Part shown: piece after piece, positions 1-64,000 of the stretch
Layout: every line of letters begins with the position of its first letter
Position numbering within the stretch: position 1 is the stretch's first letter
Source: Patellaria atrata CBS 101060
Taxonomy: Eukaryota
DNA length: 64,000 nucleotides
Direction of reading: 5' to 3'
Assembly: GCA_010093705.1 (NCBI GenBank)
Contig: MU006112.1
Location: 248,001 to 312,000, forward strand
Program-made: the position numbers and the translations under genes
Notes under the pieces: model-generated
The model's database searches: none
Told to the model about the DNA's origin: nothing
The model's input: the letters and a program-made list of their open reading frames with translations, nothing else

Positions 1-197
1 GATGCTTCTGTCTGCTGTTGCGATGTTGGATACTGATTTGGATTGGTGTTGTTGACAGTCGAGCCAGATTGTTGGTATCCGCTAGGACTTGGGGCAACAG
101 GAGGACGAAATTGTGGTGTATTCGGTTTCGTTCGGGGAGTACCCGGTTGACTAAGACCAGGAGAGGCGATCCCCCGGTACATAGAAAATTCAGACAT
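1..197 (-). CDS. 5' end of a gene running off the window edge; Pro/Gln-rich N-terminus, possibly Sec24-related (Sfb3-like)
   Basis: ATG at 197, frame open to position 1: MSEFSMYRGIASPG...PQFRPPVAPSPSGYQQ. Resembles from memory fungal Sfb3/Sec24 N-termini; not in the ORF track. Confidence 0.4.
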   Translation of the reverse strand, partial: MSEFSMYRGIASPGLSQPGTPRTKPNTPQFRPPVAPSPSGYQQSGSTVNNTNPNQYPTSQQQTEA

Positions 198-1036
198 ATT
201 CCTGAGTTATACTGGAAAGTCTAAGAAAGAGACTGAGGGGGGAAGTAGAGATACGCGGTTTACACGTCGCGCCGAGTTGAGAATTTCTGAACTACGTAGT
301 CCAGGGATGATATCATATCATTGAAACATAAAGGTCAAAAGTTAGGTCCTGGAATCGTCTCATAACACCGTCGACCACATTTTCTCAGGAAAGATGTGAA
401 CACTTTGCAGTCTAACAGAACAATTGGCACTATCGCGGAAATGTAGGCTCACCGCCCGCCAAGGGCAGCCACATCTCCTTGATCCTTCATTTCAGGAGTG
501 ACTTCCACCCAACCTCAAGTAGGGAATAATCTTGCTTACCACCTCATCTCCTTATCTTCTATCTTGAGCTCACAAGATTGCTATGTGACGAGGGGAAGGG
601 TAAGTTGGCCCTACTAACCTCACATTGTAAAGTCTATCCTTGCGCTGGGAAATGTTCTTGTTCATCTTTCATGAGCAATTCAAGATGAACTCATAAAGTT
701 ATAGACACAGATTGGCTAAGCTGCGCCTCTCTAACAAAACAAATGAAATTGTGGTGTCCACCTCAGTACTACGCATATTCAAACGCTAGAAACCATCGAA
801 GCCCCTTAAAAACACGCCAACGTCCAACGTACCAAACCCTGTACAAAAGGCAAAATTCAAAAATAAAGAAGCAAAAGATCCAAATCGCTGTACAATATAC
901 AGCCCGTCAACATAGAACAAAGTCAATATCAACTCCACCAGTACAGAACTAGCACAAAGGTATAGAACTGTACAGTACAAACCCTTCCTACGGGTAAACC
1001 GCCAAAACCAAAGGAAAACTTGAATAATCAATAGGA

Positions 1037-1939
1037 TTATAAGTTCCCATTCTCATTTGGCCTCACTATCTTCTTGATACCATCCCAGCATCTCTTTCCA
1101 AATGGTTTGACCACATCTTGTTTCTCTTCCTCCTTCTTTTCGACCGACGTGGAGCCCCTCTTCTTCTCCCGCTTATCTCCTCTTTCTTTTTCTAGCACTT
1201 TTGTACCAGTTTCTTCAATTGTACGCTCGTTTGCTTCCTGCTTCATGACCTGCGCAGCGAGAATCTGGTCGTACTGCCTGATCTGCGCATTCCAATCCCC
1301 ATCTGCCCAAGAACCCTCTTCCCAGTTGTCATCATTATTGCACTCCCACGGTACTTCTCTAAAGATAGGAGCCTGGACAACTTCATTCCGTACAACAGTT
1401 TCCCTCGTTTCCGTTGGTACAGCATCTTCTTCGACCAGGAAATTCTCACCCGGCGCAAGTGGAGAGTAGTCTTCCAAGCCCTCAGCGTACGTCTCTACGT
1501 ATTCCCTTACACGTGTCATCTCCTCTTCTACCTTATCGCACACTTGTTCGCTATGGCCAGCCTCGATGTCTTGGTGGGAGTGTACAGCACCGCGTGGAGA
1601 CTTTTGATGACGAGCTTGCTCGCCGCAAAGCTGTTGGCGTGGTATCAATGAGAGTGTAAACCTCATTCCGCCCCGCGTGAGAGGTATCAATGCGCAATCG
1701 CATCGTACATCGTCTGGTTGCTGTACATCATCGTCGGCAGGAGAGGTCGAGAGAGGTGGGGTTGAAGAAGGTAAGGAGGGAGGAGAAGGAGTAGAAGAAG
1801 AAGAACGGGAGGATGGAGGAGGGGAGGGTTGTACACTTTCGGTATCACGTGCCTGGGAGGAGGTGTAGTATCTTATACGGGGCCGGCGCGTAGAGATGTT
1901 GGCTGCGATAGCAGCTAATCGGGTTTGTACATTTCCCAT
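1037..1939 (-). CDS. Hypothetical protein, Ser/Pro- and Glu/Lys-rich
   Basis: ~300-aa ORF; first ATG gives MGNVQT (possible N-myristoylation motif); no recognised domain. Confidence 0.5.
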   Translation of the reverse strand: MGNVQTRLAAIAANISTRRPRIRYYTSSQARDTESVQPSPPPSSRSSSSTPSPPSLPSSTPPLSTSPADDDVQQPDDVRCDCALIPLTRGGMRFTLSLIPRQQLCGEQARHQKSPRGAVHSHQDIEAGHSEQVCDKVEEEMTRVREYVETYAEGLEDYSPLAPGENFLVEEDAVPTETRETVVRNEVVQAPIFREVPWECNNDDNWEEGSWADGDWNAQIRQYDQILAAQVMKQEANERTIEETGTKVLEKERGDKREKKRGSTSVEKKEEEKQDVVKPFGKRCWDGIKKIVRPNENGNL

Positions 1940-2771
1940 TGTGACCGTTTCCACAATCGTATTGTGGTTTTACGCAGAAAGTGATTTCGTATAATTTCTT
2001 TGTACGGTTGTCTATCGAGGCTTTCTAGCAATTTGTGTTTCACACAAAAATTTGCGGAAAATTCATTATTTGATGCTTTGGTCGCTATTTCGATGCTTAG
2101 TATCTCTGTTATCACTATGATTCTATTAGTACAACTCATAGTACAAGCTAAAAGAAAAATGTAAAGGTATGGGGTCTTTACAAATATGTTTCTCTGAGTG
2201 AAGAGTAGAAAGGAAAATGAGAGAGGACAGGTATTTAAAGGGATCCGTTTAGCAACCTAAGCACTCTCGGTTCACACGTAGAAATCTCAAGATTACCAGA
2301 GTTTGGACACAGTACGTCTCCCGACTTTGATGTGGAGTTCGCAGAAGTCATAATTTAGAACCACATTCGCTACCGCCCTATAACCCACAACACTTCACGA
2401 TAATCCCGACATCGAGTACTATGCCCTTAGTACAACCGTTATCTGTAAAATTACATCTAAGGTAAAGATTTGTTCTGATAAAGTGTTACCTAAAGATCCG
2501 TTCGAGCGCTTCGCTTCTGCTCTTCACGATGCCAAGCATAAATAACTTTTTGAATCTTTCATACAATTCATTCCTAATTTTGCTACACTCCCGCCTCGGG
2601 CGCGAAAACGGCGTGATCACAGTTCACTAAACGCAAAATGACTACTATCTAGAACATGTAGTGCTTATCCATGAAATCGCATCGTTTCATAACCCCGACC
2701 GTGCTGTCATCAACTGCTGGAGTCCACTGTACAATACGCCACAACGACATGTAAATTATTCCCCTACGTGC

Positions 2772-5196
2772 TCACGGGATATCTAAGACCTTCTTGAGCA
2801 TCTGCTCCGCTCTCCCTGCCTCCACCCTTCCGTCTCCTCCCTTCCTCATCATCTGTCCTACAAACCACATGATCTTCCCCTTTTGCCCTTTATCCTTGAT
2901 AGCCTTCACCATAGCCGGGTTCTCAGTGACAAGTTCCTCGGCCATGATGAGGTATTGTTCGTCCGATAAGGGCCTGAGCAGGAGATCTTCCTCTTCGACA
3001 ATCTGGTCTACGGCTCGCTTGTCGCCTTCAAACTTGGTTGCCAGTACCTGTTTTGCCGCCGTGCCAGTAATCCGCTTTTGATCAACATTCCATACGATTG
3101 ATGCAATCGTCTTTATATCTATGGGTTGTTCGTCCCAAGGTAGACCACTCGTTGTTAGGAGACCGCCTAATTCATGTAGGACCCTTAAATTGAATTAGCA
3201 TCGTACGCAATGGTAACGTGAATTGAAAAGAATGTTAGTTTAGTAACAAAATATTAACGGGAACATGGAGTATAATCAAAGACGAGAAAATAAATAAGTT
3301 CAGTTACTGCAAATGTCAACCAAAAATATTAGGATCTTGTTCCAGGGGGCGTACTTTCGCTTCTCAAACCAATAAAAAGCTCACATTGAACCCAACAGAA
3401 TGGATTCCAACAATACACAAGACCACCCAAAGAGCAAAATGAAAATACAAAAACATACAGCAGTGCGCATTCGCTGGTGGTCACCCACCCAACTACTACT
3501 GCACCGATACAAGGCTTGAGTATGGCAGAGCGAACGGGATGCCCTATTTTCCTTGTTCTATGGCCGTATGTGACAGTACACTTTACCGTCCGATATTATC
3601 AATGTTGGAAACTGACTCCGGCTCCATAATAAAATGAAAAAGTCACGGTAAGGAAATTTGAACCTACCAATTACAAGCCGCCTTATTTAGTCGCACAGAA
3701 ATATTCTCCTCTCCTTCTTTTGAAAAGTTGAGATTCAATTCATTACACACTTCGAAATAAAATTCTAGTCTTTCTCCATCGTCCAGCGCGACTAGAGTCT
3801 TTGCATCCTTGAGTGATATGTTGTACTTTTTTGGATCCGTCAGCAAATTAACCAGATCATCAGGTAATAACGGCAACCGTTTATGGAGATGCTCTATGAG
3901 GGTCTGTAACAATATAAGCAAATAAAAATCAAGGAACCAGTTGAATGATCGCACCTCTCCAATTATCACGGGACCTAGGTCCGGATCTGGCATATAACGA
4001 TAATCGATCTCTCCTTCTTTACCTCTTAACCTTCTAGTCTCTGTGCTCCCGAGTGACCACCCTCTTGTTTCGCCTTCTATGACCCCTCCAGCTTCAAGGA
4101 CGGAGATTTGACGGTCTCGCTCAGCGCTAATTGCATCTTCTACTGCTTTAAAGCTGCTTAGGTTTTTAATTTCTGTACGCTGTCCTAAACCAGTAACACC
4201 GGCGTATGATCTACCAGAATTCGCATCTGACTTATCTTTTCGCCGGACAGAGACGTTGACGTCTGCACGTAATCCTCCAAGCTCCATGCCTGTTACGACA
4301 GCATTTACGGACTTCAATATCTGCTGTATCTTACGAACACATGCTGCGGCTGTTGATGGGTGATGGATGTGCGGAAGGGTTATGATCTCTATAAGTGGAT
4401 GCGATACTCGGTTGAAGTCGAGGAGATGAGTTGAGGGAGGGTATTGGATGGTCTTTGCCGTATCCTGCTCCATTTGTATTTGTTTAATTCCTATTGTGAC
4501 AGATTTCCCATCTTCAGGAGCAATGCCATCATGGTCATAGAGGGTTATCCGTCCTCCCTTTGCAAAGGGCTCTGGCAATATCGAATCAGCTTGGTTGAAT
4601 GTTCATTAATAATTGCAATCCCCACCATAGTATTGTGTGATTTGATAGCCATTTGGTTGATCCTGATAAAAATAGTGCTTTCTATCAAAGCTACTTTTGC
4701 GTTGTATATCACATTGCAGGGCGAGAGCGGCTCGAAGTGCAGGTATCAAAGTCTCTTTCTGGAATTGCGGCTGTGAGCCTGGAAATGCTACATCGAATAG
4801 AGCTACATGTGTGTTTGGCACATCACCGCTTGAAGTAGCAGCGGATGAGAACAATTTTCGCCCAGTGTTCAGCTCCGCGTGTATCTCAATTCCTACTGTC
4901 AACTCCCAATTTTTCAATCTGTCATCTGAAGCTTTTCCATTGAACCGATTCGCATTCAATTTCCCTTTTGACTTTCTCTCTTTCGCTTCATCTTTGACCT
5001 GTTTTCTAAAAGGTATGATTTGTTCCGGTGTTATGCTGGTGATGTGTAGCGCTCTAATTGTACGCGGTTGAGCGTTGACGCGCAAAGGCTGTCCTCCATG
5101 AAGCTGGAGTCTTCGCATACATCCTCGACATATGTATGGGAGTTGTGCGCTGGTTATTCGGAGGCGTGAATTGATGGAGTTTCTAGGATGGCCCAT
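2772..5196 (-). CDS. PET112: Mitochondrial glutamyl-tRNA(Gln) amidotransferase subunit B (spliced)
   Basis: GatB motifs [59 protein letters not shown]. Last intron 3184-3667 joins ACNW|VLHELGG; the last exon ends ...KKVLDIP*. Confidence 0.93.
3453..3571 (-). rRNA. 5S rRNA gene (dispersed copy) inside the gatB intron
   Basis: Minus strand reads ACATACGGCCATAGAACAAGGAAAATAGGGCATCCCGTTCGCTCTGCCATACTCAAGCCTTGTATCGGTGCAGTAGTAGTTGGGTGGGTGACCACCAGCGAATGCGCACTGCTGTATG, then a TTTTT Pol III terminator. ~119 nt, ascomycete 5S pattern; helix I (ACATACGGC/GCTGTATGT) and helix II (ACAAGG/CCTTGT) pair. Confidence 0.95.
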
Positions 5197-5543
5197 AACA
5201 ACAACAGACACCTTTGCTCAATGTGAATGTGGTGATAACAGTTTAGGAGTCACTGGAAGTTCAAGTAGTTCAGACGGTCAAAGCTCCTCAAACGCGAACC
5301 TCATCCTTGGCGTTGCTAGCGTATGAAGTAATTCCGCTCCGCAAACCTTAGACTAAATGCACCGATGCGGGAGTCATATTGCGCATCTTCAAGCCATAGT
5401 GCCGGAATATTTTGGAATTTGTCTACAATACTCACGTCAACATATTTTGACCGCTTGTCTCTGTTCCACTACTCGAATCCTTGTAATTCGTTGCACTGGG
5501 ACTTTCCTCTTCAATTTAAAAGCTCTGTCGTGTGCTCGTAGAT

Positions 5544-8427
5544 ATGGCTGAGGCCGTACCACTGCCAATCCCTGGCGAGGTACGTCCCTCTCATTGAAGA
5601 TGGTTTCAGAAGAAACTGACTGTGATTATTACTAGAGAAATATCTTGATTACTTCGTAAGCATATCTTTCCATCATAAAATTGCAGAAAAGTTTAGCTAA
5701 TCCGTATTCACAGAGCAGTACGTGGAATGCCAGTAATTACGGAGTGCCATATCATATGCTTTTCGGTCTTCAAGAAAGAGTCCCTAACTGGACATGGCCT
5801 TCTATGGGGCTGGTGATAGATGTAACCTTGGGTATATACGCATCTTCCGCTCGGTCTACCGTCCAGTTTGTGCTTTTCATGCACTTTTACGGCTCGGACA
5901 GATGTAGCCATATCCCTATATCTATCACCACCTTGTAGAAGGATTCCATGTATGAGAGCGCTTAGGCTACTTCTAACCTTGAAGAAATTATACGATAGCA
6001 TTGATATGTCTCGGTGTAGACCTGCACAATATCCTCCCCCTTACAAAAGTGCTCTGCTAACTCTTAGAAAGTTACCATACGTTAACAACGTTCGCACTCC
6101 CATTCTTTCCTACGTTGAAGAGCGAATGCTAACCTGACGGTTGATATTCAGTTCCCGCATCTTGGTAACGTCATCGGATCTGTTCTTTCAGCCGATGTCT
6201 TCTCCAGGTATTGCAAAGGACGGGGATACAACAGTATCTTCGTTTGCGGTAGTGACGAGTACGTCTTTTAGCGGAAAGATAATTATGTTTTCACTAAATG
6301 AATCAGGTATGGAACTGCATCTGAGACAAAGGCTTTAGAGGAAGGTCTACCAGTAGAAGAGCTATGTCTAAAATATCACAATCTCCATGCTGAGGTCTAT
6401 AAATGGTTTGAGATCAACTTCAGTATTTTTGGCCGTACTCCAACCAGAGAGCAAACCGAAATAGCTCAAGATATGTTCCAGAAATTGTGGGACAATGGAT
6501 ATCTCGAAGCAAGAGAGAATCTTCAACCTTATTGTGCAGATCCCAAGCATCAATCCTTTTTAGCCGATCGTTTCGTCGAGGGCGAATGCAGTATCTGCCA
6601 TGATCCTGGTGCTCGTGGTGACCAGTGTGATAAGTAAGTCACGTATTACAAATTCTTTTACATGTGTTCAATACTCACATTCTATCCGGCGCGGCTATAC
6701 CATTGTCTGTAAAGTTAGCCGCGAGGGATACAATCCAATACCCTATTTGTTCCTGAGTAGAGAATGAAGCTGAGAGTTTCTTCTAAATGGATGTATGTTA
6801 ACATGTATGACTTCCTGCAGATGCGGCAACCTTCTGGATCCCTTCGAACCCGAACAGACTTCCTCGAACGCGGATGATGACGAGGCAGCAGCTACAGGCT
6901 ATTTGATCAAGTACGTGTTAATTTCGCTTCGTCATATTTGGAAAATGGAGATGTTGTATTTCGTTATCCCTATAGCTTACCAAATCACATAGTCCTCGGT
7001 GCAAGATAGACAATACCAGGCCAGAAAAACGACCGACCACTCATATGTATCTCCTACTAGACAAACTGAGTGAACCCCTCATCGACTGGTTCAAGAAGAC
7101 CTCAAAAGAGCATCAGTGGTCGAACAATTGTATTCAGATCACCCAAAGTTGGATCACCAAAGGACTGAAGCCCCGCGGCATCACTCGAGATCTCAGATGG
7201 GGCACTCCGATACCCGACCAGTTCACAGAGTTTAAAAACAAGGTCATGTACGTCTGGTTCGACGCCTGCATTGGCTACTCCTCCATCACGGCCAACCTAA
7301 CCCCCGAATGGGAGAAGTGGTGGAAGAACCCCTCCCACGTCCAACTGATCCAATTCATGGGCAAAGACAACGTCCAATTCCACTCGATAATCTACCCGGC
7401 GACGCAAATTGGCACCGGGGACGCCTGGACAAAAGTCCACCGCATGTCCACAACCGAATACCTCAACTACGAAAACGCCAAATTCTCCAAATCAAAGGGC
7501 GTCGGCGTCTTCGGCCACAACGCTAAAGACACCGGCGTCGCCCCCTCAGTCTGGCGCTACTACCTCCTCTCCCACCGCCCCGAAACCAACGACTCCGAGT
7601 TCAAATGGTCCGACTTCATCGAAGCGAACAACAACGACCTCCTCAAAAACCTCGGCAACGGCGTCAATCGCGTCCTCAAATTCACAGCCGTCAAATACGC
7701 ATCCCTTGTCCCGGACTGGACCACTTATACCGCGTATCCCGACCTCGTCGCGCACGTGGACGAAGTCAACACACTCCTGCAAACCTACCTCGCGCATCTG
7801 GAGGACTGTCGTCTCCGCCAGGGTTTGACCGATGCGATGCACATCTCCGCCTCCCTGAACAAACTCCTCCAAGACTCCAAACTAGGCAACGCCCTCTTCG
7901 ACGCCGAGCCGGCCAAATGTGCCGCCGTCGTCGGCCTCGCGCTGAACCAGATCTTCCTCCTCGCCTCCGTCATCGAGCCCTACATGCCCGGGACCGCCGG
8001 CACCGCACTCTCCGACTCAGGCCTCGCAACGGGGATCCTGCAGCAGCTCGGGCTCGACCCTGTGACCCGGATCCCGGATATTTGGACCCCCGGGGAGGTG
8101 AGGCCGGGTCATAGGATCGGCACGCCGGCGTATCTTTTTACGCAGATTAAGCCGGCCATGGAGGAGGTCTGGAGGGAGATGTATGGGGGCGAGGAGGTTA
8201 AGAAGCAGAAGGCGCTTGCGGCTGAGAAGGCGAGGGCGAAGAAGGTGGCGAAGGAGAGGGAGAGGGCGAGGAAAGCTGCTAGGAAGGCTGCTGCGGGTGG
8301 GGTGGGGGTTGAGGGGACCGCGGCGGGGGAAATGGGAGTCGAGGCGATGGAGAAACAACAGGAGGCTGATCCTGCTATTGAGGGTGTTACGGAGGCGTTG
8401 GGGAAGGCGGATGTGAGGACTTCGTAG
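5544..8427 (+). CDS. Methionyl-tRNA synthetase (cytosolic type), 8 exons
   Basis: Spliced N-terminus [29 protein letters not shown], then CGSDEYGT, zinc knuckle CSICH...[38 protein letters not shown]. Exons 5544-5579, 5636-5655, 5714-5717, 6072-6089, 6152-6258, 6307-6633, 6821-~6910, ~6993-8427. Confidence 0.93.
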
Positions 8428-8879
8428 ATGGTGGTGTTGTGGTGTTAGGGAGGTCGGGGAGGTGTAGAAGTAGAAGTAGCTTAGATTCCGCTGTCTTGTT
8501 GATAGTTCATGCAAAGGGTTAATGCCATCTCTCTCCCGGTAGTTCCAACCCGTCAAAAATCTCTCCCCGTATTCCTTCCTCGCTCTGGGCTTTGTATTCA
8601 TCACCCCGCGATACTAAGTTCCTGATTCCAATATCGAATGAACGAATGAGTTATAAACCGTACCGTACCGTACCGTACTCATAACCATAGCTATAACCAT
8701 AACCACACACCAAAGAAATCAAAAGGGACAGAAGTTAAAAGAATCAAAAGAATCAAAAGGAGGGGGTTGGGGGATAGATATGTTTATTCGATCTCATCTT
8801 ACTTTACTTTGTCCAACTTTACTCTTGCCTTATCATAAAGGCCAAAAGTAAGCGTTGCTACGAACATAAATAAGAGTAA

Positions 8880-8976
8880 GGAAAGGGAAAAGGAAAAGGA
8901 AAAGGAAGAGGAAAAGGAAAAGGAAAAGGAAAAGGAAAAGGAAAAGGAAAAGGAAAAGGAAAAGGAAATGGAAAAA
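8880..8976. repeat. (GGAAAA)n microsatellite
   Basis: Roughly 15 near-perfect hexamer units; explains the FSFSFS / FPFPFP ORF-track entries. Confidence 0.95.
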
Positions 8977-9238
8977 GTAAAAGGTAAAAAGGCAACGGAA
9001 GGAGGAGGGTAAAGTAAAGGTAAAAAGTGAAAACAAAGGGAGCTACGAACCGAGCAGAACATAGCGGGTATCTCTCCAACACGTCTCGGGGGTCCAGGAT
9101 CCACGGCATGCAAGCCCCAAAGACAGTCTCCCCGTGTACAAATTTAAGGGGGAACGCTGCAGGAAGGGTAAGGATGCGGATGGACTAGGGATCATTCCGC
9201 AGCGAAAATAGTCGAGATAAATGTCAACAAATTTACGT

Positions 9239-9239
<1 letters not shown>

Positions 9240-9273
<34 letters not shown>
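9240..9273. repeat. (CA)n microsatellite
   Basis: Perfect dinucleotide run. Confidence 0.95.
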
Positions 9274-9274
<1 letters not shown>

Positions 9275-9504
9275 GGAGCGCAATAACAATGATAGCAAGG
9301 ATAAGTCGGAAGATACTCCAAGATGAGTCCTATATACATCCTATTAACTCAGCCCCCTTTTCCCCTATCCTCCATCCTTCCAGTCGTGAAAATTATTAGT
9401 CTCATCATCGATCTCCTGGCAATCTAGCAATTTCACCTTATCATACACCCCCCTCCCAAAAAAAAAAAAAAACTAAAAAACTTCACACCCCAACCCTACC
9501 CTAC

Positions 9505-10540
9505 CTATCCAGCGATCTCAACGATAGCCGGACCAGCCGCAACAGTGTCGTCCGTAACGGCAGTCTCACACCCGGTGAGCACGACATAGCTCTGTCCCTT
9601 AACGCCCTCGGGCACCATGACCTCAAAGCCACCGTCGACCTTCGTGGCGTGCGCGTACACGGGACCCGTAACCGTAACAAACGCGGCGAAGATCTCACCC
9701 TCGCCCGCAGCGACCAACTCGTAACCCATCGTGCTCAACATGATGGTCGAGTTAGTCATGATGGGCATGTCGGCGCTGGAAGCGGTGAGCATGGGGAAGG
9801 CCTTGACGGGCAAGGGTGGGTTGTCGGCGGGACACTCGACGATGAAGGGCGCGGCGAGGGTGTAGACCTCGTTGTAGGAGAGGGGGTTGTCGAAGGGTTG
9901 GGCGAAGGGGACTTGCTCGAGGCTGGCGCGGAGGTAGGACGAGTGGCGCGCTTCGGTGGTTAGGATGGAGCCGGCGGCTGTGAGGTAGGTTTTGGACATG
10001 ATGTCTGCGGCGGCGCCGAGGTAGGCGGAGACGCCAACACCTGTGGTTGGGTTAGATTTGTGTTTTGTTTATGGGATGGGATGGGATGGGCGGGATGGGT
10101 TGATGTTTACCTTCGAGGATTGAAGCCGTGGCGACTAATGTCATAACATCAGTGACGCCGAAAGCGTATGTGCACTCCTTTACGGGTGTGACGCCAGCCG
10201 CTTCGAGAGCGGTGGTAAGGAAGTCGACGTGGGCTGTCTCATCTTTGCCGATTCTCATGATGTTGTTGTACATGGTCGAGTTGAAACCTGCGGCGGCGAA
10301 GTCGGCTTCGGTGAAGTTGGCAATGCCCTGCTTGTAGAAGTTGTTCTCCAAGTGCTCGAGCGTGAGAGCATAGTTTAGAATATCGCCTGCCAGCGTGTGA
10401 GATGAAAAGTTTCCAGAAGGTAGCAATGGCTTGCTCGGTAGGGGGGACTTACCATCAGTTGGGGGAGCGGCAGCACGCTTCGTAGGGGCAGCAGCAACAA
10501 GGCCGGCAACGAAGATGGAAGCTACTGTGAGGGACTTCAT
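9505..10540 (-). CDS. Secreted ferritin-like domain protein (Rds1 stress-response-like), 2 introns
   Basis: Signal peptide MKSLTVASIFVAGLVAA; DILNYALTLEHLE, DETAHVDFL, SILEG|VGVSAYLG, SILTTEARH. Confidence 0.85.
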
Positions 10541-11664
10541 TTTGAAAGGGGCTGATAGTGCACACTTTTCCAAAACTTTGATGTGATTTTGTCTGTAAGG
10601 AAAAGAAGTCCTTGTTCAAGAATCAAGGTAAAATATCCTACCTGTAAAGGGGGCATCTTAAGTACTGATTTCAATCAAGACGACAAGAGAAGTAGATGAC
10701 TACAACCGGCGGATGCATCTCAGTCATCGCAAGCAGAACGATCTCATTAGATCTTACGGATGCAGTGTTTCCCGTCTTAGTTCTTGAAAATCCCTGTGAA
10801 GCGTTCTGGGATCAGTGAGAAGGATCAAGGCTAAGAACGGTCATGCAAGCCTCACAACGAAGGCAATAAATGGGAAAAAGGGACAACAATGGGTAATAAT
10901 GACGAGAATTGGAGAATTGAAGAATCGAGAATGTAAAAGACGGTTGAAAGCCAAGAATGATAAACATTACTAAGATCGTTTAAGACGGTAAAGTAGATTC
11001 TCGGGGACCCACCTATCCGTCCGATCGTCCAAGCTAGACCCGAATCGGAAGAATACATCATCGAACAACAAGAAACATTACCAAAACCGGACGGGGAACA
11101 TCATGGGATGGATAAAACGGATTCGTGAAGAGGGTGAGATGTGCTGTCCATCAAACTTACCATTGGTCAAATGTCATTTTGAGTTGTCAGTCAAGCTTCC
11201 GGCATCTACAGTCGATCTGTTAGAAGAAAAAAGTCAAAACCATCGCCGTCAAATTACAAGTCCGGAAACCCCCTGATGTTTATCCCGTCATCAAGCATTC
11301 CGGATGAAGCCAAACCGCTTTCAAGAATCAAACATGACAGGATGGAGAAACATCGCCCATGTTGCTCTAATTTCCATCGTGGCGAAACTTCCTACTGTAC
11401 CTGAATTCATCCACAAATGTAGATACCGGGCCTACTGCTTTTGTCGAATGTAGCCGTCATTCTGGATTCTGGACTGCCGCTTGCGTTCCAATCCGACATG
11501 GCCCCCTCTGGGAAGCAAGCCGGATGGTCGGAATCAGTTCTTTCATGATAGATTGTCACTGAGAGGCGGAATGTACTCCATCCGATGCGCACGTTTTGAC
11601 GATGTGGATTCAAAAGCCATCTTCCATCTGCCTGCATCTTCCGTGGGGATAAGACGTATTGCGA

Positions 11665-11724
11665 CTTGTTGCTTCTTGTTGCTTCTTGTTGCTTCTTGTT
11701 GCTTCTTGTTGCTTCTTGTTGCTT
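11665..11724. repeat. 10-bp tandem repeat (CTTGTTGCTT) x6
   Basis: Direct reading; lies ~85 bp upstream of the ATG at 11808. Confidence 0.95.
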
Positions 11725-11807
11725 TAGCTCCCTTACAGTCTTTTTGATCACCTCCAATCCAAAGCATTTTCACTCCACCAAAACTCAACACTCTCACTCT
11801 TGTCATC

Positions 11808-12226
11808 ATGAGGCTCTCCCACTTCACCGTCGCAATCTCTGCATTGCTCTTTCCCACCATCGCTGTCGCGTACGTTCTCTATGCCCTCTCCAGTACCCTC
11901 CCAAAAGCTAACATGCTGCTAGTCAATCCGTCACTACTACCGTCAGTGCTATCTGTGGGACAAACTGTCCGACAGCTGCTCCATCGGATGTCATGGTGAC
12001 AAGATCACCAATCCCAGTTGCTAGCTGCACCGATGGAGTCGCTGTCTCCGCCGTAACTTCCGGGGCTACCATGACAACTACAACCGGCGGTGGTATGAAC
12101 GGCGGTGGGGAGAGCGGAGATGCTACAACCGGCGCGGACGCTCCTGAGTTCACCGGAGCAGGAAATAGGATGAAAGTCGGGGCCGCACTTGCTGCTGTGC
12201 TCGGTGCAGCAGTACTCATACGCTAG
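11808..12226 (+). CDS. Small secreted, probably GPI-anchored Ser/Thr/Gly-rich protein with 3 Cys
   Basis: Signal peptide MRLSHFTVAISALLFPTIAVA; intron GTACGT...GCTAAC...CTAG (~11870-11922); C-terminus FTGAGNRMKVGAALAAVLGAAVLIR is a typical GPI signal. Confidence 0.8.
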
Positions 12227-12574
12227 GAGAGATGAAGTTTCCTTCAAAGGCGGATGTCGTTGACAATCTTGTACTATACCCTCTAATTGTCGAGAGTCTC
12301 TTCCAAGGCAACCCCTTTTACTATCTGTAACTGGCGCATTTACCCCAACTCTTAATATCGCAGAACCGAAACATTCATCACAATGATTTCCCATCTTAAC
12401 TCGGGCATATCCACTGTGCGGTCGTGATTTCTCTCCCGTACTGTAAGCTCACCGTCAAGGAGGTCCTCGACTCAAGTGTGCTGTACTCTGCAGTACAAGG
12501 CTACCCACAAGCGTACAGGTGACCTTCACTCGCATGTAGACTTTAGCCGCACAGAGCCCCTGAATCCGTCAATG

Positions 12575-13560
12575 CTACAAATTGGCATCCCCACAAATAT
12601 TGGTAAGTCGTAATCCGCCTAACTGAGAGACGGCACGGGAAAAGTGTCGAAGAAAACACTCCTTGCTCTTATTCCTTGGTGCACATCTCAGAAATTGCGC
12701 TGGACGGTCCGTGAACCCCACTCCTGCAAGGTATTTGCTGTAGTAGCATAGTCCTGATGCGCTCCCATCGTCTATAACATTCCCGGGAACTCCAGGCATC
12801 ACCTCCGTGAAGAAATGTCCGGAATCCTGTACCACGACCGTGACGTAACTCAGGGGTTGGAGCGCGAACAGGCGAAGTGTCTTGATGGCGAGCAGTTCCG
12901 TCTACTCCTCGTTGGGCAGGCCTTGATATGCGCGCGGCTTTCGATGTACGGGAAGATCGTACTTTATCTTGAAGCAAAGATGGAGCTGACGAAGTCCAGT
13001 GAGCTTATCGAATAAGTCCGAATCCATGAGTTGCTCTCAGCGACGGCTTATGATGCGATTCCCATCGACTTTGAGATGGAGTTTCCTCAGACATGCCATC
13101 TGAAACGCAGTATGTTGGTGGACAAATTCCTCGAGCTCTTCCATGTCATCAAAGTAGAAGAGAGTATCGCCGTAAAGCACCAAAGTCGTCTCGGAGTGAA
13201 CTCGTCTGCACACCCTGAGAAAGCGACAAGTGGACAATCGGGGAGCCCTCACCTTTATCGTTCATGTGTCGATTACCGCGATGGCAGATCTCATGGCGCT
13301 TCCCGTATCTCGGCCCACCGTAGCTATCTGCGGGGAGCCGACGGAACTCTTCGTACACTTTGCGTTCTCCGCGCTGCCCACCCTCGGCATCGCATAAGTA
13401 CGCCCGAGGTCGACTTATTGAGTTTTCAACTGTTCCAGGTGCTAAGTATTCGATGTGAATTTCTTCTAGAGCACCGATTGCAAATTTTCCAGATCATAAG
13501 CCCAGTCTCTGCAGGGAGGCCGAGGAGATGATTGCACGTGATGGTCTTCTGATTTTGCGT
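12575..13560 (-). pseudogene. Disrupted F-box-like gene (LLGLPAE..IW / FLRVCRRVHSE family)
   Basis: Fragments in three frames join as HLLGLPAETGLMIW/KFAIGALEEIHIEY ... /FLRVCRRVHSETTLVLYGDTLFYF...SRR*EQLM...LTGLRQLHL...NEE*TELL...LQPLSYVTVVV. Two frameshifts and two in-frame stops. Confidence 0.7.
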
Positions 13561-13637
13561 TCTGGAACTAATGTCAGTTCTGGTCTCTGGTATCATTTGT
13601 GCGTGCTTTCGGGCTGTTGTGATTGATACCCCTGGGA

Positions 13638-14190
13638 TCACTCTACGCTTGATATAAACTGACCGCGTACTGTTGGATCCATCCTCTCATAATATTTTGA
13701 CAGGTCTGTACAGTATGTTTCGCAAGACATTTTGATGCGGGCGTAAAGCAAGTCAGGAGTATTATAAGAAGGGAGGGGGAAATATGATTGGAAATACTCA
13801 GTCACAATACACTTGCTCCACAAAAATCGTATACTCGCACATAATCCTCGCACATAGTCCCCGTACACGATCTCATTGGTATGTACAGCATAAGTCAACA
13901 TCTATCTCCTCACACAACCAGAGCAAACCAGTCGAACAAACAGCAAACTAAAAGAAATGAGTACTCACATCTTCAGACAACACAACATTCGAATCTGTGC
14001 AAAAGACGGGGGGAGAGTAAGCTATTTCACCATACTCGAGGATGTAAACGTCACGATAGCCGTCCCGAGGATCCCACGCCGGGGGATCTCTGGATCGGGG
14101 GCAATCACGACCCAACCTGAAAGTAGCCACACCAACTTGCCCAAACACAGGTAAAATCTCGGTAACGAGGAGATGGAAGTTATGTACTGT
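13638..14190 (-). CDS. Possible small two-exon gene or gene remnant
   Basis: ORF ...VVLSED is followed by a GTGAGT donor and could join IVYGDYVRG in frame, but through a weak GAG acceptor; no recognised domain. Confidence 0.25.
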
Positions 14191-14801
14191 ATGGAGTTAC
14201 TAGGTATGGTATACGAGTTAGGTTATGATCACATAAGGCAAGGTAGGTCTACAAGCAGACGAAAAAAAAATCCAATATCAACATGCAGTAACCACCAAAA
14301 TCCATCCTAGTCTAACCCACCTCCCATTCCTATAGAAAACTATGGAAAAATAGAACTACCGTAGTAGTAGGTAGTAGACAAACCCTCCACCCAGTCATCT
14401 ACATCTCAGGTAAAGTAGTGATCTAAACTCAAACTAAAGCTACACATCTTGCAAAAAATTCTCAAACGCACCCATCAAGACTCATTCCTCGAAGCTCAGG
14501 TCTTTCCCAATCTATGAAAACATTTTTCCTCCAAAAAAAAAAAAAAAATTGAATCCCGCCTATCCCACGCGAGACATACGCCTCTTTCTTTTGATGCCCG
14601 AGATGCCATTTTAGTTACCCTTATACAAAAAAAACACCCTTCAAGAAAATCGCTGGAAAACGCTGTACAAGATGCAATATGATCCGGGGTTTCATGATGT
14701 AAAGTGACAAAGGAAAATGGTCGTTAAGGTCCCTATCTAGGCGAACGCCCAACCTCAAAGTCGAACATAAGAAAAATGAGAATGCAGAAATCAGAACCAC
14801 C

Positions 14802-17800
14802 CTACTCCTCTATACCGTCCTCATCATCGGCGATCTCTTCATCCCACTCGTACGCCACCTTCTCCACTCTCATCGCACCCTTCCTATCCACATCCTCCGG
14901 ATGCACGATGACGCTAGCCCCTATGCGAGCGGTGATGGTATGGCTGCTAAGAGGCAATTCGTACTTCAAGATACCCCTAACGATGAGCTCGAACGGATAC
15001 TGCAAAACTCGTTCCCACCGTTCCGTCCCGCCCGCCTCGGTCTTATTACCCGGTTTCGCTAGGCGAATTTCTCCTATCGATATCTGCGGGTAGCGCTTCA
15101 GAGGGGTGCCTTCAAAGGTGAGGCCGGAGTCGAAGTGATATATGCGTCCCAGCAGCATCGTCTGCGGGTCCTGCGAGTCGATCGGGTCGGTCCCTTCGTC
15201 GACGTTGTCGGAAGTGCGGTATATAGACGACGATCGGGTGCGGTTTCTCCTGGATATCTTGCCGATTGAGGCTGGCGGAGGTTGACCGTGCTCTCTCCAC
15301 CATTTCTCCGAGCCCACATGCTTACTCTTGGCGAAGATATTGACATCCATGTCCCCGACGTTGATGGTCATGACGTTCGGGTTGATGGCTTGAATAACTA
15401 GGTCGAGCATGATTTCCTGTTCGCTCGCAAGGACACCCTTGATCTCTTCTACTTGGACACCGTAAAGTTGCTTCGTTGTGGCCAAAAGGAAACCAACCGC
15501 TCCTGCAACGATTAAGACGGCCATGACTACGAGAATAAAACATCCAGCAGCTTGAGAGATCCGGCTTCGACGCTGTCGCTGATAGTGTTCTATTTGTCGG
15601 GTATTGGTATTGTTTGATCGTCGAGGAGCACGAGAGCGATTCGTTCGGATGGTTCCCATCAATGGCGTGCGTTCGTCATCTGCTCCTTCACCTTCTAGTT
15701 CATAACCGGAAAATTCTCCTAGCTTGCTTGTCTGACCTGATTGATTACGCTGAATCTGACCATTCCCGGAACGTTGATTATTGGTGAGCTTTGGGCTGTT
15801 AGGGCGTGAAGATTGACGGGATGGGTTACTTGATATTCCACGAGCCTTTGCTGCAGAAAACGGTGATTCATGTTCAAATATGCCTCCATGTCCAGCGGCA
15901 CCGGTTCGTCCATGTCGTCCAATGTGGTGGTGAGCGCTACTGCCAACGCCAGATCGCATCGTAGCTCCTCGAGGAGTCATGTCAGCTCTATCCTCTTCAT
16001 CATTATCTTCATCAAACACGTTGTAGGTGTTGTTAGTGAACTTCATGCTCCTCTTTCCAGCGACGCCTCGCTGACCATCAAACACATTCCCAATCGACCT
16101 CATGGCGATCCTTGGATCGCCAATACTTGCCATGGAAGTGGTACTTGGGGTCCTGGAGTGGTGCCGACTCGGCCTAGAAGGGGGATCTGGTGGGTTCGAT
16201 TCGTATACGAACGTCTCATCGGATTCGGAGGAGTTGGCCTCCCCCACGGCGTCTGCAACCTTCGCTTCGAAAAAGTCCGCCTTCGAAGAAGCTTTTGGTG
16301 GGAAAAAGTTAGCCATACCACTTTTTAAATTGGAGATAAACTCCGGGACGGCACCCAAACTTGATGGGCTGAAAATACTCCCTCTTGTCGGCTCTATACT
16401 CTTCTTCGTCTGTACAGTTACGGGTAGACCCATATTTGGGGGCCTCCCATCAACTGGTGTACTAGATTTGATACAGTCCATGTTGAATGACTGTACGGCG
16501 GTCTGACCGACTATATTCTTATTTGACGAAGGGAAATGACGAATTTGAAGTTTTGAGGGTTTGTACAACGGTCTATTATGAAAGAGCTGTTGTCGTGGTG
16601 TCGTCAGTACTGAAATTTTGGACTTACTAGTCCCAGTGTGAATGGATGGCGCTTTACGCGCCGGTCTCTTCCTCTCTTTCTTGGGACGGATGGTCTCCGT
16701 ACTCTGCTTCATACGAAGGCTTCCGTTCGGGTCGTTCCGATTGGGCGCCGCCCAATCTCCAGGCGGGCCCATGGCAGCCTGTGGGTTCGTATTGACCGTT
16801 TCTGTCTCTACGGTCATATTTTGGGTGCTTGACTCAGCACCACTTCTTGATTTAATTGGAGTCAAAGGTGATAATGAGTCTTTGACGGGTAAGGATTGTG
16901 ATCGGGAGGATACTGCAGTTTTAGAATCGTTTCTCTTGATGTTGCTATCGCTCTTGTTTCCTCCACTTTCATTACCGCTCTCAGCGGCCTTGTTGCGCTT
17001 GTCTCCAAGGTCCTCTGTTACTTTCGTAGGTTGGTCGCTGGTTGGGGCCTGACTGAGACTCGCTTTTGGCGTCATACTGGATAAAAGTGTCAGTGGCCAT
17101 GTAAATTATCTCATATTTAGAATGTCTTCTCAAAAAGAAAAAAAATAAAAAAAAAAATAAAAAATAAAAAAAAAAAGAAAAGTGTTAAGGAGCAAAGGAT
17201 ATGCGCGCCGTGAATATTTATGGGTTGTTAGTTACCGCGCCAGGATAGGCTACGTACCTATCTTCCTCGGAAATTCCGAACTGTGGTGTATTCGGCAAGC
17301 TCGACTCTTGTACGGTTTCCAAAGTTGGTGCGAGCCCGCTTGGTCCTCTTGACGACCCCTTCATTGTTATCGGCGGTTGATCTTCTGAACCATCATTTGT
17401 ATCCTCAATATTCCCCACGAGAGACGGTGCGGATGCGGCTGGTGACGAACGTTGAACGACGATGTTAGGTGTGGATGGGCCCGGTTCAGACTTTCGCGCC
17501 GTGAGAGGAGTGTTTCGACGTGAACTTGCAGAAGGCGGCGGAGACTTGATCCGAGGTGAGATAGGCCAATGTGGTGTTGTATGTTCTCCGGGCGAAGTGA
17601 TTGCTGACTTTGACGCTCGCGGTAATCTAGACTCGGAAGCGGGCGTGGCGTTGAGCTGAGGCATGCCTGTCGAGGATAACGCTCTCTGAATTGCTGCGGC
17701 AGATGGAACCGTGACGCTAGATCCCGCGATGCTCGGAGGTCTGTTTGGACTCACGTCGTGGCTGTTTCTGCGCGACCTCACCTTAGCCGACACGCCAGAG

Positions 17801-18096
17801 ATGTTGTGGCGCGGATGAGGCCTGGCGGGAGAGGAGTCTCGGGAAGAAAAAGGAGATGCGGCAGTCGAAGCCGAAGCGGAGACGACCAAAGAATGGGGAC
17901 TTCTACGAGGTTGCTTGGAGGAGGATTGAAAAACGGGTTCGGATGTACGTGATGACGTGGGAGCAGCCTTACCAGATTGGCCGGTTGCTGCAGTATCTTG
18001 TGAGAGGTGGCCATTCCCGTTGCTTTGGTGTGGTTCTGCAGACTCGGACTGTCCACTAACGGAGCGGAAGTCTTCGTCTTTGGAAGTAGAGGTCAT
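14802..18096 (-). CDS. VAC7: Vacuolar segregation protein Vac7 (Fab1 complex regulator)
   Basis: SSKADFFEAKVADAV..SDETFVYESNP, one TM helix, VLASEQEIMLDL..AINPN, TMLLGRIYHFDS, ERWERVLQYPFELIVRG. Intron 17077-17257; probable second intron 16292-16627. Confidence 0.88.
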
Positions 18097-19107
18097 GATG
18101 AAAGTTGTCGATGTGTGGGGGCTGCTAGGTGGTAAAGCATTGCAGGACGTCAGGTCAACAAACGCGGGCTGCAAGGGTCTCCAAGGGTACGGACTGATAG
18201 GCGAGATGCCGTTTGTGGGTGGTTTGAAATGAAAGAATAGTAGTGAAAGTACAGAGTACAGCGAAGGAGGACGGGTGTAGAGACGCAGGTTCGGGTTGGA
18301 AGTGTGAAGTGTTGGCTTGAATGTAAGACTGAGGTGTCTTGTGTCCCAGGTCAGTGTGAATGGAAGCACGGAGCGAGACGCTACTGTAATCCCGCCCGTA
18401 GTGCTGGATAATCGGCTCCTTTGGCCTTACGAGCAGGCAAAGAATAATGCCTCAGAAAGAATTATAATAATGACAACGCGGCATAAGATCGTTGGTCGAG
18501 CAAAAAGCTGACATCGGATACAAATATGAACCCTCAACCCTTTGTTTCTCGAACTAGGTACAGAAATGTGAGGTGTGGCGCAGTCCAACTGGTCAACATC
18601 TGAACCTAACGCTCGTGATTTCTTTAAGGTAGTTCTGGACAACTTTACTAGAACTACATAATCATAGCCTTTCTTTTGCGAACAGATCAGATGAGCAATA
18701 AGTCTCGACCTTTTCTCTAACTGTACTCGGTTCAACGCTTGATAATGAATGATGCCACAGCTGGACAAGACATGTCACTGCTGTCACTGGACAAAATACC
18801 ACTTAGGCTTCCTGTTCCTGTTTATCCCGTCCACAATCAGCCTAGACCCGATTTATTCCCGCCCAACATGCCCCCGAATTCCCCAGACCAAGAAACACCA
18901 AACCGTAGATATATCCTACTATCCATCTCTCCTTCCATAAGGGAAGGGATACCCAAACCAGAGCATCTACCTCACTCGCACCTCATACTCATGTTCTCCG
19001 GAGGAAAGACCTCATCCACCACGCATATCCCACCTCGAAGTAAAAGTCCTCCGCACAAAACCCAGGTAAGCAAGCAAATTTCGCCATTGGAACCACGTCA
19101 CAGCCAC

Positions 19108-19171
19108 CTCACCTCCCCTCCCCTCACCTCCCCTCCCCTCATCTCACTTCACCTCACCTCACCTCACCTCC
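19108..19171. repeat. Degenerate (CTCAC/CTCCC)n pentamer repeat
   Basis: Direct reading. Confidence 0.8.
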
Positions 19172-20074
19172 CAATACCTGCCCAGCCGCCGGAGAAATCG
19201 CCGTACATCTAAATCATCCATATGAACCTCGTACCGTAAATCACCCATTAAGGTACCTTATTCTCTTCTGCGCTCGTGACTTGCTCATTTCGCCTCACAA
19301 CATAGTACTTAGCTTGTCCCGTACCGAAGATAAATCATAAATATTTCTTTCCCCCGGCCCTACTTCCTCTTGAGGCTTCTAGCGCCCTTCCGTGATATAC
19401 GTAAGGCTTGGGTTCATGCAACGAGCCGTCCGTTTCAATCTAATATGAATTAAATGACGAACATCCATCCATGGCTGGGCAAGGTGGAATTACTAAGCAG
19501 GTTTTATGAACACGAATACTTGATACTATCATAACATTAGAATCAAACAATGAAACCGGTTCTTTTCATTTCTAACTCGAAAAACACAACATGCAAAGGG
19601 TATTCCCCCTCAAACTCCAACCCAGCCCATGGAAAATGAATGCCCATCCCCGTCCCTGCCATCCCAACGCCTTGAATGCCCCTAATTTAAAGTTTTTTTT
19701 TTTTTCATCATGTCGTGAGCCTGCCAATCCTTCAACCTGGTCGGTAGGACTACATCTAGGGAGAGCAGCAAGCGAAACAGATAAATATACCCTCCCATTG
19801 TAAAAAACCCCCCATAAAATCGAAAAAAAGCCCACAAAAAAAGGTAACACGAACAGTGAGAACACAAAGATGCAAATCTGCAAAAACGCCAACATCGCCG
19901 ACCCCATGCGGTCATTAAAGTGTCGAAAAACCGGCCGTATACACGAAAACATAGATACAATTGTGTAGAATGATGAAAAACCACAAACAAGCACAGATAA
20001 CCGACAGTTCCAGAAACAAAGCTTGCCCCGATAAAGATATGAGCACAAGAATATCATTGAGAGAGAAATTACTT

Positions 20075-23000
20075 TTACAGAGCGTCGGACATAACGACGT
20101 CGTGTTGATGGTTGAGAACGTCGTCAGCTGGTCCCCAGGTGCCTTCGTAGATCGTGGCGCCAGCACGACGGCGATGTTCTACCCATTGCACTCCACCGAA
20201 TTTGTACACTTGATCGATTGTGGGTCGCATTCCGGGTTCCGGGCATATCATCCATTGCACCATCTTATCAAGTGCTTCGGGATCGTTCGGGTCGACCATA
20301 AAGTTCGGTGGCTGAACTAGTTCCTGAGGGCGACGTAGACGAGGTGAGATATCTCGAAGGAACTTGAAGTCTTCGTCCTCGGCATCAGAGTTGTACATAC
20401 TTTCGTAAGACTCGTTGCCTTTGATTCGCACCGGATCACCTGATTCGTCTCTTGCCAATGTCGTATCCGAACTCCAAGTAAGGCTGGGAACTTCGCTCAG
20501 GTCCCCCTTCCTGAGACGTTGCCAATGAGGACCATAACCAGGTAAGACCAGGTTACCAGCAATTTCGAGCATAATCATTCCAAGTGCAAAGACATCCGCA
20601 GGCTTATCGACATTGCCAGCTAAGACTTCCGGTCCAAGATATTCGCGGTCACCTTCCGCCTCTATTCCCTTATATGCAGGCCAAGGAGTTGCAATTCCAA
20701 AATCTCCAATTTTGAGGACGCCTTCCCAGTCAACAAGCACATTTGCTGGTTTAAGATCGAGATGAATGAATCCTGAATCGTGGATATGCTTGACGCCCTA
20801 GGACTTGTTAGCAGAGTACACAGTATCATAAATAATTAGCTTACAAGAGTGAGTTCTAACAAAATCTTCCAGATTCGGAAGTCATCCAAACGTGCCTTAT
20901 TTCCTACGGTGGTAAGAAAGTTGCTAAGGCTGCCGTTTTCGCAGAATTCGGTCTGAATATACAACCGGTAATCTGCCTCCCAGAAATCCGCGAAGCTCAC
21001 TACATGCTCATTTCCTTTCAAGGCGCGTAAGATCTCCACCTCACGGAGCTTTACGTCTCGGTCTCTAGGACCGGTATACTGGCTTTTGGACTTCTTCACA
21101 GCCCACACCTTGCCTAGGGAAGAAGATGGAGACAAGCACATATCAGATCCACGAATGGGATCTTCCACACGATATACATGGGAAAATTCACCAGCACCCA
21201 AAGGCGTAACGTGGCGAAATCTAGATGTCAGCGCAGTATCAACGTCAGACTGCTGAAACGTAGCGACCGATCCGTCGGCAAGAAGCGAACTATTGAAGTG
21301 CGGCCCTGAATCTCGAGGTCCTGTAGGCGTAGCGGGTGGGAAACTTGATACACTGCTATTGAAAGGTATTGATCCACGACGAGCATCGCGGATGGATAGA
21401 GAAAAGCTGCTAGCACTGGGCGGGGTGTTTTGTTCATGTGGGGTTTGAGGGGATCGAGGCTTCATTACTTGCTCCGTAGTAATAGAGAATTGTGTTGCAT
21501 CATCATCCTTGGTCGGAGAACGTGGATCAGTAGCAGATGGTGGAACAAAGGTCTCAGGTCCAAGTGACGCACGACGACCAAACATACTGCTTCTCAAACT
21601 ATTGTCCCTCGAAGCCCTGCCGCCTGCCGGTTTTGTAGGTGTTGGAGGTAGGTCATCGTTGCTAGACTGACTTTCAACCTGGGTGGATGGTGATTGGGTC
21701 ACATCATCACCGTTGATACTTGCAAAGCTGGCACGTCTATTCAACTTTGCATTAGTAATGCGGGTTCCGAAGATGCTAACACCCTTGCCGAACGATTCCC
21801 TCGACTGGTTGAATGGGTGAGGACTGAATGGGGTCGTCGGTGTGCCAAACTCAGGACGAATTTGGTTATTTGCAGCATGTCCGTGTTTGTAGGCTGAAAG
21901 GCCCATGGGTGGGAATGATGACCTCTTGGAAGGAGTCTCTGGCATTTCGGGTGCATGATAGTTCGCATCGTTTACCATGTCAGGCAGGCGGTTTCGTTTA
22001 GATAGTAGGCCACCTGTTGAGAATGCTACCGGGTCCGGCTTTGCGTTCTTAAATGAATCCGGCGTCGCTACTGACCCCATGTCCCGTGAATCACCCTGGA
22101 TAGTTCTACGGAAGGGATCCTTCGAAACTGGACCAGTAGGTAGAGACCTATTGAAAATGGAGGGTGGAGGTCGCATTGACATCGAGGCGTTTTGCTGAAC
22201 AATCCGGCATGGAGAATCAACACTGAGGTTAGAGTTGGAAGACGAGGCAGTCAAAGTGCGTGAGAGGGGATGTGGACGAGCTGTAGCTCCTCTGGGGACT
22301 ACCGAAGCGGCAGCACCTGATACATCCGCAAAGGAACGGCCAAGTGAAGCTTGGGGATCGAAATTGTTCGTCGAAAGCGCTCCATCCATAGACCACCTTT
22401 GCCGATTGCGCGATGCTTGAGTAGGGAGTGCAAAAGAGCGTTCCTGCTCGAGGTTAACCCTCCCTTTCGACAAACCAGGCGCCACTCGATGAGCAGTGCC
22501 TCGTCGAAGCGACGGCTTCCTCGATGGGGATGCAGTTCGTCTAGGCATCGGAGACGCAAAGGGATTTCGATTTGGGTCTGCTTCATCTTCGCTCTTTCGG
22601 GATTCGAGGCTCCCAGCACCTGACATTGCATCGAATACATTGAAATCACCCCCAAGGGAAGGACCATGTAAACTCCTCCTCTTTGCCTGGGGACTTCCGA
22701 GGCTGGCTTGATCAAGATTCATGATTCCATCACTCCGCTTCAAGGGACTGGACTTGACTGGTAGGAAGCACTTAGATCCAGGCGCGTTGCTTTCTGGTCT
22801 CATTTTGGACATGTCGAACTTAATTGGTGTGTCGCTAAGTTCGAAGGAATTCCGGTGGCTTGTTAGCGGTGGTTTCTGATTGCCACTCTCATGGTCCTGC
22901 TCTTGATCTATTGGTACAAATCCAGAAGAGACAGAGTCTTCTTCGGCAGAAGTCTTTCTTGACCGACTTGGAGCAGCATTCCCTTGATCCGAAGATTCAC

Positions 23001-23421
23001 TCAAAGCAGGTCGCAAGGGACTCCGCGAGCTGGATCTCGTACGCGGCAGTTGGCGCATAGCAGACGTGCGACGAAGCGTGAATTTGGGTTTCTTTGTTGA
23101 TAGTGGTAACACGTTTTCCGAATGGAATGGTGGTGTGCTCATGGAAGGCAGTGGACATCTCGGGGTTGTTGACGTAGGTCGCTCTATCTTGACGGGGATT
23201 GGCGCCAGCGGAGATGAAGAAGACGTATGAGACGTCAAGCTGGATGTCGAATTGCGGGACGAGAGGTGAAAGCGGGATGGCTTGGAAGGTGACCTTGAGA
23301 GTGAGCGGCGAAGTTTGTTTATGCTCGCGAAGCCTTCAATGCGAAAGGTGTGCGCATGTGTCGGAGATGGGAGATGGAAAGCCCCGCCCGCTTCTCGGTG
23401 TGGAGAATATTCGAAGTCCAT
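20075..23421 (-). CDS. SWE1: Wee1/Swe1 family protein kinase
   Basis: LGAGEFSHVY, WAVKKSK, LYIQTEFCENGSL, FIHLDLKPAN, LKIGDFG, EGDREY; intron 20798-20844; long disordered N-terminus. Confidence 0.92.
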
Positions 23422-24142
23422 TCCTGCAATTCTTGTTGGTTCCCAAGGTTCGCTGCGATACGGATGATGGTCTGTTTAATTACAGAAAACGTGACTTCGT
23501 TTTCTGGCGTGATGTGTTGCGATTGCTCTTTCCGTCGGGAAAGTCGCCGGTAAATGAGACAACCAGGGTTTAAGGTGTGGGTGTTGTAAGTAAGGTAAGC
23601 TGCGATGCTTAAGTTGACGTAAGACAAGGTCCGCCTACGGGAATCGGGAAATTCAACAAGGATAGAATGCACTGTAATTGTTTGCAAATATGTTGGAGGA
23701 GTGCGCTGATGGTTTGTTTGCACTTGTTCTGCTGTCCCAAAGATGTTGGGCCTCCTCAACGAGCAAAGACAGGTGGCGTGTCCGCGCTCTCCATTCAAGT
23801 CGGTTTGGGTGGAAAGGCGATCGGGAAAGCTACCGTGGGCGAGTTATATGTAGCGGCCGTTATGATTGTTGATTAGAGGGGCAATGTTGATGAACTGTGA
23901 CGTCTCAGAGAGTGGCGACCTTGGAATGCGGTATGCGACGTGGATGGTAAACAATAGGTCGTGTTGACGTTTGGGACGTGTTGTGAGGCGGCCGACAAAG
24001 CGCAATGGTGCGAATGAAAGGCCGCCGAGTTGGTGATGTTCGTATATGTTCAAGGATGTATTCTTCTGATAAGAAAGAATAATGCCCAGAGGGAGAGAAG
24101 GGTAGAAGGTTGAAGAGTTGGAAAAGATAATCGAAGGAACGA

Positions 24143-24163
24143 ACGCGTATGGTTCGGTCGCGA
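24143..24163. promoter_or_regulatory. Candidate MCB (ACGCGT) element upstream of SWE1
   Basis: ACGCGT at 24143-24148 plus a nearby TCGCGA, ~720 bp upstream of the ATG. Confidence 0.35.
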
Positions 24164-25487
24164 CTTTTGCGCTTGTCCGCTTAGCGACAAGAGCAAAACA
24201 GAGCCAGGGTCCGTTTTACTCGAGAAGGGGGGGATGCCGCTAAGCCAGGTTAGTCAAGGGGTTTACACCGCATGACGGGCTTAGTTCTCTGCAGCCAACC
24301 GTAGCCCAAAAGAAAAACGTCCGATCCAATGATTGCTTCGGAGCCCTCTCAACGGCGCGTCTTGATGAGTTGTTGTAACCTGCAGGGCTGTAGAATTGTT
24401 TCCCGACAACCTCTACTTTTGTGCTTTTCGGCGGAATATTTCGCTTCACATTCATCCGCGCGCGCTGTTGCACCTCCAAACAAACTATTCTCGGTCATAT
24501 ACGCAAGGTAAAAATAATCGCAAGCGGTTATCTGGTGGAATGCCTCCACTTGGACAGTCACAATCATCAGTTGATCAATTCGCCACAAACACAACACGTG
24601 CAAGTCACTGTTTGTTTGTTTACTTCCATTTTCATCATCACATCTCATCCCACAACACTCCACGTAGCTCCCTATCCGCGCCTCCACGACTCATTACTGG
24701 GTACCCATCGCAGCCGCCCAAAACAGACTACCATCTCCTCATCTGCACCTCCAGAGCTTCGATATCTCGACTCACTCCACTCAGGGGTCCACAAGCGGTA
24801 GATTGCAGTATAATTAGTATATCCATGCGTCATTTGGTAAATAGGGGGTGTTCATCGGCGCCCCGCTATCTTCGTCAAGTTCATGCGCTGGATATGATAC
24901 TCATCTCCCGCTGTCAATGCGCTCCCGCAGACTTCAGCAATCGATAAAAGGAGACGCCGGCACACCAGATAAAGCGTCATCTTTTCGCTATCCGGTGCGG
25001 GCCGCCCACCTACCTACAGTAAGGTAGTTCTATCTCTGACACCGTTTATCGGGTAACCAGACTTGTACATTTTTACAGTGGTATAAAACCCTCAAGTAGC
25101 TCTTTCCCTCAAAACATTAGCCAGACTCTATGTCTGGAATCATTCATAAAGGGGATTTCATTGTATAGTTCAGTTTTATATAGACTCTACCCCTTTCTCT
25201 TATTGCGCTTCTTATAGTTCTGATTAACGGGTCATCGCTCATCTCTTAGATGCGCTACTTTATAAGAAACATGTCAACAATTAATAGTTGACGACTAGTT
25301 GTCTCAAGAAAGAAGGTAGGACTGTATTTAGAGAACGCCTTTATATTTATTTTGTTCCTCGTGATTCATGTCCATATATATGACAATGGTTGCACATTAG
25401 GAGCTAAGTTGGAAATATTATAACACCACTCCAGGAATCTGAAATTAGCATTCCAGATACCTTTCTTATCATGATGTCAATCCGGGA

Positions 25488-26909
25488 TCAGACTTTCGCT
25501 GAATCCTTATTCCAAACACTCGCCACAAAATCTTCTACATCAGCCAATAGCTCCTCCGGCTTCTCCAGAGCTGCAAAGTGACCACCCTATTATATATCAT
25601 TAGCTCATGTATATCCTAACCACCAAGCGCTCAACAAAAGGAAAATACCTACATTCTCATGCTCACGATGCCACACTAAATTCCCCGTCTCCGCCACCCA
25701 ACTCTTCGGCATCGGCGCCACCTCATACGGGAAGAACGAGTACCCGAGCGGCTTCAGCACACGCTGGCTCTTAGCCCCATGAAAACCTCCCACGAGCGGT
25801 TCGTGCTGATACGGGAACCGGTACGTATATATCGACGTCGGGAAGCACCGCGTGAGCCAATACAAACTCACACTCTCCAGGATCTGATCAAAGCTCGGGT
25901 CCTGATCTGACCAGGCAAGGAATTTCTCTGCAATCCATGCGAGCAACGCAATTGGCGACGCGGATAAACACATCCCGATCGTCGCTGGCTTCGTGCCTTG
26001 CATCGCCACATATGCATGGCCCAGCTTCACAAACTCTCCACCTCTTGGTAGGAACTTTGCTTCAGCTGCACTGAGCTCGGAGTCGGGGGGTGCGTTATCT
26101 GGTTTGCGCATCATAGAAAAGTTGAGGTGGACGGCGCGGCAGGAGACGTAGTGCGCGCCGAGGATCCGGGAGATGTAGCTGCCAATGTCGCCGCCTTGGG
26201 CGACATAGCCGGCCTCGAAGCCGAGAGCGACGAGAAGCTTGTGCATGAGGCGGGCGGAGTCGAAGGTGTCCCAGTCTTTGTCAACGGGGGGTGGGGAGGA
26301 GAGAGTGTAGCCCGGAAGAGAGGGGACGACGATGTGGTAGGGTAGATCTTGTGGAGTATACTTCCTTCTCAGGAGATCTAGTATTGGGAGGAATTCCAGA
26401 AAACTTCCTACACATGCAATTTAGACACTGTTAACTATAGAAGAAGCGTGGATGTTACCGGGCCATCCGTGAAATAGTGCAAGTGGCACAGCATCACGCT
26501 TCTCGGAGAATAACGCTACAAAGTGAATGTCAAATTCTCTACCATCATCATCTCGGATTTTGAGCTTATAATTCGGAAATGAGTTGATGTGTGCTTCATG
26601 TGCTCTCCTGAGTTGGCATCTCAGTTATCTGCCCTGGTGGGGATGAATACGAGCCGGATATACGGTGCATATATCAACGAACCAGTCAAATTTATTCTGC
26701 CAATACTCCTTCGCTTCTAGCATCCAGGCTCGTGTGATACCATAACTTTTAAAGTCTACCTCCTGTTGTCGATTCTCATACGTTTCTTGAGTGATTGGGG
26801 AAAGACGGATAAGCTGCTTGAAGTCTGAAAGTTCTTGATCACTAACGTGTAGTTCAAACTTTGTTGGTGTAGATTTTGCCGTGTCAGGTAGGGTCTCATA
26901 TGGAGCCAT
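25488..26909 (-). CDS. Microsomal-type epoxide hydrolase (alpha/beta hydrolase with EHN domain), spliced
   Basis: N-terminal TYENRQ..W.NKFDW, FHGWPG, VVPSLPGY, QGGDIGS nucleophile, GGHFAALEKP. Confidence 0.9.
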
Positions 26910-28719
26910 AGTTGTATGGTAAAAGAAAAAGATCCTTTGCTCTCCTCAATGCGTCGAAGTTGAAGGTGGAGGACCTCTTATATTCAATCTCGGATGTCGC
27001 AAAGTATAATATAGGGAAATATCAAGAGAAAAAAGTAAGCATAGACACGCATCAAGTGGGGAAGCACTAGGCAAGGCAGAATGCTTGGTCCTTTGAATTG
27101 AAACCTACCCAACAGAAGGTGGAATGAGATTTGAAAGGCGAAGTTGATAGGATGGAAAGAGGCGCCTTCCTCCTGTAAGGAACTTACCTTACACAGTCAT
27201 CACGATTCGCAGGCGGTGTAGCTTCTAATTGGATTCAACGCTTTATCGCCTCGAGTTCTTCTTTTGGCAGTAGCTCATTCTCCAGATGATGCTGCAGAAC
27301 GTCGTGACGACTGCAGAGCGCGTCATTAACTCACGAAGTAACGTGATGGATGAGTGGTAAGAAAATTGCTGATTAATTCAATCAGTAGCTCTGTCTCCTC
27401 CACCTCAGCCAGTCGGGTACTCCGTAAGGTAAGGTACCTATTGTTACCATGACCAGGTTGATACCGTCAAGAATACGTCTGCGGTTGGCGCTGTTGCCGT
27501 CGTCTGTGTCATACATGTTGTTTGGTGATATCAGACGGGAGCAACTCTGAATATCATGGTTGGATATCGTAGGCTATCTCGGATGCGGAGTCAATTCTCT
27601 TGATGAACTCATGACTCTATTCGAACATTTGGATGTTTGAATGCAAGAAATAGAAATATGGTAAGGTGATGGAAGATACCCTAAGGTAAGGTCCCTATTG
27701 AGCTGTTCGAGATGAAAGGAGCAACCCCGCCATGGTCAATGCAGAGCGTGCTCAAACGGAACTTCTATTCTAATCCTAACCTAAGGTGCCTGGGGTCAGG
27801 TAGTATAAGAATAAGACTACTTGAAGAGTGGATTCTGTGTGATGGTACTTAATGGACTGTGTCTTAAACAGAAGCTTTGCGATCCTAAAGATAACCTCTT
27901 CCAAAATAGGAGCTGAATGGAAAAGAGTATGGTGTTCCATTGATTCGACAACTGCAGGTTCTTCGAACGGGGATGACGGCCGCACTCGAACTCTTTCGCA
28001 TACTACCACATCTGTGAAGGGAAGCTCTCTGTCCATAGTTCTACTCGACACTAGATTAGGACAAGAGTCATGTTATGAGTGCTCTCATTACAGATGCTTT
28101 TACTGGAGAAATCTGAGTACTCTTCTCGCTCCGGAGAGAAAGGGGTAAATATATATTATTTCATCCATTTGCTCTGAAATAATTTTCTAACTCGGTATCA
28201 GTTCGATAAAGTCGAATAATGAAGCTTTCTAGCCCAACGGATCCCCCGCGCCCTCCTGCAAGCTGTCGATCCCGAACACCGTTCACCATGGAAGTCAATT
28301 TTTCCTCCAATTGACCAGCTCAGGACTAGGGTTCTGACGCATCATTTTGCTCCTGGTAGTAAGCTTCAACGGTTCGTAGCTCGAACGAGCAAATCAGAGT
28401 AGTATCCGGGTAGAATCTGAGCTAGGATTTTGACAGTTTATACGTATTTTTTGCTACAGCAAGCACGATACCTTGAGATTCACCACACTGTACCATGTAC
28501 CACTAGTACCTACCGGCTCAACTCGATGGCGCACCCCTCCACCTCTGCCGGGGAGCATGTTGATCTTGGATGCTCGCCGTATATTACTGCGATTCGCGAA
28601 AAGAGATCATAAATCTGGAAAGGTCCTCGCCTCTCTGAGAACCTGAGCTTGAAAACCCATCATATTGTTTTTGTTGTTTTCCCGATTTTGATAGCTCCTG
28701 AGGAGCAAAATCAGTCACA

Positions 28720-30580
28720 ATGAAGCTGCCATCATTGCCCAAGACGTATAATACGTACTTTCTAGCTATAATCGCTACGATGGGTGGGATGCTGTGAGTG
28801 ACATTTTGACAATCAGATCCATGAATACATTACTGACCCTTGCTTAAGGTTCGGCTTCGACATCTCCTCAATGTCTGCGATTGTCATTACAGATCAATAT
28901 GTAGACTATTTCAACAACCCGCACGGTGTCATGCAAGGAGCAATTGGTTCGGCCTTAGCTGCTGGCTCTGTTCTTGGTTCCTTGATGGCGGGACCCACAT
29001 CAGATAAAATTGGACGGAGAGATTCTATCATGTACATCATAGCCGTTCTCTCTAACTCTGTAGTTGGAAGCTAACCTCATCTCTAGGTTTGCCTGTCTCT
29101 GGTGGCTTGTTGGCACAGCTCTCCAAGTATCCTGCAATGGTGTGGCTATGCTGATCGTGGGAAGAATCTTGAACGGTGTTACTGTCGGTATCACTTCTTC
29201 CCAAGTTCCGGTTTACCTCGCGGAGATCGCAAGGCACGACAAGCGTGGGTCAATCATCGTTATCCAACAGTTGGCCATTGAATGGGGCATCCTGATCATG
29301 TACTTCATCGGCTACGGTTGCTCCTTCATTGACGGTCCAGCATCTTTCCGCACTGCGTGGGCAATGCAATATCCACCTTGTATTTTGCTCATGATCGGTC
29401 TCCCTTTCCTACCTAGGTCTCCACGTTGGCTAGCAATGAAGGATCGCACCGAAGAAGCTATTAAGACACTAGCTAAAATCCAGGCCAACGGTAGGATCGA
29501 TGATCCCCTTGTCATCGCTGAGTTTGAGGAAATCACAACAGTACTTAGAGCAGAGCGGGCCGCTGCTAAGGGATGGAGAAAGTTCGTTTATAAAGGAATG
29601 TGGAAGAGAACACTGGCTGGTTTCTCTGTCCAGGCTTGGCAGCAATTGAGCGGTAAAATGCTATCAATCGGCGCATGATCGTTGTATAGCTGCTGACGTT
29701 AAGGATAGGTGCGAACACGATGACTTACTATATCGTTTACATCTTCCAGATGGCAAATTTATCTGGAAACCTTAACCTGATCTCATCTGGTATCCAGTAC
29801 GCACTCTTCATCATCTTCACGTCCATCATCTTTTTTGTTGTCGACAAGGTCGGCCGACGCCCACTTCTTGTTTATGGCGCGATTGGAATGGGCATATGTC
29901 ATTTCGTTGTGTAAGTCTCTTACCTCATCAATCGTCATTCTTGATTATTCTCTAACTGGTAATAGCGGCGGAGCTCTTGGTGGTAACTACGAGTACGTCC
30001 CAGGCGGCGTCGGCGGTAACGCAAATGTTCTCATGAGAGTAACTGGACCACCTGCACACACTGTCATCGCATTTTGCTACCTTCTCGTTATCGTAAGCCT
30101 CATCATTGAAAACCATCAGTAGCAAAGTTGACTCTTGAAAAGATTTATGCGCTTACGCTCGCACCTATTTGCTGGGTCTATGCTGCTGAAGTTTGGTCTC
30201 TCGAAACTCGAGCCACGGGTATGGGTATTGCGGCCGTTGGCAACTGGCTCTTCAACTTTGCCATTGGCCTCTTTTTGCCTCCAGCATTCCGTAATATTCT
30301 ATGGAAGATCTTTATCATCTTTGGAGTACTATGTTTCGCAGCTGCCGTACAGTTCTGGTTCACATATCCAGAGACATGTCGCAAGACAGTTGAAGAGATT
30401 GAGTGGTATTTTAGCGCAGAGGGTCCGCCTGCATGGAAGACAAAGCCTGGTGACTCAAGGTTAGATAGAGAGATCCAGGAGGTTATCGAAGCCCAAGAGA
30501 AAGGCTTGAGGAGCGAAAGTATTGCTGTTGTGGAAGAGGTTGCAGAAAAGGAACAGAAATCACATCAGGAGACAGTCTAG
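28720..30580 (+). CDS. MFS sugar porter (high-affinity glucose transporter-like), 5 introns
   Basis: GGML|FGFDISSMS, SDKIGRRDSI, VPVYLAEI, PRSPRWL, WQQLSG|ANTMTYY, VDKVGRRPLL, WVYAAEVW, YPET. Confidence 0.92.
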
Positions 30581-30829
30581 TTCTTTGTCTGTATTTCCTC
30601 TCCTGTTATGGTATCTACTCGCTTGTTGTATGCTGGCTCTTAGGATGGTCTTGACTCCAATGTATATGAAAGTTGAGAATATACGAATGACGATTAAACA
30701 TACAGTAGTTGTCCAACAAGCTTTTTGTATAGACTTATGCAATGCCGACTGTGATTGGGGGAGTGATAACGCGAATGTTGAGGAGAAGGATGAGACGTAC
30801 TAGCAGGAGTGTAGGACGTTGACACATCC

Positions 30830-31535
30830 GAGGACCTTTTTTAGAGACATGAAATTTTTGGTCTTTGCTCAAAAGTTAGTAAAGGAGCAATTGATACGAT
30901 TATTTAAGATCTCGTTCAAAAATCTCGAAGATCCATGTGCGATATTTTTTTTTGGATGAGATGTTCACTTTAAGGGAAACTTCGTGAATGGAACACGAGT
31001 CAACGCACGAGCCATATCTGAGATCTCGGCACTAAAGTGCTCTTCATCTGATACATCTGAACGCTTTTCGTTCAAAGAGGCGTAATTTTTTTTTGGTCTT
31101 CTGCGCTATAGCTGATAAAGAGGTAGTCAGTACAATTATCTAAGATCTCCTTGAAAATCTCGAAGATCTATGTGCTATGTGAATATTCTATTAGATTAAT
31201 TTTATAACGCACGAGCCATGTTCAAAATCCTGGCAGTAAAACAGTGCCGTAATGGACGCTGATATATGAACAATTGTTCTTGAAACGCATGATTTTTTTT
31301 GGTAAAATGCGTAACAGCTTATAACGGAGTAATCGATATGATTATCTAGAATCCTCTTAAAAAATCTTGAAGGTCCATGTGCGGTATGAATTCTGAATTT
31401 GAACTTCACTTTCTCTTTACCAGATGGGAAGGAGAAGAGACGTGAGCAAGCTCGTGTTGACGCACGAGTCACATTCGGAATTATACCAAACAACAGAGCT
31501 GGAAATATGAATGATCGGGTGATCTTTTTGGTCAG
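30830..31535. repeat. Degenerate tandem repeat, unit ~206-236 bp, three copies plus a partial
   Basis: The block AAAATCTYGAAGRTCYATGTGC recurs in units starting ~30906, 31142, 31348; ACGCACGAG at 31003, 31207, 31460; a T-run followed by GGT occurs in each unit. Confidence 0.8.
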
Positions 31536-31817
31536 CGAAGTTTGAGAAATGTTTGAACCGTGATGTCTACATGTCTATGGTATATACGAACTTGGGCATT
31601 TCCGCTTCCTCCCGCATCATCCCTGTCAAGTTGTCGCTGCCTCATGGTGATGATTCTAGTGAATGATTGATCCGACATCAACCTCAACACCTCCCTCAAC
31701 TTTGCCGCCAAACCTCCAGCTTCTTCAAACCGCCTTAGGATACATTATTCTGCAAATTTATCAGTTTATTTCCCATAGCGCTGCACTTAGACTTTTTCTC
31801 TTCTAATAGCATTCAAG

Positions 31818-32247
31818 ATGCAAATTAAGTATGCCCCGCCCCCACCATGATCATCTCCTTGCCTTATGGATCTATGATACTAACTCTAGTTACAGAGTTC
31901 GCACCCTCACGGGCAAGGAAATCGAGTTAGACATCGAGCCAGAATACAAGGTCCGACACCTTCATTCTGTCCGCCGCTACGGCACAAACCTCCACCCGTC
32001 CTAACACATCCACCAGGTCTCTCAGATCAAGGAGCGCGTCGAGGAGAAAGAAGGCATCCCACCCGTCCAACAACGACTGATCTTCGGAGGAAAGCAAATG
32101 TGAGACTCCACCTACTTCTTCCCGCCTCTACCTTCCCACGCTAACACGAAGCGCTACAGGGCCGACGAGAAGACAGCCGAAGAATACAACCTCGAGGGCG
32201 GAGCTACACTGCATTTGGTGCTTGCTCTGCGCGGCGGCTCATCATAA
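31818..32247 (+). CDS. NEDD8: Ubiquitin-like protein NEDD8/Rub1, 3 introns
   Basis: Spliced: [78 protein letters not shown]. Absent from the ORF track. Confidence 0.95.
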
Positions 32248-32866
32248 CTTCTCTTTCCGTGTGGGCTGACTGTGTGCGCTCCGTCAAGGAAATTAATTGC
32301 GTCCAAGCGATTGCGTGGCCCACCCGACATTGCTGTAGCGATTTCGCTCGGTGCATATACAACTCGTGGCATGTGAAGAACGACAAGCGTCAGTGGAATT
32401 GCAAGACGTGGAAGATCCTCTGGTATTTGAAGGAAGATATGAACGCAGTGGATGTTTGTATGACAGTCGCAGGGATTCGAGGGGAGGGGTGGAGAGATCG
32501 ATGAGTTTTCTATTATTCAATACAACAGAAGCGTCTATTAGGTTAATTCCCATCCAAATCTTGTGCCGCCAAAGTATGGTAGAATCCTGTTCTGTGTCCA
32601 TATCATTACTATCCCAGATAGCTATTATGCTCGTACCCCAATTCTAAGTCGCTTATTGTTTATCCAATGTTTCCTCTAACGATCTTATCTTTTCATAACG
32701 TCCCAATGTTTCCATACCTATCTAACGTTTCCCATTACTACTTCAATATTCCCTTAAATAGTCCAATATTCCCCTAGATCTAATGATTCCTATAAATTTC
32801 CCGAAACGCCACGCTTGTAATAGAAGGATCAGACTTTATAGTACATTATAGGTTTTTCATTTGCCC

Positions 32867-33886
32867 TCATCGCCTCCTTTTCGGGGCTGGCATTAATACA
32901 TTGACCTCTCGTTTTCTCTTTGTGATCGGGGTAGCTGAGACAGTAGGTCTATAGATATAGTCTTGGCTTGAAGGCGTGAATCTCTTTTCAGGGGCTGGTG
33001 TTGGTGTAGAAGTTACTTGCGTCTGCTTAGAGACTGGACTTGAAGCCTGTGGAGTCGGTCTTTGAAAGCCAGAGTTCGCAAGAGCTCTTAATCTCCGTTC
33101 CTGCTTTGATAAGACTTCGGGATCTGTGGGTTGAGACGCTGTCACTGAGGTCGATGGTCTAGTGCTTGAGCTACCTCCCGTTGTTGTAGATGTCTTGGCG
33201 GAACCTCCTGGGTTATGCTCTCCGGGCATGTGGGGTTTGGTATAATCAAGCAACATCCCTTTCGGTGCCTGGACTTGCTTACTCCTTCTTGATGTTAATA
33301 TTGCTGCAGGAATCGAGAGGGATGCTCCCCGCTGTTGTTTTGCATCCGCTGTAGTCCGCCTAATCTTCTGAATGATACCCGCTCCTGTGAGTGTCTTTGT
33401 TCTGCTTCCCTTCGTACCGAACTGTAGTATACCTCTATCCTCCGGGCGCTGTGATACAGTTCTCGGCGGTCTCACTCCACTTTTGCCAGACAACGGGCGA
33501 TATATCATCTTAACTGCTGACTCCTCTTTCTCCTTTTGCATAGCGCCAAACTGTCGCCGCAGCTCTTCGGTAGCGGCATCAACCTCTCTCTTGTTCTGTC
33601 TCTCTAGCCTCTTATACAGGCTGAACCAGTTGTTTGGGTTACTAGGCTCACGTTGCATCGTACGCCAGTTGGGGATATCCCGTCTGATGAACGCTTTCCA
33701 TAGCTCAGAGTCTTCTCCAGCAATTTGGGGAGAATTCTTTTCGATTTCGGCGAGTTGATATGGGTTCTCTACCTTAAGGAGGATGGGCCGTAATATGCGA
33801 TAGGGGAGATCACCCATATCGTCAAGCTTCTCGATGTTGCGAATCGCCTTGCGTTTGGCAACGTCCATGAGGGAAGGGGCAGGCAT
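32867..33886 (-). CDS. ELA1: RNA polymerase II elongation factor Elongin A
   Basis: BC-box-like APSLMDVA, DMGDLPYRILRPILLKVENPYQLAEIEKNSPQI..ELWKAFIRRDIP. Confidence 0.85.
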   Translation of the reverse strand: MPAPSLMDVAKRKAIRNIEKLDDMGDLPYRILRPILLKVENPYQLAEIEKNSPQIAGEDSELWKAFIRRDIPNWRTMQREPSNPNNWFSLYKRLERQNKREVDAATEELRRQFGAMQKEKEESAVKMIYRPLSGKSGVRPPRTVSQRPEDRGILQFGTKGSRTKTLTGAGIIQKIRRTTADAKQQRGASLSIPAAILTSRRSKQVQAPKGMLLDYTKPHMPGEHNPGGSAKTSTTTGGSSSTRPSTSVTASQPTDPEVLSKQERRLRALANSGFQRPTPQASSPVSKQTQVTSTPTPAPEKRFTPSSQDYIYRPTVSATPITKRKREVNVLMPAPKRRR

Positions 33887-34425
33887 TATGAGGATGGGGC
33901 AGAGTATGAAGCAAAGAGTAAGGTACGAGTTACCGCTTCCTTCTCTAAGCTAAGAATTATGGGTACTCTGTCCTTTGTTTGTAGACTGAATAGCTGCGGC
34001 TGAGGACAAGTATCTGGGGATAGGGAATAATGTAGCGAAGAGGGAGTTATAAAGGCAGAGGTGTCGAGTTCCAGCGACAAGATATATATAGCGGTCACAT
34101 CGGAATCGGTGGTCAAGACGTTAGCTTGATTCGAACCTTTGGGTGTGATTATCCATGGATAAGGTAATGGTGAGGTGGTCACCGCTTATAAAGGTAACAT
34201 AGGACGAGAAGATGGACCCTTTGTTTGCCGATTGCGAGCAGTCAAATCCACCCCCTTTGCCGCGATTCGGCCGACGCACCTCGCAACCTCTTGGACTCTT
34301 GGAGGTGATGCACTCTGTAATAGATAATATCTAACTACAACGTAAAGTTGTACACTCCACCGCGTCCACTCCTTGACACGAATATTTAGGCGTTCCGTCA
34401 AGCTCAACATATTCAAATTGATCAT

Positions 34426-35533
34426 ATGGCTTCCAACGAATATGGCTTGATAGAGCAATCCGACGAAGGTGCGCAAACAACCCCAGACCCTGGGGATTCC
34501 ACCATGAAGTGCACAGCTAATTGAAATAGATGCACTGCACAAATCTCGTCTACTATCCGTGGAACAAAAACCTTTTGCGCGAGTAACGAAACGCTTACTG
34601 GGCGAAGGCTCACTAATCTCCCAACCGCCAACTTCTCTACCAACACCACCACCAGATGCATCTGCAGCCGACGAGGAGGCAGCAGCCAGAGAGAGCGAGC
34701 GCCAAAAACAAGCAGAGAAGCGCAAACAATGGCGTGAAGACGTCATTCTAGATTTCGCCGCGCTAGAAGCTAGCATTGTCCGAATACAATTCTTACAAAA
34801 CAGTAACGAAAAGGAGCGGGAAAGATATGCGGCCGAAAAGATCAAGATCCTAGAAACGGCACAGGCAATACGTGATAATACCGCGGAGCTAAGAATACAG
34901 CTCGAGGAGGCGCAAAAGATGCTGGCTTTACGCAAGACTTATGATGAACTGGCAGAGAAGATCACAAGCAACCGGATGTTGCGGCCGCGGGAGGATCAGC
35001 ATGCGCAATTAGAGAAGTTAAATGCAGAGATTGCGGAGTTGGAGCAGGAGAGCCTGGACTACAAACATACATGGGCGGAAAGGAGGGAACAGTTCGAAAG
35101 AATCGTGGGAGAAGGCAAGCAGATGCTTAGATTAATCAGAGATGAAAAGGAAGAAGCGGAGCGGAAAGAAGGCATGGAAGGTGCTGATGATGGTGACGAT
35201 GGAGAGGGTAGTACTATGAGAGGAGAACCAAGTTTAGGCGGTACACCAAGACCGGACGGAGAATCTACACCGATGCATATTGGGCATGAAGGAGATACTC
35301 AGTTACGACTAGGAGTTCAGCACGGAGATCGATTAGCGCCGATATCTGCTTCTCCTTCGAGGTCCCATAGCAGAGCAGGCTCGCCAGGGCTGCAAGGGAG
35401 GAAGGATCATGATGTTGAGATGACAGAGTCTAATGGAAACACTCAACGCGAGCCTGAAGATGACTTATCTGAAATCGAGGAAGGGGAAATGGGAGAGGAT
35501 AGCCCAATCGTAGACAAGATGGACGAAACTTGA
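34426..35533 (+). CDS. THO complex subunit 7 / Mft1-like
   Basis: MASNEYGLIEQSDED|ALHKSRLLSVEQKPFARVTKRLL, WREDVILDFAALEASIVRIQFL, RKTYDELAEKI; intron 34469-34529. Confidence 0.85.
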
Positions 35534-35655
35534 GGCTAGTTGGTCCCAAAGTATAGAAAAGGGGTATGTAAAGGACTTGAGCATAGTATTACTAAGTTAC
35601 TATACAATCACATCCTCAACAGATATCTTCATTCTCCTGGGAAACCGGCGTGAAC

Positions 35656-36107
35656 TCAGGAGGCTTCTCTCATAGCCTCCAAGCCTTTTGCAACTGCCTC
35701 ATGTGCTTTGGTGACTTCCTCTGTAGACGCCTCGCCCCCAGCTTCCTTATTCTTCTCCTAGTAGTCATTAAATTTTACTTGAGATCATAGAAATCATGCC
35801 CTTACCAGCTGCTCATTCAAATTTTCAACGGCGGTTTTAATCTTTTCTTTCAAGGTTGGGAAAACCTGTTTGGTCTCTTCCAAAGCTTTCCTCTGCTGCC
35901 AATGAGTCTACAAGCCTACTTCACCGGTATTAGATGCTATCGCACCTCTTGATTCAGTATATACTCAGCATTTTCATCATTGCTGCCCGACTCAAGTTTC
36001 TGAATGCGAGCCTGTTGCTGTTCGAGCTCTTTGTGATAACTAGCCTCTTCCTTGACTAAGCGCAACAGAGACAAAGTGGTAACTTGGAGTTTCGAAGGAG
36101 GTGCCAT
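35656..36107 (-). CDS. RBL2: Tubulin-binding cofactor A (Rbl2), 2 introns
   Basis: MAPPSKLQVTTLSLLRLVKEEASYHKELEQQ..DENAEYILNQE|RKALEETKQVFPTLKEKI...EAMREAS*. Absent from the ORF track. Confidence 0.88.
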
Positions 36108-36244
36108 GTTTTAAAGTTTTCGAAATGCGTTTTGCAAAGAAAGCAAGAAAACATCATGGCTAGAATGTGTATGCCTGATAGCTTCTGATACTGTTATATT
36201 TAGCTAAGCCTAATCAGTAATAATTATTAGACCCTTGGCAAAGC

Positions 36245-36272
36245 ACGCGCTGACGCGCGAAGGGGATCGCGT
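36245..36272. promoter_or_regulatory. Cluster of three ACGCG/CGCGT (MCB-like) cores in the divergent RBL2-MCM4 promoter
   Basis: ACGCG at 36245 and 36253, TCGCGT at 36267; 90-115 bp upstream of the MCM4 ATG. Confidence 0.6.
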
Positions 36273-36360
36273 CTCCTCAACTTTTCTTAACCTCCTGATA
36301 CCCCTCTACCTCTACACAATAAACACCGCTTTTTTCTCTAAGTTCATCTAAGACAATATC

Positions 36361-39300
36361 ATGTCTTCTCCCGCTTCGAGGCGCTCTCAGCGCAACTCAG
36401 CAACGCCTAGAAGAAATCCACTGTCATCCCAAGCTCCACAGTCCAGTCCTGCAGGTGCCGACCAGCAGTTACGGTTTGAAGCCTCTCAAGCTTCAGGTCA
36501 TGGGGGTTCGCAAGCAACGCCTATTGCGTCTAGATTGCGACAAAATATTGCATCTTCTTCGCCGCTGTTCTTCAATTCTTCGCCAGCTAATGGGTCTGGA
36601 GCGGCGAATGGTGCTCCACCGAGCTCTCCCCTAAGACAGAGATCAGACGTTACGGACGGGGACAGGACCCCCAGAGCTTCTGAGCAACAACATATTGGAG
36701 GTTTGTAAGACCACCTCCTACTGAGCAAGTTAACTGACCCTTTTGCAGATTCTTCACCTATTCGCTATGCCTCAAGTTCTAGTCCTACAAGGGCGGTAAA
36801 TGCTCAAAGATCCACAAATCTGCACAGCAGCAGCAGCAATCTTTTCGTCCGATCTAGTTTATCAGATGCTCCAGGAACAGCTGCTCGTAACCGACGTAGC
36901 GATATCAATTCGGATCTATTGGGTTCGGGCAATCGCAGACGCCGCGTGTTCGTCGACGAAAATGGAATGGCCGTTGGATCTGAGGCCCCTGGATCTGATG
37001 CTGCAACATTTTCGAACCTCAATCCCAATACCTCGGATGCAGATGTTCTTGGTGGCGAGTCAACTCGAGTTATTTGGGGAACTAATGTCTCGATCATGGA
37101 TTCACTTTCGGCAATGAAGGAGTTTCTCTTCAACTATCAGCGAAAATATCGTTTAATCGTGGATGGTGAGCTCCAAGAGAATCAACGTCTATCACAAGGT
37201 CATCCCGGTAACACGAAAGAATATGTGGAAATGCTGAAAACTATGTTGGATCTCGGCACCACGTCTCTGAATCTTGATCTCAAAAATCTCAGATCATATC
37301 CTCCAACCGTCAAACTATGGCATCAGCTGCAATCGTTTCCCAACGAAATCATCCCAATCATGGATGTGGCTCTCAAAGACGTGATCATTGAACTAGCAGA
37401 AAAACGTATGCATGAAATGAGAGTACAGCAGCAGCAACAAGCGCAACGGCCGAGCAGAACAAGAGATTCCAGCTCTTTACCTCCAATGCCGAGTTCAGAA
37501 GCTGGAACCCCCGGGGGGCCAGCAGCTGCAGCAGCTATTGATATACCGAATCTAATACAGGAAGTGGATAGCAAGATATTCAGGGTAAGGCCTTTTGGCC
37601 TCGATAAGACAATTAACTTACGCGATTTGAACCCTAATGGTAAGTAATCCCTTCCTTGACTTTGGATAATTTCTAACGTCTTTACTAGACATGGACAAGC
37701 TGGTCAGTATCAAAGGGTTGGTTATCCGCACCACTCCAATCATTCCAGACATGAAAGACGCTTTCTTCCGTTGTTCAGTGTGTAATCACACCGTAAAAGT
37801 GGATATTGATAGAGGCAAGATTGCTGAGCCCACAACGTGTCCCCGTCCGGTCTGTGCATCAGCGAACTCGATGCAGATCGTGCACAACCGATCTGGCTTT
37901 GCCGATAAACAAGTCATCAAACTCCAAGAGACTCCAGATAGCGTTCCTGACGGCCAGACTCCTCATTCAGTCTCACTTTGCTCCTATGATGAGCTTGTAG
38001 ACGTTTGTAAAGCAGGTGACAGAGTTGAGATCACCGGAATTTTTAAGTGTGACCAAGTTCGGGTTAATCCCCGCCAACGTTCAGTCAAGAACGTCTTCAA
38101 GACATATGTTGATTGCCTTCATATCCAGAAAGTTGACAAGAGGAGAATGGGCATTGATGCTTCAACACTCGAGGAAGAACTATCTGAGCAGGTGGCGGGC
38201 GAAATTGAGGAGAAACGCAGAGTTAGTGAAGAGGAGGAAGCTATAATTAAGGAAACAGCACAGCGCTCAGATGTGTATGAGCTCCTATCCCGTTCGCTTG
38301 CACCCAGCATTTACGAAATGGATGATGTCAAGAAAGGTATTCTCCTACAATTGTTCGGTGGTACCAATAAATCCTTCGAAAAGGGTGGAAGTCCGAGGTA
38401 TAGGGGCGACATCAATGTCCTGCTATGTGGCGATCCCTCAACTTCCAAATCTCAACTGCTGCAATATGTCCACAAGATTGCTCCTCGTGGTATATACACA
38501 AGCGGCAAAGGTTCTTCAGCTGTAGGTCTTACAGCATATGTAACTCGGGATCCAGAGACTCGGCAGCTCGTGCTCGAATCTGGTGCTCTAGTACTGTCAG
38601 ATGGAGGTGTCTGTTGTATCGACGAGTTCGATAAGATGAACGATTCGACTCGATCCGTCCTGCACGAAGTGATGGAACAGCAGACGGTGTCAATTGCGAA
38701 AGCTGGAATCATCACGACTCTCAACGCTAGGACGAGCATTCTTGCCTCTGCAAATCCCATAGGGAGCAAGTATAATCCTAATCTTCCAGTCCCGCAAAAT
38801 ATTGATCTCCCACCTACCCTGCTCTCTCGTTTCGATCTCGTATATCTCGTTCTCGATCGCATTGACGAGCAGAATGATCGACGATTAGCGCGACATCTTG
38901 TAGGCATGTATCTTGAGGATACACCGGAGAATGCGAGCGCATCGGAAGTATTGGTAAGTCTCTTTGTTTCAGCTATAAGTCCATAGGTTTAAAACTAACA
39001 GCGTTCCTTACAGCCCCTAGAATTCCTCACGGCGTATATCTCCTATGCTCGCGCGAATATCCAGCCTAAGCTTACCCAAGCTGCATCTAATACTCTTGTA
39101 GAAGCGTATGTCGCAATGCGCAAACTAGGTGAAGACGTACGCGCAGCAGAGCGTCGCATTACCGCTACTACTAGACAACTTGAATCAATGATTCGCCTAG
39201 CAGAAGCACACGCAAAAATGCGACTCTCCGAAATAGTAGAGGCGTCCGATGTCGAGGAAGCTGTACGTCTTATCAAGAGCGCTCTCAAACAGTCTGCCAC

Positions 39301-39601
39301 AGATGCTCGAACAGGTCTTATTGACATGGGACTCCTGACCGAAGGACAAAGTACCGGTGAAAAGAGAAGGAAGAAGGATCTCATAGACGCAGTTCTACGA
39401 ACGATAGATGAAATGGTGAGTGCAGGTGGTGCGAGTTTGAGGATAGCAGAGATCATTAGAAGGGTGGGTGAGGGTAGTTCGATTGAAGTTGAAGGGAACG
39501 AAGTTCAGGACGCATTGAGGATACTTGAAACGGAAGGAAAGGTGGTAATCAGTGGAGAAGGAGGTAGGAGAACCGTCAGGAGAGTTACTGGCGTAGTTTG
39601 A
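36361..39601 (+). CDS. MCM4: DNA replication licensing factor MCM4 (Cdc54), 3 introns
   Basis: IWGTNVS, zinc finger [54 protein letters not shown]. Confidence 0.97.
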
Positions 39602-39884
39602 GCTGTTCATGTCCAAAGTCATGAGTGATGTTGTATGTTGACGGCATTTTAATGTACAGTAGGAAAAAGGATTCTCAATGGGGTCATGGTGGGACTCATG
39701 GGGTACCCGCAGGTCGGCTCACATCTTGCATATACCATTTATCGTTCTGTCAAAACTGAATCAGTAATCTGCATATCAAGTTCTTCAAGATAATGTACAA
39801 TTGAGAAATATCCCAAGCGGCCTTGAGACTTACTAAGGGTCAATTTAGATAAGGGGAGCTTATCGTAATCCCGCACGGACCATG

Positions 39885-39898
39885 ACGCGCGAACGCGT
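39885..39898. promoter_or_regulatory. Paired MCB elements upstream of MSH2
   Basis: ACGCGCGAACGCGT about 80 bp upstream of the ATG. Confidence 0.65.
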
Positions 39899-39973
39899 CT
39901 CCAAAAGTTCACTTCAAAAACTCTACCAGGAGATTGAACGATTCTTGCAACATCTCACTACAACTCTCCAACG

Positions 39974-42833
39974 ATGGCTTCTCGACCGGAACTCAAGGTT
40001 GATGATGAAGTTAGCTTCATCAAATTCTTCAGGAATCTTCCCCAAAAGACTGATGATACTGTTCGAATTTTCTTCCGTGGCGACTACTATACTGCACATG
40101 GCGAAGATGCCACTCTCATTGCGAGAACTGTAAGAATTGCTAAGATAATCATAATACCATAGATACTAACATCATTAGGTCTATAGGAGTACTTCCGTCC
40201 TCCGTCAATTGGGCCGCAATCCTACCCTTGAATCCGTTACCATGACCATAACCGTCTTCCGAAACTTCCTCCGGGAAGCCCTCTTCAGGCTAGGAAAGAG
40301 GGTAGAGATATGGGAGTCTTCAGGGCGTATGAACTGGAAGGTTACAAAGCAAGCATCTCCTGGAAACCTACAAGATATTGAAGACGAGCTCGGAGGTCAA
40401 CTGGAGTCAGCCCCTATCATCCTTGCGGTCAAAGTAACAGCTAGAGCATCTGAGGCACGGAATGTGGGTGTCTGCTTTGCGGACGCCAGTGTAAGAGAGC
40501 TTGGAGTGAGCGAGTTCTTAGATAACGACTTGTACTCCAACTTCGAGTCTCTCATTATCCAATTAGGCGTTAAAGAGTGTTTGATTCAAACCGAAGGAAA
40601 TAAAAAGGATGTTGAACTCAGTAAACTTAGGACTATTGCAGATAACTGTGGCTGTGCGGTTTCTCAAAGACAAATGGCGGATTTTGGCACCCGTGATATT
40701 GAGCAGGACCTCAGTCGGCTTCTCAGAGATGAACGAGCCGCAGGGACCTTACCACAAACGGATTTGAAGCTAGCTATGGGTTCAGCTGCTGCTCTGATTA
40801 AGTATTTGGGTGTTATGTCAGATCCTTCTAATTTTGGTCAGTATCAGCTATATCAACATGATCTGTCACAGTACATGAAGCTCGACGCAGCAGCACTGAA
40901 GGCTCTAAACATGATGCCTGGACCAAGAGACGGGTCGAAAAATATGAGCCTTTACGGATTGCTGAATCATTGCAAGACCCCAGTGGGGAGTAGATTGCTC
41001 GCGCAGTGGCTAAAGCAGCCGCTAATGGACGTTAATGAAATTCAAAAAAGGCAACAACTCGTTGAGGCGTTTGTTACCGACACGGAGCTGAGACAGACAA
41101 TGCAGGAGGAACATCTAAGATCGATTCCTGATCTATATAGACTAGCAAAAAAGTTTCAACGGAAAGTAGCGAACCTAGAAGACGTCGTTAGAGCTTATCA
41201 AGTTTCGATACGGTTGCCGGGCTTTCTAGGAACATTGGGAGCAGTCATGGATGAGCAGTACAAAGATCCTCTTGATGAAGTATATACTTCGAAACTCAGG
41301 GAATACTCGGACGCGCTTGAAAAACTCCAAGAAATGGTGGAGACAACCGTCGATCTTGATGCACTGGAAAACCACGAGTTCATAATCAAACCCGAGTTTG
41401 ATGAGAGTCTGCGAAGTATACGAAAACGCCTCGATAAGCTCAAGCGCGAGATGGAATCTGAGCATAGAAAAGTGGGGGATGATCTTAATCAAGATATAGA
41501 CAAGAAGTTATTCCTCGAGAATCACAAGGTACACGGTTGGTGTTTCCGGTTAACACGAAATGAAGCATCTTGTATACGGAATAAGAAGCAATATCAAGAA
41601 TGCTCAACACAGAAGAATGGGGTCTTTTTCACAACGTCGACACTTCAATCACTCCGTCGTGAGTTCGATCAGCTTTCCGAGACCTACAACCGCACCCAAT
41701 CTGGCCTCGTCAACGAAGTTGTCCAAGTAGCTGCTTCATATATACCAGTCATTGAGTCCCTTGCTGCCGTTCTCGCACACTTAGACGTCATTGTCTCATT
41801 TGCCCATGTATCTGTACATGCACCGACCGCATATGTCCGTCCGACGATGCACCCGAGAGGCGAAGGGCAAACTATTCTAAAAGAAGCTCGACACCCGTGT
41901 ATGGAGATGCAGGACGACATCAATTTCATCACCAACGATGTCACCCTCACACGCGACGACAGCTCCTTCCTCATCATCACCGGGCCCAACATGGGCGGTA
42001 AGAGCACGTACATCAGACAAATAGGCGTCATAGCTCTCCTGGCCCAAATCGGTTGCTTTGTCCCATGCTCAGAGGCCGAACTCACCATCTTCGACTCCAT
42101 CCTCGCCCGTGTGGGCGCCTCAGACAGCCAGCTCAAGGGCGTCTCGACATTCATGGCCGAAATGCTAGAAACGGCGACGATCCTTAAGACGGCGACGAAA
42201 GAGTCTCTCATCATCATCGACGAACTCGGCCGCGGCACGAGCACCTACGATGGCTTCGGCCTCGCGTGGGCTATCTCCGAATACATCGTTAGGGAGATCG
42301 GTGCCTTTGCCATGTTCGCAACCCATTTTCATGAATTGACCCGCTTGTCTGAGACCTGGCCGCAGGTCAAAAACCTTCATGTCGTCGCGCATATCGAGAG
42401 CTCTTCCGCCCAGTCCGCCGCAGAGGGCCGCGATAAGAGAGACGTCACCCTCCTGTATAAAGTCGAGCCTGGTATCTGCGATCAAAGCTTCGGCATCCAT
42501 GTCGCGGAGCTCGTGCGGTTCCCGCCCAAGGTCGTCAATATGGCGAAGCGGAAGGCGGACGAGCTAGAGGATTTCACGTCGGCTGCGGCGGCGAACACGA
42601 ATAGTGCGAGCGCGGACAGTGGTGCGATGGATATTGCTAAGGTGGAAGGTATCGCGAAGGAGGAGGTCGAGGAGGGGAGTAGACTGTTGAAGGAGGTGCT
42701 GAAGAGGTGGAAGGAGGATGTTGAGAGGGAGGGACTGGGGAAGGAGGAGCAGGTGGCTAGGATGAAGGAGCTCATTATGGGGAATGAGGAGTTGTTACAG
42801 AATCCGTTTTTCAAGCAGGTGCAGGCGTTGTAA
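39974..42833 (+). CDS. MSH2: DNA mismatch repair protein Msh2, 1 intron
   Basis: RGDYYTAHGEDA, ASPGNLQ, ITGPNMGGKSTYIRQ, GVSTFMAEMLET, IIDELGRGTSTYDG, ATHFHEL, SFGIHVA. Confidence 0.97.
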
Positions 42834-42995
42834 GATTGTACTGTACAGCTACTGTAGCTTTGGCGTTGATGTTGTGGTAACCTTAAGGTATGTTTTCTGT
42901 TCTATAGGTTGGGCGGCGTGTACCATTATATTAGTATATTCAAAAGCGTAGCATAGGGTATAGTAAGCGGAACGGTAGAAATACACAATATCTGA

Positions 42996-45900
42996 CTATG
43001 TCTTCTTCATCATTCCATCGGCATTTCCCTTGAGATCGCCTACCCCTTTCTCCTCCCCCCATCCTACAAGCACAGCATCCTTATGCCGTCTCCTAACCAA
43101 CACCCACTCCCTCCCCAACCACGCCACGCCCAGCATTGCCCCCGGTCCAGCCAGCAGACCCACAACCACCGCCCGGACGACCAAAGTGCCCCATCCCGCC
43201 TGCACCATCCCCGCCCTCCGCAAATCGTAAAAGAGATACACAATCCACAGCGCAGCGGCAGCGAAAAGGAAAATATAATCCCACTGCACCGTCGCCGTGC
43301 AGTTCTCTGCCCAGGAATGGGTTTCCGGCTCCCGCCAATACGGCACGAAGATCTGCGCCATGCTGAAGGGGGCGAGGAAAAGCGTTGAGAGCCACGTGAG
43401 CGCGGAGGAAACGACGCATGCGCCGACGGTGACGAAGAGCCAGGGTACGTCTCTCCTCGGCGCTGTTTTGCGGTCCTGGCCTACCGTGTCTGGAGACAGT
43501 CCTGAGCGAGCGATGGCGATTTGTAACACGGGGACGAAGAGGGGGAAGAGCTGCCACCAGGCGCTGGAGGTGAGACGGGATGAGAAGGATGGGTGAAAGT
43601 GGGAGAGGTAGTGCGGGGTGAAGAAGCAGAGGAGGGTGGGGAGGATGGAGCGCGTGTATTTGAGGTTCGTGAGACGCTGGTCTGAGGCTATGTAGTTAGC
43701 GGGTTGGGACGTGAGGTAGTGGGTGTAAAAGTAAATGGGGCCGAGTTTGCCGATTCCAAGGAGTTGGCCGGGCAACGCGATTAAGATGGGACTGGAGAGG
43801 AATCAGTTGGGGTATCTGCAGAGGGATTATGAGAGGAAAGGAGGGAACTTACAATTGGACCAAAGTGAGTACATTTGCGCGACGAACTGATTCAGTGAGC
43901 ATGATGGCATAAACGACACCAAAGTCGGCGATGAAGACGAGCATCTGCCACCAGCCTTTTGGGTCTATTTCGCAGATCCACACTCCGAAGAAGACAACGA
44001 TGGGGCGCCATATATCGTCGAGCCACTTCCATCCGAACAAGGAATCGGGTATTTGGATTGTTTTGCCATTTTCCGAGATGAAGCCCGTTTGGATCTGCTC
44101 GTTGACTGTGGGAAACCCCACTGCTGCTGCTTGGTTCATACGGTCTGTACAAAGTACGGCAAGAGCGAGGAGTGGAAGTGCGAACAATGCTCTTCTCCAG
44201 ATGCTTTCCTTATTCCCAATTCCTTGGCTCTCGTTGTAAGGTACAGTGCATGACAATGATCTTGCTGGCGGAGGGAGATAGTCTAGTTTCCCAGCGTTGA
44301 CAAAGCTGTCTGTCTGCATATCTAGTACCAAATCTGCGGCTATAGGAATGAAATACTTGATTGTGATTCTTTCTGCAGTACCTGATAATGCTTGTAGGCG
44401 GGCAACTGAATGAGCATACTTAGCTTGAGCTTCCGTTCTCGTGGACACTGCCCTCTGATAGCCTTGTAGTGTGTTCGTGATATCAGATGATGAGGGGTTG
44501 AATGTTCTATCCTGCAGACGTTTGAGAGCGTTTGCCAATGCAGCCACTGACTCGATGGCCTGATGACCCCCCACACCTGCATTTGGAGTGAACTTCAAAA
44601 CATCAGCATTGGTATTCTTGCAGGTGTTTCTTTTTGAGACTGAGCAATGGGAGTGGTGCGAGCCATGAAATTAAACTCCATCACTCACCTTATGGGCGCT
44701 GTCTCCAGCACACACAAATCGACCCCAAGTCCATCTCTCAAAGTTGGCTTCTTCAGTTGCTGTAAGGGTGTAGAACTGTCGATTCCTCCACACATCTGAA
44801 AAGGTTACACTTCTATTCGGGAATAGTCCTAAGTTACCATGCTTTTCCGCAAAAGCTTTGGCGTCTGATTTTGTGAATCGGGGGATCTCGTCTACGCTGT
44901 AGACCCTGTCCATTTGCTCAAACAGAAAGAAATACGTCTTTCCCTTGCCGGCAATAAACATTAACGATTTTCCCTGTGCATAAACGACATCATACATCCC
45001 TTCCTCGACTTGCTTAACTGGAGTAGAAAAGCCGAAGAGACACTTGAACTCGGTGGTTAAGGCAACCCTGTCCTTCAAAGGGATTGCTCCTGGCTCTTGT
45101 TCATCTGCCATTCGCCACATCTCTTCTCGAATTTTGCTGCGCACACCATCAGCGCCAACGACAATGGATCCGTGGTATGAGGTCCCGTCGGTACAGTAGA
45201 CGGTTATCCCGTCGAGAAGGTGGTCAACATGGGTTACTTTCTTATTGCAATAAATTCGATTTCTTTCGCGAACGTGCTTGTGAAGTGCTTGGAGCACGAG
45301 CTGTCTGTCCAGGAATGCACCTTCATACCTATCGTTGTAAGTATTTTGTAGGAAAGAGAGTGTGGAAGTACTATATCCCTACCCATGCCTAGATTCAGAA
45401 TCGTGTCAGCACAAATAAGTCAGCGGTCTTTAGGCTATGAAATTGAAATACAGAGACTACAGAAGTTAATGCTAATTGAGGTCATACAGAACCCATCATT
45501 CACACCTAAACGGCGCGGAGCTGAGTACACGAACAAGCATGTAAACTAAATAACGATGACATAGAAACCGCAAAATAGACTTCAGCTCTTTTCTGACGTA
45601 CCTGATACCTAACATTGAAGGAGTATCATTCCTAGGGTGAATGACATCTCCTCTTTCATTATGACCAGCATGATTGGTAAGTGGAGCTACATGGGCCAAT
45701 ATATCATCATAGCAACCGAGTTGATCAAGGATCCGGCTTCCATTCGGTGCCATCCCAATTGAAGCACCGAGTTGGGGAGCAATTTCGGATCGCCCCTCCA
45801 ACAGGATGTAATCGATAGACGCATGCTGAAGTGCATTTGCGAGAGCTTTAACGGTTGTGTGTTAGCAATTACGATAGACAAAAAATGAACCAAAGCACAC

Positions 45901-46236
45901 ATATCCCCTCTTCGTGACATTCCGCGCCTACTGTACGCTTGTTCTCAGTGTGATTTCAACTCCCTGTATGGACACGTTGAAAACGTGTGGTAGACGCCCA
46001 ACCGGATGTATGACCTGACCATACAGTTGACGCGTTTTAGCTGAGAATGGAGGTAGCAACCTGCAAGTACTTATTTTACAAGAGTACAAAGACTGATGAA
46101 TGCCAACCGTCATGGGGCAGGTGATAGAGAACAGTTGTGGGAGATGAAAAGAGGACGTGGAGTACATACTCAGACCTGCAATGCCACCGCCACAAATAAT
46201 GATACGAAAAACAGAAGAATTCGCAGACTGCTCCAT
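42996..46236 (-). CDS. FAD-dependent monooxygenase fused to a C-terminal multi-pass membrane domain, 5 introns
   Basis: [48 protein letters not shown]; hydrophobic C-terminal ~380 aa containing QWDY and GPGA..W..RE. Confidence 0.88.
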
Positions 46237-47591
46237 GTTGTTGTTATTGAGAGGAGCAGAGAAAGAGCGGAGAACGGAAAGATATAGATGTTGAATAAAC
46301 TTGCGCAGCGGTGTGGATTAAATACTATATACGTCCCACAGTAAAACGGGTTGAATACTGTATCTCTACAGGTTCATGGCAGGCTACTAATGTAGAGAAG
46401 ACAATCCTCATATTTGTCACCCATGACGCCTCCTCCAGTGTACGAAGTAGGATTCGGCTTGACTGCATTAGTGATGTTCAAGAAATCGAGGGCCACGGCA
46501 GTAAATATGAGGCCAACTAAATATGCAACAGAATGCGGGTTAGCTCATGACAAACCTTCACACAGAAAGCCATCTCATATCAGCTGCGTTGACTAACCTC
46601 CAAAGAATTAGTCTTGATTTTGCTGGAAAGTTACCAGGAGAACTGGACCTGCGGTAGATCCGATAGGGTGAGTGACCTGCTCCCAAGCCGGGGCTCTACT
46701 TGCACAATGTACGCAAGCATAAAAGAAGCCACTGACTTGACTGTACGAACAATGGATATCTCATACTAGGTTCAATTTGATACCCTCTCTGGAATGCGTA
46801 CAGCGACTGTACAGCCCCTGGGGAGCGCCAATCTTTGCATAGCAGGGACATAGAAATATCATGAGAATTGCAAACAACCTGTTCAAAAAGACGAGACTTC
46901 GGATAGAATTGACGTCGAAAAACTCTTAGAGCGATCAACCTGTACATTATGCTTAGAAATAGCTGAGCCCACAGATTGACCTCAGCTGACACGGGAAGAA
47001 GCGCAATATGCAGGAGACACGCGGCAGAAGTATGCTGTGAGTTATGTATACTAGGACTAAGATGGTGAGAGTATGCGGGAAGAAACGTGGAAAGTAGGTG
47101 TGAACTGTGCTGTCATTGCCCAGGAATTGCCTCTCACGTAGTTCTTAGGTCCTTGAGGGATGGGCGATCTCCACGTGTAGAACTATTTAGCGTGCCTTTG
47201 ATGCTCTTGGTGTTCAAACCAAAGTTCACCGATGGAACAATACGTCTGCTATCTGCGCACGGGATAGGAGACAAGACGAAGCCCTACGCATATCTGTTTA
47301 AAAAAAGTTAGAAAATGCCGAGCGCTGAAAATTAGCACGGCGACAATGTGCCGAAGGGACTAGGTCAAATATTGATTAGTGCTCCTATCTTGTACAAACG
47401 CACAATTTAACATCACAACATCTCTTCTCTCCTTGTAACTCTGTATCGTACAGTTGCTATTAGAATGGACACGCAACTAAGCTGTACAAACACGCTAAAA
47501 CCGCGCTGTACGGGAATTTGACGGGATCATCAAAATTTCTAACAATAAGATTACATACAAAATAATAAATTCTATTGTACGCCTTTTCATA

Positions 47592-48902
47592 TTACATCAT
47601 AGTAGTACCATGCTCGTGAAGCATGCTGTCTGCAGCTGCTACGGTCTTCTTGAACTGTACTAGCTGCTCAATTAGCTGTACCCCCCTTTCCACCCCACGA
47701 TTTCCCTTGTTCATTTCAACAGCAATCGCCATTGCTGCGTTCTTGTACTTGTCCTCCTTCAGTACCTTCTGTACGGCGCGGCGGATGGACGATGCTCCTG
47801 GGGTGGCCGAAGCCATGCTTATTCCGGCCCTGTGAGCGCTCACCCGGGCACCAATATCATCCCGCTCGCCTCTCTCTGCGCAGACGACGAGCGGTACGCC
47901 ATAGGTTAGCGCACTCGTGACGGTACCGAATCCGCCACGAGTGACGACTACCTGTAAGTGTGGCATGAGCACTCTATACGGGATGATCTTCTCCACGTAG
48001 ACATTTGGAGGCAGTATAGACTTGTCCGGGAACGCTCCATCCACGGCCGGGCAGGTTATAATAAAATTTACTCCTTCCAGCTCGGAAAGGGCCCGGATAT
48101 CCCTGATCAAGTTGGCGCGTACCGGGATTGTACCGTGACTGATGTGAACAACGATACTGCCGGGGAGTATAGAACTCCACCAGTCGGGGATTTCGTACCC
48201 CTGGGACGTCGTTGGCGGCGTTGCGCCAATGAAGTGTATATTCGAGTATGTCCTAGGTAAAGGGAACTCGAATGTTGAGGCCGACATGTGGAGGTGTAAA
48301 AAGGGACTGCGGTACAGACAATCTATGATATTTTTGAACTCGACCGGCTTCAAACGAAATCGGTGTCGTTGCTCATTGATAATCGCAGCAACGGGCTTGT
48401 ACACACTGAAATCTTGCCCAAGCATTTGATGGTATGCTTGACTAACCGAGGAATTGGGGTGTTTTGGCGGTAAACGGCCCGATCCAGGTACAGGATGCGA
48501 TTTCTCCATTACATATATGGGCCCTACTCCTACAGTTATATAAGGCAGGCCACCTAAATCGTAGATTGCCTGTGCTCCGAGTGCATAATCGCTGATTATC
48601 ACAGCGTCCGCCTTGAATGTTGCCAATACCCGTCGATAATCGTCTATCTGAGCTGCAACACGGCCTTTCAAAATATCAAACTCCTCCTCCCTTGTTCCCG
48701 AAGTTTTATGCCTTGCTACCCGGTTGTACTCTGCAAGGCGTGCGGTGAGTATGATTTGAGCTCCGCTTGCTTGTACATATTCCTTAAATTCCTCGTCCAT
48801 AAGCCAGACCACCTCGTGCTTGTTTTCAATAAGTCTTCTGACAATATATTGTAATGGGCGGATGTTGCCAACAAGTGGTAGAGAGGAGACAAGAAATTTC
48901 AT
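47592..48902 (-). CDS. Family 1 UDP-glycosyltransferase-like protein (intronless)
   Basis: GT-B layout: FLVSSLPLVGNIRP, VVHISHGTI, PPNVYVEKIIPY..LMP...VVTRGGFGTV..AL.YGVPLV. Confidence 0.8.
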   Translation of the reverse strand: MKFLVSSLPLVGNIRPLQYIVRRLIENKHEVVWLMDEEFKEYVQASGAQIILTARLAEYNRVARHKTSGTREEEFDILKGRVAAQIDDYRRVLATFKADAVIISDYALGAQAIYDLGGLPYITVGVGPIYVMEKSHPVPGSGRLPPKHPNSSVSQAYHQMLGQDFSVYKPVAAIINEQRHRFRLKPVEFKNIIDCLYRSPFLHLHMSASTFEFPLPRTYSNIHFIGATPPTTSQGYEIPDWWSSILPGSIVVHISHGTIPVRANLIRDIRALSELEGVNFIITCPAVDGAFPDKSILPPNVYVEKIIPYRVLMPHLQVVVTRGGFGTVTSALTYGVPLVVCAERGERDDIGARVSAHRAGISMASATPGASSIRRAVQKVLKEDKYKNAAMAIAVEMNKGNRGVERGVQLIEQLVQFKKTVAAADSMLHEHGTTMM

Positions 48903-50288
48903 GTTGCGCGATGATCTTGTCCTAGGCTGTGAGAGGAACCGTGTGAGCAAAATCGTTCGAGAAATGAAGGGGGAGCCGCTTGAGCGGAGAGGGACTGGGT
49001 AGAACTGGCAGGAAGACATTGTATCCAAAGAGCGCGTCGTTTGATGTATGTGAATGTGATTTGTTATATGTCGTGTAGACTCTGCACTCCGTCACTGTAC
49101 GATTAAGTCCTTCGTGAAGAGTCTTGACTTCTTTTTATATCCTCCGGGAAATAGTCCAGATTTCTCGGGCGACAAGGCGTCTATGTATAGGTTCGGTTAC
49201 GACGTTGGTTAACACATATCTTACCAAGTACCGTACGACGAACATTTTCAACCTTGATAACATGTCCGGGACTCGATAAGTTCATCAACGTAACCATTAG
49301 ATACGGGGATGCTAACGTGGATAGTGGTACCTTCCTCGTATATGATAGAAATTGGATCATGTTTGACTTATGAGAGAGACCCAGGAGGATGATCGTACTG
49401 ACCATTACCTGAACTTTCAATTAATAGATGAGATGGTATGTGTATAATACACATGCAAGGACTCTTGTGACTATGTAGATGCGAAGAAAATAGAAGACAG
49501 GAAGATACTTCTCACTTCGATTACCATTAAGCCCGCGCGCTATCAAGGTTAATGTAAGGGTACTGTACAAGTACAGTGTGAAGAGCTAGATGAAAGAAAT
49601 GGCTTTACCTCTGGGCAATTGATATACTTCCCACCCAAAGCGTGGAACAGGCAAATATCTCAATTGACGCGAGAACCTGGTGACTTTTACATGTATCCGA
49701 TGATCTGACTGAGTGATATTCGAGATACGATAATGGCTGATAGCTATGTAACTATTGCTACACGGTCGGAAGCCTGGGTCTTCTAGTTGAAGGATACCTT
49801 ATGTAAGAATGTTCTGAAAGTGACGGTCTGCTGCTGAATAAACGCGCCGAGAGAATCCATTTGTTGTAGCTCTACACAGACGGACTATTGTTGAGAATTC
49901 TTCTTGTTAAGTGAGTTACAGTGTTAGTTTGAATTCGAATGTTTGATGTAAAAGTTGATCAAGTTCAGTAAGATGGCTGTACAGAGCTTGATGTTGTTAT
50001 TGTTTTGTTTCCCCTTGAATTTTAAACTAGTTAAGGAAGTTGTTGAAAGGCAACGTCCGATGGATGGGGAAAGTTCGGTAAATGTAACGGGAACAACTAG
50101 CTTAGTCATGAGGGCGTTCGGATTTTGACTGCTCTCAACCTACAAAGGACCGCGCAACCTCCACTTTCTCTCTTTCTCCATCATTCTCTGCTTCACACCA
50201 CGCACCCTCTCATAACACCCACACTTATCACGAACTGATTCCTGATAGATCATATACAGTTTAGCAACTGACAAACTTGAGCACCGTT

Positions 50289-52106
50289 ATGTCTTCCTCT
50301 GTTTTTTTCAAGTTTAAGTCGTCGAAAGACCCGCAGCGTATTACGTTTGACGGCACTGGTATTTCTGTCTTTGAGCTGAAGAAAGAGATTATTGCTGCTA
50401 GTGGACTTGGAGATGGCACAGATTTTGATCTTTCTATTTACGATCCAGATACAAATGAAGAATATGATGATGATACCACAATAATTAGTCGTTCCTCACT
50501 TGTTGTCGCACGTCGATTGCCCGCATCAAAACCTGGTTTTGGCAAAGCAGCTCGTTATGTCTCAGGAAAAGCGCCTGTAAATGCTAAAAACAACTACCGA
50601 ACCGAAATCACAGCCTCCAAACCTGCCACCGCTGGCAAACCGATCGGAAATGGCGCCGATGCGACCGTCCCCCAGACGGAAGAAGAAAGAATAGCAGCCA
50701 TGTTTCGGGCTGATGCGGAGCAATGGGAACAGCAAAAGCAACAGATGGCAACAGCAAAGAAGCAAGGGCGGCCTGGCATGGGCTTCCAGCGAAAACCAGT
50801 CAATGTTCCAGACCATGAACCCCCCCCTGGCTACGTTTGTTATCGTTGTCAAGAGAAGGGACACTGGATTCAGGAATGCCCGAAGAACGACGACCCGAAC
50901 TACGACGGAAAGCCACGCATCAAGCGTACAACTGGCATTCCCCGCTCGTTTCTGAAGACTGTTGATAAGGCGACGGTGTTGGCAGCTCAGGAAGGTGTTG
51001 GTGAGGATGGACGACAGCCACAAGGCATCATGATGAACGCAGACGGCGAGTTTGTCATTGCGGAGCCGGATAAAGCGTCATGGGATCAGTATCAAGCAAA
51101 AGTCAAGGCATCAGCAGCGAAACAGGAAGAAGCCGCTCTCGGGAGCAAAGAGCTTCAGGAACGTGGTCTAGTATGCTCTATCGACAACAACTTGTTTGTA
51201 GATCCAATGAAGACACCATGTTGTGGAAAGACATTCTGTAACGTGTGTATTGAGGATGCTTTAGTCAATAGCGATTTTGTTTGCCCGAACTGCTCTGCAG
51301 AAGGTGTGCTTATTGACAACTTGGTTCCAGACGAAGAAATGGTCACCAAGATCAAGTCATACGAGAGTGAGAAGCTAGCCGAGAAAAAGGCAAAGGAACA
51401 ACCGACCAAGTCACCGTCACCGCCCAAAAATTCACCAAAGCAAGAGTCAAAGCAACTATCCAAGAGTCCCCAACCCGAAGGTACGAAGAAACGACCTGCA
51501 CAGGAGGAGTTGAAGAACGACAAAATACCCACAGCGCCTGCCGCCATGCGACGACAACAGGAGCAACAACTTGCTCAGCAGAAAGTTCAACAGCATGGAA
51601 ACGGTATGGACAGCTTCGTACAGGATATGAACGCCTTAGCATATCAGCAGTGGCCCAATCCGGGTATGCCAAATGGTATGTCAAATGGTGGTATGCCAAT
51701 GTTTCCGATGGGAATGCCCCTGATGCCAGGCATGCCAATGGGGTTTCCAGTGGGCAACACGGGGAATATGTCGAATATGCAGGCGCCCAACATGCAAATG
51801 GGAAACATGGCAGGCATGAATATGGGTGGAATGGGTGGCATGGGCGGAATGGGAGGCATGACGCCGTTTGGAGGTATGGTTGGTATGGGTGGTATGGGTG
51901 GTATGGGGAACATGGGGAACATGGGGAACATGGGCAATATGCCAAGCATGCTAAACATGTACGCTCAAGGTCATCAACAGCAGAACAATAATCGAATGTG
52001 GAATCAACAACCTAACGGCGGAGATGACGATGCGTACTTCCGCAGAGGAGCTAGACAAAATAATAAGCAACGAAAGGCCAGACCCGCGGATTACACTGAA
52101 CTCTGA
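50289..52106 (+). CDS. MPE1: Mpe1/RBBP6-like cleavage and polyadenylation factor (DWNN, zinc knuckle, RING)
   Basis: MSSSVFFKFKS, FDGTGISVFELK, CYRCQEKGHWIQECP, IKRTTGIPRSFL, TPCCGKTFC; Met/Gly-rich low-complexity tail. Confidence 0.93.
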   Translation: MSSSVFFKFKSSKDPQRITFDGTGISVFELKKEIIAASGLGDGTDFDLSIYDPDTNEEYDDDTTIISRSSLVVARRLPASKPGFGKAARYVSGKAPVNAKNNYRTEITASKPATAGKPIGNGADATVPQTEEERIAAMFRADAEQWEQQKQQMATAKKQGRPGMGFQRKPVNVPDHEPPPGYVCYRCQEKGHWIQECPKNDDPNYDGKPRIKRTTGIPRSFLKTVDKATVLAAQEGVGEDGRQPQGIMMNADGEFVIAEPDKASWDQYQAKVKASAAKQEEAALGSKELQERGLVCSIDNNLFVDPMKTPCCGKTFCNVCIEDALVNSDFVCPNCSAEGVLIDNLVPDEEMVTKIKSYESEKLAEKKAKEQPTKSPSPPKNSPKQESKQLSKSPQPEGTKKRPAQEELKNDKIPTAPAAMRRQQEQQLAQQKVQQHGNGMDSFVQDMNALAYQQWPNPGMPNGMSNGGMPMFPMGMPLMPGMPMGFPVGNTGNMSNMQAPNMQMGNMAGMNMGGMGGMGGMGGMTPFGGMVGMGGMGGMGNMGNMGNMGNMPSMLNMYAQGHQQQNNNRMWNQQPNGGDDDAYFRRGARQNNKQRKARPADYTEL

Positions 52107-52755
52107 GCTCTGATCAGGATGGCCTGACGCGACGAGATGTATATAATGGAAGATTCATGATTAACAGGAGTTCAGGTCTGGGCGGATTGGAATAGCGGAC
52201 GCTGCATGCGATTTGGAGTTTAGGGTAGTGCGAACTGGGCTTTGGGAATTGGAAACGGCCTGTACATAATCATACCAGATGCTTCTGTAAGATTCTAGAA
52301 GCAAACACAGCATAGCTCAGAGAGAGCTGAACAAATAATTACATATCATCACTCGTATCATTGACCATCTTCTTGTTGTGCCGTGATGTCTCCAGTTGAT
52401 CTGTCCGGTGGCGTATATGAACGCTAGGACCTTCCCGGATAAGCGTAACGTAATAATTCTTGGTCAGCCCGTTCGATCTGTTCAGTCACGTGATATTAGT
52501 CGCACACTAGAACAAATCCTTGGTCCTTCTCCACCTCCAGCCTGTCCCTTCTTCTTCCTTATCTCTCGTATAACTTATAACTCCCCCTTCGTCCCCTCAC
52601 TCACATCATCAACAATCAGCATCAACATCACCCTCTCTTACTTCGACACTCATCCATCAAATTCAATCACATCGGACTCTCCGAATACCAGCTTCCTCAC
52701 CTACCAATCTACTTTCCAAACGCTTCTACAGCCGCAGCTCTGGCAAACCAACGAC

Positions 52756-53797
52756 ATGGCGAAAACCAATAATAGTAGAAATTCGAGTAGTAGTAGTAGA
52801 AGTTCCACCATGAAGGACAACACTCGTGCCAACGTTTTGGCAACCTGCTATACCGTCGATGCTTCTTCGACCCTCCTCAAAGCCTTCCACTACTCCACTA
52901 TGGGGGCTTCCGGGGCCGGGTGGCGTTCCTGAGGTGAGCTCTGTAAGTATTCGCCCTCCTGCAGCTATATCATGTACAGTGTGGTTTGCCTACGCCACTT
53001 CTGGACATTGCTCTATTGCAAGATATCTAGATCGAACCTCACTAACAACTTTCCAGGGAATACCATCCCCGCCTATAAGTCCCCCCCTCGCCGCCACCAA
53101 CCTTAATAAGGTTTCGCACAGCACGTCGCGAAACCTTTCGGCGCGCAGAGGGGGGGCCGCGTACACCATCACGGGAGAGTGTGAGAGACTCTTCTGCGAG
53201 ACACTGAGAGCCGTTTTCCTGGGTGAGGGGAACATGACTCCTTCAGACTCGCTTGTGACGGGTATGCCTGAATATTACAACGCCGATATCAGTAACAATT
53301 ATAGCAACAACATCGTCAGAAATGGACTTCCGACGCCACCTCAATATGCACACGCCCCAGATGGCTTCGTGGAACAGAGGGGCGTGGTGAAGGAGTGGTG
53401 TGAGATTTATGACTACGCGGGTGGCGCGCTATTCCGCGGTTTTACGACCGGGGAGGACGATGGGAGGACTCTTTTTGTCTTTTTCGACGAAAGAGTCACT
53501 GGTCGGGACCTTAAGCCTGGGTAAGTTCTCGTTACACTCCCTCCGTCCTTGTTCCCAATATAATGTGGTAACATAAACTCTCATAGTCTTATGGCCATTC
53601 TCGAACTCTGCGACACCCCCGAATTCAACTGCTCCCGCCTCGTCGTATCCCTTGACAGAGCTACCGAACAGACCGACATGAGACCGCTGATGCGGGATCT
53701 CGGCTGGGTGGGCTTTGAGCCTTCTACACTGGACCCCTGGACCAGGAACATAGAGATCACGAGTAAGAAGTGGTTCTTCATGAGTATGGATGTGTAG
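52756..53797 (+). CDS. OAZ1: Ornithine decarboxylase antizyme, expressed by +1 ribosomal frameshift, 2 introns
   Basis: ORF1 52756-52932 ends AFHYSTMGASGAGWRS-TGA. The +1 frame continues EVSS|GIPSPPISPPLAA, ITGECERLFCETL, EIYDYAGG, DLKPG|LMAILEL, LMRDLGWVGFE. Introns 52943-53056 and 53521-53586. Confidence 0.93.
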
Positions 53798-54909
53798 ATG
53801 TCGCCACCGCTCGTGCTCACTTTCTTTTGAAAAGTTTGCTCTTTCATCTTACCTGAATAAAACCTAAGTCAAAAACGGGATCATGCTTGGCGCCGACCCT
53901 ACGGTATTGAACCTAAGTCTCTCCGGCCGTTGAGGGATCTTAGTTGGAATTGTTTGTTTGCTTTACGATTATTTGCTTAGCTGCTTATCTGGTTTTGCTT
54001 GCAATCGATGTCATGTTTACCTGCTCATTTAATCGTGCGGGTCCACTTCTTTACTACTTTATCCACTCTGCTGCTTATTTGTCTTTCTCCCAATTTTCGA
54101 CACGGCCGCCCAGTTCCTCTCTATTTCATCTCTCAGTTCTAGCCAGCTCGGTTCTGCTTTGCGTTGCAATGTACGATTAGCTCCACGTCCATAGTAAACA
54201 GAATCCATTTTGCAGAAATTCATCACAACGCTGAGGTGAAATTCAAGTGAAATGTAAGAAGTTTGAAAATTAAAACCTAAAGATAGATAGACGGCTTTCC
54301 AGCTCGCCTGGTAAAGTTTCACAACGCCCTCCGTTTCCCAAGATAACAAAAACGAGAACCACCTATCGTCCCCCCTTTACCAGTCATTCCAACAAAAGAA
54401 CGGGGATGTTTACGCAATACACACACCAAGTAACCCTTAACTAGAATATGGAATTACGTCACGTTGGAATGATAGGTACCCAGAGTTGAAATAGCGAAGA
54501 AGAGATAAAACGACCGCTTTCCACCGAAGCAAAACCAACCCGGCAGAAGAAGTAGAAAACATAAGTTGGAAGTCGTAATGACGGAGAGGATTGAGGTGAT
54601 GGTAAGGATTGCGGTATATACGTGTGGTTGGGGCTATTGAGGATGTAGAGTGGCAGTTAACCCAACGGTTCGAAGTATGTTCGGGCGTGAGATGGTATAG
54701 ATGACAACGATAACGATAACGATGATAAAGCAGGTACGTGGGGTAAATGATGAACAATGTACGATGCTGGATAAGAGGTAGAGTGTCGTTCCTGAGCGTT
54801 ACAGTCGTTACAAATAAGGATACAGCAGGGTGTGTCTAGAACGATGCGCATGAATTTGAGTTACAGATCGACAATGGTGATAGGTATCGTTAAGTGGGAT
54901 GGAAGGTGG

Positions 54910-57900
54910 TTAAGATGGCGCCATGGTAAACTCCTCTTGGGCTTTATATTGCCTGAGCTCCTCGAGCGAAGCCGTCAGAGTCTTGAAAACGTCAGCCATC
55001 GGACACGCATGCGCGAGCATGCCTTCTGAGAACGGGCTGACGAGGTTGCGGAGGTATAGGGTATTTGCGCAGGTCTGAAGTGTGATTGTTAGCATACCGA
55101 TTTCCACAGTGGAGTGATGGGGGTGTAAAACTGACCTCGATCCTCGAAACCTGATGTTCCACAAAATTGAGCAAAAACCTATCTGTAATCTCGCCCCCTC
55201 TGTTCTTCAGCCTCTCTAGGAGAGCCGTCTCCGGGGCCTTTAGACTCGTCGAACCGGGGCTTTCGAGCACGGAGCACAGCATCTCGAGCCGCAGACTGAC
55301 GTTCCACAAATCCCACACGTTTTGCGTGTCGATCGTAAGTTGACTGTTAGGGGACTTGACGCCCACGCCACCGATGTCTTTATTGTCCTTCTCGGCCTCG
55401 GCGCGCTGTTGTTGTACCGCTAACCGACTTGCCAGCGCATGCGGGTACATGAGATAGATATACTCTGGATTCTCCAATCCTTTGAGGCGGCGCTCACCAA
55501 GGTCCTTGACCTCGAAGCCCTGACTACTCAACGACCGGAGCTCACGACGGATAGAATTACTGATCATATCATCCGTGACGGTATCGTTCGAGTCCACGCT
55601 CCCCGAGCGGTCGCTTTCAATATGCGTCTCGAGCAGCCTCTGAATCTCCGCAATGAAATCGCTTGAAACAGTGATCTGCCCACCATCCGCAACACTTGAA
55701 ATCCTCGACGCTCTATTGACCATCGGGCCGAAATAATCCATGCGCTTCGTGACGGGGTCAACTTCGCACACCGGGCTCCCCCAGTGGATGCCCATTCTCA
55801 CCGACAAGCCGCGGAAGATCACGTTGCCATCCGCATCATGGACCTCCTGGCCATTGACACTGTTGAGAATTTCCTGTGGCCAGGGAACATCGAGAAGCTG
55901 CGATTGAATAGTGAAGCACCATAATAGTGCGGAGGTGACGGTGGGGAAGGCCACCATGAAGGCGTCACCTTCGGTTTTGACTTCGTAGCCGCCGATGATG
56001 CGGAGTTGACGCCGCATGACTTCGTTGTGCATCTTAATGGCCGATCTCATGGGCTGGGGATATGTCTCCCACAGAATGGTGGAGTTCTTAATATCTGTGA
56101 ATACTAAGCTGACCTCGCCAGTCGGTGCATCGACTTCTTGATCGAGTCTCGCGAGTCTCTGATCTGCGGGCGCATCTCTGCCCCTCTTTCGTCGAGAAGT
56201 GAAGAATTCATCTGGGGAGCCGGTGGGACCCATGGACATGCTGTGGGTTCGGAAGCGAGCCTTTTCCCTACGTCTCAAATCGCTCACACCAACAATCATG
56301 ACCATGATCTTGCTCGTCGCACCGAAAGCAATAGCAAAGTCTCGTAGTTTCTGAGCGGCTCGCATAAGGTCGCCACGTTCAGAGCGTGCGACATCCACAG
56401 CAAAATCCGGAGTTAGATAATCCCAAAGCTCTCGAGAAGCGAGAAGGATCATCTCATCAGAGTCTGTGAGCGTGATTTGCGATACATGAGGTGCTGCAAT
56501 TACGGCTGGAGACATCTGGAAATATCCAAACGCCCTGGATACTTCAAGAACATCATTTAGTTTTCCTTGTCGAGAAACGAATCCACCAGCCTCTCGGATA
56601 CGTGCGCGCTCTCCAGATTCTGCTGGGTCGTGCTTGCGAGTAATGACGCTGTAATTCCCTTGAGTATGGATGAGGAGTCCCTGAGTATCGCCTACGTTTG
56701 ACACGTAAAGATCCATCTCTTTTAGGAACAAAACAGTAGCAACACTACCAGAATTCAGGTCATCTTCGGCTAGTTCCGGGAGAGTGTTGACGGATCCGCG
56801 GTGACTTTGAGCAACTGAATTATTCTTTTCATTCATTTGCAAAGCCGCCGTTGCCAGATCCTTGTTGAGCCCAAGGTAAGTCCTCCGTAAAGCATCGGCA
56901 GCTGTTTCTTCATGGCGTAGCTTCTCTAGTTCATCACTGAACCGATTCTTGAAATTCTCATATAGGTATTTCGCGATCTTCGATCCTCCGTTTGACAAAG
57001 CTTGCCCATCGAACATTCCAAAAAGCGACTCGTCGTCATGACTTCGGAATCGAGGGATAACTAAATCCATTGTCGAAAGATGCTCGTTACGTCCTAAGCT
57101 ATCTGCCATTCCATATGACATGCTACCGATAGAGGAGCCCGCGGTACGGATTCTTCGATCCTCATATTGGTCCGGTACCGAAGAGACCATGAGAGTAACA
57201 TCCATTAACCCTAAGATACGAAGATTCGTGAGTGACGTGAAATCGGTAAGATCCTTTCCCTCTCGTGCAGAGTTGTTGAAAGAACCACTTGGTGGCTTGA
57301 TCTCCAATCTCTTGTTACCAGAAAGGTTTAGGTACTTGAGATTGTGGTTCCAATTCCAATTCCAATCATACGGCCAATTGGAGACATTGTATTTTAGCGA
57401 ATTGCTTCCGACGTCTAGAACTGCTAATTTGGCTACTTTTCCGAGCTCTGCGGGTAGGACTTGAAACTTATTACTGTTGATGTGCAGTACTTTGAGTGAA
57501 CTGACGTCCTCCAAGTCTTCAGCAGGTAAAGAGCTTAAATCATTACCGGATAGGTAAAGTTCTGAAAGGTTATGCCATCGACGTAGCGTACGAGAAGGAA
57601 TCTCATAGAGGTTATTATAGGACAAATTTAGTATCCGCAGCTCGTTAAGTAACGCTAGCTCATCGAAGACATCATCGGTAAGCCTATTGTCTGCGAGAAA
57701 GAGATGGCGCAAAGAGCCAGCAAAAGTACTTGCCGTCCGGTTCGAGAAGCTGGAATCCTTCCTTGTTATTGGGATTACAGTGCCTTCTGTCGGCGTTCGG
57801 ACCACAGACGGTTTTCGACCACTAGCTCCGTACGCTGAAGCGATAGATCCCTTTCGTTGGCTGCCTTGTGATGAGCCGCCCATAGACAGCATGCCAGAGC

Positions 57901-60900
57901 CGCCAGAAGCTTGACTTGGTCTACGAGCAGCAAAATCCTCGAGTCTTCCTAATTCATCCATACTCGGTCCATTAGTTCCAGGTGTCGATGCTGGCGTACC
58001 ATCCAGATTGTTCAGATCTCCAGTCAGAGCCGGTCCCGGAGGGCCAGGTTTTGGAAATTCATCCAGGACGTTAGAAGATACATTCAACGTTTCCAGTCTC
58101 CGACAATACCATATATCGGGAGGTAAGGATTTGAGATTGTTCTCTCGAACGTCAAGATATCTCAACTCCACTAGGCGACCAACCTCCGCGGGAAGACTAC
58201 TAAGAGAGTTGCGTACTATACTAAGGTGCTCCAGTCTAATAAGCCGTCCAGCATGCGGTGACAATTGTGTAAAATGGTTTTTATCCAAAATCAATTTAGT
58301 AACTCCCGTCATCTTGTGGAAAAGATCGTCCGGAAGCTGTACGAGCTTGGCCGATGCCAGATTAAGGAAAGAGAGAGTTGGAACAGGGCTAGTGAGTCCG
58401 AACCGAGTGACAGGATTGTGGTCTAAAGAAAGTAGACGAATCTTTGAAAAGGAGCCCTCGAACTGAGAGATAGAGTTATGTCCAATCATGAGTGACTCTA
58501 ATTTCGGAAGCTGAGACATGACATCGATGTTATCGATTGCGTTGAAACGGACATCTATTTCTCTCAGCTTCTCCAACTTACTAAGAGAAGCAGGGAATGA
58601 TCCCGTCAGTTTGTTGTTCGTAGCCCAGAGCCTCTCCAGACTTTTCAGACTTCCGATCGTGGGTAGGCTGCTTATAGAGTTGAAACTAATATCTAATTCT
58701 ACAAGTCCAGGAAGGTCGCCTAAGAAGTCGGGAAACTCTTGCAGTGAGTTTGACGATAAGACTAAACGTCTCAAATTCCTGTATTGGCCGAAGTAACTCG
58801 GAAGCCTATTCAGTCTATTATTCGCCAAATGCAAGCTAACCAGACTGTTGAGCTTCTGCAATTCAGCGTGTTCGAGTTGCTCAAGTCTGTTATTCGAGAT
58901 ATCCAGAACAGTCACCCGAGATGCTAGACTAAAGCTAGCAGGTAACCTCCACGCGTCATTACTGGTGTACTTTATTTCTCGAAGGTTTGTACACGCCTGG
59001 ATAAAGTCCTTCGGAACATCGAGGGCTAGATTCCGAGACAAGTTCAATGAAATAATTTCCGTTGCTTTTTGGTAAAGAATTATCGGAATTGTCACGAGAT
59101 TCCGCCCTTGTAGATCAATGTGACTGAATTTTTGCATCTTATTGAAGCCGGGATCCCGCTCAAGACTGGAATATCCGGTCAATTTTGCGGGCAGAAAGGT
59201 GAATCGGCAAAGGTAACTGTTGTCTTCTCGTCCGACATCTTCAATACGATCAGCTTCCGTGTATCCAGCTTGTTCTAACAGCCGTTTCTGAATCACTAGC
59301 GGCCTTTCCTGGGGTTCAAGTTGGCGTGACGTGTCATGCTTTCGCATCACGATATGGTAATTGTCTAGTTCATCCTGCAATAGAGTTTTCTTGCCAAGTG
59401 TCTGGATGATCTCAGCTACCGTGGTGTTCAATCCAACGGAAAGAGTTGCAAAGGTTGAATCAGCCCGAAACACGCGAACACAATAGGGAGGCCCTGTGTT
59501 TGCTTCCTTCATAACTCCGCTACTCTCGTCTAGCTCTCGCATGCGGTTGAGATTATCTTGCCCAGCTCTTTTCACCGCCCAAGAATCAGGTGCATCCCAT
59601 GCCGCCGTTGCAGGGTCCCTTTTCTCAGCTTCATTAGCTTGTTCTTCAGTACTGGGCCAGCCATCAAATATTTCTTTTGTAGGAGGCGTCATGGGGGGCT
59701 GCTGTGTGTTAATGATACCTTCCATTCGAGACAGATCGGTGTCTAGTCTCCACAGTGAGTCGTGGCCCACTGTATTTGCAATCGCTTCGTTGGGGTCTTT
59801 CCTTGCAGGTGGTTCGACATGTCCATGCTTGGAGGTTTTGGACGAGAAATGAATTCTGCCATGTTCGCGCTTTGAGGATTCCTTTGCGCCGGGTCCGTTA
59901 CCACGATAACCCCCGTTACTATCGATTCCGTCCCGCTCTTTTCTCTTCCCGTGGCGTTGACCTGCATCCGGAGCTTTGAGGCCTTTGCCAGATTTCACTG
60001 ACGGAGCAAGGGAGCCGGTTGACGATGGGAGCTCCTTCAGTGATTCATTTGGGGTACGCTCTTTATCCTTCGCCCGGCTTCGAATTTTATCGAAAATTGA
60101 CCTTTTTCCATGCTCCGGCGCAATGGGGGACCTTTGCGTTACGGTATTCCGGCTCATTGCGCTGTTCAAACTCGGAGTTGGACTGGATGATCGTGGCAGG
60201 AGCGTGGACTTACTGCTCATAGCAGAGCTCAATGAGGAGGGGAAATGCGGTTTGGTGCCATAGGAGGAATCCTCTCTTGATACAACAGGTCTACCTTGTG
60301 CACCTTGACCGTGGTCAACGCCTTTATTATCGTCCTTACTCCGATTGTGTCGATGACCAGGTAGATGAAGTTTGTGGTGATGCGAAGTCTTGGAAGATTT
60401 AATTGAATTATGGTCAGAAGCATAGCCATAGCGAGGACTATCATTTTGGGGTGGTTCCTGCATGCAGAGAATTAGAAGATGTCGGGAGAGCATACTTCCT
60501 AGGCATCGACGACTGAGACATGAATGTTGTTCGTTGCACGCGGAAAGCGCGTATCATCGAGCAGGTACACCCCTCAAACGATTGGAAAATCACACTTACC
60601 TTGTCTTGATACTCCCACGGGGTCACCTCGCTGGATGGTAGAGGGGTTCGTGGCCTTGATGAGGTGGGAGATGCCGGCCTGCTATCAATGTTGCTACTAC
60701 CTAGCGTGTTGTTCAACGAATTATTTCTATTCCGAATCCGCTGCGATGAGTTCTCGGAGGTAGAGTACATGGCGTTTGGGGGCAGGCTAGTATCAGAGTT
60801 CTGACGAGAATCAGAGCCAGGGTAATCCTCACCAAAGAAGCCTTGCAGTTTCTTGTGGAAATTCCGCCCTATGCTCGACTTCGAACCAGAACTACTGACT

Positions 60901-61717
60901 GTTGTCGCGCTCGCAACAGATGGCCGTCTATTGTCACCAGCGAATCCATTCTCATCAGTCTTAGCTGTGCCCGGACGGAAACCAGGAGACAATTGGCCCA
61001 CATCTTCCGACGAGTCGTTATAAAAGCTGCCGATACTGCCGAAAACGCTGGTCGGCATTACAGAGGTTCCGTTACCAGTAGCCCAAGGAGGTGTTGGAGA
61101 CGTTGCCGTAGGAGGGTGACGCGAGATTGATGGTACTTTTGCTCCAGAGGTTTCGAGAACAGCCAAATCTTTGCGATAATTCCCAAAACCCGCAGTCTCC
61201 CAAGGAGCAATAACACTGGGCTTCGTATTGGGAAAAGGAACGGCCCTGTTAGGGGTAGTCGATCCTGGAGATATCTCGCTGTCTTTGTCGAGCCTGTCTC
61301 ACGCCATTAGCCACCATTTAATTCGAAAAGGAAACACCGAGTCGCGCCACAAAATTCAGAAAGGGTGATCTTGCGCCAAATAACATCATCTACACTGCTC
61401 TGGAGGGTGTGTTCCTGGTCTCCACAGTTCCGCACAGGTATCTACACTGCGCGATTTGACCGCGATATGCGGCTACCCGATCCAAGGCGCAACCTCGCAG
61501 CATTCGGTAGACTGATAAAGCACCTTCTTTGTTGTGAACGCGCATAGCGACCAAGTGCCAAAAGAAATTGTTTCACATACTGTTTTTCTTTACTCGTCCT
61601 GACTTTTACGGGAGGCCGGATGCGTCCTGCGATCGAAGCCCTCACAGTCTCACCCGACCTCCAGCTCTCAGAACTCTCACTAGATCCATGACGACCGAAA
61701 TTCTCCTTCCTCGTCAT
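54910..61717 (-). CDS. CYR1: Adenylate cyclase (Ras-association, LRR, PP2C-like and catalytic domains), 3 introns
   Basis: VRVFRADSTFATL, LRR array, VSRAFG, LVFTDIKNST, YEVKTEGDAFMV, MDYFGPMVNRASRI. First intron 61294-61580. Confidence 0.96.
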
Positions 61718-63027
61718 TATCGCCTAGCTATCTCCCTATACTGTATGCTCCGCGAGATGGGTTCCAAAGGGGGGGAGGGGCGGCCCGTCGAGGGTACGGC
61801 CGGGCGGGCGATTGACGACTCGGTTGAGGGAGCGTCAGAGAAGCGTTCGCCGCACAATAATCGGAGTAAACATCGGCCTGGTGGTAGGTCGCAAGATGGT
61901 TACGTATAGTATAACGAAAGAGATCTTGAATTCTTGTGGTTGGGGTCGAAGGTTGTTCGGCCTGTGCCAGCAGGGCTCTAGTGGTTCCAGTCGCTTTCAG
62001 TTCAGATGTGCCGGGAGGTGGTGCTGGCAGGTTTAGGTCAAGGACAAGGCTAGCCGAAACGAGACAGCTCGTGATCGTCTTTCCTCTTCTGTCTGCGCGA
62101 TGTTGGTTGTTGGAGTACTGTATTAGAAATCCGCTATACTGTACAATTCAAAAGATGTTGGAGTATAAGGGATGGGCAATAATGCTATCGCTGGGATTAG
62201 TGAATCGCTGGGATGTTCTGCGGTTATTCAGCGTGAGTAGTTCTATGTAGTGGGAGATGAATCAAAAGCAGTTCAAAGCCTACGATCACGAGTTCTAGGC
62301 CCAAGTCTATGGTGCCCCCGTATCTTTATTATCCTCCATGTCACCACTTTTGTCCGCCTTCTTGGCCATGATTACTTTCGCCACAAACCACTTCAGTCTG
62401 AACATCAATCCATCATCTCAAATACCTTATGGGTTTGGGATAAAATGGGATTCGGTATCTTCTTATAGACAGTTACTGATTTTAGCTACTGTTATCCCGA
62501 GAAATCTCTCCACATGTTTTGTCTCAGTTTTATCCTCTGGCTTCAGAGTATAAAACAGTTTTCTATGTAAGATTGAGAGTAAGGTACTGTTTCCTTCAGC
62601 GCTCCTTTTCTCCGGTTCAGATTTACTTGGAATATATTTCATCATGAAAGCCGAGGATAATGGAATTTCGTACATTGACAAGAGTTGTTGCATCAAACAT
62701 AATCCGCGCTGTAAACCAAATATATGACTCGAAAAACTCAGAACCAGTCATCCAGATTTAGTCTCCTAGTTACACCAGATCGCGGCACCTACAGTACTGA
62801 TAATACATGTTCAAGGAACCTTGAGGGCATGTATGCATTCACATCAACGGGAGACGTGCAGGTCACTGCAGTGAGAGGAGCAGTCACGTCGCGGGGTGTA
62901 TTCTTGAGGCCAATAGATGTTTCCAGGGCCGGATCGGAAAGTAGAGCTACTATAATGACGAGGGGGATGAGAGAATGCCTTTTGTTAATGTTATTCGGAC
63001 GTGTCACTTTTATCTGAAAAGAGTATT

Positions 63028-64000
63028 AAGGTTGCCGCTGATATATGTCATGCTTTTAGGGTCGACGAAGGTGGCCTATTCCGCACGACAATTTACCGTC
63101 CAAACCTGCGGCTTGTTGCAGAATCCACTCAGAATAAACAAGCGAAATATGAGAAGATCTTCGCCTTCTTAAGGAGAGATCCCGACGCCACGATCATTTA
63201 TGTCACCCTTCAAGAACAAGCTGAATCACTTGCGGGTGATCTTGTTCAAAATGGGTTCAAGGCCGAACCATTTCATACAGGGCTGCAGACCAATATCAAG
63301 ACGCAACTCCAAGAAGAGTTCATGCGGCGAGATGATCTCGTTGTCGTAGCAACCATCGCCTTTGGCATGAGCATTGATAAAGCAGATATCCGCAATATTG
63401 TTCATCTTGATCTTCCATATAGCTTAGAAGGCTACAGTCAGGAGATAGGGAGAACTGGACGTGATGGGAAACTGAGTCAGTGTCTCTTCTACCTCTACCA
63501 GGAAGATTTCTATATCAAGGAGAACTTTGCGAGGGGCGACCTACCGTCTAGAACATCAGTCTATAATATCTTATCTAGCATTTTCAGTTCGCAAAATATA
63601 AATCGGAAGGTTGGCGAAACTATAGACTTTAGTCATTACCAGCAGTCACAAGAGTTGGATATCCGGGTAAGCAATTTTCTCCGCTTTTGTGCTCATAATC
63701 TTGCTCAGTCGCCTCTAATTATGTTCAAGTCTCTTCTTTAACGAGCTTGCTTCGATGAATTTCAGCTGACTCAACCAGCCTAATACACTGAGTATTTTAA
63801 ACACCCAGTTAGAGCTTCATTGCGGACTCATTCGCGCTACGACAGCCACATTCTCCTCCTATTCATACATCAAAAAGCCTGCATATTACGATTTCTCGAG
63901 AAGTGAAAACTCCGCAGCGATGGGAGCTATCAACACCTATTCTGTCGCTAAGATCAAATGGTGTCACATTGACGTTGAGCACACGGCTAGACTTCGTGGA
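63028..64000 (+). pseudogene. 5'-truncated RecQ-family helicase (second RecA domain onward); continues beyond the window
   Basis: YRPNLRL, TIIYVT, VVATIAFGMSIDKADIR, YSQEIGRTGRDG, then after an intron QLELHCGLIRATT. No Walker A/DEAH domain is visible upstream. Confidence 0.7.

Follow-up and report, generated by a model that had tools for sequence, protein, structure and literature searches.

The + strand of the 64-kb stretch of DNA analysed here (the window) carries the cytosolic methionyl-tRNA synthetase (MetRS) gene of the Dothideomycete Patellaria atrata. About 277 of the 354 nt of its third intron consist of a decayed DNA palindrome; no inverted repeat elsewhere in the window is as strong. 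The palindrome is apparently single-copy now, the RNA read across it is predicted to fold into one long rod, and the position of the intron is shared by none of the relatives' loci that cover it. With about even confidence in the reading as a whole, we hold that intron 3 would be a genuine, lineage-specific spliceosomal intron, that the palindrome would have arisen once at this place, as an insert or by local mirror duplication, and that the hairpin would be mainly a tolerated by-product, one that cancels out the length it adds.

Structure of the MetRS Gene

This is the single cytosolic MetRS gene of P. atrata. A protein named for Patellaria atrata CBS 101060 matches its large last exon at 100% identity, and the next best protein matches, from Botryosphaeriales, are 62–64% identical. 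The gene model joins eight exons (5544–5579, 5636–5655, 5714–5717, 6072–6089, 6152–6258, 6307–6633, 6821–6910, and 6993–8427), which together encode 678 amino acids, and contains seven introns with lengths, in order, of 56, 58, 354, 62, 48, 187, and 82 nt (Table 1). Introns 2 and 3 are only 4 nt apart, and use of the micro-exon between them is predicted from the conserved reading frame.

Table 1. Features of the 5′ part of the MetRS gene and of intron 3, in window coordinates.
Feature	Position	Strand	Basis or remark
MetRS exon 1	5544..5579	+	12 aa; fits ..ILPxxGx.. N-termini of orthologues
MetRS intron 1, 56 nt, GTACGT..ACTGAC..TAG	5580..5635	+	Unstructured, z +0.9
MetRS exon 2, 20 nt, RNILIT plus first two bases of Ser codon	5636..5655	+	Exon model
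MetRS intron 2, 58 nt, GTAAGC..GCTAAT..CAG	5656..5713	+	Fold z −0.6
Putative four-base micro-exon AGCA, finishing the Ser codon and coding the conserved Ala	5714..5717	+	Required for in-frame ITSALPY
Putative intron 3, 354 nt, donor GTACGT, branch CTGCTAAC (branch A 6060), acceptor AAG	5718..6071	+	Inferred from homology
Rod-like fold-back of 99 pairs, from the outermost predicted pair to the innermost	5739..6015	+	Minimum-energy fold
Left arm of decayed DNA palindrome, 133 nt	5745..5877	.	Arm alignment
Apex hairpin GTGC-TTTTCAT-GCAC at symmetry centre	5870..5884	+	Sequence and fold
Right arm of decayed DNA palindrome, 133 nt	5878..6010	.	Arm alignment
Branch-plus-AG look-alike TTCTAACCTTGAAG in the 3′ arm, predicted to pair with 5767–5774	5971..5984	+	Sequence; minimum-energy fold
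ATG in intron 3, start of the public protein model	6006..6008	+	N-terminus (28 aa) of deposited P0001 equals the frame read there
Competing TAG, 7 nt past branch A and 4 nt ahead of the productive AAG acceptor	6065..6067	+	Sequence
Exon 4, 18 nt, LPYVNN	6072..6089	+	Exon model

The relatives used for comparison are 80 metagenome loci encoding MetRS, 76 of which cover the Ala–Leu junction split by intron 3 (L008, L022, L024, and L038 fall short). The covering loci comprise 53 of eukaryotic type, 20 of them on contigs of 26–572 kb, and 23 that look prokaryotic. Exons 1–3 code for 20 amino acids that fit the ..ILPxxG(K/E)RNILITSA stretch of named orthologues and metagenome loci, and intron 3 separates ITSA from LPYVNN with canonical donor, branch, and acceptor signals, in frame with the conserved flanking exons. 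The exon model and the orthologues, through homology, therefore support the placement made in an earlier sequence-only reading of this DNA, which had assigned the element to intron 3 of the MetRS gene, splitting TSA from LPY. The Ala encoded by the micro-exon is the same in all 76 loci reaching that site. A rival gene model in which the micro-exon is skipped, with a single 412-nt intron (5656–6067), is also in frame and yields ITSKLPY rather than ITSALPY; it was dropped on conservation alone, since it places Lys where 76/76 covering loci show Ala. Joining the competing TAG to the donor of intron 3 would result in a frame shift, as worked out by hand.

The deposited MetRS protein P0001 (680 amino acids) begins at ATG 6006, within intron 3. 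If the public model were correct, there would be no intron here: the mRNA would start within 5718–6071, translation would start from this ATG, and the upstream ‘exons’ would be relics. We consider this very improbable, because P0001 lacks RNILITSA, the stretch just ahead of the LPYVNN..HLGN motif that 53/53 eukaryote-type loci share with the named orthologues, and because the upstream pieces restore RNILITSA exactly via three introns with consensus signals. Micro-exons are frequently missed by automatic annotation. The deposited model is therefore regarded as a probable mis-annotation, as it starts in an intron and is devoid of the conserved stretch, and the exon model given here corrects it.

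The DNA Palindrome in Intron 3

Alignment of the two arms gives 92 matches, 18 mismatches, and 46 gap columns, with 84% identity over the aligned columns. The left arm scores 56 against the reverse complement of the right arm, compared with a mean of 11.9 (sd 4.5, maximum 31) in 500 shuffles, and the palindrome ranks first of 1719 centres across the window as well as first of 3180 centres in a second scan (65, runner-up 56). The strictly nested complementary blocks listed in the sequence-only reading were all recovered where it had placed them, each of the ten pairs being exact reverse complements.

The symmetry ends within the intron. The flanks (5718–5744 and 6011–6071) score 8, compared with 12.5 in shuffles, and have no complementarity to each other. 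The palindrome seems at first to run on through the micro-exon and into intron 2 at its 3′ end (5689–6073), but this extension is at chance level, being equalled by 554/2000 shuffles and 217/1200 window controls, and was rejected. A search for a target-site duplication at the rod ends found no direct repeat of at least 3 nt beside a boundary with more than 5/8 complementary terminal bases, although such a duplication may have been eroded; tandem or direct repeats of note were likewise not found inside intron 3.

The core folds well on both strands (z −6.2 sense, −4.6 antisense), as expected for an inverted repeat at the DNA level, and the sense-strand fold is better than the antisense one by 7.8 kcal/mol. 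Decay of the arms by a RIP-like process was considered and dropped because transitions account for only 7 of the 18 arm mismatches. Of these seven transition mismatches, six form G·U pairs when the sense strand is read and one does so when the antisense strand is read. This bias hints at constraint at the RNA level but falls short of significance (p about 0.06, one-sided).

Predicted Fold of the Intron RNA

The predicted RNA fold of the whole intron (5718–6071) has an energy of −109.5 kcal/mol, compared with −89.8 (sd 5.24) in 100 dinucleotide shuffles, none of which was as good (z −3.76; a repeat shuffle run gave z −4.1). For the core (5745–6010), the values are −93.8 kcal/mol and −65.9 (sd 4.49), respectively, with 0/200 shuffles as good (z −6.2). 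The fold-back described in the sequence-only reading is thus more stable than its dinucleotide shuffles. Pair probability averages 0.81 across the predicted rod, with 63 pairs exceeding 0.9 and 26 below 0.5. Outside it, two stretches stay free in the minimum-energy fold: 21 nt following the donor, and 56 nt that hold the branch site and lead up to the acceptor. This agrees with the earlier claim that only the donor and the branch point/acceptor are left unpaired.

In a GC-adjusted energy scan of the window in 1417 segments of 270 nt, the intron 3 rod comes first with a residual z of only −2.3, tied with 53326–53595; by energy alone, the rod tops a broad distribution and is no wild outlier. The five short MetRS introns are unstructured (z +0.9, −0.6, −0.5, −1.9, and +0.55), and structure is strongest in the two longest (z −4.1 and −2.4). 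The branch-plus-AG look-alike in the 3′ arm lies within the predicted rod, and its pairing may mask it. The apex loop TTTTCAT holds CAT, the Met anticodon, in a register that is wrong for a mimic of an anticodon loop, and its presence is treated as chance. Rfam models gave no match in 5000–9000 at E values up to 1, and at gathering score the sole match in the whole window is a 5S rRNA elsewhere; no tRNA was found in the window.

Copy Number and Position in Relatives

A second copy of the palindrome was not found in the window (BLASTN, word size 7). When two whole-genome contig sets were searched with 5400–7000 at a likeness of at least 80%, one contig was returned per run (from 265,941 and 236,822) and none fits a second place, with the reservation that this cut-off is blunt and that any sister copies as old as the palindrome, whose arms are 84% alike with many indels, might escape it. 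The contigs of both sets match the window without any difference and are probably its source. The introner survey of Gozashti et al. (2022, PMC9860276), which is built on annotated introns (intron 3 is unannotated), gives Patellaria_atrata_CBS_101060 an introner score of 0 in its Supplementary Table 4. A translated 110-codon antisense frame through intron 3 was used to search proteins for mis-called copies and found no candidate, which is a weak test. Likeness between intron 3 and the other six MetRS introns, compared in both orientations, is at most borderline (equalled by 2/300 and 5/300 shuffles among 12 comparisons), and no DNA similar to intron 3 was found in the 80 relatives' loci. The mobility proposed earlier for a mobile or MITE-derived intron is not supported: no second copy was detected in the window or, at a likeness of at least 80%, in the two contig sets, no target-site duplication was detected, and the survey score is 0.

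At the Ala–Leu junction, no intron is present in any of the 76 covering loci, all of which read through in one frame; the 23 prokaryote-like loci among them are uninformative on introns, and some of the short eukaryote-type loci may be transcripts. Where loci cover them, single tblastn segments run straight across all seven MetRS intron positions of P. atrata, so that the gene has seven introns, all at places where these relatives have none. Conversely, an intron near residue 45 that is common to several of these fungi is absent in P. atrata. Introns do lie nearby in other loci: in L037, one is 2 nt from intron 2, and L043 and L050 have one after LPY whose distance from introns 3 and 4 is 9 nt. 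This stretch of the gene therefore attracts introns, yet the exact site of intron 3 is unshared. The sequence-only reading had taken a single copy at an ancient, shared position as the outcome that would refute mobility; the intron does appear to be single-copy, and its position is not ancient.

Origin and Possible Roles of the Palindrome

In the reading that we prefer, the palindrome would have arisen, most likely once, either when a fold-back or MITE-type element entered a short intron or when intron sequence was duplicated locally in mirror image. In the pre-mRNA, the arms would zip into the rod and loop out the extra sequence while the donor, branch, and acceptor stay free. Collapse of the rod would shorten the donor-to-branch path from 343 to about 68 nt and leave about 79 nt as the effective intron length, with all splice signals retained; five of the other six introns are 48–82 nt long. 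The palindrome would then be tolerated because it folds away. The hairpin may also be weakly maintained at the RNA level, and the zipper could bring some benefit. Two observations do not sit easily with this reading: intron 3 occupies a new position, which would be expected had the element created the intron, and the G·U bias (6/7), as a hint of RNA-level constraint, is unlike what a pure by-product would have.

The first of these observations leads to the introner-like elements (ILEs) of Dothideomycetes, which were reportedly described by van der Burgt et al. in 2012. According to Collemare et al. (2013, PMC3609843; 2015, PMC4457414), ILEs have hundreds of copies, exceed regular introns in length, fold stably, decay fast, and are tied to intron gains. 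An old, degenerate ILE, that is, a long self-folding intron that was copied in and created intron 3, and whose sister copies have since decayed or shrunk past recognition, is a possible but unlikely source. Four of the five features given in PMC3609843 are found here (splice signals, extra length, stable predicted structure, and a gained position), and all seven MetRS introns lie where the relatives read through, wherever loci cover. That the two longest introns are the most structured fits the model in the same account, in which newly gained introns are long and folded at first and subsequently shrink, and PMC4457414 reports multiple gains per gene as well as gains a few bases from introns of other species, comparable with the distances of 2 and 9 nt in L037, L043, and L050. 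However, the defining feature of ILEs, many similar copies in unrelated genes, was searched for and not found in the window or, at a likeness of at least 80%, in the two contig sets; the symmetry falls short of the intron ends; the 354 nt of intron 3 are about six times the length of the regular introns of this gene, whereas PMC3609843 gives about twice for ILEs; and likeness to the other six introns is, as noted above, at most borderline.

A quite improbable reading is that the rod is a selected RNA device. It might act as a zipper for a long intron beside a 4-nt exon, hiding the decoy branch and acceptor, or as part of a switch between the AAG acceptor and the frame-shifting TAG that tunes MetRS output, or as a miRNA-like precursor. 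If so, productive processing of the sole cytosolic MetRS message could hinge on the folding. Several observations are in the direction of a device: the better folding of the sense strand (by 7.8 kcal/mol), the six G·U pairs among seven transition mismatches, splice signals that are left exactly free, the pairing of the look-alike within the predicted rod, and the competing TAG just upstream of the productive acceptor. Against it, the strand bias is not significant; no orthologue carries intron 3, and hence there is no covariation to draw on; Rfam gives no match at E values up to 1; and decay, rather than upkeep, is what the numerous bulges and the 46 gap columns suggest. A broader alternative, that the rod is either a maintained RNA device or else the lone survivor of an unrecognised palindromic element that founds introns, in a genome scored introner-free, is improbable. 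A palindrome that arose once and is tolerated as a by-product remains the reading that we prefer.

Comparison with Known Systems

Intron 3 resembles ILEs (Collemare et al., 2013, PMC3609843; Collemare et al., 2015, PMC4457414, as characterised in these two accounts) in its Dothideomycete host, U2-type signals, length, stable predicted fold, unshared position, and the several apparent gains in one gene. Its 354 nt compare with 56, 58, 62, 48, 187, and 82 nt for the other MetRS introns, and its fold (z −3.8 to −4.1 for the intron, −6.2 for the core) with z values of +0.9 to −1.9 for the short ones, so that both the length and the folding typical of ILEs are found. Unlike ILEs, it has no detected sister copies at a likeness of about 80% or more, and its symmetry is confined to the interior of the intron rather than running from end to end. 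Because of its copy number, intron 3 is not filed as an ILE. Taken alone, it adds one more long, self-folding, recently gained Dothideomycete intron, of a kind already described; as a clean single-copy case, it makes two origins separable, namely, that an element made the intron or that a palindrome arose inside an intron.

MITE or fold-back transposons have inverted repeats at the element ends, to which the 133-nt arms (84%) correspond, but the intron 3 rod has neither a detected target-site duplication nor detected dispersed copies. The transposon-type Introners are described by Gozashti et al. (2022, PMC9860276) as MITE-like, with TIRs and TSDs; the likeness here is that inverted-repeat DNA lies within a new intron, and the difference is again that no TSD or family was detected for the rod.

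The internally symmetrical (stw)introns of Hypoxylaceae have, in the account of Fekete et al. (2021, PMC8469720), terminal repeats of 45–55 nt, sister families of similar sequence, and often a split [D1,2] donor. Intron 3 is like them in its imperfect inverted repeats (roughly 73% identity in theirs) that are able to fold the intron RNA, in the unpaired donor G, branch A, and acceptor G, in having no flanking duplications, and in being a genuine intron, as predicted here, on one strand only (PMC8469720). It differs in that its arms are 133 nt long and begin 21 nt inside the intron rather than at its termini, in that no sisters were found, and in its start (AGCA/GTACGT), which is a plain donor with no nested one.

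Rogic et al. (2008, PMC2536676) report that splicing in yeast is promoted when a segment following the 5′ splice site pairs with one ahead of the branch point, the presumed reason being a shorter branch-point distance; RPS17B is among the introns concerned. These zipper stems are, as portrayed there, short, selected, and located in long introns, whereas nearly the whole P. atrata insert would pair with itself. As in the yeast introns, the predicted pairing shortens the structural branch-point distance, here from 343 to about 68 nt.

MetRS Gene Model and Intron Positions

The deposited MetRS protein of P. atrata (P0001, 680 aa) has its start codon at ATG 6006, which lies within intron 3, and this public model lacks the conserved stretch RNILITSA. 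RNILITSA is regained by a MetRS model in which positions 5544-6089 of the window contain three extra introns and a 4-nt exon (5714-5717).

Across 5544-8427, all seven introns of P. atrata MetRS are located at sites that are read through in the relatives encoded by 80 metagenome loci (L001-L080), wherever these loci cover them. An intron near residue 45, common to several fungal loci, is absent from the P. atrata gene. In the same comparison of MetRS loci, introns of other fungi lie 2 nt (locus L037) or 9 nt (loci L043 and L050) from P. atrata introns 2-4, so that ILITSALPYVNN appears to be a hot spot for introns in MetRS.

Folding of MetRS Introns

The fold predicted for intron 6 is better than that of shuffled sequences (z -2.4, 2/200) and includes a hairpin (see the table); no sequence like this intron was found elsewhere in the window. 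The apex of the fold-back in intron 3 (5870-5884) carries a 7-nt loop, TTTTCAT. CAT is the methionine anticodon, and this triplet is thus present in a loop of a MetRS intron; the chance expectation for such a triplet is about 1 loop in 13. TTTTCAT was rejected as an anticodon loop, as CAT is in the wrong register for one.

Other Features of the Window

Coordinates of MetRS intron 6 and of other features in the window
Feature	Position	Strand	Remarks
GatB/PET112 reading-frame pieces	3667-4602 and 2775-3194		
5S rRNA gene, complete	3452-3571	-	matches positions 1-120 of Rfam model RF00001 at 81.9 bits
MetRS intron 6	6634-6820		187 nt; second in length among MetRS introns
Hairpin	~6683-6727		GC-rich; within intron 6
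Long simple repeats	8850-9330		downstream of MetRS
(GT/CA)n run	~9240-9270		within these repeats
Ornithine decarboxylase antizyme gene	52387-53521	+	two overlapping frames

The 5S rRNA gene sits in the ~480-nt gap that separates the two GatB/PET112 pieces and has the same orientation as GatB. The gap has GTAGGT at its start and TGCTAAT..TTTAAG near its end, and the 5S gene appears to be nested in a putative intron of this protein-coding gene. Downstream of MetRS, GAGAAA-type runs in the simple repeats yield poly-EK/FPF frames.

The first frame of the antizyme gene terminates in ..CGT TCC TGA G.. (stop TGA, 52930-52932) and the second is the +1 frame; the gene has the classic antizyme +1 frameshift layout.
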